From: Selaginella moellendorffii
Taxonomy: Eukaryota; Plantae; Lycopodiophyta
Assembly (NCBI RefSeq): GCF_000143415.4
Contig: NW_003314268.1
Location: forward strand, 2,000,494 to 2,064,493
Reading direction: 5' to 3'
Length of the DNA stretch: 64,000 nt
Under the pieces are notes generated by a model that was not told where the DNA came from, did no database searches, and saw only the letters and a list, made by a program, of their open reading frames with translations. Within the stretch, counting starts at the first letter, position 1; each line of letters opens with the position of its first letter. Both the position numbers and the translations under genes were made by a program. This document shows, one piece after another, positions 1 through 64,000 of this stretch.

Positions 1-1138
1 GTCCGAGATGTACCGTAGCATGACTTGCGTGTTAGATCTGTCCAGGAGAAAATCCCCGAGCAACTGAAGAATAAAGAGGGAGAAGAGCATTAAAAAAAAC
101 AAAAAAGCACACACACACACACACACAGGCCCACCTTGAGAGATTGCCGTTTTGTGACATAGTTGCTGGAGCTTAGCAGCCGCTCGTACAGCTCAAAAAA
201 CTGATCACGACACCCAAGTGAAACATTTGAGCTGTGGCGACGCTTACCTGGTCATAGTGCGAGTTAAGGTAGTTATTTACAACGCTCCCATGCCTGGTGA
301 GAAGCTCCTGCGCCAAACGTAAACGTAACAGAGAAAACAGCGCAGAGGGCTACCTTAAACGTGGTGAAGGCATCCGAGGCAATATCGAAGTTGGGAAGCT
401 CCACGAGTTTGAAAAACAGCTCGAAGCTGGCCGACTCGAGCATGTATCTGGAAAGCGGGCGACAGCTAGTAATGCAACGAATGCGTTGCATGGGCGATTT
501 CACTCACGCTGCTAGGCTTGCAAAGCGGGAGCACTCCCTTAGCATGACGCCACAGTTGAGAGCAGTGTCCTTGTTCTGATAGCTGCACCCTCAGCCAGGC
601 TTTCATAATAGCGCGACAGCCCGTTGTTTGCCTACTTACCACGAGATGAGGAAATCTAGAAGCTCGGGGTGATTTTCCAGGCAGTGTACCGCGAGGCCAC
701 CCTTTTGGCGCAGAAGAATGCACCATACCTGGACTGTATCCTTCCTTGCCTGCCGATCAATCAATGAGCTGGCGAAATGCACACACACAAACGCTCGTTA
801 CCTCCCAGCCTAGATTAGGGAGCTTGTGGATGAGAATTTCCAGAAAGTCATCCTTGCACACCTCGGCTACAAGCTGCACAACCAGATCTGGGCTGGGCTC
901 TGCCTCGCCATCGCCGAGGATCATGTGTTTCATGGCCAAGAGGTTCTTGTCCACTTCCTCGAGCGCCTGGAGGGGAGAGAGTGGGAGTGGCATGAGAACA
1001 GCTCTTTCTGTTTACCTTGTCCAGCAGCCGCACATCCGCCACGGTCTTGTCATCCAGGGCAGCGAGCGCGTCCCGCGTCGACTTGACGAGCTCAGCTGCG
1101 CTCTTAGGTCTGAATGGCTTGAAGAAAATGAAGGACAT
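1..1138 (-). CDS. MO25: MO25/CAB39-family scaffold protein, multi-exon, 3' end beyond the left edge
   Basis: Exons MSFIFFKPFRPKSAAELVKSTRD, ALEEVDKNLLAMKHMILGDGEAEP..LIHKLPNLGWE and FFKLVELPNFDIASDAFTTFK are typical MO25 motifs, joined by short GT-AG introns. Confidence 0.92.
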
Positions 1139-1329
1139 AGCTCCCTAGGTTCAGGTCAGGGTTTTGATTCATACTTATTTCTCAACAGGGGGAAACAAAT
1201 GTACACAACATCACATAAGACCCCAGCCCACAAGCTTTGCATGGCAGACTGGACAGTGGCCCCGTGCCCGGACGCACGACGAACAAAACGATGCGTGGCC
1301 GCAATCCTGGCAAAACACACACATTTAAA

Positions 1330-2947
1330 TCACTCGAGAGGGGGCGTGAGTTTGCTTACCGTGAGACGAGTAGCGCCGCCACGCGCACGCGGCCTCTCAA
1401 CACACAGCATGCAGAGCTCGTCTCCAAAGAGGTTGTGCTCTCTGCCCTGCTGCTGCTGCGGCAGCGCAGGCAAAATCTCCCGGAAGAAATCGTACTTTGG
1501 AAAGTCAAAAGGCGTGGTGGACACGTCCAGGGAGGAGGTCTTGAGGGAGGGAGCGCTTTCCTGCGCTATTGACAGTGGCAGTGGCAATCCCCCGTTGCCG
1601 AAGACACTAAACAAGCTGGATTCCACCTGAAGTGAATGCTGGCTGGCGTGGCTGGCGACTTGCTTCGCTCTGCCATGGCCATCAGGCTCTGCCTCCCTTC
1701 CATCCCTCGACGACGCTCCGGCAGCCTGGAGGTGACGGAGCCAGGCACGGTGCGGGGGAAAGGGGACGTCATCCAGGCCGGGAGCCCCGCTGCCGCTGTT
1801 GCAGTTGCTGGTGCTGGTGGCCGCGGCAGCCACAGAAACCGGTGAAGGGGAGGAGGAAGACGGAGTCCTGGACGACGCGAGTTGGTGAGAGAATGCCTTT
1901 CGAGGTGGTGGCTGATAGTAAAACTCAACCCCGTTGATGACATGTTCACGCTGAACAAATTCACCCCTTCTCTTGCACTCGCACAGTTCCCTGTACTTGG
2001 CCACAGCCTGCTCTACCAGGGCCACCGCTGCCTGGACTAGAGCCTTCTTGCCCTGGATCCTGAAGAGTCTCATTGGAACCCCCGTGGCGCTGTTGCTGAG
2101 CCGGCATGCAGACGATTCCGTCCACGACTGGATGATGGCACCTGTCACCTGACCGATGAGCCTCGCGGAGATGCCCCGAGCGCCAATGACAAAACCCGCT
2201 GCTAAAAGTGTGACCCGCATCAGAGCTTGCGTTCCCGCTGCTTGGTACTCTGTGCTCACAACCCGGTGATCTTCCAGCGCCAAGTCGGAGCTCTTAGAAG
2301 CAGCAAAGTTGGTTACTTGCGTCAATGCCAAGCCCACAGTCCCGTTTCCCGAGCGAGGGCCCCTCGCCAGTTTTCTCCGGTTGTCCACAAGAGCTCTCGC
2401 CTGTTGCACTTGCTGAGAGGTGGCTGGCTGCTCTGCTGCATCTTGTGCTGTAGCTTGTTGGTGGTCCTTATAAACAACGGGCCAAGAAGGCACTGCAGAG
2501 CTCGACGAGGACGACGAGGACGACGACCTGCTCTCCCCTGTTCCACTCTGCTGTTGCTGCTGCCGCGCATCGCTGCTCCTCGTCTGCTGCGCGCCTCCCT
2601 GCGAGCAGCAGCTGTTGCTCAAACCCAGCCCTGATGCCTCTCGAGCGAGCTTCTCAGCGTCTTCTTTGCGACGCTGTCGTTCAAGGCGCTGCACCCTCTG
2701 TTGCTCCACCAGTGCATCAATCTCCTGCTCTCAGCACAAGCACCAGCATTTATTCTCACAACACGGGAACTCAACAGGCACAAGAGAAGTGTACCAGGCG
2801 CTGCAAGCGTTCCTGTTCCTCGGCCCGAAGTTTGAGCGATCTAGCCTGCGCCTTGCGCCGCTGGGCCGCCTCCCGCTTAAGCTTTCTACTTGTTGTTGCT
2901 GCTCCTGCTGCAGTCGACTCCATAGCGCTCGCCACATATCTGCACAT
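1330..2947 (-). CDS. Uncharacterised KH-domain-like protein with N-terminal coiled coil; start uncertain, possible extra exons up to about 3340
   Basis: The 459-aa ORF contains AAGFVIGARGISARLIGQVTGAIIQS (KH GxxG loop) and RLFRIQG..VQAAVALV. An upstream exon (RKLKREAAQRRKAQ..LQRL) splices in frame. Confidence 0.6.
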
Positions 2948-4659
2948 CCCCCTGTCCTGGAATCAGAATATTATGCCCCGTCCCGGCATTTGGCACGACC
3001 CTAAAACGCCATAACTAACTGCCTGTAAGGGATTCCACGAACAGCCATTTGAGCTCGGTCATGTCCTTCACGTTGTAATGCGCATTGAAATGGTTTCCTG
3101 GGCGAAGAACTGGCTCGGGAGATATCTGCTGGAAATCTGTGAGTTTCTTCCGGAACAATTGAAACATCCCGGTTTGTCTTGCGATTTCCTCAAGATTTCC
3201 CTCGGCAGCAGCAGCATTTTTGGCGTCGGTCACGCGGCACTGGAAGATTCCGGTTTCCGGCAGGATTTGCGATTAGATCCTATGAAACAGTGAATTTTGT
3301 AAACTCTAGCAGCGAAATGAGACGAAAATGGTTACCACCATGACTTGATTCGCAGGAAGACTCCACTTTGAGCAGAGAGAGAGGTCACCGCGTCCTCACT
3401 GCAACAAAGTTTTTTCATCGTTTTCTATCATCAAACCAAAAAAATCTAGTCCATCTTCGGTGTTCTTGACACCTTGGTAGTTGCTCCAGGCTCCAAACAA
3501 TGGAAACCAGGAACGGGCATACCAGCTGCTAAAAACCAAAAGAGCTCTTACTCGAGGCGAAGAAAAGAGAACAAAAAATTCTTGCACTCGTGATTTAGTA
3601 ATGGCATCGACCCTCGCACAGCTTCAAACTTGTTGTCGGAAGATCTCGATGGCACGGCAAAATTCTCATCGCCAGCTTCCACGCCAAATCGTCCCTGCTG
3701 CTCCCTTAACCCGCTGCTCCACTCATTACTCCAATCCCGATCCCGGGCCCTGCCACGGTCCCCGCCACTTCCGAGGTGCTCGATCTCGCGCTCACATTTT
3801 TAAATTTTCGAATGGGTATAAAACTCTTTTTAGGTGCAATCCAAACGATTGAAATTGTTAATTGTATCATATTTATTTATTTCCCTATTTGTGAGTTTTT
3901 TAGGTTTTATCTATATAATTTACATGTATCATATTTTTTTAACTTATTTTCTTTTATATTTGTTTTATGGGTTTTTACTTTTTATCCATCTAAAAGTTGT
4001 AGTGGAAATTTTTAAAAATTACTTTAGTGATTATAAGCTACCTATCAATGAAAATATATTTAAGGTAATCTTTTTTTTTCCCTCTATATTTGTAATAATG
4101 CAGCATAAAACATTAAAGTTAAGTAAAAAGTAAAGTTAACTAATGATGGATTAAAATCAATTGCTATTTATAGAGCAAAATAGATGAAGTTACCTACAAA
4201 TAATATAAAATAAAAAGAAGCAATAATAAAGATTTATAATTGATTTTTTTTAATGTTTTTTGTTTATGTTTAAAATATGATTCTAAAATAGCTGTGTATT
4301 CATATTAAGTTGTGTAATAGAAAATTAATGTAAGGACACTAAAACGTTGTTATTATTGTAAATTATGCCAATATTGCAAAGATTTATATGATTAAAAATT
4401 TCAATAGAGAAACTTACCAAGAATATTTGTAAGAAAAATGAAAAATAAAGTTAATTATGAATAGCCATTAAATTTTAGATTAAATTTTTTATATACTCTT
4501 AAATGTTACAAGAATAAATAATGAGTTTTAGTTAGAAATCTTTGGTGGTTTTTGAAAATAAAAAACTTTATACATACTTATCGTTTCACTTCTTTTTCAC
4601 CACCATACTCAATTTTTGATATGATATTTGGATTGTCAAACATGGATAATAAATCCATA

Positions 4660-6066
4660 TTTTAGACTCTCCATGGCATCACGGTTGCTAGTGGCAACAC
4701 CCTCGAACCCCCACTTGATTCTCCACTCCCAACTGGCATAACTAACTTTGGTTATGCCCTTCGATTCCTATGGTTCGGTTCTATCCCTTTACTTCTTGCT
4801 TTTGGCTTTACACCTTTCCTTTGGTCATACTCTTCCAGACTAGGAGGATAGCTTTGCACTTTCTATCATGCCTTAGCAAGTATTCTTAGGAATGAACCTA
4901 CCTGATAGCCTAGGGAGTGGTTCCTCAATTCAGGTATGCTCACCCTATAATCCCACACATCAGGATTACGTTGTTGCTTACGGGCCTTTACATGCCCATC
5001 ACTAGCCTTGCCAAAATTCCATTTTTGGCTTTGTCCAATTCGAGTAGACAGTCTTCTCCTGTCTCCGCCACCTTTGGACATTTAGATAACACTTTCTATC
5101 CATCATTCGCTAGGGACTTAGTCCCTTGGGCCTTATTTATTACCCTCGCAACATCAAACACCACCTCCTGGTGTTCTAGAGTGTTCAGGTGTCCCAATGA
5201 TGGCTTCCTTGACAATGAGTATTTCCTTTTATGACATTGACTTACTATATCACAACATAAGTAACTCATCCCCCGTAAGGGTATGTCCAACTTCCCTATG
5301 CCATTAAGAAGGCTTGGGTAGCTACCTTCTACCCATTTAACCAATTATTTTGCATCTCTTGCTTAGTTGCCTCATAGTTGTCAAGTCCTACAACTCATTG
5401 CTGGTGCTTCCACACCTCCATCATTATCTGGGTCACCACACTTCAACTGCATGCTCTGCCGCTTAGGCTATGCCATTCCCATTTCCATTAGGATTCCTTT
5501 GGCAAGGGGTTCTCATGAACCCACCAACATAGCCTCAAGGTATCACACGTTGGCACATTTGGTGTCTCCACACCATCGGCTCCACGAGCCTACCTCTATG
5601 ACACTTCTTCTTTGTGTCTAAGTCTTTGCCAAGACCAATACTGCTCTTTCTCATGCTAACCATCTGTTAGCACTACACCATAGAGGTTACACATAACTTT
5701 GTGTCAAAGTTGTTTTATTTTTGGGAACACCTTTCCCACGACTTTAGCATGGCATATTTTGCCATCGATGAGATACCCTCTGTTCTCATCCTTGGATCCT
5801 ATGATCCCCCCCCCATCTTTCGTGGGGTACCACACACCTCAGTCCAAATGCTTCCATCAGTCCTTTTAGGACTATTCCTTGACTCTACTTGAGTCATCTA
5901 GCAGTTTTGGACTTGGTTAATCCACAAACCCGTAAGGTCCCACTTGTGAGGCACTAGCTCACTGGAATACACTTCCTGCATTCTTGTCCTGCTCAGAAGG
6001 ACTATTTTCACAAGTGTTACTCTGACACTTGTTTTGTTCTCTGGGGCAACTTCTGCCCCTTAGGAC
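4660..6066 (-). mobile_element. Degenerate retroelement-derived sequence, probably the distal internal part of the older host element
   Basis: Composition changes sharply from the AT-rich flank, and there is no intact ORF. A decayed chromodomain-like K*LVKWVEGSYP lies near 5350-5310 on the minus strand. Boundaries are approximate. Confidence 0.4.
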
Positions 6067-6071
6067 TACTT

Positions 6072-7231
6072 TGTAAGGAACCGACTCCCCGAGATGTCGT
6101 AGGCTAAAGGATCCCCAAAAGCTTGACCGAAATGACAAAGAGTTCATCGGATGGGACCAAGTCGAGGATCGAGTCCAAGACCGACTCTAGGACCGAGTTC
6201 GAGATAGGGTCCGGAATCGAGTCCAAGACCGACTCGGGGACCGAGTTCGAGTCCGAGTTCGAGACCGAGTTCGAGACCGAGTTCGAGACGGAGTCCGAGA
6301 TCCGAAATCGGGTCCGAGACCGAGTCCGAGGTCGAGTCCGAGGTCGGATCCGAGATCGGGTCCGAGATCGAGTCCGAGATCGAGTCCGAAACCAAATCCG
6401 AAGTCGGATCCGAAATCGGGTCTGAGATCGAGCCAGAGACTAAGTCCAAATACTAATACGGGTCAAGGGGTGAAAGCCCAAAGCGTGCGTCTCCCAGGGG
6501 GGGGGGGGCTGCAGGGGGTTCCAAAAGTATAGTAGGGATAGTGAGGTCCAGGAACCAGTTTTGAAGGGACTCTCCAGTTGGGCTTCCAAACCGACTTGAG
6601 GTTGAGACTGGGACCGAGGGGCCTTGGGTAGGAGTGAGCATGGACTTGGCTGGTGCCGGAGGGGCCATCCAAGGAAGTGCTCAAGAGCAGCTCCCACTCC
6701 CGAAAGGGAAACCGACTGCGGTGCTCCCGGCTCAGGTGGAGTGGTGCCCCACTTGAGTACCTTGTGGCTCATTGGTCCTTGCCCTTCCGGGGGCTTGGGC
6801 CTTCCCTTCGGGATGGAAGAGGGGGGGTAGAGGTACCCATACTGGGCCGTTAGGCCACGGTGTTTCGCCCCGACGTCCCGAAGCAAGTGTTGCACCCAAG
6901 GCTTGGGATTTAGAGGGTCCCATGATCAAGTCTTGTTGTACCAAGGGGTGTTAGGAATCTGGAGGCTTGGTGTGCTTGGTTGCTTGTGCCTGCGGGGAGT
7001 GTAGCCGAACCTTAAGTCCAGTCTAACCCGGGGAGGGGGATTGGGAGAGATTTGGGAATCCGTAGATGGATGGCTAACACTCCGTTGCTCGTGCAGTAAG
7101 TAGCTGAAACCAAGTAGGAGCTAGTACATAGGCGAGAACCTTGGCGAGGGAACTTAGCACAAGCCAAGGCAGAGTTGGTTGGATAGGCGAGGTAAGCTGG
7201 TAAATTGGAAAGGAAAAATTTGTGGCTTACA
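6072..7231 (+). repeat. 5' LTR (1160 bp)
   Basis: Starts TGTAAG and ends CTTACA. Near-identical to 12465-13625: roughly a dozen substitutions, mostly transitions, plus one extra G, counted by eye. Confidence 0.96.
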
Positions 7232-7234
7232 ATT

Positions 7235-7247
7235 TGGTATCGGAGCC
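7235..7247 (+). promoter_or_regulatory. Primer-binding site (tRNA-iMet type)
   Basis: TGGTATCGGAGCC lies 3 nt after the LTR. It differs from the plant iMet PBS consensus TGGTATCAGAGC by one G:U-compatible change. Confidence 0.9.
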
Positions 7248-7290
7248 TCTTTCTCAGTTCTAGCGAAGGATAGAGGCGGATTGCTGGGAG

Positions 7291-10200
7291 ATGGCAAGGG
7301 CAGGATGTAAGCGAACCCAGGCAGAGACGGAACCTCCTCAAGAGCTGGAGCCTCCGGTCGAAGAGGAGGCGATGGATGAGGAATCCTTGCATGAGGAGGA
7401 CTCCAGTGAGGCAACTTCCAAACAGGAGTCTGGTGGTGAGGTTCGGTCATCCAAGGCTCGATTGGATGTTCTAGAAGGACAATTGGCACAGACCAATGCC
7501 TTGCTAGAGACTCTCGTACGCAAGCTAAAGCATGACGAGAAGCGGAAGAAAAAGCGAAAGACTGCGGATGCTGGCAGCGCAGAAGGTGCGGACCCTTCGG
7601 CAGGGACTGAGGCAAAACTAGACAAGGTCGAATAGACCGAAGTGGAATCAGTCCCTCAGGCAGTTCCCAAGTACAAACCAAAGCCCCCACCCGTCTTCAA
7701 GGGAGTGAACGACTATAAGGTGGTGGAGGATTGGTTTTACAATATGGAGGACTACTTCCGAGCGTTGCGATTACCAAGCTCGGAGAAGGTCCCATGTGCA
7801 AAACCATACTTGGCGGATAATGCCAAGTCTTGGTGGAGAATGACAGAGGCCAACGAAGGACCGGTGGCCACTTGGGAAATGATGAAGGTGAGGATCCGTG
7901 CAACTTACGTTCCTCCGAATGCTACTCTGCATCTAAGGGACAAGCTGAGTAGGCTGAAGCAGACCGGAACCATTCAGGAGTATGTGAATGGGTTTATGGC
8001 AAAGAGGATACTTGTCATGGACATGGGGGATATGGATGCGTTCCATGCCTTCATATCAGGTTTGCAAACCTGGGCTTGCGGCGAAGTAATGCGGTGGAAC
8101 CCGACCAACTACAAAGAAGCGTTGGATGCGGCCATCAAGGTGCATTTCAACGATAACCTGCGAAAGGGGAACACGACGGGGTCGGGATCCACGTTTAGCA
8201 AAGGGGCCAAACCAAGGGGAACGTTTAGCAGAGGGAAATTCAAGAAGAGTTTCTCTAAGAATGAGTCCTCGGGGTTCCGGAAAGGCAGATCCGGTGGGCA
8301 GCGAGCGAGTACGTGGGGGATTCAGGCGAAAAGAGACAAACCCACGGATAAGAAGGTCAAGTCATATAGCAGCGTGGGAAACAACGTATGCTACAACTGC
8401 GGTGAAGCGGGACACTTCTCGAGGGAATGTCCCTACCCGAAGAAGGCCAGAGCCAATATGGCCATCAAGTCGGGTGAAGTCCAAAATGAGGTATATGATC
8501 CAGTCCCTAACTCAAAGTTACTCATTACACGAGCAACTTTGGTAGAGAGTCGTTCGCGACATCTACTAGCCCTCCGAGGGAAGCTCGGAGGTAGATTTGT
8601 TAAGATCCTTATTGACATGGGTGCTTCGGATAATTTTGTGGCTGCAGACATAGTCCGGCAAGCCGGACTAACGGTGCAGCAGCTAGGCGAACCAAGGACT
8701 ATAGAGTTTGTTCAAGGTAGCCAAAGCACCGATGAGGTACTTCGACAAGCGAGAGTCGAAGTGGGGACTTGGAAGGTGGACATGGATTTCACCGTGTTGG
8801 ACATGGCGGGATTTGACATGATCTTCGGAATGGACTGGTTCAATCGATTCGTGGTAGCCCTGCATGGACAAGGTAGAAACCTTGTGGTACTGGCGAATGC
8901 CCAAGGAAGAAGATCTAGGGTGGAGGCCCAAGATCTAAAGGTAGGGCAAAGCAAGGCCAAAGATTCCTGCTTAAACCTGGTGTCCACGAGAGGACAACTC
9001 ACTAAAGGAACTAAGGCGGCCTTTTTGTGCTTACTCTCGGTGAAGAGTGACAAAAAGACAGGAATGGAAGAAGTACCTTTAGTGATCCAGCGGGTGTTGG
9101 ACTAATTCCAGGATACCATGCCGGAGGAGCTACCGGTGGGGCTACCCCCAGCACGACCGATAGAACATAAGATTGAGCTAGTCGAGGGTGCTGAGGCAGT
9201 GGTTCGTCCCCCTTATCGTTTGAACGAAAAAGAACTCAAGGAGCTCAAGTGCCAACTAGAGGAGTTGGTGGACAAAGGGTATGTTAGGTTGAGCAAGTCG
9301 CCGTATGGGGCGCCGGTGTTATTTGTGAAAAAGAAAGATGGATCTATGCGCATGTGCATAGACTACCGGTTGCTCAACAAGTATACAAAGAAGAACAAGT
9401 ACCCTTTGCCAAGGATTGAGGACTTGTTCGATAGGTTGGGAAAGGCAAAATACTTCTCGAGGATTGACCTAAGGTCAGGATACTACCAGATCAGGGTAGC
9501 TGAGGAAGATGTCGAGAAGATAACCTGTCGAACGAGGTATGGAAGCTTTGAGTTTCTGGTGATGCCCTTTGGGCTGTGCAATGCGCCGGCAACGTTTTCA
9601 CATTGATGAACCATATCTTTGTACCCTATCTGGATCACTTCGTGGTCGTCTATATCGACGACATTCTGATCTATAGCGAGACGCTAGAGGAGCATGCCGA
9701 ACACTTGGCGAAGGTGTTTGAGAAACTAAGGGAACACAAGCTGTATGCTAAAGAGAGCAAATGTGACTTTGCTCAACAAGAGGTAAAGTTTCTCGGGCAT
9801 GTGGTGGGCCAGGACGGGCTCAAGGTGGACCCGGAGAAGGTCCAAGCGATCCAGGAATGGGAGCGACCAGCCAATGTACATGAGTTGAGGGCATTCCTGG
9901 GGCTATGCAACTATTATCGAAAGTTTATCAGACACTATTCAAGAGTAGCCCTGCCCTTAACGGACCAAACAGGAAAAGGGAAGATGGTGTGGACAGCGGA
10001 ATGTGAGGCGGCATTCGTCCACCTCAAAGGGAAGTTGAGGAAGGTTCCTGTATTGGCATTACCAGACTTTGGTAAGGACTTTGAGGTAGAAACGGATGCT
10101 TCGGACTTTGCGTTGGGCGCAGTTTTGAAGCAAGACAACCATCCGGTAGCGTTCTTCTCGAAGAAGCTGGACAAGGCTCAACGGAAGTGGCCTGCCCACG

Positions 10201-12061
10201 AGAAGGAATTGTTTGCGGTGGTCAAGGCGCTCAAGGAGTGGCGACACTACCTTGGGAGACACTTCAAGGTTTACACGGACAATGTGGCAACGAAACACTT
10301 CTTGTCACAGCCCGACCTAAGAGGGAAACAAGGTCGGTGGGCCAATGCCTTGGCTGAGTTTGATTGCGAAATTCTGTACAAGCCTGGGAAGAGCAACATC
10401 GTGGCGGATGCGCTAAGTCGAAAAGCGAGCTTGAGGTTGGCAATATCCAGCGCAACAGCAACCTTCTGGGACGATGTGCGGACAGCATATGAGAACGATG
10501 GTCTAGCACAAGAAGTGTTGCTGAGGAATCTTGAGGCGCGGGAAGCTCACCAGAGAGGTGAGCTGCCAACGGAAGAGAAAACGGGCTATGCGGAACGCAA
10601 CGGACTCATTTATTACAAGCAAATGAGGGTGTATGTTCCAGAAGGGGAACTAAGGAAGGTGGCCTTAGAAGAGTGTCATGACGGACCTCTTGCGGGACAC
10701 GGTGGAGTGCCCAAGACGATGGGCTTACTCAAAAGGAAGTACCATTGGCCAGATATGGCTAAGGACGTCCAAGACTATGTAAAGACATGTCCAACATGTC
10801 AGCAGGTAAAAGCCGTGACTAAGGCTAGTGGGGGCTTGTTGCAAAGCATCCCAATTCCAGATCGCCCGTGGAAATGTCTTACGATGGACTTCATCACGGG
10901 ACTCCCCCCAAGCGAGGGGTTTGATGCGATATTCGTGGTGGTGGACCGATTTTCGAAAATGGCACACTTCATACCCACCACAACGGAGGTGGATGCAGAA
11001 GGTGTGGCAAAGCTGTTCTTCGAACAAGTGGTTCGAGTGCGGGGAAGACCGGAAGAGATCATCTCAGATCGAGATAAGATCTTCACCAGTAGGTTCTGGA
11101 GGACTCTCCTGGAACAGTATTGCACCAAGTTGAAATTCAGCATAGCCTACCACCCACAGACAGGTATGGGGTATTGAGTCAAGTTGTGGGAACTAACACT
11201 TCTTGACAGACGGACAAACGGAAAGGGTGAATAGGTAGCTGGAGGATTATTTGCGATGCTATGTCTCGGGAGACCAGACCGATTGGGTAAGTCATTTGGG
11301 ACTTGCGGAGATGTGTTATAACAACTCACCACATTCGAGTATCGGGGTGAGTCCATGGGAAATCATCAATGGGCGAGCTATTGAAGGTCCTGTGGAACTC
11401 GGCGTGGCCGAGTATCATGGAGAGTTGCCCGCAGTGGAGGCATTCACGGCGGAAAGACTCAGCATTTGGAACCTAGTGAGGGATTCCTTGGAACGGGCTC
11501 AACAAAGGCAAACCAAATACGCGAACCAGAAGCGTCGGGATGTAGAGTTCCAAGCTGGGGAGAAGGTGTGGCTGAACACCAAGAACCTCAAACTACCAAG
11601 TGGGATCAGCTGAAAGTTGACCCAAAGGTAAAGATGCATGTATTTCTGTAAATGAATTGATCTTGAGTTCCTTAAGCAGGTTCGCGGGGCCTTACGAGAT
11701 TGAGGCACGAATCGGTAAAGTGGCTTACCGACTCCGACTTCCTCGAGAGATGGGGAAGATGCACCCAGTGTTCCACGTGAACTTACTCAAGCCATACTTT
11801 GAGGATCCGCTTCGCAAGGACCAAGTGAGACCTTTACCTGAGGTTATCCAAGGGGAAGAGGGATACGAAGTCGAGGCCATCCTCAATGCGCGCAAGAGCA
11901 AGCGACAAGGACGCGAGGTGAGAGAGTTCCATGTGAAGTGGAGAGGATTTCCACACTGCGAAGCAACATGGGAACCGGAGGAGAACCTAGCGAACGCTCG
12001 AGATCTAGTGGAGGAATTTCTGCAAGGCAGAACTCTATGTACTTATGCAAAATTCAATTAA
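7291..12061 (+). pseudogene. Gag-Pol polyprotein (Gag, zinc knuckle, protease, RT, RNase H, integrase, chromodomain), disrupted in this copy
   Basis: Motifs: CYNCGEAGHFSREC; LIDMGASDNF; YIDDILI; ETDASDFALG..ADALSR; CHD..H..CPTCQ; MDF/SDRD/TER; GPY; FHVKWRGFPHCEATWEPEENL. In-frame stops at 7633, 9103, 11236 and 11611, a 1-nt frameshift near 9600, and two GT-AG introns (11164-11209, 11628-11679). Confidence 0.93.
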
Positions 12062-12451
12062 AAATATCAATTTGCAAAGTTGAGCAAGTGGCATATGTTG
12101 GGACCCGAAGGCGCGCCAAAGGTAAGCTAATTAGCATGGGTTGGATAGGTCGACCAGGCGTAGGGCACTATGCCCGACTCCCCGCGGGGATGTCGAATCC
12201 GTAGACATATTCTACGGAGGTTGGGTTCGAGTCCCAACCCCCTAGTAAAGCAAGGCTGGGTTCAAGTCCCGACCCCATACTAGGGCGTGGTGAGGTGAGG
12301 AGTATAGGGACACCTATATTCCGTTGTCATGGGCTCTTGGCCGGGGAGGCTAACTTAGGCACACCGCTAAGTGGGGGGATGCCCCCGGAGACATGGTCAA
12401 CAAGTCGTAAGATAAAACGAGACGTTTGATGTGGGCATCGAACTTCTTCTA

Positions 12452-12464
12452 TGGGTGGTGGAGT
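12452..12464 (+). promoter_or_regulatory. Polypurine-tract-like element
   Basis: G-rich TGGGTGGTGGAGT immediately before the 3' LTR. Confidence 0.65.
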
Positions 12465-13625
12465 TGTAAGGAACCGACTCCCCGAGATGTCGTAGGCTAA
12501 AGGATCCCCAAAAGCTTGACCGAAATGACAAAGAGTTCATCGGATGGGACCAAGTCGAGGATCAAGTCCAAGACCGACTCTAGGACCGAGTTCGAGATAG
12601 GGTCCGGAATCGAGTCCAAGACCGACTCGGGGACCGAGTTCGAGTCCGAGTTCGAGACCGAGTTCGAGACCGAGTTCAAGACGGAGTCCGAGATCCGAAA
12701 TCGGGTCTGAGACCGAGTCCGAGGTCGAGTCCGAGGTCGGATCCGAGATCGGGTCCGAGATCGAGTCCGAGATCGAGTCCGAAACCAAATCCGAAGTCGG
12801 ATCCGAAATCGGGTCCGAGATCGAGCCAGAGACTAAGTCCAAATACTAATACGGGTCAAGGGGTGAAAGCCCAAAGCGTGCGTCTCCCAGGGGGGGGGGG
12901 GGCTGCAGGGGGTTCCAAAAGTATAGTAGGGATAGTGAGGTCCAGGAACCAGTTTTGAAGGGACTCTCCAGTTGGGCTTCCAAACCGACTTGAGGTTGAG
13001 ACTGGGACCGAGGGGCCTTGGGTAGGAGTGAGCATGGACTTGGCTGGTGCCGGAGGGGCCATCCAAGGAAGTGCTCAAGAGCAGCTCCCACTCCCGAAAG
13101 GGAAACCGACTGCGGTGCTCCCGGCTCAGGTGGAGTGGTGCCCCACTTGAGTACCTTGTGGCTCATTGGTCCTCACCCTTTCGGGGGCTTGGGCCTTCCC
13201 TTCGGGATGGAAGAGGGGGGGTAGAGGTACCCATACTGGGCCGTTAGGCCACGGTGTTTCGCCCCGACGTCCCGAAGCAAGTGCTGCACCCAAGGCTTGG
13301 GATTTAGAGGGTCCCATGATCAAGTCTTGTAGTACCAAGGGGTGTTAGGAATCTGGAGGCTTGGTGTGCTTGGCTGCTTGTGCCTGCGGGGAGTGTAGCC
13401 AAACCTTAAGTCCAGTCTAACCCGGGGAGGGGGATTGGGAGAGATTTGGGAATCCGTAGATGGATGGCTAACACTCCGTTGCTCGTGCAGTAAGTAGCTA
13501 AAACCAAGTAGGAGCTAGTACATAGGCGAGAACCTTGGCGAGGGAACTTAGCACAAGCCAAGGCAGAGTTGGTTGGATAGGCGAGGTAAGCTGGCAAATT
13601 GGAAAGGAAAAATTTGTGGCTTACA
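12465..13625 (+). repeat. 3' LTR (1161 bp)
   Basis: Copy of the 5' LTR, followed by TSD TACTT. Confidence 0.96.
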
Positions 13626-13630
13626 TACTT

Positions 13631-16325
13631 GTCCATGTGATGAGAATACCAACTCATCTCTAAGTACACCCCCCAACTCCTTGGGTTGTTCCAACATTTA
13701 TTAAAGGTAGCCCCGGCTACCATTTCAAGGACTTGAGTCCTCTTCCGTATTTGACCTCCCACGGTCATTACTTCTGGTCTCACATTCATGAGCACCAACC
13801 TCAATTATATGAGGATAATCTTGTGACTCCTTTATTGCTTTGGAATCTTTATCTTTCCCGTGATCCCAACTATAATTGTTTATCACAACTACATTAGCCC
13901 GTTTGCTGCGTCAAACGCTCATTTGGATCACATCCTCAGCTCTCTGAGGAAACCTTATACTGTTCCCAAGATCCCAAAGTCGTTCCATTATTGGCCCTTT
14001 TCTATCCACCATATTGTGCCCAAGTTCACGCATGAACTTGAGTGGAGGGCCATGTCCTCTCGACATGCTACTCTTCAAGGATAAGGCCACTCCTAGGACC
14101 TTCCGATGCCAACATCAATGGTGATATACTTGAGCGCCAATAAAAGTCGGACTAAGGAACAGCTTTGATGCCAAATTGTAAGTGACTAATTTTTCCATTC
14201 TACTTTAGTCACTTAACCACACCTTTGACCACTTGGAGGAGTCTCATTCATAACATCCTGAAGTCCAATTCAGGACTTGGGACTTGCTAGCCCCGAGGAT
14301 GGCATGTATGCCACTCATCCCTTGCACTTAGTCCAAATGCTCCACATATTCGGTCCCAAGATCGACACCCAAAGGTACCACTGACATATTGGCCCGTTAC
14401 GCTAAGGCCATGCTCATTCACCTTTGCCGCACTAGTGGTCCAATACCACTTGCATCACAATCCCGTCTCTCCAAGACTGGGCCAACCATCCGTGAGTGGT
14501 CATCCAGATCCACTCCTTAGCATCCTTATGATGCTTACCGACAAGGGGAACAGCCTTCCCCAATATCCCTTTATCAGTCCCCACTAGGTCCCTTTTTGCC
14601 CTTGGCCGTGTTTGCCAACACTGCCACTGGATCGAGGCCCACAGGCCTGACCACTAAGTCCCATGGTCCTCTGGGACTTCCTCACCACATGACCGTATCC
14701 TTGGCCACCACACCAAAGGACTGCTCCTTTTCCTTTCCATAGTCTGGGACTTGGGGACAACACTTCAGAACACCATGGCTTTACGCGAGCCACCTAGGTA
14801 CTCTCCCCGCCTTCCGCATTTGGGTGCTCTAGCCATGGGCTTAGAGTGAGGTTCTATTGAGCCATGCTTGGTATCCAAGTAAGTAGTGCCACCCACACTT
14901 GGACTGGGAGCATCGGCCAGTCGATCTCCCGGGGGAACTAGAGCCGGCTCTTGAACACTTCACCAAGCTACCCCGTTTGTCGGTCCGTATTCACTCTAAT
15001 CTTGGACTTCCTAGTGGTCAGTTCATCACCCAACACTGGGTCTGGCCTTCCTGGGCCAAACTGGCCTTTCCTGGCCAAACTGGCTCCACTGCAGTCCTCC
15101 CCCTCACTATACTTTTAACCCCCCAGGGTCTGGGAGACGAATGCTTTGGGCTTTCACCCTCTCAGACTCGGACTCGGCCTCGGACTCGGACTCGGACTCG
15201 GACTCGGACTCGGGCTCGGTCTCGGCCTCTGCCTCGGTCTCGGTCTCGGTCCCGGTCTCGGTCTCGGTCTCGGTCCCGGTCTCAGTCTCGACCTCGGACT
15301 CCATCTCAGGTCCTTCTCGGACTCCATCTCGGATTCCATCTCAGGTCCATCTCGGACTCCATCTCGGACTCTGTCTCGGACTCCATCTCGGACTCCATCT
15401 CAGACTCCGTCTCGGTTCATCTCGGACTCCACTTCAGACTCCATCTCGGACTCCACTTCGGACTCCATCTCGGACTCCACTTCGGACTCCATCTCGGACT
15501 CCACCTCGGACTCCACCTCAGACTCCATCTTGGACTCCGTCTCGGTCCATCTCGGACTCCATCTCGGACTCCACCTCGGACTCCACCTCGGACTCCATCT
15601 CGGACTCCAACTCTAGTCCATCTCGGACACTTCCACGTGTCATGTGTTGGTCCTTTTGGGTCCCTTTTTGGAGTCTCACTTATTGCTTGCTTCGTGCTTG
15701 TTCCTCGAGCACTTTGTCTGGGAGACGAACGCTTTGGGCTTTCACCCTCTCAGACTCGGACTCGGCCTCGGACTCGGACTCGGACTCGGACTTGGGCTCG
15801 GTCTCGGCCTCCGCCTCAGTCTCGGTCTCGGTCCCGGTCTCGGTCTCGACCTCGGACTCCATCTCAGGTCCTTCTCGGACTCCATCTCGGATTCCATCTC
15901 GGGTCCATCTCAGACTCCATCTCGGACTCTGTCTCGGACTCCATCTCGAACTCCATCTCGGACTCCGTCTCGGTTCATCTCGGACTCCATCTCGGACTCC
16001 ACTTCGGACTCCATCTCGGACTCCACTTCGGACTCCATCTTGGACTCCACCTCAGACTCCATCTCGGACTCCGTCTCGGTCCATCTCGGACTCCATCTCA
16101 GACTCCACCTCAGACTCCACTTCAGACTCCATCTCGGACTCCAACTCTGGTCCATCTCAGACTCCATCTCGGACACTTCCACGTGTCATATGTTGGTCCT
16201 TTTGGGTCCCTTTTTAGAGTCTCACTTATTGCTTGCTTCGTGCTTGTTCCTCGAGCACTTTGTTGGGAGTTCCACTCCCGCTCTCGACCTTCCAAGTTGG
16301 AGCTTTTTAGTCCAAATGTGTTACG
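13631..16325 (-). mobile_element. Older related LTR element in the opposite orientation: LTR about 16325-14451, PBS-like TGGTATTGGACC at 14448-14437, decayed internal region
   Basis: Blocks match the reverse complement of the young LTR: GGGAGACG..GCTTTGGGCTTTCACCC at 15132 and 15720, and GGGAGCA..CAGTCG..GCTCTTGA.CACTTC near 14906-14961. It has the same hexamer-type arrays, and its ..TGCA end is followed by a PBS-like motif. Confidence 0.65.
15128..16262. repeat. Tandem duplication (about 588-bp unit) of (CTCGGA)n / (CTCGGACTCCAT)n arrays inside the older LTR
   Basis: Units start GTCTGGGAGACG at 15128 and 15716, and both end ..TTCCTCGAGCACTTTGT. Confidence 0.9.
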
Positions 16326-16420
16326 CTCATTTGGCTTTTGCTTCAGCCACTATCACGTGTCACCATTTCCAGCTCCACTTTGGGGCCTAGGGATTTTGTG
16401 TCTCACATTGGGCTAAAGGA

Positions 16421-16678
16421 ATAACTCTAAAGATTGATTCATAAAAGTTTAATATAAAAGGAAAAGGGCCTATAAATAAAATTGCACTCCTTTTTTAATC
16501 AGTTAAGAGTCTTAAAATACTTAGGGCTAATCATCTTTGGGTTTGGCTAAAATAATGACTCAAAAGATACATAAAAGTTCAAATATAAAAAAAAAATCAC
16601 CCATAAATAAAAGTGCACCCCTTTTTTTAATTAGTTAAAAGTTTTGAGATACTTAAGATTAATTATTCTTGGGTTTGA
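16421..16678. repeat. Diverged AT-rich tandem duplication (about 130-bp unit)
   Basis: CATAAAAGTT..ATAAATAAAA.TGCAC..CTTTTTT..AGTTAA..ATACTTA..TTGGGTTTG occurs twice. Confidence 0.7.
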
Positions 16679-16920
16679 ATAATATTACCTTCTGGAAAAT
16701 CCAAATTTTTGAGGTTACAGATAATTTGTAATGCCTTAACGTTTTAATTAAATGCATGACATTGTCTTAATGGAGGATATGAGGTCTTAAGTGTACAGTT
16801 AATATATTATATACTATTATTAGATGATTACCATCCACATCACCAAGAAACCTAAATTGCCAAAGCCACACTTAAAAGTACCTCAGACAGATTAAAACCG
16901 TACCGTACCACAGCGAGTTA

Positions 16921-19046
16921 TTAAGTTGTGTAATCAGCATTGATCTTCACATAGTCGTAACTCAAGTCGCAGCCCCACGCAGTGGACCGTCCTTTTCCGC
17001 CACCTGAAACACGGCACCACCTCCGTTGGTCACTCGTCACACAACAGCATCCAGACCGATTGAGATTGTGATGGCAACGACGCCGTGAACTTCTCCAGCC
17101 GCGAGTAAGTAGTCTTTGGCTGCTCCGCTGCATTGCGTCCCTCGGATCAGGTCTGGATAGATACATACAACGGATGACTCACCGGTCAAACTCCAAGGGC
17201 TGCCCCTTCTGCATCAGCACAAAAGTCCCGAGCCGGATTTCCAGCTCCTGAGGGTCGAAGTCAACGCCCGAGTAACCTGCTGCGCATGCTACACGCCCCC
17301 AATTCGGATCCCTTCCATAGACAGCAGCCTAGTTCACACCAACGCTCAAGTGAAAGATAAAAAGAGAAAGTAAAACGCAACCTTGACCAGGGACGATCGA
17401 GCAACTGAACGAGCGACAACAGCTGCAGCATCATCGGAGTGAGCGCCTATGACTTCCACCTACATCAAAGCAGACTGTGAGAAAGGTGCATGCAGCGGAG
17501 CTTACAAACCTCGACAAGACATGTAGCACCTTCCCCATCGGAAGCAATAGACATTGCCAGGCCTTGGAACACCTGTATAGCCATACAAGATACAATGAAT
17601 AGCTTGTCAACACGAACAAAAGGCAGTAACATGCTCACTGCATCCAGTGCGGCTTGGAGTTGCTGTGCATCACGGTCTTGCATATTGTCGAGCAGACGTC
17701 CACGAGAGGCACCGCTGGCTAGTGCTAGGACGGTATCGTTGGTGCTCGTGTCTCCATCCACCTGAGAGTATACGCTCCTTATCTCACTGTTGAAAAGAAT
17801 TGCATACCGTGATCTGGTTGAAGCTCCGGCCAACAGCAGTTTTGACCAGATCTTGCCACACATCCGATGCAACGTGAGCATCGCATGTTACAACCTGCGA
17901 ATAAACTCAAGATTCATTCTTGATAATCAAATAAGGATTACACTAAGCATCGTCGCCATGTTTGGATGGATCATCCCAGATCCTTTCGCCATGCCACCGA
18001 TCTTAACGGTCGTTCCTCCCACCTACAGGACTAGCTTTAGTAAGGCACTCATGCATCTGAAGCCTCACCTCAGTCTCGATGGCAACACTCTTGGTAACAA
18101 GATCGGTGGTGGTGATCGCAGTTGCAGCAGCATCACCACTTCCATGGTCCGATGAGAAGAAAAGAAAACAAAAGAGAAAACGTGCACACCTGTCAGCAGT
18201 GTAAGAAAGTGCTCCCACCAGCCGAGGAAGAGACGCTAATAGAGCATCCTAGAAATAATCGGTCAAATGATTATGAATTTCCAAAGCAGACCATGCGGCC
18301 TTACCTTCTTGATGCGTTTGCCAATTACACCGGTGGACTGGAGAAGAACACGTTCCGGTTGAGTGCCGAGGAGCTACAGAAACGAATAACTAAAGTCCCG
18401 CGCAGGAGCAAGCGTCGTCTACCTTTGCAACAGCAGTTGCGCAGTCGAGGGCGTCTTGGTAACCTGCATCACCCTGATCAAAGCCGTCAGTGACGCGTGC
18501 ATGCATGGAGAAACGTGCTCACAGTTGCAGCATTCGCTTGACCCGCATTGATAAGAACTGCACGCGCCTGGATACACACCAAAACTTTACCAGTAACAAA
18601 GCGGAGAATCGTGCCAACCTTGGTTGAGGCCGCCAGAATGCGCTTGCAGTACAAGACGGGCGCAGCAGCCACGACGTTTGTTGTGAAGGTTCCTGCGTGT
18701 GCCATGTAAGAAGAAGACACAAAGGGCAAGGAGGAAAAGAAGCGACCCACCGGCACAGACGGCGTCCACATCCGAGACAACCAGGGCGAGGTCTGGTTTG
18801 GTGCCAAGTGCTCTTAGTCCGCCATACAAGCCAGCAGCCCGAAAGCCGCAAGGTCCAGTGACACCGCCTGGAATCTAGAGACTCCCAAGTGCGAGTAAGC
18901 AAACAAGAATAACTTACCTGCGTCCAAGGGCCTCGGGGGAGCCGAATGTGAGCTGCAGGAAGCGCGATCGTCTCCCCGCTGGTAACAACCTCGTTGTGTA
19001 ACGACGACGCCTTGGCACCCATTGTCAGCATTGCTCCCCCCGCCAT
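16921..19046 (-). CDS. argJ: Ornithine acetyltransferase / glutamate N-acetyltransferase ArgJ, plastid, multi-exon
   Basis: Motifs [52 protein letters not shown] and DGEGATCL. C-terminus [19 protein letters not shown]. Confidence 0.96.
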
Positions 19047-19134
19047 TGCTGGCGCTCTGGAATCAGGACGGGGACAAGCACCCTAATCGACAACAGGTAG
19101 AACAAGTAAATTATGTAGCTTGAAAATTTCCTTG

Positions 19135-21304
19135 TTACAACATGCATGAAGGGGTGGTCCTTCGCGCGCGACTTCGGAGCTCCTCAAATGCTTGCATGGT
19201 CTTGTCGTCGAAACCACCGGCGAACTGTATGGGCAAGAAGATGATATGCTCAAATAAGAAGAAAGATGTACCTGGTGAACACGAAACGCAAAGCGTACTC
19301 CTTGCAGCAGTAGAAACTCCTCCACAAGCTCATCGCTGCCTGCGCCATCTAGCTCGAGTACCACTCGCTTCATAAACTTCTCCGCCAGCTTTACCGATGA
19401 CTCCTTCATCTGATCGAAACATTCATGGACTTGAGGTGCAGCAAAGCACTTTACCTTTCCAACGAGTCCACCATCCAGCATCCAGTTCGTAGGAATGCCA
19501 GACTCTTTGTAGCGAATAGCAGCTTTGTCTCGCGTACGTAGAAAACAATAGATGCTGTGCTCTGTCCTGCCAAGTCAGAGAGAGGGCTTACTTCAGACTC
19601 TTCCTCGCCTTGAAATGTACCTCTCCATCACGGTTTGCATTCGGTTTAAAGCGGGATCGCGTTTCATCCCGTAGTCATCCTCAAACGAAGCCAGCTCGAG
19701 CTCCAGCTTCCTCAAGTCTCGATACTGAAATGCAGATTCGCGCAGAGCATCCGCTTTCGCTTCTGGCCAGTTAAAGTGCTTGAGAACGGCACGCTCGTCC
19801 ACCTGCACAATGAAGCTTATAATAGCCAGCATGCATGGCTCCTGGCTAGCTAGCACGTACCAGCAAAGCGAGCTCTCCATCCAACCAGGTCACAAATGCA
19901 AGCACGTCCTCCATCTCAGTGTAGTCTGCGGCACGGACTTCCGCCGCCAGGGACACGACAAGCTCACGCTGGTTCTCTACGTCCGCTTTAATCTGTTCGC
20001 CATGATATAAGTTTCCCAGTAGTTAAATTACGTACCGCCAGCAGATGTGACGACCTGTTTTCGATTTCCCCGATAATGCTGCTCCGTGCTTCATCGACAC
20101 TGACTCGTGCTGCTGCGGTCGCAGTTGATGGTGCATCTTTCTTGACGTCACGCTTCGTCATTGCATGGTAGAGCTCAATCACCTGTGGTGCTCTCTGGAA
20201 CCGGAGCTTGTTATCACTTGAGCTTGCCAGAGGGGAAGACGACGACATAACAGCTGGACGAGGCGGTGGTAGTGGCGGTGGAGGAGGCGGAGGACGCGCT
20301 GAAAGACTTGCTGTTGCTGCCGCCGCCGCCGCCGACGATGAGGACGAGGACGCCTCAGGTGCACTGTCCACAGCCAGCTTGTGCCTGTCTTTGAAAGCTG
20401 GATACTTGTCTGCCACCATGGAGCGGGACATAATCTGCAAAGACTCTGCTATGCTGGTGCTGTTGTACGTATCGCGCCTATCGTCGGCTGGCGGCCTGGC
20501 AACATATCCGAAGGAGTTGTTTCTTTTCCTCGACCACGTCCGGCTCAGCTTCCTGATGAAGCTCGGCTTGTTGCCATTCTGTCGCTGTTCAAGCGCCGGG
20601 AAGCCACAGCTAGACTCTGATGACTTGGAGGTTGTGTCGCAATCGCCGTCGTCGTTGTTATCAGTGCGAGACGTAGCAAGCTCCGCCCCCGCATATTCGA
20701 GCACAAGTCGCTTGGCTCTCTGGCCAGAGTTTGGGCTCAAGACCTTGCTGAGCTGCATGGCCTGGCAGTTGACGGTGCTGTCCATCATGATATTGCGTAG
20801 CTCGTAGCGCAGGCAAGCATTGACCCAGCGCAGGTAGACCAGCTCCTCCACCTCGCTGAAGCGCTGGTTCTGCAGCCCCTCTACCTGCCTGCGCAACTCT
20901 TGGTTTGCTGGCCTCAGTAACGCTGCTTCCGCCTCCGCCATGTCCTTCTAAGGCAGCCAAAGCCATGACCGGTGTTAAGTACGTACATACATGTATACCT
21001 TGGCGAGGAGGGTGGAAATGTGGGCTTGGGCCGCCGCCAACTTGACGTTAAGGTCACGGTTTTGAAGCTGCAGCTCCTTGTTGGTCCGGCGTAGCTCTAG
21101 AGCGTCACCCTGTAGCCTCTTCACCTGCTGCAATATGGCTGTGTTGCAGTAGTCGGCGAGGAGGATCTTGGAGTAGTCCTCGTCATGGTTTGTGGTTTCT
21201 TTCAGGGGAAGGGTGACCCGTTCTTCACCACTGCCCTTGCAGCCGTGGCTCCGGCAGCGCCATTTATCGTTTTCTTGGTCTTCCAAGAAGTCCAAGATTT
21301 CCAT
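19135..21304 (-). CDS. CHUP1-like coiled-coil/proline-rich protein with no obvious N-terminal membrane anchor
   Basis: Motifs EVEELVYLRWVNACLRYELRN, poly-Pro, RAPQVIELYH, IIGEIENRSSHLLA, VDERAVLKHFNWPEAKADALRE and LLQGVRFAFRVHQ|FAGGFD. Stop TAA at 19137-19135. Confidence 0.9.
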
Positions 21305-21492
21305 CGCCTGCGAAAGCTACGCTAGACGAAGCAAAAAGAATGGCACTTACCACCAGTTGGAGGCTGCGCTGCTGCGGCTTGGCGTCGGGGTTCTTTTCCA
21401 ACTAGTAGGGCAAGGGGATGGGAAATTTGTTCTGGATGGTTTGACACATGGTTTGACGGGTTACAAAACTAAGATTTTCAAAAAGCAAAGCA

Positions 21493-22289
21493 CTACAAGA
21501 CGGCTTTCTTCTTGGGGACGAGTATCGGCGGCTCGATATCTATGCCCATGTTGGCAGCGGTCCCCGCAATGATTCGCATAGCCGAGTCGATGGACGTGCA
21601 GTTGAGGTCGGGGAGCTTTTCCTTGGCTATGTCTCTCACTTGATCCGCCGTCACCTTGCCCACTTTGACCCGCTTGGGCTCGTTGGAACCCTTCTCGGCG
21701 CCTGGAGCGAATTGTCACACATAATAAGCATATGGCCGCGCAGGGGAAGAGGGACGACCAAACCTGCGGCTTTAAGGAGTAGCACTGACGCCGGAGGTGT
21801 CTTGAGGATGAAGGTGAAGCTCTTATCCTGCATTTGGCGACATTTCAGTCACTCGACTAGGAGGAGAGAGGTAGCTCACGTCGAAGACTGTAATCTCCAC
21901 GGGGATAATGTAGCCGGCCTTGTCGGCCGTCCTGGCGTTGTATTCCTTGCAGAAGGCCATGATGTTAACGCCCTTGGAACCCAGAGCAGGGCCGACCGGA
22001 GGAGCCGGCGTCGCCTTGCCCGCTTGCAATGCCAGCTTCACCATGCCCGTCACTGCACTAGCTAGTTATAACGCACATCACTCGTTCAAGCTGCCATACC
22101 CTTTTTGGCCTTGCCGGATGGCTTGGGAGGCGCCATGGCAAACACCTGGACTCCAACCCCGCCGCCCAGCCGTCCCCGGCCGCCGCCACCATGGGCCCTG
22201 CTCGGCGCCCTCCACGGTGCCAAGCACCTGTCACTGCCGGTGCCTCTCAGGAATGTGGAAGCTGCTGCGCCTCCCCACACAGCCGCCAT
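21493..22289 (-). CDS. RPL11: Plastid 50S ribosomal protein L11 (uL11c) with transit peptide
   Basis: [35 protein letters not shown] and [18 protein letters not shown]-terminus [18 protein letters not shown]. Confidence 0.96.
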
Positions 22290-22381
22290 GGCCGGACCAA
22301 AGTGCAGTGTATATTTACACGCCGTTGGATAAAACAATGCTTAGGTCCAACAATCTTAACGTAAGAGTGTTGGCTGGCTGA

Positions 22382-23309
22382 CTAGAGGAGCTGCACGGCG
22401 GCGATCATGGGGATCTTCTCCCGCAGCTTCTGCGTCACGGCCACACGAACAGTCATGACCCCGGCTGCAGGACCCTCGATGCGTATCTTCACCACCGGCC
22501 CATCGATCTTGACAAGCGTCAGCTCCCCTCCGCCAGTTCCCACCAAGTAAGGCCGTATCTCCGACAGTATCTGCGCACGAGGCTGTGTGACACCAAAGCA
22601 TGGAGAGCCCCCGGAAGCTTACCTTGTCAACGTTTTCCTCTGTCAGCTCAAGCCCCGTCTCCGTGTCTTGCACCTGCTCCACGCCGATTATCTCCGGGAT
22701 CTTCTCCTTGAGCCGGGCTTCGATCCCCATCTTCATGGTCATGAGCGAGCTGGGACAGGATCCGCACGCCCCTTGCAGCTTCAACTTGACCACCAACCCG
22801 TCAATCTCCTCCAGCGCCACGTTTCCCCCGTCGGACATCAAGTACGGCCGGACTTCGTCCAGCACCATCTCCACATTCTCCTCCGTCAGTGCCAGGCCAT
22901 CGTCCGTGGCCGCCGTCTCTTGCGTTGCCACAGCAGCTCGCACCTCTGCCAAGATAGATATATGTATTTGTATATGACACGGGCCGCTCATTCGTCAATT
23001 ACCTGATCTTGTCCGACCGCCTCTTTGAGCGAACGAGGTTGCTACTGCTGTAATGGTGACGGGATGATGAAATCCACTCGCGCAGTCGTGCGGCTGCCAT
23101 AAAGCAAGAGATTTGTGTATGGAGAGCTTACTTACACGAGAATTGGACCGTCTGGGCAGGCGTCCGCCGGCTTGCAAACCCGCGCGGCACAAGGAGGAGG
23201 AGGAGGAGGAGGGGGGAGAGGAGGAGGAGGGAAAGGAGGGGCGGAGCGGTGCGCAATTGTGATGAGGATGATAGCGCACCTGAAACTGGGCGGCTGCTGC
23301 GGCAGCCAT
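22382..23309 (-). CDS. Plastid NifU-like Fe-S scaffold (NFU2/NFU3 type, two NifU-C domains)
   Basis: [39 protein letters not shown], followed by a second degenerate NifU domain ending AAVQLL*. Transit-peptide-like N-terminus. Confidence 0.93.
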
Positions 23310-23454
23310 GAAATCGAAATTGGATGCTCTGCTACAACCCTAGGTAGGGCACCTAAATAAAAAGGCCACGTGGCAGCTGCAAATAGAGCAAGGGTTTTGT
23401 TGTTTCTCGTGTCTTGCCACAAGCAACGCAGCGCGTCTAAGCTAGATCGACTCC

Positions 23455-24193
23455 ATGACGACACTGGTTGGAGCTCCCAAGCCGCTCAAGGAGGCAAACA
23501 GCTTGGAGGCTGAAGAGCACGCCAAGTTTGCTGTGGAGGAGCACAATCGCCAGGTACGTTTTTTTTGTGTCCGGTTGGGGGATAATCTCATTCATTGTGT
23601 GGCTTTGCAGAACCCAGAGGCGAATCTGTGCTTCAAGAGGGTGGTGTCTGCTCAGACACAAGTGGTGTCTGGAACCATGTTCCACTTGAGCATCGAAGCT
23701 CACTCTGAGCAGCATGGTACCGGCGTCTACGACGCCAAGGTGTGGACAAAACCATGGGAGAGCTTCAAGAAGCTCGAGGATTTCAAGCCTTCCAAACAAG
23801 GTTCGGACTTGTTCTTCCTTGTGTGTGTGTGTCGAGCTGCTTCTCTTGTTGCTCTCCAGAGGCTGCCGGTGCTGCCATTGCGCTCGATGATCCCGTGGTG
23901 ATCAACGAGGCAGCCGAGCATGCTTTGAAGGGTCTTCAGCAGAGATCCAACTCTCTCATCCCCTACGAGCTTGACCATGTCGTCAAAGCTCAGGCGGAGG
24001 AGGTTGAAATTGACACACACCGACCATCCGATAAGGTTCTAATGTGCTTTCACTGTTTCTCTCGCCGCTGCAGGGAACGAATGCTCTGGATCTCGTGCTT
24101 AAGGTGAAGCGGGGTTCTCGGGAGGAGCACGTCAACGCTAAACTCCACCGTGGCGACACCGGTTGGACCCTTACAAGCGCTCATGTTTTATAA
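23455..24193 (+). CDS. Phytocystatin with C-terminal extension
   Basis: HAKFAVEEHN, QVVSG and VWTKPW motifs. The second domain contains SNSL. Confidence 0.93.
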
Positions 24194-24372
24194 TTACCTT
24201 ATACCCACCACTACCACCACCCTCTCTACACTATAGAATTTACGAATAAAGACGTGTGCTTCCTCTTTTCCCTCCCAGCGTAGTCGCGTCGCATGTCGAT
24301 GCACGATCACTTCCACCCGACGATTTAAGTTGCCCTCTCCCGAAGGCACTGAGAGCAAGATCTCTTTGCAAC

Positions 24373-24648
24373 ATGAAGGCGCTAGTATGTTCTCTTGTTC
24401 TTGCCCTCCTTGTGCAGCAGCTGGGAGCACAGCAGCAGCAGCAGCAGCAGCAGCAGGCATCCCAGCCCCTCTACATAAGCTACGCATCTCTGGTGGCCGA
24501 CAGTGTCCCCTGCCCGCCACAGAGCGGCCTTTCCTACTACAACAACAACTGCAGCAGCATCAGCATCAACAGCAGCAACCAGACGGCTGTGGTACCTTCG
24601 GCCCGGGGCTGCTCCGTCATCACCAGGTGCGCCAGGGACACAAGTTGA
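24373..24648 (+). CDS. RALF: RALF-like secreted peptide precursor
   Basis: Signal peptide MKALVCSLVLALLV, YISY motif, VPCP..SYY..C and RGCSVITRCAR (four Cys). Intronless. Confidence 0.9.
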   Translation: MKALVCSLVLALLVQQLGAQQQQQQQQQASQPLYISYASLVADSVPCPPQSGLSYYNNNCSSISINSSNQTAVVPSARGCSVITRCARDTS

Positions 24649-25641
24649 TCACGCCACGAGTGTGTAATATACGATGAATAAATTGTAGAGCGAGTGAATT
24701 CCCAGGCAAGCACCCAAGTCTCCAGTCTTTGCATACACGGTTCCCAGAATGCAGCCGAAAACAAACAGCACTAGCGTCTCTTCAGGTGCCTTGAAGTGAA
24801 CCAGAGAGAAAATCAACGAGCTGGTGATAATGGCCCACGGAGGAGATGCATACGCAGCCAGAGACGTGAGGACAAATCCCCGGTATACGAATTCCTCGAG
24901 CAAAGGGGTGATGCCACAACAGACAGCGACGGTGGCACATAGAGAGACGCCACCACTGGCCAGAAGCTCCTTCAGCGCCGGATCGTAGTGGTTATTTTCG
25001 AGATATACCTGCTCCATGATTCCATGGTGGTGTGAGAAGGAAATCAATCACATGCTAGACTCACCGACGTGCCAGGCTTAGCTAGAGCCCAAAGGATGAC
25101 GCTAGAGAGAGCAATCACGGCTGCAAGGAGACAGCCTCTACGTCCGCTTAGCATCTGATCAAAGCTCATACACGTCAGTCTAGTATCAAACTGCCTGATG
25201 CTCGACTCAATAAGCCAGACCGCCCCGCACAATTCAGCACTCTGCAACACGACCAAGGAAATTGCCTGTACAAAACAAAACAGAAGAGAGCACGCGCTAT
25301 GAAAGTTGGAAACACAGCAGTTCATGTTTACCTTCACCTGGGGATCAAGCCCACAGTCCCTGCTTAGCATAGTTGAGACGATAGAAAGGCCGCTGTAGCT
25401 GAGCGGAACGTGTAATCCACCCAAGTAGATTATCATCGTGCTACCCACCACGCCACAACTCCATGGAGCAGCCCGCAGTTTCACCTACATCTCAAAAACT
25501 TCTTATCAGCCCAATTGCAGAGGTTCAGCCAGTTACCTTGGCATCCCTGTTTGCCGCTCCGTTAGAGCAGCAGTAAAGCTTGTGCCTTGCCGCCAACACT
25601 GAGCTCCATGAGCTATGGCTTAAAGTCAGCGCCTGAATCAT
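24649..25641 (-). CDS. CAAX prenyl protease 2 / Abi (CPBP) family membrane protease
   Basis: PLLEEFVYRG (EExxxR), FSLVH (FxxxH) and HSLYN (HxxxN) motifs. Multi-exon. Confidence 0.88.
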
Positions 25642-25932
25642 CCCTACTCAGTTCTATATGATACAGAAAACCTGAACTCTGTCCATTGATCGAGGCAGTA
25701 ACAAATATATTGTAAAAAAACCGTGCGAAAAAAAATTAACAACCTGCGATCAAAAGCGAGCGTGATACCAATTTCGCTCGAAACTCATTGGCTATGCTTA
25801 CCGCACTGGGGTGAAGTCGGCAGCTTACACTTTGCCCGGTGTTCGAGCTGCACCATCAAAGTTTATTGCGACGGCTATTTTACACGATGCAGCAGCTTCT
25901 CTTGTTCCGGCTGTGTCATACAGATGTTGCAA

Positions 25933-28256
25933 TCACGTCATTTGGTCAGTACATAAAAACTGCTCCATTGTTGTTTTTACGCGATCCTGGATTGGAAAAA
26001 CTCAAAGTCAGCCGAGAAAGGAAAAAAAAAAAAAAAAACAACGATTACCTTCACATCTGTGCATGGATCGTCAAACATTTTCTGCAGTTGCAGCTGAATG
26101 CCAGCATCCCGAAGCCTTGCCACTCGAGTGCCAACCCCAGGACTCTCGGGGAAGCTCAAGTTTGATATACACCAGACTGCGGCAACACGAAGTTGCGGGT
26201 TGCTCATGTCCAGCAAAAATTTGATAAGGATCGATACACTGCGGTCGCCAGTCAAAGCTGGAGCAACAAAGTCCATAACAGCATCCTTGTGGTATTCGTT
26301 GCCTGCAGCAACGTTACTCAGGACATATAGTGCCTGTCAACACCCATGGAAATCTTAGCACAGAGAAGTCAAGCAAGTATGAAGAGGACCTGTGTGCATA
26401 TTTCGGGTCGAGTTGCAACACAAAGCTGTCTCTCCACGGCATGCAATATAGCAGCGTCAGCCGCAAATATCTGTTGCACGGAGGCGACACTGCCATACAC
26501 TAAGTTCCGAACGAAGGCCAGTGCTTGCTCTTGTACCATCTCCTCGGAATCTGTAAGCAGAAAAGGCAAGTAATCAGTATGACAGCTTCAATACGGGTAC
26601 GACGGCGTGTGGAGTACCACAAACCAGGTCGACTAGTGTTGACACGGTCAATTCCCTCATTACTTTCTCCTTGACGCTCATGTCTGCCAAGTAAAGAAGG
26701 TTCCTCAGAGCCCAAACTGCATTCAGCCTGAGCATCGGCTCCATGGATAACGCTAGCTGGATAAGTTGGCTTACACCACCGCATTGAAAAAACACTGCTT
26801 TATGTGGTGTGAAGTCGAGCACAACGTTGCTCACGGCACTTAGCGCAGATGCCTGGACTGCCGGGGACGGATCATTGAGCAGCCTGAAGAGAGGCCACAC
26901 CAATCGCTCATCGGTCAAAGTTGTACGTAAATTCTGCGAGTGAATTTAGTTCAGTACAATTACCATAAACGAGAGCCAAAAAAAGGAGAGGAAAGGATGA
27001 GTACCTTGACAGACCGAGAGATGCTCTTGATGCAAGCGCAGGCAGCTATTCGAACTCCTTCTGATTCATGTCCCAAAGCCATTGCAATGGAGCACTGTGC
27101 CTGCCAGGAAAGGTAAGTTAGATACATTGTTCACTGGAAAGTAAAAAACAGCACGCCTGGAGCTCGAGGAGCTTTCTCCGACTATCCTCCAGCCGAGAGC
27201 ACAACTCGGCGAGTGCCATGAGAACTCCTTCCAGCTGCTTCTCTGGAACACAGCTTCTTTGAAGAACCTCGGCAAGTCTTTCGATGATGTTAAAATCGTA
27301 GGCTGTCTTCTGAAGCTCCTCGTTGTTCGCAACCAAATCTGCCAAAACTCCCGGTGCTTCTTCACCTACTTGGCCGTTCTCGTCAATAAGTTTGCCAACC
27401 GTCGAGAGAATACTCTTTCGAATGTCCCACTCTTGCTGATAAGCTCTGCCGATATTCGAGAGACACATGCAGGCTAGCAGGCGTGCCCTGGGTGACTTGT
27501 CCTTCATCGTCCTGCTGATGGTGGAGACGGCACCAGTGGCGGCCAATGCAGCAGAAGTGTCCGGGTTACCTCTTGTAAGTGCTGCCAATGCATCCAGAGC
27601 GGCCTCTTTTCTCTTGGGACTCCCGGACAAAAGGAAAACCAGGCTCTGCAGGCAGCCGGCGTCGGCCAGTGCTTTCTGGTGCTCGCTGGTCTCGCAGCAT
27701 CGGGCTAACACACTGGCAGCAACCTCGGACACGTTCTCGTTGCCACTGTTCAAGAGTGCTAGAATGAGGTCGATCCTCCGGCCTTGGAACATGTCATTTT
27801 TGGGGGCGAGCGTGGATTGGAATATCATCTTGAGAGACCGGGCGCTGGCCTCGACGACCTGGAACGTAAGCAAAGAGAAAGGGAGTTAGTTTTAGAGGAC
27901 AGTGGCAGGCGACGGTGGAGTGGCACTGCTACCTTGTTGTTGCCATTGGAGAGCATCCTGAGCAAGTGGGGGAGTACTCCACTGTCGAGCACAGCCTTGA
28001 CGCCAGCGTCAGTTCCACATGCGAAGCTCCCAACCGCGGCAGCCGACTGGACCAGGAGTGGAATGTCGGTGTCACTGGCAAGGATCTCCACAACTCTTGG
28101 AACAGCTCCCAGCTTTATGTAGGACAGCTTCTTGGTCTTGTTGCCAATTATCTGGTTCTTCACGTCCCGGAGCGCCTTGAGCCGCGCGCTGGTGTCGAGC
28201 GAGCTGAGGCTCTCCACCAGATCTTCGGGCTTGGTGCACACCGCGGACGCCGGCAT
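25933..28256 (-). CDS. ARMC8: Armadillo repeat-containing protein 8 (ARMC8/GID5-like)
   Basis: MPAS..LKALRDVKNQIIGNKTKKLSYIKLGAVP, followed by ARM repeats (SNVVLDF, AVWALRNL, AVWCISNL). Confidence 0.9.
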
Positions 28257-28782
28257 TTTGGTCTTGGAGGGGAGAGAATCAGGCGGAGGCTTCATCTAGC
28301 ATGAGAGGGCAGCAGCAGTGTCACTATTGCTTTGCCCCAACAATTGACCATTCCCAGCTGACATTCCATCATTCCTGCTCGACTCATTGACGAACTAGCT
28401 ACCACAATCTTACCCGCGCACGCTGCTGCTCTACAGAGCCTCTACTGACTTATTAGCTAGCCCACGCACAAGCACTTGATTCCTACAGTCATGTTGTCGC
28501 CAGTCGCCATGGGGATGGATCCAACCCAATTCCGAGAAGCGAGTCGCGAGAGAAGAAAGGAAAGAATGGCGCGGGCGCGGCCCTTGAGCGCTCAAGGGAC
28601 AGACGCGACGCTCTCCTCCGTGTGCCCTAATTTTATGGAGAAATTAAGAAAAAAAAAAAGAATGGTGGCCATGGGACTTATGGCCGATATTCACAAGTGG
28701 CCACACCACTCTATCCACTACTTCGCGTACGGTTCTAGGGTTTATCGCAAAAGCCCGCATTTGGTTGCTTTGTGGTGGAGGA

Positions 28783-30452
28783 ATGGCGAACGCTGCGGAT
28801 GGCGATGGCCTCGTGGATCTGGAGCTCATCATGGACGCCAATCTCTCCTCCAGCTCCATTGCTCATGCCACATTGGGTGCCGCGCCCCCACCGGAGGAGC
28901 TGGAGGTGGAGCTGCACAGCGAGGTAGTAGACAAGCCGGCGCAGCGGCATTTCATTCCTTGCGGCAACCTGGCCTCGCTGTCCCTGGCGCTCAACACGCT
29001 GATGCCGCTCTCCTCCAAAGTTGGGGTTTTACCTCGCAAGCTGCTCGCTAAGCCTCCTGCCAATCTCCCTTCGCAGAAGAAGGCCAACTCGCCAATTCCC
29101 GTGGTGCCATCTTCGAAGCTCAAGTTTGGGCTGGATGTGGAGCCGCAGCAGCAGCAGCAGCAGAGCAGCGCCAGCAAGATTTGCAGCTCCGCCACCGCGT
29201 TCCCGGACTACCAGATGCTGCCGAGGTCGGGCAGGAGGTATGGCAACCCGGCAGCTGGTGCCGGCATGAGACGTGCGTCCATTGTGTGGTTTAGGAACGA
29301 CCTTCGCGTCCACGACAATGAAGCTCTGGCCGCCGCAAACAAGGAGTCACTGTCTGTCATCCCCGTCTACTGCTTCGACCCCAAGGACTATGGCAAGTCC
29401 GCGTCCGGTTTCGATAAGACGGGGCCATACAGGGCCAAGTTTCTCGTCGAGTGCGTTGCCAACTTGCGGGACAACCTGAGGGAGCGGGGCTCGGAACTGG
29501 TGGTGAGGATTGGCAACCCGGTGGAGGTCTTGTCCACCATCGCCAAAGCTGTGGGAGCCGACGGGCTGTACGCTCATCAGGAGGTGTCGAGCGAGGAGCT
29601 GGGCATGGAGGACAAAGTCACATCTGCACTCAAGGACCAGAATGTAGACGTTAAGTTCTTCTGGGGAAGCACGCTGTTTCACGTCGATGACCTGCCCTTC
29701 AAGGTCGAGGATATGCCTTCCAACTATGGAGGCTTCCGCGACAAGGTCAAGGACGTCCAGGTTCGAGCGGCGACTGAGGCTCCCAAGCAGCTCAAGGGAC
29801 TTCCATCGCAGGGTGACGTGAAAGCAGGAGACATTCCCAGCCTGCAAGAGCTTGGGCTCAGCCCCGTTTCTGCTGCAGGGCAGGTATGACACCGTGTTTG
29901 ATTGATTGTATGCCAAAACTATGTGGTGAAAGCAGGAGAAGCACAAGCGAAATCGAATGATCGGCGGTGAGGTGGAGGCACTCAAGAGATTAAAGAGCTT
30001 CTCCTTGGTTTCACCGCCACCATCCAAGGGCGGTAAGGAGAACAGCATTTACGGGGCCAACTTCTCCTCTAAGATATCGCCATGGTTGGCAATGGGCTGC
30101 CTCTCGCCCCGGAAGATGTTTGAGGACTTGAAAAAGACAACTAGCAGGTTCGTCCTTGATAGCGTGGTTGCAAGTAGTTCGAGCGACTTATCACTTGGAA
30201 ATGTGCAGATTGGTACCAAAGCCAACACCAACATCCGTAGCGCCATCTTCAGCAGCTAGCGGTGACTCCGGAATGCAGTGGCTTGTCTTTGAATTGCTCT
30301 GGAGGGATTTCTTCAGGTAAGCCTGTTCCTTTCTGAGTCGCGAGTAGTCTAGACTGTCATTAATCTGCTTGTGTTTCAGGTTTGTCACCAAGAAACACGG
30401 CGCTGCCAAGAAGACTCAAACGGAAGCTGTGCCAGCTATGGCGTGCGCCTAG
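28783..30452 (+). CDS. PHR2: Blue-light photoreceptor PHR2 (photolyase/cryptochrome-like, truncated FAD domain)
   Basis: RRASIVWFRNDLRVHDNEAL, FDKTGPYRAKFL, YGANFSSKISPWLAMGCLSPR and WLVFELLWRDFFRF. Confidence 0.93.
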
Positions 30453-30537
30453 AAAATTTCCATTTTGATGGCAAATTTTCTTTTTTTTTTTTTCCTTCTT
30501 ATTTTGTTCCGCTGTTTTTTACAGTCCCGGTTTCGTT

Positions 30538-31578
30538 TCAGAGTGTTCTAGCTTTGATCCCTACTCGACGAACTTCCAACTTGAAGGGCCTCTCCTCCTC
30601 ACTCCATGGCAATTCCCGAGGGAACTCGAGGGCCGCCGCCACGCGCATCTTCGTGAATCTGCCCAGCTCTATGACGTTGTCCTCGAACAAGAGACCTTGG
30701 CAAAGTTTAGAGGAAACAGGGAAGCAAACAGGTTGGTCGAGCAGGAAATGGAGAGGCATGTCGTAAACGTACCCCCTGGAGTGAAGTGAATGCCAGTGCC
30801 GCCGATGTTGTAGACGTTCACCATGAGGCGAGGGCCGGAGGCCGGGTCCAGCATCTTGTCGGGGCTAGCGAGGGGTATTCTGCGCTCCAGAGGGGAGTTA
30901 GATGTGCATGCGATGCGACAACACACCTGCAGCGAACGTCGATCCCGAGGTGTGTGTAGGAGGAGGGTGGCAGAGGCCATTTGCGGCGCAGCTCAATCGC
31001 GGGCAGCGGGAGGAGGTGTAGCGATGCATGCTTGGCTCGCAGCCTGAGCTTGGGCTTCACCTCTCCCTTGTCCACCTCAAACTCCCCGCCGATCCCCAGG
31101 TTGAGCCGCCAGGGATCCGGAGTCTCTTTACGCGTGCTCAGCTCCCACACCTGGTGAATCCACGACCGCAGTATAACAAAATGTGGTGGCATCTTCATCC
31201 AAATCCTACCTGCATCACCTTGAGACGAGCTTGAGCCCTGGTTGCCTCCACCCCGTCAGCCCATCCGCCGCTGCTCTCTGCGTCTCGTTCGTTGACGAGG
31301 TAGCCATGCCCGGACGACACCAGGCGGCGGTGAGACGGTGGCGGCGACGAGCTCCTGCTTCGTGTTGCTTGGCGGCGGCGCCTCCTGAGGAGAGGGGGGC
31401 CGTCGTAGGTGATGGAGGCCCTCCTGAGATCCACGGTAAGCACCGTGTAGGACGACGTCCACAGCCGCCTCGCAAAGCCTGCCATGGTGTCCACCAGCCG
31501 CATCCCCAGCGTCTCGTCGCCGCCATAGTCACCACCGGCATAGTAGGCAGGAGGAGGTGATGGTTCCTCCATTTCCAT
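30538..31578 (-). CDS. Hypothetical beta-strand-rich protein, four predicted exons
   Basis: Four ORF segments join in frame across GT-AG introns (..RLKVMQ|VWELST..DVRCR|IPLASP..HFTPG|GLLFED..ARTL*). No family recognised. Confidence 0.65.
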
Positions 31579-31590
31579 TTGTTTAGGGCA

Positions 31591-32986
31591 ATGTTGTGGG
31601 CGATCTTGTCACTGCTGCTGCTGGTGGCGGCGGAGCACGACGAGGGGCGGCTGTGCCGGCGGGGAGCAGTGGTGGAGCTGGACGGATCCAACTTCGATGC
31701 AGCCATCTCCGAGTGCCGCAACATCCTCGTCGATTTCTACGCACCCTGGTGCTCGCATTGCAATGCACTCTCTCCCCAGGTAGCCCTGCCTTGCTCCTTT
31801 TGCCTCTCACACAATGCTACCATCAGCTGGACGAGGCGGCCTCGCAGCTGGCGAGTGAGCCCGAGGAGCTCACGCTCGCCAAGATCAACGTCGACAAGTT
31901 CACGGCCATCGCATCCAGATACAAGATCAAGTAATTGTCCGAGCGAGCTTCCTTCTTCTACTTATTAGGAGTGTGTGGTGGACGCAGTGAGTATCCAACT
32001 CTGAAGCTCTTCGTGGATGGAATTCACACGGACTACCGAGGCCCACACAAAGCCGAGCTCATGGTGGCGCACCTGAGAAGGATGCTGGCACCACCTCTCT
32101 CGACTCTACAGTCTCCATCAGCTGTCAAGCAGTTTGTGGAGCGGGCGGGCGATAAGCTCCCTGTCTTCGTCGGCTTTGGAGTGGAGGTTTCTACACTGGC
32201 TGAGCTAGCACAAGGACATAGACTGAGAGCATGGTTTGCTACAGTTGATCAAGAAGGCTCGGCATCAGAGTTGGATTTGCTTTCAAGCGACTACGGGCTG
32301 ACGGTGCTTCCAGCTTTGCTTGTTCAGCACTCCTCCATGAACGAACAAGCTGTGTTCCACGGGCCTTTCCAAGGTACAAGCCTTCTGTTTCTGCGACCTT
32401 TGACCCTCCATGGACGCTCTTTTCTAGCAGGGGAGGGCTTGGCCTCGTTCGTGAGGCATAACCTCTTGCCTCCGGTGACAACCTTGACGTATGACAACTT
32501 GGAGCTTGTTAAGGCGGATGGGAGGCCAGTTGTCTTGGCCATTGTTACAGGTGCTGGAGTTTTCAACCACATGAAAGAACTGGCTCGGGAGCACCCCGAG
32601 ATGCTTTTTGCACTGCTCAACTCTTCCTCTCCTCTCGCTGACATCTTTTACGCATCAAAAGTGCTTGTTTGGGACGGCAAGACGTATTTCTACACGGTAT
32701 GTTATTTGCGTACGCTGTTTCAAAAACTTAGCCAATGTCCTTTAAGCAGCGCTTGCATGCGGAGGTATCGGAGAATGAAGTGGAAATGGGTGGGCAGATA
32801 TCGGCTTTGGTGGAGGATTTCAAAAACAACAAAGTCAAGAGAAGTATCATTAAACAGCCTTCATTCATGGAACAACTGATGGGCTTCATTGGACAGAACG
32901 TCTTGTACATTGTCTTGTTCTTTGTAACCATTGTGGTGTTTCTACAGAGCATGGACTGGGCTCAACCTGGAGCTGCCCGTCATTGA
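31591..32986 (+). CDS. Protein disulfide isomerase-like (PDIL5/TMX3 type) with C-terminal TM helix
   Basis: Signal peptide, VDFYAPWCSHC, EYPTLKLF and C-terminal VLYIVLFFVTIVVFL. Confidence 0.9.
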
Positions 32987-33042
32987 TAGCTATGCAGTGA
33001 GTTTTGATTGGGACTACTCTACTCTATATATGAAGTGTTGAA

Positions 33043-35832
33043 ATGGGAAGCCAGGACCTTTCCGTGCATTTGATTTTTTCCGAACTTCGTGTTGACTTGA
33101 GCGAAGTAGAACAGAAAGTGCTGAACTTTGTCCGGCTGGCAAGGCGTGTTCTTGAGGTGAACTACTTTCCTCATTATATCCATCGACTTGGGGGCGCTCA
33201 GAGATACAACAATGCTGTCTCTGCAGGAGGTTCAAAAAAGAAACTGGCTCGAGGCTCAGAATGTTCAATTCAGCCTCGATCTGGTTTCCGAGGCTGAGTA
33301 TCACTTAGGATTCGTAGCCAAGGTACACTCCAATCCTTGGCTATTCAGTACACACATTCTGAGGCGAGCGATCGAAAGGTAGACTTCCTTCATCTCTTGT
33401 CTAGCTACCTTTCTGTCTGTACAGGTACGAGTATTGTTGGCTTCCATTGGCAAATTCTTCGTCAGAGCTGATCCCGCCTCTCGATTGTGCGTTAATCTGG
33501 CATTGCCATCGACTGAAACCTGTAAGCATCATCCCTGTCCCCAGCTTGTTGTTTTTAAAAGTTTCTAGTGAACAGGTTCAGTATGCCAGCGACTGCAGAA
33601 AGCTGTTTGGAAAAGTTATCGATGCACGTCTTAAACGTAACAACTCTATGGAGCACTATCGTAAAAGCAGGGATGCTTGGACATCATTATATCCGGATGA
33701 ACCTTATAATCTTCGTGAACTCAAGTCCACATGCAGCTCACGCTACTCATCCGGGAAATCAATGATTTTGTACAACCTTGTGGATGCAGTTAAAAGACAG
33801 AAATCATTTATTTACCAGGTTTTGATGTTTTATCACTTTTTCTATCCAGGCAAACACCTTTCTTCGTTTCAGGTCTCCGCACCTCATTATCAGGACAGAG
33901 GATTCTTGCGCGACGCAGAGAAGCGTTATAAAGGGTTTCTGCATCTGAAAAGAACTCAGGGAGAGGATAAGTTTTTCGTTCCTACTTATGACATCGACTT
34001 GATGTGGCACACGCATCAACTTTGTTCCGTCAAGTATGAGTGCGACATGGTGGGAGTGCTGGGAAGAGATTTGGAACACGACGATTCTGTCAACAACAGA
34101 GAAGTTGGAGGAAAGCTCGACGTGGGATATACACAAACTCGTTCTCTGTGGGAAGAGACGTATGGACTTGCGTATGAGAAAGCAGGTTGCATGTACAGAG
34201 GTGAACCACCGTTACCCCTAACGCTCATAAGTACCACCTCCGTCCGTGTCTTAGGATCAAGTCTTGCCGAGTGCTCGAAGTCCTGGGCTCATCTTCGAGC
34301 AACGCTGGCCAAGAGAAAGATTTTTCAGGTGACATTTCTCTTCTCTTTTTCTTCCTCTGGTAAAATGTATATTGACTGCAGGTGCACATGTCTGTCCGGG
34401 AAGTTGAGAGTTACGCAGAACCCAGAGAGTTCAACCATTTGCTTGCCATTTCACCACTAAATTCTCTATTAGCATCATCGTTCAAATTTCACGATTTTAA
34501 CTCTTCAAAGAAAATCTGGGACTTTGAAACTGATTTATCAACCCAAGGTGTTATCCTGGAGCTCAAGCCTTACAGCGGCTCCTATACGGTGCTGGGACAT
34601 CTGAGAATAACTTGGCAACAGGTTATGATGTCGGAGATGCACTCGATCAGTGGCTGGTTTCCTCTACAAAACACAAGGAAGCCAACATCTCTGCAACTCG
34701 TGGCTTCTATGACTCCCCCTGTGACTGGCCAATTTCTCCTGAGAAGTGTGAAAACCAGAGATACCAAAGATGACAGAGGAGACATATGGTTGACAAACTG
34801 TATCCTTGATCATACAAACTGTGAGTCGTATGTTGTCCGCTACAAGTAAGGATTTTTTAAATGAAGTTGCGTCCCTGATCCTGACCAGTTTGCTGCTGGT
34901 GTCCCAGGCACGGTCAAGCGTCGTCCCTGATAAAGAGAAAACCACCCAGAGCACAGAGGTTTGTTCACGTTCATCATGGTGTCCGGAAGTTTGTGCACGT
35001 CCATCATCGAAACAGTCTGTATGTTCCAGACGTTTCTGGTAAGAAGCAACTTACAGCTGCAAGCTTTCATGTTGTATGCTGTCAATCGTAAGGTGAGGTC
35101 ATCGGATCAGCGTTTCCGCTTGAGAAAACAGCAAACTCCAGGAGCTGGTCTCTGCTAGATGGCGCAGTAACTCTGACCATCTCCAGATATCGAAAGGAAT
35201 CGAAGTGGTGGCCGCAGTTTGATGTGAGGACAAGATTAGATTGTCCGGTAAGTGAGTGTACCAAACAGAGTCTGATTCGAGTGGAAGAGTGTCTTGTCGC
35301 GAACAGGACTTTGTTCTAGTACCAGGTCGTAAGCCTCAACTTGGTTTTTTGTATGATCCGGGCTTTGTGACGATGGTGAGATATACACGAGACGAGCCCG
35401 AAGGCATTGCAACCGCTCTTTTCGACTTGGACGTGGGTCACATGCAGGCGAGTGCTTATTATGCAACCTGACTTATCGATCTCAGTATTTGGGTTGTTGC
35501 ATGGTGCAGATTGATCGTTACGAGAATGTGCTCCTGGTGTTGCTTCTGTCGACGACTGTATCCATCTCACTCAAAGAGCTAGGACTCAAGTTGAAGCACA
35601 AGGCCACATATTATGACAATGGTACACATGATCGATCTAAGGCAGAGCAACTAATGCATTATTCTTTTTGCCAGGCTTCCAGCGTACTCGGGCTTCAAAC
35701 GTGCACTACACAGGCTTAGGAGTGTGGGATACTTCTAGCAGCTATGCTGACGGGGATGGTGGGGGTGGTGGTGATGGTGGCGATGGAGGGGGTTGCGGTG
35801 GCTGCGGTGGCTGTGGCGGCTGTGGTGGCTAG
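33043..35832 (+). CDS. Glycine-rich domain-containing protein (GRDP, DUF1399); start at 33043 or 33212
   Basis: WLEAQ..DLV, RYEYCWLP, PPLDCALIWHCHRLKP and VPTYDIDLMWHTHQ..HDDS. C-terminal GGCGGCGGCGGCGG*. Confidence 0.88.
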
Positions 35833-35917
35833 TTCTAAATTCTACAAATAAGCTTGAGGTTCGAGCCACGAAAATAAAAATAAAAATATCGTGTAAGATA
35901 GGTTGTGCTGGGAGGCC

Positions 35918-38679
<2,762 letters not shown>

Positions 38680-38718
38680 TAACCGAGCATGGAAAGTGTA
38701 CCTTAACCAGGCAAGGGA

Positions 38719-39541
38719 ATGACAACGCAAGGGGAGTTCGCAAGCTCTGTTTGTGTGGGGATTTTAGGAGGACTAGTGATTGCCAGCCTTCACGCACTGC
38801 TAGAGCATGCATGGTTCTATCTTCTCAAGACGCTGGAATCAAAGGCGCTAGTGGAGAGGCTTACAGCATCAATTCCAGTGAGCACCGAGAGCGCCGGCTA
38901 CAGAATGGAGAGCTTCTGGGCTGTTGCTCTGCCGCCCATGCCCGTGGTTGCGATGGTGTTCTTGGCCAGGTGACGGTCATAGTGCCTTCACGGTCTGTAA
39001 CTTGGTTCAGTGTTTCAGGAAAGGTTTCTTGGAGCGATGCCATTTCTCGTGGGACATTTGTGGCAGCTTCCTCTTCACCTGGACTGTCATGGTTCTTCAC
39101 GACGCACACTCTTGGCTGGTGCACACGCTCCTCCACCGCTCCAAGAGCGCATACCGGAGGATCCACAGGCGGCACCACGACAACAGTGGCGAACTCACCG
39201 TCTTTGGCACCGCCTACGGCGACGCCCTGGAGATCGCATGCTGCATCACCACTTTCTACTCCCTCGTCACCCTCTGGCTTTACCGCTTGCCGCAGTGGGA
39301 TCCGCTCGCAATCTTGTTCCTCATGTGGTCCATGAACAATGTAGACCTGATGGGACACTGTGGCTACCGCTTGCCTGCCTGGCTCTACGTCCCCGCGTCC
39401 CTGGGTGTGCTACTCACACCTCTGGCTCAGCGGCCACGGCACCACTACATCCGCCACCTCGACCCCCGCTTCAATCGCTCCATCTGGGACAGAATGTCCG
39501 CCACCTTTCGTGACCAGCACCCCAAGCTCACTTGCTACTAG
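38719..39541 (+). CDS. Fatty acid hydroxylase / sterol desaturase family membrane protein
   Basis: His boxes HTLLH, HRRHH, GHCGY and HHYIRH..WDRM. One intron at 38970-39018. Confidence 0.75.
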
Positions 39542-41112
39542 TATGCGACCTGGCTCACGAGAGTTATGCGCTCTATAGGCGTCCTGCAGAAGGGGCATGC
39601 TGGCGGCGGAGAGAATGGCATGGCGGGGTTGGGCTTGTTGTGGCAGCAGAGCGTGAGGATGCAACTCGCGCACATTTGGTGGCCACACTTGTGAAGCTCG
39701 ATGTTGCACCGGTGCTCGAAACAGATGCAGCAGCAGCTGTCTGTGCTGGCCTTCTTGTCCTAAGATAATTGAAACGGATGAGTCTTCTTATAGCTATGGA
39801 CGGCCACTAGAGTTACTCACTTGCTCCAATTGTTGGTCGTCATCAGTCATGATGGCATTGACGATCTCACTCTCAGCAGCACTCTTTCTGGGAGCCCGCC
39901 CCCTCGCCTGGTTGGCCTGCTCCAGCACCTTCTCGAGTAAGCTCCGGGTGTTTGTATCCAAAGCATTCATGAACTTGCACGGCGATGGCCACACCAAAGG
40001 CTCTGCAACGCTCGGATCCAAGAGCGCTGTGCAGGACGCGTTGTTGTGCTTTCTGGCAATCCCGTAAGCAGTGTAGCTGCAAACGAGAAACATGTCACAA
40101 GGCAGTGACGCGGAAACCCACAACATACCCGGTAACATCTCTCTGGCTGCGATCGGCTCCCCAGGCGAGTAGCTCTTGCACAGTCTCTAGAGAGCCCCCA
40201 CGAGCAGCAAAATGCAGCGGGGTGCTTCCGTGGCCGGACCTGAGCAATTCAAGTTAAGTTGGCCAGTTCGTGAGTTGCGATGACAATTCAAAGGATAGTT
40301 CACCCATTGCCAGTGTTGCTGGTGGTGGCAGAAACCAGAGCTCCACTGTCGAGCAGCAGCTGAAGCGCCCTCACATAGCCTCCCCTGGCGGCTAGGTGTA
40401 GTGCCGTGATACCTTTGGAGTCCCTCGTGTTGACAAACCTGACGAATTTCCTGCATCCATGTCAATCAAGATTCTATTCTCTAGCTGCGGACAAGACAGA
40501 CCACGACTCGGCAACTGGAGCACATTTCGCTGCCAACAGAATCCTGTGGATGCATTCGACGTGACCGGCTTTAGCAGCGTAGTGGAGGCAGGTTCTGGAA
40601 TGAGATGTGTCAAACAAGAGCACCTGAAGATGAAGCAAGTCAGGGAGACGGGCACTGAAGGAAAGAAACGAGGAAGACGCTTGTGACATACATTCGCGCC
40701 ATGCTGTAGGAGATAATCGACGCAGTCGTGCTTTCCCGACTTGGAGGCGAGCATGAGCGGAGTCTGCAAGCAGGCAAGGCAAAGCATATTGGTTTTTCTG
40801 GTAAGAGAGAGCGTCAGAGACACAAAGTACCTGTCCTCCATTGCAGCTGCTACAGTTGACGCTGGCTCCCTTGTGGATGAGCAGTGCAGCTACGTCGACT
40901 TGGCCCGCCATGGCCGCGACGTGCAGCGGAGTGAGGCGGCTGTGAAAGAAGAGCGCCTTGGTCACAAGCTTTGGCGACATGCTAGCGCTCTGTTCCACGG
41001 CCACGCAGTCGCCTTCCACGATGGCCGTGTACAGACGCCACCTCTGCCCATTGTCCTTGAGCATTGCGCATAGCTGCCAACTTGAGAGTCCACAGCCGTG
41101 GCTCTGGCCCAT
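39538..41112 (-). CDS. XBAT31: XBAT31-like ankyrin-repeat RING E3 ubiquitin ligase
   Basis: MGQSHGC N-terminus, ankyrin repeats (TPLHVAA, TPLMLA, TCLHYAA) and AEPLVWPSP. RING CCICFE..CGHQMCASC..CPFCR. Confidence 0.92.
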
Positions 41113-41119
41113 ACTTGGT

Positions 41120-41120
<1 letters not shown>

Positions 41121-41163
<43 letters not shown>
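41121..41163. repeat. (AC)n microsatellite, about 21 units
   Basis: Direct reading. It lies 8 bp upstream of the XBAT ATG. Confidence 0.95.
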
Positions 41164-41166
<3 letters not shown>

Positions 41167-41650
41167 CACACACACTCACTCACTCAAGCGCCGCTGGTGA
41201 GGCCATGGTTTCCCCTTCACATGAACACATGAACACATGAACAATCTAGTTTTAACTAAACCAACTGTCTGGAACGAGTGACAGTTACGATAACCCTCCG
41301 GCATTCATTCCTTGTAGCCGCACACACTGCCTGCCAATCTGTATGGAGGACGACGCTACCTATAAAAGATGCTGGATAGAGGTGCATCCAGTACAAGGCG
41401 TGGAGGATGAGTTCCAGGTCCATGTAACTTCTCGTGCTCTAACGTTCTATCCTCCTTGCATCTCCTCCATTCTAACTAGATATACAGCACTCCTATACCA
41501 CGACAAGCTTCAAACCAAGCAGCCACGCACGCACCTGCATTTAGATGATTTTTAGTCGTCACTACGAGCAGCTGAAAAGAAAAGCCCTGCACAAAAGCAA
41601 AGAGGTTATAAGCCTGGAAACAATCGCATTTGCTTACCCGCGTGATGGAG

Positions 41651-43297
41651 CTACTCCGCGCGCTGCTGCTCATCCCCGCCAACGCTGCCTTGCTCCGCTG
41701 CTGCCGATGTTGAAGCCGATGCCGGAGACGCCTCCGCGATCTCGTGGAGAGGCAGCGCCGGCGTGTGGCCCTGGAACAAACTGATATGCCCCAGCAGCTT
41801 GTCCTTCCGGGAGAAGGTGGTGCCACACGAGCACTGCCACTTATCCCGGCCGCAGTGCTTCTCGTGCGTCTTGAGGTCCGCCACCACCGAGAACTTTTTG
41901 CTCTTGCACTTGCTGCAGGTGAGAGACTTTGGACAGTGGCTCCGCCGGTAGTGATTCTTGACGCACAGCACCGTCTTGAGCGGCTGGAACTTGCGGTGCT
42001 TCTTGTTCCTCTTGCATCCGGCGTACGGGCACGAGTAGCGCCTGGGCCGGAGCAGCGATGGATCCGTGGCAACCTTATCCGGCCTCGCCAGAGCAGCGGG
42101 CGACTTGTACTGCTCGCCGTGCCCGCGCATGTGCATTCTCAGGTTGGCGTCCCGCTTGAAACCTTTGCCACACTTGTCACAAAAGTGCGTGTGCTCCGCG
42201 AGGATCTCCACTGCGTTCATTTCCACGAGATCGTAGGAGCCAGGCACAAGGTCCTCCGCGTCGCCGTCGTCGTCGTCGTCCCTGGACCCCGCCCCTGAGT
42301 CGCCGCAATCTTCCATCGCCGCCGGCGGGGGTGGTGGAGGTGGAGGTGGTGCTGCCGCTGCTGGGGGCGCCGCTGCCTCACTTTCTCTCTCCGCCACCAC
42401 CACGGCCTTGCTCGCAAGTGGTGGATGATGGATGGCTTCCAGGTTGAAAGCGTGGGGCTGACAGGGCGAATCTTGCTGCTGCGGCGCCTGGGGCTGCTGC
42501 GGTTGCGGCTGCTGCTGGCGATGCTCCACCACCGGAAGTGGATTCCGGACGGCCGCGGCGGGAGTGGGAGCGGCCAGGGTGTTGAAGCCGAGTGGAGCAC
42601 CCAATTGCATGTCGGGCAGCAGGCACGGCGAGGGCTGCGCGTTGGGAAGGACCCCAATGACGGCGAGAGCAAGCTGCGATATGTTGGAAGCGATCCGCGC
42701 GGCAGTCATGGCTGCATGGGCCTGGACGACACCGCCGTTGTGCTGGCTGGCCTGCGATAGCGAGTGAACCAGCGCCTGGAGCTGATCGGTCTTTTGCTCC
42801 AGTAGGGAGACAAGGGTGTAGTGCTGCTGCTGCTGGGGGTGGATGCCGCCACCACCACGGCCTTCTATTGGCGGGCTCCCGGGGGGACTGAGCTTGATCA
42901 GGTCTTCCATGAGGCCCTGGAGGACCTGCTGAGGGGCGGCGAGCTGGAGATTGTAGCCCTGCTGGCCGGCGGTGAGGAGGAAGCCCTGGTGGAGGAGATT
43001 CTGGAAGGCGTTTTGGGGAGCGGGCATCTGGTGGTGGAAATGCGGTTGATGCTGCGGCAGCGGCGGGGGCGGAGGCTGCTGGTGGTGGTGGTGGTGGTGA
43101 TGGTGAGCCGGCGGCGGAGGGGCCTGGGGTTCTAGAGCTCCCAGAATGGAGAATCCATGGCAGGTTGCCGCGGCCGCGGGGGATGCGTAGTGGCCAACAA
43201 GGGAGAGCTTTGGTGTCATACCTCCTCCTCCTCCTCTCGGGCTCTGCTGCTGCTGATGGACATCGCTCGGCGACGGCTGGTGGCTGGATTGCATCAT
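41651..43297 (-). CDS. STOP1: STOP1-like C2H2 zinc-finger transcription factor, intronless
   Basis: [66 protein letters not shown]. Confidence 0.95.
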
Positions 43298-44006
43298 CCC
43301 TTGCGCGCGATCGCCTCTCCCAAATCCCTTGCAACCCTAATGGAATGGCATTCCCCCTCTCGCCAAGCTACAGTAGCGGGGGAAAGTGTATCTATCAGGT
43401 GAAGTGAAAAGAAATTAAAAGCAGATGGGGCCTGGCCGAGCAACACCAGCGCACGGGGCAGGCCGTACGGGGGAGGGGTGGTACTGGTACCAGTTGGGCA
43501 GGCAGGCAACACTTGTATCTCACTACTGGTGTGTATGGCGCCATTGCATTTACCCCATTTACCACCAGCACCACCAGTGTCCAGGGTCTAGCTAGGTACT
43601 CCCCCATTTCGTACTACCTCTGGGCATATTCCGCACCTTTCGGGAATAATTATGCTAAAAGTCCAAGCTGAGCACCTTTTAGCATTGACCGCCGTTAGGG
43701 CATCCGCGGACGGCGGCATGACGGAGCTTGACGGCGCCGGCAGGGATCTGGGCCGTTGCAGTGCCGATCGGACGGGCGCTGCCCGCATGCTCTCTCTGCT
43801 CTTGTTGTTATTGTGTTTGTCGCTCGCCCACGGAAGAGGCGGAGAGGCGAGAGGAGGAAGAAAAGAGAGGCGCGACATGGCCGCCGTGTGGAGAATTGGT
43901 TCCACATTTCTTGGGTGGTTCTTCCTTAGATAGATAGGCACTACTAGAGCTAGGCCGTGGCCGCGCGAGCTAGCTAGCAAGGCAAAGGGGGAAACTGGAC
44001 AGAGAT

Positions 44007-47000
44007 ATGGCGACGGAGAGCCCTGTCAGGGTGCTGGCAGGGGGGCTGGGCGGGGACGGCGGCGGCATTAGGGCTCCATCCTCGAGTAGCAGCCGCGAGT
44101 GCGAGGAGCTCAATCTGCTGCTCCGGGAGCGATCGTCGGCGTCGCGGCTGGGGAATGCGCGGGGCGAGGTCCAGCTCCACCGCAGCGAGAGCGCCCCGCC
44201 CACCGTGGAGGGATCGCTGGGCGGCCTGCTGAGCCAATTGGGCCGGCTGGAGCTCCACGCTCACGCCCAGGATGGCGATCAGCTGCTGGATGTGGTGGAG
44301 GCGGAGCAGGAGCTCAGGTCAGACCCTGCTTATCTTGCTTACTATCACTCGCATGTCAATCTGAATCCCCGTCTCCCACCGCCAGTAAAGTCGTGGGAGA
44401 ATTGGCGCCTCGCCCAGCGCCTCAACCTTCGAAGCAAGCTTGTGTTTGACGACTCGAGCAGCTCCTCGCTCTTCTCCGCCAATCCGCACCCGCTGCATTC
44501 TTCGCTCCCCACGCACAGGGAAGACGACGATCTGCTGGACGAGGGAGAGGTCTCCTCGTCCTCCTTGGGACAGCAACACCACCATGTCATCCGCCACCTC
44601 CCCGCCACCACCACCACCGCCGCCGCCACCTTCACCGATGCCGATGGACTCCCGGGCTTTGACATGGGACTTGGACGGCCCAAGAGCCTCGTCGATCTCA
44701 TCCAGGTATTTGGGGGCCATCTTCTAGTTTGCAAAGCTGACGGACTTGCTGATCACGCAGGAGGACTTCCCGAGGACGCCCTCTCCTGTTTACAACTTGT
44801 CCCGGCCCTCGAGCCGGGCAGCAAACGATGACGCGGGGGATGCCTCCCTGGACCTGCAACTCTTGCGTGAGCTTGGCTCTGGCATCGGCTCCCGCTCCGC
44901 CACCCCAATGCAGGTGCCCGTTCACGACGTTTATGCTTCTCCCTCCACCACCACCCTCAACCGGACACCTCCACCGGATGCAAGCGTGACAGTGGGAGAG
45001 GCAGCCGAGTCTAGTACCTCGTCGGAGCTTGCAGCTGCTCTTGCGGGATGCGTAACCATGAAATCCGACAACGCGGACGTTGTCGAGGAGGAGCAGCATC
45101 TGGAATTTCCCGAGCAGCAATTACGTGTGAAACAGCAGCACCAGCAGCCGCAAGCGCAGCATCATGGATCGCAGGCATATTCGCAGCAACAGCACCACCA
45201 AGCATACGGCAACGTCAAGTTTGGTGCCATTCCTCCTGGTGCCAATCAGCAGCAACAGCCAGGAGGAGGAGCTGCTGCAACGTCCAACATGTATGCGGCG
45301 GCCGCCGCTGCCGCCGCCATGTCCTACATCGCCGCGGGGAATCCATACTATCACAACCTTCACTCGGCATCAGTCTATGCACCATACTACGGCCTCGGTG
45401 GCTACCCGCTCAATGGTGCTATGTTGCCACCTCCATTGCTACCGGGATATCCCGCCCCTCCGGTGGCGTTTGAGTCCGCAGTGGCCGCCGCCCGAGGAGG
45501 TGTCCCCGACTTACACCAGTTTTACAAGCTTGCAGCGGCGGGACAGGCTCCCTCATCGACCACTGCGCTTCACGACGCTCTCTATCTACAATACCTCCGT
45601 GCGTCCGAGGACGCTCGCGCCGCAGCGGCACTGTCAGCGGACATGCGGAGCTATGCTGCTCACTCGGACGCACTCGTGGACCAGCTGAGCGGGCTGGGTG
45701 GTTTATCCAAGCCTCAGTTCTCGAGGACCATGTCCATCCCGAACAAGAGTGTTCCGCCGGCCACTTCTTTTTACGGCAGTCCTCCTGGGCTGGGATTCGG
45801 CGTGCCATTTCCCAACTCTCCATTGGCAAGTCCTGGACTTCCCAGCTCGCCGGTTGGCGCAACTTCTCGGATCGTCAACGATCGAAACTTGCGCTTGTCT
45901 CCGAGCACCGGAAGAGCTGCTGCCGCTTATACTGCTGCGGGGTGGCCATCGGCGGGAGGCAGCGATCCTGCTGACGAGTCACGTGGGTCTTTCCTGCTCG
46001 AGGAGTTCAAAAACAGCAAAAACAGAAGATTTGAGCTCTCTGACATTGCTGGTCACGTGGTGGAGTTCAGGTACAAGCTGGTCTTTAGCTTCTTTACATT
46101 TGGAAAATGTGTGTCCATTGCAGTGCTGACCAGCATGGAAGCCGCTTTATCCAGCAGAAGCTAGAGACTGCCACCGCCGAGGACAAAGCTATGGTTTTTC
46201 AGGAGGTCTTCCCCCAAGCCGTGGCGCTAATGACGGATGTCTTTGGAAACTACGTTATTCAGAAGGTATTTGAAGACTTGGCACGCATTTTGTTTGTACG
46301 TCGTGTCGTAACTTCGTAGAGCCTGGCAGTTTTTTGAGCATGGAACGGCACAGCAAAGAAAGGAGCTTGCCCAGCAGTTACCCAGCCGTGTACTGACGTT
46401 GAGCTTGCAAATGTACGGCTGCCGTGTCATTCAGAAGGTATCTTTCATTTTTTTTTGTCTAAGACGCTGAAGAAACTCGCAGGCACTCGAAGTTGTGGAC
46501 GTGGATCAGCAAACACAACTGGTTTCCGAGCTGGATGGTCACGTGATGCGGTGCGTCCGTGATCAAAATGGAAACCACGTCATTCAAAAGTGTATAGAAT
46601 GTGTTCCTCCCGATCGCATCCAATTTATAATCTGTGCGTTTTATGGTCAAGTATTGGCTCTCTCAACACATCCGTATGGATGCCGGGTTATACAGGTGAG
46701 GCATGTTTTGAGTCGTTTCAAGTTACTTGAGACGGTTGTTTTGTTTTTTTTTTTGGTTTTTGTTTTACGTTTTCTTCCCAGAGAGTTCTTGAGCATTGTA
46801 CAGACGAACAGAAACAGCAAGGAATAATGCAAGAGATACTGCGATCAACTTGCAGTCTTGCTCAGGACCAGTATGGGAACTATGTTGTGCAGGTTGGTTC
46901 TGTTTCTTTTCTTTTCTTCCTTTTTAATTTCCTTTCTTTCTCTGGGGTGCTGTAAGCTAAGTCTTTCTTTGTGTCTCTTTAGCATGTGTTGGAGCATGGA

Positions 47001-47504
47001 ACCCAGCCGGAGAGAAGCGAAATCATCACTAAGCTAGCAGGACAAATTGTACAAATGAGCCAGCATAAATTTGCATCAAATGTCATCGAGAAGTGTCTTC
47101 AGTTTGGGGGCCCGGCAGAAAGACAAATTCTGATCAACGAGATGCTGGGATCAACGGACGAGAACGAGGCCTTGCAGGTAGGAAAGAAAGATTTGTGACT
47201 CCATTCATATACATCCTTTTTTCAGGCTATGATGAAGGACCAATTTGCCAACTACGTGGTGCAGAAAGTACTGGAGATTTGTGACGACCGCCAGAGGGAA
47301 ATTCTTTTGACTCGTATCAAAGTTCATTTACACGCGCTTAAGAAGTATACGTATGGGAAGCACATTGTGGCGAGAGTAGAGAAGCTCGTGGCCGCGGGAG
47401 GTACGTCCGTCTAGCATTTCTCGTTGTTGGTCGATCAATTCCTGATTCATATCACTGCAGAGAGGCGGAGTGCCGCAGCCGCTCATATGTCGCCCCCTAT
47501 GTAA
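44007..47504 (+). CDS. Pumilio (PUF) RNA-binding protein, APUM1-6 type
   Basis: [28 protein letters not shown] and [21 protein letters not shown] repeats [27 protein letters not shown] and DQFANYVVQ. Confidence 0.95.
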
Positions 47505-47733
47505 ACGGCTGCAGCCACAACTAAGCACAAGTAAGTATAAGGTGTAAATTTGCAAAGAAGAGACTGGTAAATATTTAGTATTTCCAAGTGTACAAAGCTT
47601 TTTAAAATCCAAGCAGGGTTGGATTTTGTTTGACAAGCATAAAATCATCTATTATATGATTCCTGCAATCTGTATCTCGATGTCGTCCTTTTTACATGAT
47701 GAAGAGATCAACTTGGGAGAACGTAACTGGATT

Positions 47734-50299
47734 CTATCTCGCACCCGAGAGCTCAATCGCTTCCAAGTTGGAGGAATCTCCCTGAATCATCATCCACTCG
47801 TCCAGCTGCTTGTGGCCAACATCCACCTCTTCTCTTCTCAGCACCTGAACCTTTTGCCACTCTTCCCACCTCTCGGCGAGGCCGTCCCCTTCCAGCATCG
47901 ACACGACCTCCACCATCTTTGGACGGTCGCTGGGAGACGCTTGGGTGCAGAGCAGAGCAATCTGGGTGAGTTTCTCAACTTCGTTTGGCTGGTACGAGTG
48001 CCTCAGCTTGGGATCCACGAGCTCACTCAGTCTACCTTCCTGCTGGAATCTCTTCACCTGCAAGCACCAAAGCGAAAGTTTGGTCCGAGGCCAAGCACCA
48101 TAAATCTTACCCAGTCGAGAAGCATCACGTCGTCATCGTCAAACAGCCTGGCTAGATCGAAAGCCCGCTTCCCCGTTATAAGCTCCAGCATCAAAACTCC
48201 ATATCCAAACACGTCCGTCTTCTCCGACGACTTGCCTGTGGACAGATACTCCGGAGCAATGTGGCCGGGAGTCCCTCGGACGTTGGTGGTGATGTGTGTG
48301 TTCTTGGTGTCAATGAGCTTTGCAAGACCGAAATCGCCCACCACCGCCTGGAAATCTTTGTCCAGTAGAACGTTCGCAGCTTTCACGTCACGGTGAATGA
48401 TCCGGGGGCTACAGTGTACGTGAAGGTAACGGAGACCGTGAGCAGCACCCAGAGCGATTTGCTTCCTCGTTTCCCAATCCAACGTTTTGCTCCCCGTGGT
48501 GTCATCTGTGGACGCAAAGGTTAGCTTCTTCACAGATGGTTGATTTTCAGCTTACGCAAGCGGGAAGCAACGCTCCCGTTGGGCATAAACGGGTAGACTA
48601 AGATCCGCTCCGAAGGAGTGATGCAAAATCCGTCAAGGCGAAGCAGGTTGCGGTGGACTGCCAAGCCGATGATCTCAACTTCAGTCTGAAATGCCTGTTC
48701 TCCTCCAGCTGAAATATTCTGGTCTGTTCTTAGGCGCTTAACGGCAACGAGTTTGCCGTTTTCCAAACTGCCTTTGTACACTTTCCCAAATCCTCCCTGT
48801 CCCAGGACGTTCTTGTCGCTGAAATTGTCTGTTGCAATTTGGAGTTCCCTGAGAGTAAACTTCCTAAGTTGTCCAAAGGTGGCATGAGGATCATTTTCCG
48901 CTGCACAAAAGATAGCCGCGCATCAGATAGCTTACAAAAAAGCAAACAGACGCACCAGCAACGTCAAAAAACACCTCTTTTGGCCCACGGTGCTTTCTCC
49001 ACACAATGACAGCCAGTAAGGGACAGAGCAGTAAAAACAGAGCCCCCGCAGCAATGCCACCAATGATAGCTCCAATGTTAAGCCCTGCAGCGCGTCCAGG
49101 GATTGAAATAGGCAGAAGTTATCCCAAGAACAGACTTGCTTACCACGTCTTCTAGAGCTCGGAAGAATCGACTCCGGGCAAGGCGTTCCTACCTTAGTAC
49201 CACAGAGATCTGGATTCCCTAGCAAGCTGTTGAAAGACATTAGCCGTCATGGAATGACTTCAGAAACGGCATACATCAAACAGGCAAGCATTGTTTGCTC
49301 ACTTGAACTCACTGATCGTCCCTTTGGGTGGGAGTGGTCCACTCAAGTTGTTATACGAGACGTCTCTGCATGAATTCGAATGATCAGGATAACGAACACG
49401 AGAAAATGACATACAGAAACTGCAAGCTGGATATGAGAGTGAGCGTAGAAGGGATGCTTCCGGTCAGGCTGTTGTTGTTTAGAAGCCTGCAAAGCCAAGT
49501 TGCTGTGATTAACAGGAAAAAGAAGAAGAAGAAGAAGAAGAAAGTTCCCAAGGCTTACAAGGTTCTTAAGCTCGTAAGATTGGTGAGCGTTGACGGAATG
49601 CTTCCAGTGAAGTTGTTCGCAGACAAGTCAAGATTCAGTAAACCTTGCAGTGTTCCCAGTTGTGGCGGAAGAGAACCCGAGATCAAATTCCCTTTCATCC
49701 TTCTGAGGAAAAGAGAGCCATTAAAAACAAAACCATATGATCCAAGAGCCAAGTACAGGTTTTGCAGATTGGGCAAATCCGCAAGTGCTGGCGAGAGAGT
49801 CCCCGAGAGGCCTTGCTTCTCCAACATTCTGGACAGGCAAGAAAAAAAGATTATCATCAAAGTCAAAGACACGAGCTAGCACCCACACATAGAAAGAAAA
49901 AAAGAGTTAAAAAGAGGCACACACACACACACGACAATGTTCTATTCTACCAAGAAACCAAGGAAAGAGAGAATGTCTCCAGCGAGCGACGAGCAACCAA
50001 TGCAAATCTCATACACTGTGATGACACGCTGCTGGCTGTCGCAGTCGACATAGAGCCAGCTGCAAGGATTGACGAGGTTTGCATCCCAAGATCTCAACGC
50101 ATTCTTGGGATCCCACAGCTTGCTCTTGAGCTCCGCGAGCGCATTTCCTGACAAAACGTTTAGCCTGATTGCTCCCCAAGGAAGAGAAATCGCGGGGCCA
50201 GGCAAGCGTACCTTCGGCATTGGAGGCCAGAGCTTGGTGGATCCAGAGGAGAGGCAGCGGCAGCAGCAGTGGCAGTAGATGCTCCAATCCAAAGCGCAT
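47734..50299 (-). CDS. LRR-II (SERK/NIK-like) receptor kinase
   Basis: Signal peptide, [15 protein letters not shown] exons, [22 protein letters not shown] and [24 protein letters not shown]. Ends ELSGAR. Confidence 0.93.
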
Positions 50300-50393
50300 G
50301 GCGCACAGAAGCCCCGCTACGAGCAACAAAATAAAACCATGTTACGTCTAATTTTATCTTTAGGGCACGCGGGTCGTCAAGTGCTAGAGCGCC

Positions 50394-51403
50394 ATGGCGG
50401 CGGCGATCTATCGCCTTCTTCCTCTAGTCGGGATCCTGCTCGTTCTTCCAATGCTGATCGAAGCTATCCATCACAAATGCGCCGCTTGCAAAGCCGTCGC
50501 GGTAAGATTGTACCAGATCTACGCGTGGTTTTGCGTGATTGATGCTCTCTTTCCCGCAGGTGGAGCTGGAGCTGGCTCTTGCAAACGTTAGTGAGTAAAA
50601 GTTTTCCGTATGATCTTGCGATTGCTGACAGAACTGGCTCGATCTCCAGGAAAGGCCGAGGAACGACATCGACTTGCGACACAGACTGGATTCGAAGGGG
50701 CAGCGACAGGGACGAGTAATCCAATACAAGTAAGAGTGTTATGAAACGAAGCATTGCTTGCTCTGTCTCGGCCTTGTATGTGATGATATCTGGATGAATT
50801 CTCTCAGACTTAGCGAGCTTAGAGTGTTGGAGCTCCTGGAAGGCGTTTGCTCTAGAGTGAAAGACTACACCCTTGACAAGGTGTGCTTAGCTTACACAAG
50901 AGCTTGATTCGTCTTTGGGCTGAATTTTCGATGCAATGCAGGCGACTGGCGAGTGGATCAAACTTAGCAACAGTGGCAACAGGAACGAGGATGGTATGCG
51001 TTAAGTTCTGCTTGAGAAAGTGATGCTCACTCTGTTCATTCTCTAGAAAAGCGAGAAGCTGAAGTACACTCCAAGGAGATTGCGGTTTATTGTGGCAGGT
51101 AAGGTCCATACATATCGTGACTACGTCGCTCTCAGGACTAAAGAAGGTCGTTCGTGTGAAAAAACAGGCTGCTTGAAAAGCATGAAGACGAGGTTTGGAG
51201 CTACGCTTTCCTGCTCATCCACACTTGCACTTTTCTTTCGTTTTGCAGCTAGCCTCGACGATAAGGAGTGGCGAAATGGTGGCGGGTTCTGTTAACACAG
51301 TTTTGTGCAACAACATCTCCAGAGATTGCAAGTAAGCTAACCAGTTTCCGTGTTTGTTTCTTATACTTTTTGCTACTGCAGCACGGAACGAGAAGAGCTC
51401 TAA
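50394..51403 (+). CDS. Canopy (CNPY/DUF3456) saposin-like ER protein
   Basis: Signal peptide, KCAACKAVA and RHRLDSKGQRQG..SELRVLELLEGVC. ER-retention-like REEL*. Confidence 0.88.
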
Positions 51404-51589
51404 CATCTTCATAAAAGAATTGCAACATTGTAGACAATTGCTGACTGCTGAGAATAACAGAAGGAAAAACCGATGCTTACACTAGTTTACAATAAGAGTG
51501 TCTTCTTGGTGCAGGCTGCTGCAGCAATCAGCTTCTCCAGAAAGTGCAAGCACTAAAAAAAAACGGGGCCCGTTGCCGAAGTCGTTCGT

Positions 51590-54500
51590 TCATGATGAAG
51601 GCAGCAAAGGGACCAGGCGAAGCTTGAAAAGCTCTCCCAGCGCTTTTCTCACATCCATCTAAAGGATAGTGTCATGAGTAAGGTACACTGCCACTTAAAA
51701 ATAAGACTTACTTGATTACTGCAGATAAGCTTTGTGAAGTATGGGTAGAACTCCGAGAGATGTCTCTTGAACATTTCGCCTTCCATCTCGGACAACGAGT
51801 TGAGCACCTGTAAGGTTTGGACGAAACGTTTAGTATGCGACTAGCGTTGCGATCCTGCGAACCTTGACGACCACTGAAGAGCGCAAGCTGAGAGAGTAGT
51901 GAGCCTCAGCTTGGATAGGCTCCCCGGGAGCCGGGATCAAAGCCACCGCTTCTTTCAGTATATGGGAATAAAAGGTTACGAGACGCCGCTCTGCCTCCTC
52001 TTTAAGATTTCCATCCGCTGGAGACAACACGGCTTGGTTGAGCAGCGTCAGGTATATCCGTGTTCCTTCAACTTCCTGTCGGAGAAGCGTTGGAGGCGGC
52101 CTGTAATCAACCCAAGTTTCCACGTCAAGCCTTTCATGATAAGATGAAGGCTTACATTTCGCCAGAAAACTGCTGGATACGAATGCGAAGGTTAGCATCT
52201 GAGTTGTAAGTCGCCGCAAAGTCCACCACTGACAACAATGTATCCATAATCTGGATTTTGTTCGACGTGCTTAGCAGACTCCAGTGCTTTGCCTGTGTTA
52301 GATAGATACTTGGTTTACACGGGGCCAAAAACTCCCAAGATGAAGCTTACCTGCATGCTTTCAAGAGCTCTCAGCAATAGCAACTGCGTCAAGCACTTGC
52401 TTCTAACGATCGGAAGCTGTAGCGCCGCGTCCTCGATACTAGCGAGACTAGTTTCCTCCGCGTCACTCGACTGCAACGAGAAAGTAGAGTCACACCACAA
52501 ACGGGATAACCACATACCTGGACACGAGGAGGACTTGGACTATCAGTCGATCGGGATCTGCCTTTGAAAGTTAAGTTCTTCTTCAAAAATGCGTCCACCA
52601 TATTGCCAACCAGTCTTCGGCCTAACGTATGGCCCCCGAAGAGGCCTCCTTTTCCTTCCTCAGAAGCTGGCGGCGTAGGAGTAAATCCTGCAATAATACC
52701 GCAGATTAGTTCAGCACGAGCATTGTACGCAGGTTCCACCTTCCGCCTCTGCATGAGACGGTGTTTCATGAGGATCACCGTCAGCTCTGCTATCGAAACT
52801 CGACCTTCCACTTTGTTTCACTGGCTCACCATTGCTATCACCAGAGACCTGACCACTCTGGTGGCTGTCCTGGCTTTCTACGTCCCACTCAGCTGGAGCT
52901 CCCAGGGGCAAGTTGTCTGTCCTCTGACCTGTCAAACTCCCCGACCTTCGAACATCAAATCCAAGACCGTCTGGACTCAGGAGCTCCACCGGCTGAGTAG
53001 TATAGCACGCGTCTCTACACAAACCGACATATAAACCGATGGTATATGGAACAGCTGACCTACCTTAAACTGTCTAGAAGAGTTGCCCAGTCTTTTTCAG
53101 CGAATTGATGACCTCCAATCTCCGTGAGACGGACTAGAGCACCAACAGCAATGCCGGCAAGGGCTTGATCTGGCCGTGTGACGCAATCCAGAAGCAATGC
53201 CAACAACGACGGCAAAAGAAACGAGACTTCCTGCAAGACCAGCAGTCAATATAATTCTCTCGAGCGGATAGAAGCCTATAGCTATACCTTGTAGAAGCTA
53301 CTGAATAGATCGCAAAGGAGCTGGAGAGAATGGATGCATGTCTCTCGAAGCCACTGCTCTGCTGATGCCTGCCGGTCGCCGTCTTTTCCAGCATGACGCA
53401 CATAATCAAATATTGGAAACAGCACACGGTGAAATACGCTGTCCCAGAACGACGTTGAAAACTGATGTCCACGTTCCTTTAAAAGATCGAACAGGACTTC
53501 TAAAGCGCAGTTTCTGACTTCAATCCGTGGGTCGGAAGTGAGGTCGGAAAGCCCAGCGAGCATGGGAAACCAATAGTATTCAGAGACGTCCACATCGGCT
53601 CCCTTGCCAACTGTTTCAACAGCCTTCGAATTGATTCCTGGTAGCCGTCCCTGTAGATCAAGCACATTAGTTACAACATCCAGGAAGGTCAGAAAGTTTA
53701 CCTCGGCAAGGCGATCTTCGCATATACGTAAAAGTGCTATTGCTTTCAAGCTTATTCGAGAGCTAGTTTTGTTGTTCGCAAAAGCCATAAGACAGTTGAC
53801 GCAATCCATGAAGCAGTCTCCTGCGACTTGATCAAAATTCTCAAGCACAACTGCGGAAAAAACCGGCTAGAGGTGGTGAGAAAATGTGAAGAACCCGCCT
53901 ACCTTGCTCGACATTCTCAAATGCTAAATCAGCGATTGCTTCCGTATCGTCATATGCAGCTGTTGTGAATACCATAAACACGCTTTTCCAGCCGGACTTT
54001 ATGCTTCCAACTTTAGATTTGATTATCTGGAAGAGCATAGAGCTAGATGTAAACCGATCTCCAGTGAGAAAGAAACATTACCTGCACAATGCAGTCCACA
54101 ATAAGACCCCGCACCACGGTACTTTTGTTAGTGCGCATAAGAACGACAAATGGCTTCAATATGTCGTTCTGAAAGGAAAAGTTGGCCAGCTCTTTCCGTT
54201 CAAAGTACTTCATTCCCAACTGACGTAGTGAATCAATCGCATACATGGCGATTTTTTCATCGTGGTGACTGCCAGCAGCTACAAAATGCTGTGATAATAC
54301 GGACCATATTTTGGCCCAAACCTGAGAGACGGTCATGAGCTTCTGATAAAGATAAAAGTTCAACTTACCATTCTGATACGGGCCATATTGTAGTAGCTGA
54401 TTTCCACAAGCTTTTGAAGGCTGTAAACCCGGGGAGGTACCTGCTTCATTTCTTCGACGGAAACTCCGCATAAGGCTGTGAAAAATTCCACAACCACATC

Positions 54501-57500
54501 GCTGGGGAGCTTCACGCTGTTAACGAAGACCTGCTCAGTCGGTTTTCCAGTAAGGTCTATGAGCGCCTGAGCGAGAGCGTCTCTCGAGATCTGGTTTGCC
54601 CCGTGCATCAGGGTCGGCAAGATTGAAGGTGACGACGTTATGTGCTCGAGCCTCGACACACATTCTAAAACGGCGTTCCATGTATCTTGTAGACAATTCG
54701 GTTCGGTCTCAGCTATTCCAAGCAGCGTCTTCAATGCCTCCACATTTTTCATTCGCATATCTTTTGGAGCATGAAGAAACGTAAAGCTGCATGGAAAACA
54801 ATTAGTAAGCACCCTCGAAGCTCATAAGCGTACCGTATTAAAGATGTTAGGAAAGCGTATCTGAGAGTGTCCATCCCAAGAAGCTTCGTCAGATGAATAC
54901 CAGAACGGAATCCTTCCATGCAAGGTTGGACCCGAGGCTTATTCTCGTTATCTTCCATCGTGACCGAGAAAGCTGCAAGTAGTGGCCATCCGACAGCTTC
55001 AAGCATAGGCCGGGCAAGCTCCCCGTGAGTTGCCTTGTGAAATGTTCCCTTCTTCGTGTCAGCCCGCTTAAACAATGCCTGAGTTCTTCGAATAATTTCC
55101 TCACTTTCACGCTTGGCTTCTGCAGCAGTTTTTTTTTTCGAAACTCCAAGGTTCAAGACACTAACAAGACGCCCTTTTTCTTCCGCGTTGTCTTTCTTCG
55201 TTGAATCGGCATCTTTCATTTTGATCTCCTCTTTCACAATAGAACCGTATAGCTCCTGGAGAAGGTCGACGGGTGGGTGCTCCTCGGCATCACTCTCTGT
55301 GTTGAGACGAACAAAATCGTCTTTGGACATTTTTGGCCAGACCATAGGATTATGGGCATCCGTGTTGAGCATAATAACTGCATATGCCAGAACATAAGCT
55401 GTGTCGGCAGATTTGAAGAGCCCCGGGTTGCAACGGCAGTACCTGGAACACTCTAGTTTGAAGCATGCACACGGGCATTGGCAAATCGTACCTTTCGGCA
55501 AATTTCTCCATTATATGATCAATCTTTTGAGCTTCGCCAGGCAATCGAAAACTCCTCAAAAACTCCCGAATGGCTTGGTCAAACTTCATGTTCTGTAGTT
55601 GTGAGCTATCAACATACGCATGCATGACAGACACCTGGAATTCCTCGTGCTGACCCAAATAATCGCCAATCATAGTCTGCGAAACAAACGAGTTGAGACA
55701 TGCCAGATTAGTTTCGAAATGTACCTTGTCTAGACCCGACATCGTTTTTAAAAACTGTGCGATTGCACCTGGATCGCGTTGAACAAGCTTGTTTGTCACA
55801 AGGTACTCAATGCCTTTGGCCGCATTACGATTAAACTGTAAATAAAAAGCGTAAAGTTCATTCCATGATCGAACAACCAACCTCCGCTATGGCAGCTTCC
55901 ATTGTCGATTTCTGAGCCTTAGCCTTTTTAATATCAGCCGCTTGTGTTGATGCGTGCAATCCTTCTTTTCCAGACTGATGATCAGACAGATATCTTTTCT
56001 TGGCATCATCATGTGATTTAGTCCAATGTACTAATGACTTAACCACATTGACCAAGCACTGCAAAATGCGACAATATATTAGCTGCAATGAGTGGAAACT
56101 ATAGAAATTACCTGTAACGATGATCCTTTCAAAGCTGTATTTTGGGCAAGGGCGGGATCTGCACTAACTGTACCTTGTGCCATTTTTGAAAGCGAGCTCA
56201 CCTAAGGAACAATGACGATAGGGGAGAAAACATCAAATGAGGTTTACCATGCGTTCAAACAGATTTGTGGCTTCTAGATCGCAATCGTAATTAACAAATG
56301 TATCGGCTAGCGTTTGTGAATCGGTACACACCCTCTCCAACATTCTACACACCAGCATCAGTTAGGCTGAACAGAGGTATGACCCGCCTTACTTCAAAAC
56401 GGACAATCTTTGTTGAAGTGGCGTGTCAACGCTGTCTAGAGGCCGCAACACTATTAACGAGAAAAACACCCCGACTTCCGCCTGTCATACGATGTAAGTA
56501 CCCGCTTGATATTACCACCAGTCTTTTACCTTCAGGCTTTCTCTAAAACGCAAAAGCAAGACCATAAAGATCCCGCAAGAATTCTGCAGCCGAGCGAATG
56601 TTGGCAGGCATCTATTTAAATAAAGAATGCTCACCTGAAAAATTGTTGTGTTGGAGGAGACACAAGCTCGAAGAAGTGCATAGGACAGGTAAGCCTTGAT
56701 AGAATCTATAAAGGCAAAATTCACTGTGAATGAAGGGCTAACGCTCTCCAGGAGGCCCTGCTCAATTAAGTAAGAAGTTATTCGTTCTCATTTGAAAAAG
56801 CACCTGTATTAATTCGAGAGACAATATCTTCGTTCTTGTCACCATGTCATCTGCCCCGTCTTTCATTGACATCTATAAAAAACTTTAAATTAAAAAAAAA
56901 AATGTGCTTATCAGACTGCCTACCTTGCAAAGAGTTCTGAAAACCATAAGGGCCTCCCGTTGGCCTACATTTAGGCTATTCAAATCGATACCCCTGGCAA
57001 AACAAATTTTAAGTACCAGATAAAGATAATGCGACACATACTCATTGGAAACCGCTCCACCTTCAGACAGAATTGCCTTGTCTAGCGCCGCTTCAAGGCC
57101 CTAAGCATCATATAAAAATCTTATAAGAGAGAAAAGAGAGAAAAATACGGAATAAAAAAAAACCTTTATATCGGCATCCCCAGCCAAGTGCTGAAGTTCC
57201 TCCACACTCACGGAAGCCTGTGAGCTTGTAGGACTTGAATTTTCAGCCTCGTGTCTGCGATAGTGCTCAGTAGCCTGTTTGACATCAGGATTGTTTTTCT
57301 GTTGAGATAAAACATGTTCCGCCGGCTGCTTATAATGTGTGTGTAAGTCAAGAACATAAACAAGAACACGAACCCCATTCTCTGATTCCATTCTCTTAAA
57401 GACAATGTTGATCATTTGCGTAAGTGTGGCCTTGGCTGTAGCCTGGTTCACGGAGCTTTTACTGAACATATTTCAGACCAGTGTAAGTTAGGTGAAAATT

Positions 57501-58427
57501 AGCTAAACAGATACCTGTTCAGCACGATAGAGTAGCACGTCCGGATAGAGCTCAGCAGGCACTCTCCGTGAACTGCATAAAAGGAACCTTTTCAGGTAAC
57601 GCAAGAAAATTAAAAGAAGCTTACCTTGAAATTTCGACGAGGCAACAGCTGTTAACAGTACTTTTATCACTTGCAAAACAGTGCTAGTGTAGAAGCAAAA
57701 GTCAGGTACACTCACTTGGCAGCACAAAAGAGAAATGGTCACCTATCCGTCGCTGAATTGTCGATGCATGAACAGACTTTGTTCAAGACTTCCGTCAGCA
57801 TAGCACCATTTTTGCCACCCTCGGCTCCAGCCTCACCTTCGAGATGCCCAAAAGAGATAAGTTTCTGCGCAAAACATGAGACTTAGTAGAAACACAGGAA
57901 GATCTCACACTGCGGCACGTACATGAAGGCAATCCAAGGCCGTTTCCACCAGCTTGGGCTGCTTGGTTTCGATTGCTAGGCGCAGAGGGAGTAGAATGAG
58001 GTCGGCCTCGGAAACTTCCAACGTACCGCCAGCCTCCGCCATGGTTGCCGCGGCCACCTGACTGCTGGTTCGTCTTTTAGGAGAAGTAACACTGCTAGCA
58101 GCAGTAGGACTCTCCGTGGACTTGGGTGTGCCAGGCTCACTCTCGGCATCCTGCTGAGGAGGAGGACTATCCAACACAAATGCGGGAAGAGTTTCCTAGG
58201 AGATGAAAGAAATGGAAGGCTTACGCTTTTGGTCCATCTGTGGATCCTGAGGATTGGCCTCTATCTGAAAGCACCAGAAACTCGCTGTTGGATCGAAATT
58301 CATGCAATGCTGACTGACCTAGATATTCTTTGAGGGCATTCTGGAGCGCTGTATACTTTTTGCCTTGAGATTCCTTCGCCAAGCGCTCGAATGCGCGTGT
58401 CACAAACGCCCCAGCTGCATCTGCCAT
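51590..58427 (-). CDS. BIG5: BIG-type ARF guanine-nucleotide exchange factor (BIG5/MIN7-like)
   Basis: AFVTRAFE N-terminus and DCB/HUS regions. Sec7 motifs [11 protein letters not shown] and [17 protein letters not shown] motifs YYNMARIR and WLRETC. Confidence 0.93.
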
Positions 58428-58870
58428 GGCTAAGCTCCAACTCGCCAATCACAAGATCGATCAATTGCTGGAGGGAGATCACCATCGCCTGCTTCAGATC
58501 GCGTGAGCGCGCCCCGGCGCCAGATCTAGACAACCTAATCACTTACACGCCAGGCGCGAGGGATGAATCGCTCGCACAGATCTCCATCCAGGCCAGGCGG
58601 ATCGCTGCGCGTGGTAGCTGAGCCTCCTACCGGAAGAAAACCCAGGTACGGAAGTGGCCCTTAAATTATATATGTATTGGCCGTAAAGTACACATTGGGA
58701 CCACATTTTTCCCCTGTGAGCCAAAATGCGGCTTTGGTCTACCTAGGCCTAGGCGGCCCAGAGAAGCTCTCTGCTCCTTCTTTTTCCATAACGTCGCTCT
58801 AGGTTTAGGTGCCGGCATTGCGAGGAGGCGATGGTAGGAGCAAGATCCTTGTAGCGTCCCAGCATTGACG

Positions 58871-61439
58871 ATGGAGCAAGCGATGCGGCCGTGGCTCTTG
58901 TTGTTCGTCGCCGCTGGGATCTTCGTCTCGTCAGCCACGGGCAACTCGGAGGGTAAGCAAGGTTCCCCAGCTCCAGATTATCGGTCAGCGTGGTGTCAGG
59001 CTCTGTCTGGATTGTCAGATGGAACTCGAATCGCATGTCATTGCAATCGTGAGAGCGCGGGCACTGACTTGTGTGGTGTTTTGGCTGGCTAGGCGATGCC
59101 CTTCATGTATTTCGGCAGGCGCTGGATGATCCTAGCAACGTCTTGCAAAGCTGGGATCCCACACTGGTCAATCCTTGTACCTGGTTTCACGTAACTTGCA
59201 ACACCCAAGACAACGTTATAAGAGTGTAAGCCGCTCGCTTCCTTCTTTGTATGCTTCTTCTTTACCTCTACACTCCTTTGGCAGGGACTTGGGAAATGCA
59301 TTTCTCTCAGGGCGTTTGGTAGCAGCTCTTGGCAATCTCGAAAATTTACAGTACTTGTAAGTAAATCTAATTCCTCCTATTCTCTATGGTGGAGCTAACT
59401 AGGACCCCCCCTTTTCCATTGTTTCCTTTAACAGGGAGTTGTACAGCAACAACATCACTGGGCCAATCCCAAAGGAGCTGGGCAACTTGACTGAGCTCGT
59501 CAGCCTTGATTTGTACCAAAACAGCTTCACTGGCGATATACCTGACTCACTCGGTAAACTTCATAATCTGAGGTTCCTGTAAGTAATCTATCGTTTCCCT
59601 TCGTTTCGCTTCAACCCTTCTTTACCTCTTTCCAGCCGACTAAATAATAATACACTCGACGGCAAGATCCCCAACTCACTCACCACAATCCCGGGGCTTC
59701 AAGTGCTGTAAGTTGTTCTCTGAGTTGTCTGGGAGGAGGTGTGTCACTTCTCCCTCTTGTCCTTGCAGGGATCTCTCGAATAACAATTTGTCAGGTCCAG
59801 TTCCAACTAATGGCTCCTTTTCGCTGTTCACGCCGATAAGGTACTTTTGGCGGACATTCTTTTTGGCTGTCTCTCCTCATAACTCGTTATCGTACAGTTT
59901 TGGAGGTAATCCGGCATTGTGTGGTGCTGTTGTCAGCCGTCAATGTCCAGGAGGGCCCCCATTGCCACCTCCGACTCCCTACCAGCCACCCTCACCTTTT
60001 GTTGGCAATCAAAATGGTAAGGTGTTAATTGGCTGGAGAGTCGGGTGTTTCAAACAGTCTGAATGGCCTCAGGAAATAATGGGGGATCCTCGAGCACCGG
60101 TGCCATTGCTGGAGGTGTGGCTGCCAGCGCTGCCTTGCTTTTTGCAACTCCAGCTATCGCTTTTGCGTGGTGGAAACGTCGCAGACCGCACGAGGCCTAC
60201 TTCGATGTCCCAGGTAAGAGCTGCTCATACTCGTGCTGAACCTGCTAACGACTTCTGTGACAGCTGAAGAGGATCCCGAAGTTCACCTTGGTCAGTTGAA
60301 GAGATTCTCACTCCGAGAACTTCAGGTCGCAACAGATAACTTCAACAACCGGAACATCCTTGGTCGGGGTGGGTTTGGAAAAGTGTACAAAGGCAGGCTG
60401 GCAGATGGATCTCTGGTAGCTGTTAAAAGATTGAAGGAAGAACGAAGTCCAGGTGGTGAGTTGCAGTTCCAGACTGAAGTCGAGATGATAAGTATGGCTG
60501 TACACAGAAATCTTCTCCGTTTGCGTGGTTTTTGCATGACACCAACGGAAAGACTTCTTGTTTATCCATACATGCCCAACGGAAGCGTTGCTTCCCGGTT
60601 ACGAGGTATGCAAATGGTGGTCATTCTTGTGTCATGGACTATAACGCTGAAAGCGTTGCAGAGAGACTTCCGGGAGATACACCACTGGACTGGCCAACGA
60701 GAAAATGCATAGCTCTAGGTGCGGCGCGTGGTTTGTCATATCTTCACGACCACTGTGATCCCAAAATTATCCATCGCGACGTCAAAGCAGCAAACATCTT
60801 GCTGGATGAGGAATACGAAGCTGTGGTGGGGGACTTTGGCCTGGCCAAGCTCATGGACTACAAAGACACGCACGTCACAACAGCAGTCCGAGGCACGATC
60901 GGCCATATCGCTCCCGAGTACTTATCCACGGGGAAGTCGTCAGAGAAAACGGACGTGTTTGGTTTCGGGATCATGTTACTGGAACTCATCACTGGACAAC
61001 GAGCGTTTGATCTCGCTCGCCTCGCCAACGATGACGACGTCATGCTTCTCGACTGGGTACGTATCTCACCAGTCTGTCTTTCTTGCGATTTAAGCCATAC
61101 TTTGGTCTCAACTCTCTTCAGGTGAAAGGACTGCTAAGAGAGCGAAAGGTGGACCTTTTAGTGGATCCCGACTTGAAAAACGAGTACGATCCCATGGAAG
61201 TCGAGCAGCTCATTCAGGTGGCACTTCTATGCACACAAGGCTCTCCAATGGACAGGCCCAAGATGGCCGAGGTCGTAAGAATGCTCGAAGGCGACGGCCT
61301 GGCGGAGAGATGGGAAGAATGGCAAAAGGTGGAAGTTGTCCGAAGCCAGGAAGTCGAGCTCGTGTCGCATGGAAACTCCGAGTGGATTGTCGACTCCACG
61401 GATAATCTACACGCGGTGGAACTCTCGGGTCCAAGATAG
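58871..61439 (+). CDS. SERK: Somatic embryogenesis receptor kinase (canonical SERK/BAK1 type)
   Basis: [21 protein letters not shown] exons, Pro-rich [32 protein letters not shown] and [18 protein letters not shown]. Ends ELSGPR. Confidence 0.96.
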
Positions 61440-61645
61440 TAGAGTAGCTAAGGCTATTAATTAGTTGTAATTGTGGCTTTAATCTCCCGCCCCCCGCAAC
61501 AACTGTTTTTATTTTGCAAAACTGGGGGCGTGTGCGAAAGCCGTCTCGTTTGCTAGCTTTCAGACGAAAGCAAGGAAACGCTTAACGGAGAAGAGCACAA
61601 ACAGGGTTACCATGTAACAAAGCGCCATCGCGCACTCTCGCGGCG

Positions 61646-63587
61646 ATGTCACCAGGCACTGGCGGATCTGGTAAGCAATGCGGCTCGCGCGATCGCGCGA
61701 GCTTCCACGGCTTTTGAAATCTTTGCGAAATCTGGCAGCAAAAGCGAAGAACATCGAGGTTTTTGTCCGGGTCCGGCCGCCGTCCAAAGCTGAGGATGGG
61801 AGGAGGGATAAGATTGTCGCTGAGGTCGTGGAGGATAGACAGATCAGAGTAGGATCGAATGAAACGTTTTGTACTTGGTTTCTCATACTCCTATTCAACA
61901 TAGGTTGTGGATCAAGGCTATGGCAACACGACGACAATAAGAACCTTCCAGGCAAGAACTATTCTCGTTGTTTTGTGCCCCGCCTCAAGAATTCTCTTTG
62001 TCTATTAGTTCGATGGCTGCCTTGGGCCCGAGGTGTTGCAAGACCAAGTTATGGAGCGTTGTGGACTGCAAAGAATGCTCGAGTCCGTCATGGAAGGCTA
62101 CACGTCCACTGTCATGGCTTGCGGCCAAACCGGATCCGGCAAGACGTACACAATGTGCGGTCGACAAGAGGTCAGGAAACCACCACCTTGACATTGAGTT
62201 TGATCACTTTGCAGCGAGGTAAGAGCTCTCGTCTCTTCTTGTTGTGTATTTTATACGTGCACAGGGTGGAGTAGAAGTAGGCTGCGATGATGGCTTGATT
62301 GCCCGATCAGTCAAGTATCTCTTCAGTGCGATCAAGCTGGAGGCCGACCGGGATGCTTCCAAGTCGTATACGATGCGCGCGTCTTACTACGAGATTTACA
62401 ACGAGCAGGTTCTTTGCTTAAACACGCATGTCGCTGAGGCATTCTCTTGTTGAGCCACAGGTGAATGATCTGCTTCGACTTGAATCAGCACCGCGAGAGA
62501 TCAAGTGGAACGTAAAAAGTGGATACTACGTAGAGAGCTTGCTGCTTGTCGAGTGTGAATCCGTGGACGACGTGTTTTCGGTGCTTAGCGAAGGAGCCAA
62601 GAACCGAAAGGTGGCTTTCCAGTTTCTTTGTTTCTTTCAACTGTCTAACGTTAGATTGCTGTTTGCAGATGGGAACGCACAATCTAAACAAGGACAGCAG
62701 CAGAAGTCACTGTATCATGACGCTTCATGTCGATTCTCTGTGCCATATGGACGCTGGCCCGCCTGTTACGAAACTGGGGAGGATATTGTTTGTGGATTTG
62801 GCCGGGAACGAACGCCTGAAAAAGAGCAAGAGCTCTGGAGAGATGCTCAAGGAAACCGGGAGCATAAACAGGTCTCTTTTCACTCTGGGGAAGGTAAACG
62901 ATATCTATTCCCACATTCGTTCAAACTCCTGCACAACATTGCCAGGTGATTTCTTGCTTGGCGGAGGGTAAGAAAGGCGATGTCGTTCCTTACAGGTCTC
63001 TCCTCGCGTTTTCCAGCAGTGTGTGCTTGTTGTCAAAAAGTTAAGAGACTGACATGACAATCCTCGTTGTGCTCGCCAGGGAGAGCATGCTGACCAAGCT
63101 GCTCATGGAGAGCTTGGGGGGCAACAGCTTAGCTCTCATGATCGCTTGCATCTCTCCGGCGGTGACTGCGGTCGACGAGACGCTAAGCACGCTACATTAC
63201 GCAACGTGCACGAAGAAGATCATCAACGTACCCACTGTGAATATGGACGAGAAAGACAAGGTACCGAGCTTTAGCCAGGCCCAGAAAACAAATGGATCGT
63301 TCATTCTTCTTTTCCAGGTGATACTGCAACTACAAAAGGACATATCCAGCCTCAAGCAAGAGAACAAGCTCCTGCGGACAATTTTGGGTGTTTCCGCCGA
63401 GGAGGAGGTGCCCGCGGACGTGCTAGCCTCTCTCAAGTCGGACGAGGCAATGCTCCTCAACCAAATGGTGCTAGCCAAGGCCGGGCTGGCGCATCAAGGC
63501 GACCTCCAAAAGATACGATTGCCGCCAATCAAATCCATCAACGCGCAGAGTGACATGCTGCTGCCCACCGACGTCCTCGGCAAATAA
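61646..63587 (+). CDS. Kinesin motor protein, KIF12/kinesin-16-like; may continue with further exons
   Basis: VFVRVRP, GQTGSGKT, SYYEIYNEQV, NKDSSRSH, FVDLAGNE, SINRSLFTLGKV and LTKLL..SLGG, followed by a coiled coil. Confidence 0.88.
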
Positions 63588-64000
63588 AACAGACTTTCGC
63601 CCCAGAAAACAAGTTGCTCGCGTCCCGCGCCCAGCACAAGCTGCTGCTGACTTTTTGTAAATTAAACATCCCATACGCAAAAACCAATGTGGCACGATCT
63701 GTGTGATCCAATTGCCAGGCAAAAAAAGAATGATAACTCTTGCGTGCCTTGAGGAACTCCAAACAGGGAGCAAGGCCACGAGTCAACGGCCAAAGCGAGA
63801 CCCAAAGACGAAAGGCGGGGCCGTTGACCAGCTGCTTCAAACTGGCAAGGGTCGTGTTTTACACCCCAAAGTCAACAGTCTCGACTCCACTCCTCTGTGA
63901 AGAGGCGAGGGGGCGGAGATACGGACTACCCCTTGTCCGCTGCCAAGCGGGCTGGAGCAGAGAGAGGGACAGGAGATCTTTTCCAAATCGCGGCAGCTTT

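Follow-up and report, generated by a model that had tools for sequence, protein, structure and literature searches.

Layout and identity of the element

The window, that is, the whole stretch of 64,000 nucleotides analysed here, contains a Ty3/gypsy chromovirus on the plus strand in which the domains follow, by Pfam, the order Gag-CCHC-protease-RT-RNase H-integrase-chromodomain, with gag and protease in one frame and with no env. The element carries a leader intron, an alternative intron in protease and two introns in integrase, and it is inserted within the gag remnant of a decayed sister LTR element. The features of the locus are as follows, with X1 to X4, X9 and X15 denoting sequencing runs.

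6067-6071 and 13626-13630: target-site duplication TACTT, from the sequence
6072-13625, plus strand: whole element, Ty3/gypsy chromovirus, 7,554 bp
6072-7231, plus strand: 5' LTR, 1,160 nt, TG..CA, with 12-nt tandem repeats and a G12 tract at 6497
7192-7257, plus strand: leader intron of 66 nt with GT..AG ends; spliced in contigs of X1 and X2, retained in X3 and X9
7192-7230, plus strand: predicted U5 hairpin, donor GUAAGC paired with GCUUAC at the LTR end
7235-7247, plus strand: primer-binding site (PBS), 13 nt
7291-8490, plus strand: gag exon (Retrotrans_gag, CCHC), by Pfam
8491-8647, plus strand: alternative protease intron, 157 nt; joint in X1 and X3; by Pfam and translations
8648-11163, plus strand: C-terminal part of protease, RT, RNase H and N-terminal part of integrase, by Pfam and tblastn
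11164-11209, plus strand: first integrase intron, 46 nt; joint in X1, X2, X4 and one raw X15 read
11628-11679, plus strand: second integrase intron, 52 nt; joint in X1, X2 and X4
11680-12061, plus strand: last exon with SH3_Tf2 and the chromodomain, stop codon at 12059, by Pfam
12453-12463, plus strand: polypurine tract (PPT), from the sequence
12465-13625, plus strand: 3' LTR, 1,161 nt, repeating the U5 donor at 13586
4600-6066 and 13626-16410, minus strand: sister LTR element, decayed, from the sequence
14152-14217, minus strand: U5-PBS junction of the sister element, GT 14217..AG 14152, 66 nt, with a decayed PBS

The two LTRs of the main element, whose poly-G tracts are G12 and G13, differ by 13 substitutions and 1 indel over 1,161 columns, and at the plant rates that we assume this divergence places the age of the element at approximately 0.4-0.8 million years. 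The window copy is defective, with stops at 7633 (in-frame within the gag exon), 9103, 11236 and 11611 and a frameshift near 9600. Its 13-nt PBS is one that we take to be of the initiator-Met tRNA type.

These dimensions resemble those of SM1-Galahad, a Galadriel clade chromovirus of S. moellendorffii, which the accessible text of its description gives as ~7.5 kb long with LTRs over 1 kb, poly-G tracts of 11-25, a PPT and a 13-bp Met PBS (PMC3350952). In the same text, the ORFs of SM1-Galahad, rebuilt by the authors from several copies, measure 3,885, 316 and 309 bp (PMC3350952); the equivalent spans in the window element, taken by coordinates and read past the breaks of this copy, are 3,887, 318 and 309 nt. 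The element is thus likely SM1-Galahad, by a match of dimensions to the published description as opposed to an alignment of sequences. The accessible text publishes the three ORFs as separate and contains neither 'intron' nor 'splic' (PMC3350952), and its supplement gave 0 matches for 'Galahad' or 'intron'. As seen in the window element, the three published ORFs are exons, and annotators risk calling such elements broken where the ORFs are exons. Protein searches returned, as the closest proteins, single-ORF gag-pol-chromodomain proteins that are 48-52% identical, with flowering plants among the sources, and found no relative above 56% identity.

Two further features lie downstream in the window. 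A host gene at 16920-19050 (minus strand), which from its motifs we take to resemble argJ, has ~15 introns of 43-66 nt with several weak donors, and the stretches 48108-48691 and 60467-61059 form an inverted pair that is ~71% complementary and is probably an inverted paralogous gene or an old repeat. The best match of a neighbouring gene is to S. moellendorffii (50%), which makes a Selaginella the likely host.

Splice junctions of the four introns

The leader intron had been proposed from the sequence, and each of its signals was found where the original prediction had put it. The donor AG|GTAAGC lies in U5 with its GT at 7192-7193, the branch-like CTTAC occupies 7226-7230 with the CA of the LTR end at 7230-7231, and the pyrimidine tract CCTCTTTCTCAG ends at 7257, with the Gag ATG (7291) 33 nt further; both the LTR terminus and the PBS (7235-7247) fall inside the 66-nt interval, as had been described. 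The putative branch point, A7229, matches the branch-site consensus yUnAy at a distance of 28 nt from the AG, and the acceptor tract has pyrimidines at 9 of 10 positions. There is no upstream ATG inside the intron, and its length is within the range of the neighbouring host-gene introns (66 nt vs 43-66 nt, the latter measured by eye, with a GT..YAG candidate at 14 of 15 donor places). By itself the donor motif is unremarkable, since AGGTAAG occurs 15 times over both strands of the 64 kb, and the case therefore rests on transcripts.

We compared 8 of 23 listed sequencing runs with the window. No listed run is on record as RNA and X1-X4 are labelled RNA by guess; X1 and X2 come from one study (P1), X3 from a second and X4 from a third, whereas X15-X17 are raw RNA-seq reads, of which ~12 in 100 were read. 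The leader is covered by 4 of the 8 runs; X4 and X15-X17 do not cover it, the latter three having zero cover at 7124-7519. The assembled contigs are not molecules, rare forms drop out of them, and reads of the 5' and 3' LTRs merge in them. The spliced contigs derive from a family relative ~93% identical to the window copy and not from the window copy itself, and none of the 40 best-supported of 600 differences from the window falls in the donor, the branch site or the AG.

The splice 7191^7258 anticipated by the original prediction is used, the exact junction being present in contigs of X1 and X2. In X1 the joint runs from 7189 to 7256 and skips 66 nt, which with the cut moved by +2 is GT..AG and equals 7191^7258 (depth 7.86, 110 letters on the short side); in X2 the joint 7191^7258 has a depth of 8.91 with 255 letters on the short side. 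The RNA so spliced is without the last 40 nt of U5 and without the entire PBS, as had been foreseen. A transcription start downstream of 7192, which would have spoken against the intron, was not seen: on the upstream side of the donor the spliced contigs extend for 110 and 255+ nt. The alternative acceptor AG that had been suggested at 7263 gave no joint in the contigs, which drop rare forms.

Taken run by run, X1 has four GT..AG joints, of 66 nt (7191^7258), 157 nt (8490^8648), 46 nt (11163^11210) and 52 nt (11627^11680), and X2 has the 66-, 46- and 52-nt joints, with the 3' part of the 157-nt intron uncovered. The bin depths of X1 and X2 are exactly those predicted for spliced-only contigs, with zero cover inside the leader intron. 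The 46- and 52-nt joints recur in X4, and in X15 one raw read crosses the 46-nt joint. In X3 the leader (contig 6902-7362) and the 46-nt intron are unspliced and the 157-nt intron is spliced, its joint having 28 letters on the short side; extra depth in X3 suggests that a form retaining the protease intron is present too. X9 has none of the four joints among 371 contigs and has unbroken contigs across both integrase introns (depth 44.6 and 42.6); we read it as DNA because its cover is continuous over all 30 bins and four of its contigs exit the LTR into differing flanks. The leader is thus spliced in two of the four covering runs (X1, X2) and unspliced in the other two (X3, X9).

The unspliced leader contig of X3 and the spliced contig of X2 share the differences at 7062, 7067, 7179 and 7329, which are absent from X9. 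One expressed variant, which dominates X1-X3, is therefore seen both spliced (X2) and unspliced (X3), and splicing, as opposed to a deletion in the genome, accounts for the gap. We regard the leader intron as very probably real; its junction is known from contigs of a single study, in runs guessed to be RNA. Transcription of the expressed copy might start at a host promoter and read through into the element, and the unspliced leader form in X3 could be pre-mRNA. Separately, X15-X17 have LTR reads at 6700-7057 whose loose ends fall at positions 6701 and 7057; this LTR fragment of the family is transcribed within the RNA of another locus in the three RNA-seq runs.

The 157-nt intron contains the protease active-site motif; neither this intron nor the U5 hairpin that pairs donor with branch site had been part of the original prediction. 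By translation, its splicing leads to a stop at the second codon past the acceptor, giving a Gag-only mRNA, whereas its retention lets the reading of Pol continue. The protease-spliced contig of X1 continues over 8646-9410, at least 760 nt past the acceptor, contigs being unable to show RNA ends.

The 46-nt intron splits the HPQT/DGQT motif of integrase and the 52-nt intron lies in the integrase C-terminal region, ahead of the SH3/chromodomain exon. In translation neither is a multiple of three and both have stops inside; splicing is therefore obligatory for integrase. When seven single-ORF relatives were compared by tblastn, the alignments broke at both integrase intron sites. A metagenome scan of the 46-nt site in 78 distant loci found no insertion in 76, with 2 that could not be assessed (by eye, allowing 1-nt slips); the downstream motif stands at intron-free spacing in 20 of the 78 and the other 58 gave no pattern match. 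The pattern scan of viral contigs returned 0 matches. SM2-Galahad is a single ORF of 1,577 aa in the accessible text (PMC3350952) and so has no integrase introns. On these sequence comparisons, the integrase introns are best read as lineage-specific gains. Both have terminal direct repeats, of 5 nt (11159-11163/11205-11209) and 4 nt (11626-11629/11678-11681), as expected for gain by insertion or by duplication of a proto-splice site. No significant hairpin was found across the splice sites of either (z -1.04 and +0.83). SM1-Galahad, with integrase introns, and SM2-Galahad, without them, form a natural pair for the study of intron gain.

Past the chromodomain, 12027-12080 is a stretch of 74% AT, and the X1 and X2 contigs end just before it (12008 and 12018); the stretch is a possible internal poly(A) site or a possible GC..AG intron (near 12027-12079). 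No junction for a fifth intron, either this one or one from a donor at 12122, was present in the runs examined. At 12120-12150 a second AG|GTAAGC is followed by GGTTGGATAGG; the same two motifs flank the U5 donor in swapped order, and no junction was seen here.

The U5 hairpin and its relatives

The donor and the LTR end are predicted to pair with each other in a U5 hairpin. This fold scores z -2.20 in the 5' LTR (8 of 200 shuffles as good) and z -3.19 in the 3' LTR (0 of 200), and of 12 folding windows, 11 give it a pair probability of at least 0.81 and the remaining one gives 0.34; when the 91-nt stretch 7180-7270 is folded alone, another structure is preferred (z +0.67).

The sister LTR has a hairpin in the same place, with an 11-bp stem (z -2.73, 2 of 200 shuffles as good), and at least two pairs are, by eye, changed on both sides relative to the main element. 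The two junctions are identical in 49 of 67 columns, against 32/65 and 32/72 in the flanks. Loss of the splice signals among copies had been named as an argument against the intron; they are kept in the sister LTR, where the donor G|GTTAAG is weak. Long tandem arrays of a 12-nt unit and a duplication within the LTR (15617-15717/16163-16263) are further features of the sister LTR.

As a control, we inspected 16 PBS junctions of distant relatives. A G|GT stands 30-55 nt upstream in 5 of the 16, a pyrimidine-rich YAG is found in 3, and both are found in 2. The branch-like (yUnAy) LTR end that is present in the element and its sister occurs in 0 of the 16, and most of them have a predicted stem close to the LTR end, in folds taken without z-scores. 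The hairpin is probably older than the leader intron, and its two arms may have supplied the donor and the branch site. Among distantly related loci, L003, L006 and L007 have, near 2800-2860, a YAG that abuts the gag ATG or lies a short way upstream of it, ~50 nt beyond the LTR end, and no donor-like site; the YAG is lost in L020 and L026.

A possible gate and its counterparts in known systems

Retrotransposition is classically recognised by the loss of introns during passage through RNA, and reporters for it are built on this principle. The high-copy family studied here retains two obligatory introns in integrase: all four introns are kept in the young window copy and in the likely-DNA run X9, and both integrase introns are kept in the published ORF layout of SM1-Galahad. 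The introns must be spliced, yet the RNA that was copied kept them, and some filter consequently bars the Pol mRNA from copying. Plant LTR elements are generally intron-free, with Ogre and EVD as exceptions, in the accessible part of a 2025 review (PMC12786077).

We propose, with a probability of roughly 0.55, that the leader intron is the gate separating mRNA from replicating RNA. Leader-spliced RNA, without the PBS and the U5 end, would serve as mRNA only, and RNA keeping all introns would be the form copied into DNA. In general, RNA lacking these parts cannot prime minus-strand synthesis and offers no template for that attachment end, and in other elements dimerisation and packaging signals lie near the PBS; loss of this region may also weaken dimerisation or packaging. 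Three classes of RNA would follow: one with the leader and protease introns spliced, for Gag; one with the leader and integrase introns spliced and the protease intron retained, for Gag-Pol with whole integrase; and the unspliced genome. A 66-nt intron that excises the primer site would be a compact and testable answer to the sorting of genome RNA from mRNA.

The original prediction had named the absence of the leader junction from integrase-spliced RNA as evidence against it; both integrase-spliced runs that cover the leader have the junction. More broadly, the status of the leader equals that of the 46-nt intron in all three likely-RNA runs covering both (X1 and X2 spliced, X3 kept), an agreement at the level of runs, contigs not being single molecules, that points to a likely gate. 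In X3 the protease intron is spliced while the leader contig is unspliced, and the coupling is therefore not absolute. Against the gate, the U5 end and the PBS are conserved for replication anyway, and the loose layout of GT plus pyrimidine-AG occurs in 2 of the 16 PBS junctions inspected in distant relatives. Nor would losing the PBS in itself suffice if spliced RNA were co-packaged and templates were switched, so that exclusion from packaging or early termination is probably also needed.

Beyond the gate itself, we tentatively sketch a multi-intron chromovirus with splicing-dependent integrase in which the U5 hairpin would act as a switch, a picture that is doubtful as a whole. By masking donor and branch site jointly, the hairpin would let a share of transcripts escape splicing; unfolded RNA would be spliced to become mRNA and folded RNA would be the sole genome. 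The hairpin arms would have given donor and branch site free, and the gate would have licensed intron gain in pol, allowing obligatory introns to settle in integrase.

The main rival reading, conceivable if rather unlikely, is that the leader intron aids expression, through removal of a 5' UTR hairpin, export or removal of a tRNA-fragment target, and that the integrase introns are kept by another filter. The targeting of the PBS by 3'-tRFs, in the accessible part of PMC12853362, agrees with such a role, whereas the leader intron has no upstream ATG to remove. The other filter would be premature polyadenylation of spliced RNA, upstream of the PPT and 3' LTR, or, as in BARE1, a distinct pool of unspliced RNA that is not polyadenylated. 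In X1 and X2 the spliced contigs stop at 12008 and 12018, ahead of the AT stretch and the PPT, while X9 continues; in EVD splicing is coupled to early termination (PMC5580714, accessible part), and the BARE pools are separated by start site and R domain (PMC3735527, accessible part). The hint at early termination consists, however, of two contig ends from one study, in contigs that cannot show RNA ends, and the protease-spliced contig of X1 extends at least 760 nt beyond its acceptor. An early-termination filter would be compatible with the gate.

Improbable, in our view, is that the leader splice is a by-product with no selected role, in which a hairpin ending in CTTACA automatically carries GTAAG on the opposite arm and the host, splicing introns of 45-65 nt, does the rest, perhaps only in read-through transcripts of one copy. 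The stems predicted at the LTR end in most of the 16 relative junctions, the host introns of 43-66 nt with weak donors and the single variant dominant in X1-X3 fit such an origin. They are opposed by the assembled contigs of X1 and X2, in which leader splicing is complete, by the acceptor with 9 of 10 pyrimidines, by the yUnAy LTR end in element and sister and in none of the 16 relatives, and by the identical 66-nt length retained in the sister; the obligatory integrase introns would still require some filter.

It is very unlikely that the donor mainly binds U1 to suppress polyadenylation in the 5' LTR, as in foamy virus, with the splice to 7257 secondary. The donor lies inside the LTR, and in both LTRs, and the foamy virus major splice donor is reportedly the subject of a paper whose title joins U1 with poly(A) suppression. 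That donor is in R (PMC5035957, accessible part). In the window element an efficient acceptor 66 nt away would free U1 fast. Finally, although X1, X2 and X4 are RNA by guess and may contain DNA, the joints almost certainly do not reflect deletions in the genome or a processed DNA copy without introns, given four separate GT..AG gaps with none in X9, a raw RNA-seq read (X15) across the 46-nt junction and the same variants unspliced in X3, and a processed copy would in itself prove splicing.

The gate, as the preferred reading, has partial counterparts in other retroelements. HTLV-1 has a splice donor in R. In foamy virus the donor lies within the 5' LTR and precedes the PBS, so that U5 and PBS are absent from spliced mRNAs, and Pol needs splicing (PMC5035957, accessible part). 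Here, in contrast, the acceptor is just past the PBS and before gag, the intron removes replication signals only, Gag and Pol share one frame, the introns are inside integrase and there is no env; the resemblance to foamy virus leader splicing is one of working and not of membership. BARE likewise has separate RNA pools for translation and replication, formed through two TATA boxes and loss of R and not through splicing of the PBS (PMC3735527, accessible part).

The protease intron is convergent with copia EVD and BARE1. The short-Gag intron of these Ty1/copia elements likewise cuts protease sequence, makes a stop and gives a Gag-only mRNA, but copia Pol needs no splicing, and the window element is a Ty3/gypsy element with integrase after RT-RNase H, an order that is not that of copia; it is not a copia member. 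The accessible part of the EVD study gives no conserved splicing for Ty3/gypsy in Arabidopsis (PMC5580714). Ogre (Ty3/gypsy, Tat clade) also has an intron in the pol region whose removal is required for full Pol and which genomic copies retain, but it is a single intron between protease and RT, and the accessible parts of the sources mention no leader intron that removes the PBS (PMC6317226, PMC12786077). In Penelope-like elements introns survive retrotransposition, among them one in the 5' UTR that spans the boundary between repeat and body, and the accessible text states the reason for their retention as unknown (PMC8557442); these elements have no tRNA priming, integrase or true LTRs, and the mechanism is unrelated.

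Searches of the openly accessible literature found no account of a PBS-excising leader intron or of integrase introns in plant LTR elements. Of the systems compared, the element belongs to none except, likely, SM1-Galahad, with which it shares a long ORF ending in the integrase core and two short downstream ORFs with a group I chromodomain in the last (PMC3350952, accessible text).

Follow-up and report, generated by a model that had tools for sequence, protein, structure and literature searches.

The window, the whole 64-kb stretch of DNA analysed here, contains at 6072-13625 a Ty3/gypsy LTR retrotransposon of the chromovirus branch from Selaginella moellendorffii, the host being assigned through a protein that matches this species exactly. 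The element is a 7.5-kb chromovirus, and the features described below lie on the + strand. Its 5' LTR (6072-7231, 1160 nt, TG..CA termini) and 3' LTR (12465-13625, 1161 nt) are 98.8% identical; they differ by 13 substitutions (12/13 transitions) and by a single indel, which falls within a run of poly-G. The 5' LTR contains a 12-nt minisatellite (6148-6474) and a poly-G tract (6497-6507). The same five bases, TACTT, stand directly outside both LTRs (6067-6071 and 13626-13630) and form a target-site duplication (TSD). The original prediction of a TSD and of LTRs about 99% identical was thus correct, and long terminal repeats with TG..CA termini and a TSD are the ends expected of a chromovirus. 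The LTR divergence of the element is 1.1%.

A candidate primer-binding site (PBS), TGGTATCGGAGCC (7235-7247), adjoins the 5' LTR; it resembles the sequence complementary to the 3' terminus of plant initiator tRNA-Met, with one mismatch. The sequence GGGTGGTGGAG (12453-12463), a polypurine-like tract (PPT) whose function is presumed from its place, stands one base ahead of the 3' LTR. RNA families and tRNAs were not found in or around the element, and the 64-kb window contains no tRNA gene.

The Pfam domains follow the Ty3/gypsy order gag-PR-RT-RNase H-IN along 7291-12058. The gag region (7291-8480), which is broken by an in-frame TAG at 7633-7635, comprises Retrotrans_gag (7807-8067; PF03732, 2e-12) and a CCHC zinc knuckle (8383-8433; PF00098, 1e-7). 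It is followed by the aspartic protease (8599-8886; RVP_2, 5.9e-14), the reverse transcriptase (9325-9803; RVT_1), spread across two frames by a 1-nt frameshift near 9597-9603, and RNase H (10066-10361; RT_RNaseH, 3.7e-32). A single frame covers gag and pol and includes no frameshift site, and protease and reverse transcriptase share one frame. The integrase begins with the H2C2 zinc-binding domain (10647-10814; Pfam, 1.2e-21). The first part of its catalytic core (10860-11163; Pfam rve, 3.3e-11, and tblastn) ends with AYHPQT and the first base of the following D codon. The middle exon (11210-11627; tblastn) runs from DGQTERVN to KLTQ and carries an in-frame TAG (11236-11238) and TGA (11611-11613), and the C-terminal part (11680-12061; Pfam), which includes a chromodomain (11864-12022; Chromo, 1.6e-16), closes with the natural stop at 12059-12061. 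A Tf2-type SH3 domain (SH3_Tf2-1, 2.7e-15, profile positions 24-63 only) is split by the second of the two interruptions described below.

Besides the three premature stops already named, a TAA interrupts the frame at 9103-9105, in the protease-RT interval, so that four premature in-frame stops and one frameshift lie outside the inserts; the tblastn segments switch frame at 9597/9600. The copy has no uninterrupted gag-pol frame and is dead, not coding-competent, which the earlier view of it had missed. Decay calibrated on the LTRs would be expected to yield 1.28 premature stops, against the four observed (P ~0.04). This excess hints at a parent that was perhaps itself defective and was moved in trans; the immediate parent may have been non-autonomous, and the state of its integrase frame would then be immaterial. 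In an allelic comparison, sister scaffold GL377601.1 does not carry the element. The immediate flanks of the element are missing there too, and a clean empty site is therefore not demonstrable.

Intron-like inserts in the integrase region

The integrase coding sequence is interrupted twice. Insert I1 (11164-11209, 46 nt, GC 0.43) has the form GTATGG...CTAAC...ACAG and lies in phase 1, and insert I2 (11628-11679, 52 nt, GC 0.33) has the form GTAAAG...GCAG and lies in phase 2. Pol had been predicted to be broken by short GT..AG inserts of 46 and 52 nt, and so it is, except that the implied position of I2 was 1 nt off and that the "several" introns spoken of amount to two. With I1 left in the RNA, translation would stop at TGA 11175-11177, four codons into the insert and before the catalytic glutamate; with I2 left in, it would stop at TAA 11629-11631, upstream of the SH3-like domain and the chromodomain.

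Deletion of I1 rejoins HPQT|DGQTERVN and deletion of I2 rejoins KLTQR|FAGPY, in both cases exactly as in intronless relatives. In tblastn with six intronless homologues the breaks fall exactly at I1 and I2, and the alignments are colinear across both; together with the continuous integrase of the closest relative (contig L032, below), this bears out the claim that removal restores conserved motifs precisely. Homology fixes the borders to 6 equivalent placements for I1 and 5 for I2. The calculated chance of finding GT..AG at the allowed placements is ~6/256 and ~5/256, respectively, or ~5e-4 jointly. A naive window-wide scan for GT..AG segments that bridge ORFs gave 6580 candidates and was useless; GT..AG ends with frame rescue are by themselves cheap, and the argument must therefore rest on the homology-fixed borders.

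The inserts had also been described as AT-richer than their surroundings. This applies to I2, whose low GC content is not reached by any other 52-nt stretch in the entire coding region (0/4517 windows as low), but much less to I1, whose GC content is only at the 15th percentile and thus not unusual (exon GC is 0.51). Their sizes do match those of neighbouring host introns, as had been stated: the 14 host introns of the window that were deduced by joining ORF pieces (13 from ArgJ, one from NifU) measure 46-66 nt with a median of 51, and the 5' and 3' ends of I1 and I2 resemble theirs. YTRAY motifs are present as CTAAC at -17 in I1 and TTGAT at -23 in I2; the motif occurs in only 6/14 of these host introns and is therefore weakly diagnostic. 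From these sequence features, the inserts look like genuine host-type spliceosomal introns, here regarded as putative.

The inserts are not tandem duplications of the sequence around them and have no significant similarity to the flanking exons. Neither resembles the other or any other sequence in the 64-kb window and the fetched loci, where no donor was found; many near-identical intron copies, of the kind an introner-like origin would leave, were likewise not seen there.

These properties bear on the idea that this copy acquired the inserts at the level of DNA once it had integrated, for instance through filler DNA at sites of break repair, or that they are intron look-alikes which are never spliced. 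Short repeats of the kind seen at repair-mediated gains do occur at the borders (the upstream exon and I1 both terminate in GACAG; AGGT stands at both borders of I2), and the copy is decaying anyway. Most of these repeats, however, are the splice consensus itself and carry little information, and the low joint probability of the GT..AG ends, two lengths at the host mode and the lack of flank duplication all count against such a gain. Two precise events within ~500 nt of a silent, decaying copy, at ~1% LTR divergence and with none elsewhere in 7.5 kb, are implausible, as had been argued from the start. We consider this explanation very improbable, and the introns very probably predate the insertion.

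Relatives and the search for sibling copies

The closest relative found is the ENA contig L032 (56% amino acid identity), whose integrase is open across both insert sites. The I1 site is continuous in L032, in six other homologues and in 24 unrelated gypsy loci; the I2 site is continuous in L032 and the six homologues, and the Haematococcus copy was checked at the I1 site alone. In 24/24 metagenomic gypsy loci, the DGQTE codons come immediately after the 20-mer that leads up to the I1 site. Since these 24 elements are unrelated as well as intronless, they serve only as a control and not as siblings. The continuity of the I1 site throughout this set indicates that the introns are derived.

A search for sibling proteins with the 519-aa RT-RH-IN query gave a best match of 52% over the full span and of up to 56% over part of it, with no Selaginella match, and the 124-aa exon between the introns gave zero matches as a query. 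The best hit of the exhaustive representative search had 50% identity, and its top clusters comprised Haematococcus and metagenome/Logan contigs. The 20-mer scan for sibling DNA in metagenome contigs returned only the 24 unrelated gypsy elements, and relatives in viral contigs were at 36-38% identity only. No sibling of the present copy was thus found in the protein, metagenome-contig and viral-contig collections searched, and only this one copy was seen.

Two apparent further cases were rejected. A 51% relative (P0001/P0305), whose ORF diverges at the same motif, simply has a truncated integrase with no intron, and in a Haematococcus relative (P0173) the gene model has a small intron near the N-terminus only, and the integrase is continuous.

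Origin and possible role of the inserts

LTR retrotransposons pass through RNA in each generation, and introns in their coding domains should be erased. The reading that we favour, with moderate confidence, is that the element is a recent, decayed chromovirus copy with two genuine host-type introns in its integrase, inherited from an unspliced RNA template. The inserts, located inside the integrase gene, would be spliceosomal introns of the U2 type and of the short sort found in the host. They would already have been present in the RNA that was reverse-transcribed, in which case the copy descends from an intron-bearing lineage through an unspliced template; the copy itself would be hemizygous, geologically recent and already decayed. 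From unspliced RNA, the polyprotein would consist of Gag-PR-RT-RNase H and an integrase deprived of its catalytic glutamate, SH3-like domain and chromodomain, and only a doubly spliced mRNA could encode the full-length integrase. We infer that I1 and I2 are actually spliced, that they were present before the insertion and that they recur in other copies.

How the parental lineage came to carry such introns, and kept them, may be explained in different ways. The original prediction, taken in its stronger form, was of an adaptive, family-wide splicing gate, in which unspliced RNA would serve as the packaged genome and as the mRNA for Gag-PR-RT-RH, with a minority of doubly spliced RNA setting the dose of integrase, as if an Ogre-like strategy had been moved into the integrase. 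The stop four codons into I1, ahead of the catalytic glutamate, would make integrase activity strictly splicing-dependent, and in a single gag-pol frame with no frameshift site another control of dose would be useful; Ogre is a precedent for such a strategy in plants (PMC6317226, PMC4408406). On the other hand, sibling copies were not found in the protein, metagenome-contig and viral-contig searches, the nearest relatives have no introns, and the copy is defective, as perhaps was its parent. With four premature stops and a frameshift, this copy is unable to run any splicing-gated system. The exact restoration of motifs is what any recently acquired intron gives, and is therefore not evidence of selection for a gate. 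There is also a difficulty of stability: neither intron removes a packaging signal, and spliced RNA, which has lost neither LTR end nor the PBS or PPT, should be copied as well, so that nothing obvious stops intron loss. Such RNA (PBS, PPT and R kept) should be packaged, and the introns should be erased within a few cycles unless this is prevented. Splicing could be a regulated gate or merely a tolerated burden; the gate is unproven, and we regard it as unlikely.

The same observations can be accommodated by introns that are neutral hitchhikers. Here, host intron lariats would have been reverse-spliced into the genomic RNA of the element, once or a few cycles ago, and fixed by the element's own reverse transcription; the lineage may have been non-autonomous and mobilised in trans, in which case an interrupted integrase would be costless. 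The sequences at the two insertion sites, CAG|A and AAG|G, conform to the AG|R protosplice pattern, exact restoration is automatic for a reverse-spliced intron, the stop excess suggests a defective parent, and the relatives are intronless. The explanation nevertheless needs two independent reverse-splicing events in one lineage, and no donor intron was found in the window and the fetched loci. Moreover, we know of no in vivo demonstration that spliceosomal introns are reverse-spliced into foreign RNA. We rate this origin as distinctly improbable.

A bolder reading is conceivable: a Selaginella chromovirus lineage in which host-type introns have become a stable part of the integrase catalytic core, with unspliced RNA as the replicating form and doubly spliced mRNA as the sole source of active integrase. 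Reverse splicing may have placed these introns in the element's genomic RNA, and its own reverse transcriptase would then have fixed them. We hold this reading to be doubtful; if true, it would demonstrate in nature the gain of introns by reverse splicing. More generally, if the introns are genuine, there are two possibilities. The lineage may escape splicing of its genomic RNA or regulate it, and integrase would then be dosed in a new manner; or retroelement RNA may be able to capture spliceosomal introns and write them into DNA, which would bear on the long-debated reverse-splicing model of intron gain. If the inserts are private to this dead copy, the finding is reduced to a curiosity.

Comparison with known systems

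With the intronless chromoviruses (L032, Haematococcus lacustris and metagenomic elements), the Selaginella element shares the order of domains, gag-CCHC, PR, RT, RH, IN, SH3 and chromodomain, at 45-56% amino acid identity; it differs from L032, the six homologues and the Haematococcus copy in that those have no break at the I1 site. The literature searched yielded no account of a Selaginella chromovirus with introns in its integrase. Retained introns are described there for Ogre (PMC6317226, PMC4408406) and, in PMC8557442, for the non-LTR-type Penelope-like elements. The statement that known plant cases of splicing are organised differently also holds, for the PR-RT intron of Ogre and for the subgenomic Gag RNA of copia elements (PMC6317226, PMC4408406, PMC5580714).

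In Ty1/copia elements (BARE, the Arabidopsis copia elements and Drosophila copia), splicing balances the protein products (PMC3735527, PMC5580714). The "intron" of these elements is the pol coding region itself, whose removal yields a Gag-only mRNA, and no extra non-coding sequence is located within a domain. In the Ty3/gypsy element Tf2 of fission yeast, the spliceosome recognises an intron (PMC7175516). This intron is a cryptic one, with ties to RNAi and to the targeting of heterochromatin; in the review it is not presented as additional sequence that breaks up a conserved domain. Penelope-like elements keep spliceosomal introns through retrotransposition, according to PMC8557442, which cites Arkhipova et al. 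2003 and where this is ascribed to their mechanism, target-primed reverse transcription with a GIY-YIG nuclease. The Selaginella element, in contrast, has LTRs and an integrase, together with a candidate PBS and PPT.

A parallel in design is Ogre, a Ty3/gypsy element of the Tat lineage in legumes, in which a spliceosomal intron in the polyprotein ORF is kept in genomic copies and spliced from only part of the transcripts, the downstream pol domains being splicing-dependent (PMC6317226, PMC4408406). Both are LTR retrotransposons with a polyprotein ORF interrupted by an intron, putative in the present case. An assignment of the Selaginella element to the Ogre type is ruled out by the location of the inserts inside the integrase, by the single frame of protease and reverse transcriptase and by the presence of a chromodomain. 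Ogre elements are very large non-chromoviruses, in which splicing has been experimentally shown, whereas the Selaginella element is a 7.5-kb chromovirus known from its sequence. [quoted passage not shown]

Anatomy and coding state of the element

The complete LTR retrotransposon spans window positions 6072–13625. Its 5' LTR (6072–7231, 1160 nt) and 3' LTR (12465–13625, 1161 nt) both begin with TG and end with CA, and the 5-base TACTT abuts both outer edges as a target-site duplication (TSD). The LTRs share 98.8% identity, differing by 13 substitutions (12 transitions, several at CpG or CCG) and one indel, in agreement with the original prediction of an intact TSD and LTRs about 99% identical. 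The sole indel is one G in a poly-G tract (6497–6507 vs 12890–12902). A putative primer-binding site (PBS, 7235–7247), which we take to resemble the complement of initiator tRNA-Met, is located just 3' of the 5' LTR, and a purine-rich tract precedes the 3' LTR. The Pfam matches follow the order Retrotrans_gag, CCHC knuckle, aspartic protease, reverse transcriptase, RNase H, integrase H2C2 finger, integrase core, Tf2-type SH3 domain and chromodomain. The element is a chromovirus, because this is the Ty3/gypsy domain order with a chromodomain.

The U3 part of each LTR comprises ~27 units of a 12-nt minisatellite (6148–6474 and 12541–12870). A related array follows the element at a short distance, on the opposite strand (15130–16260, ~70% identical, two ~550-nt units). 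It is also found on the sister scaffold (locus L001, 1766–3581; 82–84% identity) and therefore predates the insertion; it may be what is left of a related LTR. Two motifs like a tRNA T-arm, GGTTCGAGTCCCAACC and GGTTCAAGTCCCGACC, occur in the element's 3' untranslated part (12200–12290), where neither ARAGORN nor Rfam detects a tRNA.

The copy is not coding-competent, which the original prediction missed. In-frame stops are found at 7633–7635, 9103–9105, 11236–11238 and 11611–11613, along with a one-base frameshift in the reverse transcriptase, near 9597–9603. Multiplying the LTR-derived per-copy transition rate by the codons one transition from a stop predicts ~1.3 premature stops after insertion, whereas 4 are present (Poisson P ~0.04). 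This excess hints that the parent RNA may stem from an already defective element, mobilised in trans, with part of the damage inherited.

Two inserts in the integrase gene

The integrase reading frame is broken twice. I1 (11164–11209, 46 nt, GTATGG...CTAAC...ACAG) separates ...AYHPQT from DGQTERVN..., just ahead of the glutamate that completes the catalytic D,D-35-E triad. I2 (11628–11679, 52 nt, GTAAAG...GCAG) splits the SH3-like domain between ...KLTQR and FAGPYEIE..., and the Pfam SH3 match downstream of it spans profile positions 24–63 only. Inserts of these lengths with GT..AG borders had been predicted in pol; both are present, with the position of I2 corrected by 1 nt. Their predicted AT-richness holds for I2 (GC 0.33; 0 of 4517 coding windows go as low, so that no 52-nt stretch of the coding region is richer in A and T), whereas I1 (GC 0.43) is unremarkable for that region.

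Frame-bridging GT..AG segments are very common (a naive scan of the window gives 6580 that join two open frames), and the argument therefore rests on borders fixed by homology, not on frame rescue. In tblastn with six intronless homologues, the HSPs end at 11162 and restart at ~11206–11210, then end near 11595 and restart at ~11678–11681. The query residues are contiguous over both inserts, so that conserved motifs are restored upon removal, as predicted. Homology allows 6 equivalent border placements for I1 and 5 for I2, given which the joint chance of GT..AG at both is ~5e-4. Both inserts are at AG|R exon junctions; they show no duplication of their own flanks, no mutual likeness and no source within the 64-kb window.

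Host introns were collected by joining ORF pieces, from protein continuity, in the ArgJ gene (17.1–18.8 kb, minus strand) and the NifU gene. The 14 introns so inferred have a median length of 51 nt (range 46–66), a mean GC of 0.46, YAG acceptors and donors that loosely fit GTRNG. I1 and I2 lie well within this distribution, bearing out the predicted likeness to neighbouring introns. The ArgJ gene (17128–18750, minus strand), with at least 14 exons and introns of 46–66 nt, shows the very short intron mode of the genome. A single-exon ORF (41654–43297, minus strand) exactly matches an NCBI protein whose 90%-cluster partner is named STOP1-like, Selaginella moellendorffii. The other genes of the window are of plant type (photolyase, GRDP, a Pumilio-type NABP protein, ArgJ, NifU, L11, cystatin). 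The host is a lycophyte and not a crop plant. Very probably, I1 and I2 are real introns of host type that predate the insertion.

Relatives and the sister scaffold

The closest relative found, the ENA metagenome contig L032 (56% amino acid identity over reverse transcriptase-RNase H-integrase, 71% in reverse transcriptase), is open across both insert sites. The six tblastn homologues are likewise continuous at both, and a Haematococcus element at the I1 site. The 20-mer leading up to the I1 site is shared by 24 metagenomic gypsy loci, and in all 24 the DGQTE codons follow directly. Since the relatives are continuous at these sites, the introns are, judging by sequence comparison, not ancestral and are derived in the Selaginella lineage or part of it. 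Another relative, at 51% identity, has an ORF that departs at the I1-site motif, but it proved to be truncated there without an insert. The gag-pol of L032 is a single frame save for one in-frame TGA (~4011–4013) in the integrase zinc-finger region. The related metagenomic ORFs P0022, P0026 and P0027 (~50% identical to the query) share one end point, ...VVVD of the integrase core, which suggests a stop inherited within their family.

The protein collections searched hold no protein of any length more than 56% identical to the element, and the viral contigs gave distant relatives only, with no sibling copy. The sister scaffold GL377601.1, reached via the neighbouring KH/RING gene, has genes matching the window at 96.6% identity. 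In place of window 3797–14176 (10.4 kb, the element with its immediate flanks), it carries an unrelated 5.5 kb (L001 3582–9133). This haplotype or paralogous segment therefore lacks the element, which fits a recent insertion; a clean empty site is not present, the immediate flanks being missing too. These window-specific flanks are AT-rich (GC 0.36 and 0.44), without terminal repeats, and a ~370-nt piece (4248–4619) is inverted on the sister scaffold.

Probable origin of the introns and predicted dependence on splicing

At the rice substitution rate of 1.3e-8 per site per year, ~1% LTR divergence corresponds to ~0.4 Myr. It is implausible that a silenced, decaying copy gained two precise introns within 500 nt in that time, and the original prediction had argued to the same effect. 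In the simplest reading, I1 and I2 were already in the RNA template and the parent element was intron-bearing, so that this copy would have been reverse-transcribed from unspliced RNA.

Translation of unspliced RNA would stop at TGA 11175–11177, four codons into I1, yielding Gag, protease, reverse transcriptase, RNase H and an integrase without the glutamate and the C-terminal domains. If only I1 is spliced out, it would stop at TAA 11629–11631, ahead of the SH3-like domain and chromodomain. Because of these stops, full-length integrase would require removal of both introns. The original prediction saw here a splicing gate on integrase as a probable family trait, with unspliced RNA as genome and spliced RNA as integrase mRNA; such a family-wide, adaptive gate is at present a conjecture. 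The need for both splices would suit it, but against a stable gate, spliced RNA retains the PBS, polypurine tract and terminal repeats, and should be packaged and yield intronless progeny unless prevented. Exact motif restoration is expected of any recent intron, with or without selection, and is no sign of selection for a gate. Alternatively, host introns may have entered the element RNA neutrally by reverse splicing and then been fixed when the element reverse-transcribed that RNA; the lineage may have been non-autonomous.

In the part of the literature that was searched, no report was found of host-type introns within the integrase of a chromovirus, whether from Selaginella or from another host. 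Intron-containing LTR retrotransposons are already known, and we rate the present case as a variant thereof. Splicing of the Gag subgenomic RNA is reported for copia-type elements (PMC3735527, PMC5580714) and a cryptic intron for Tf2 (PMC7175516). The reported Ogre intron is alike in logic, reverse transcriptase, RNase H and integrase depending on its removal (PMC6317226, PMC4408406), but differs in position, number and size from I1 and I2 of the Selaginella element.
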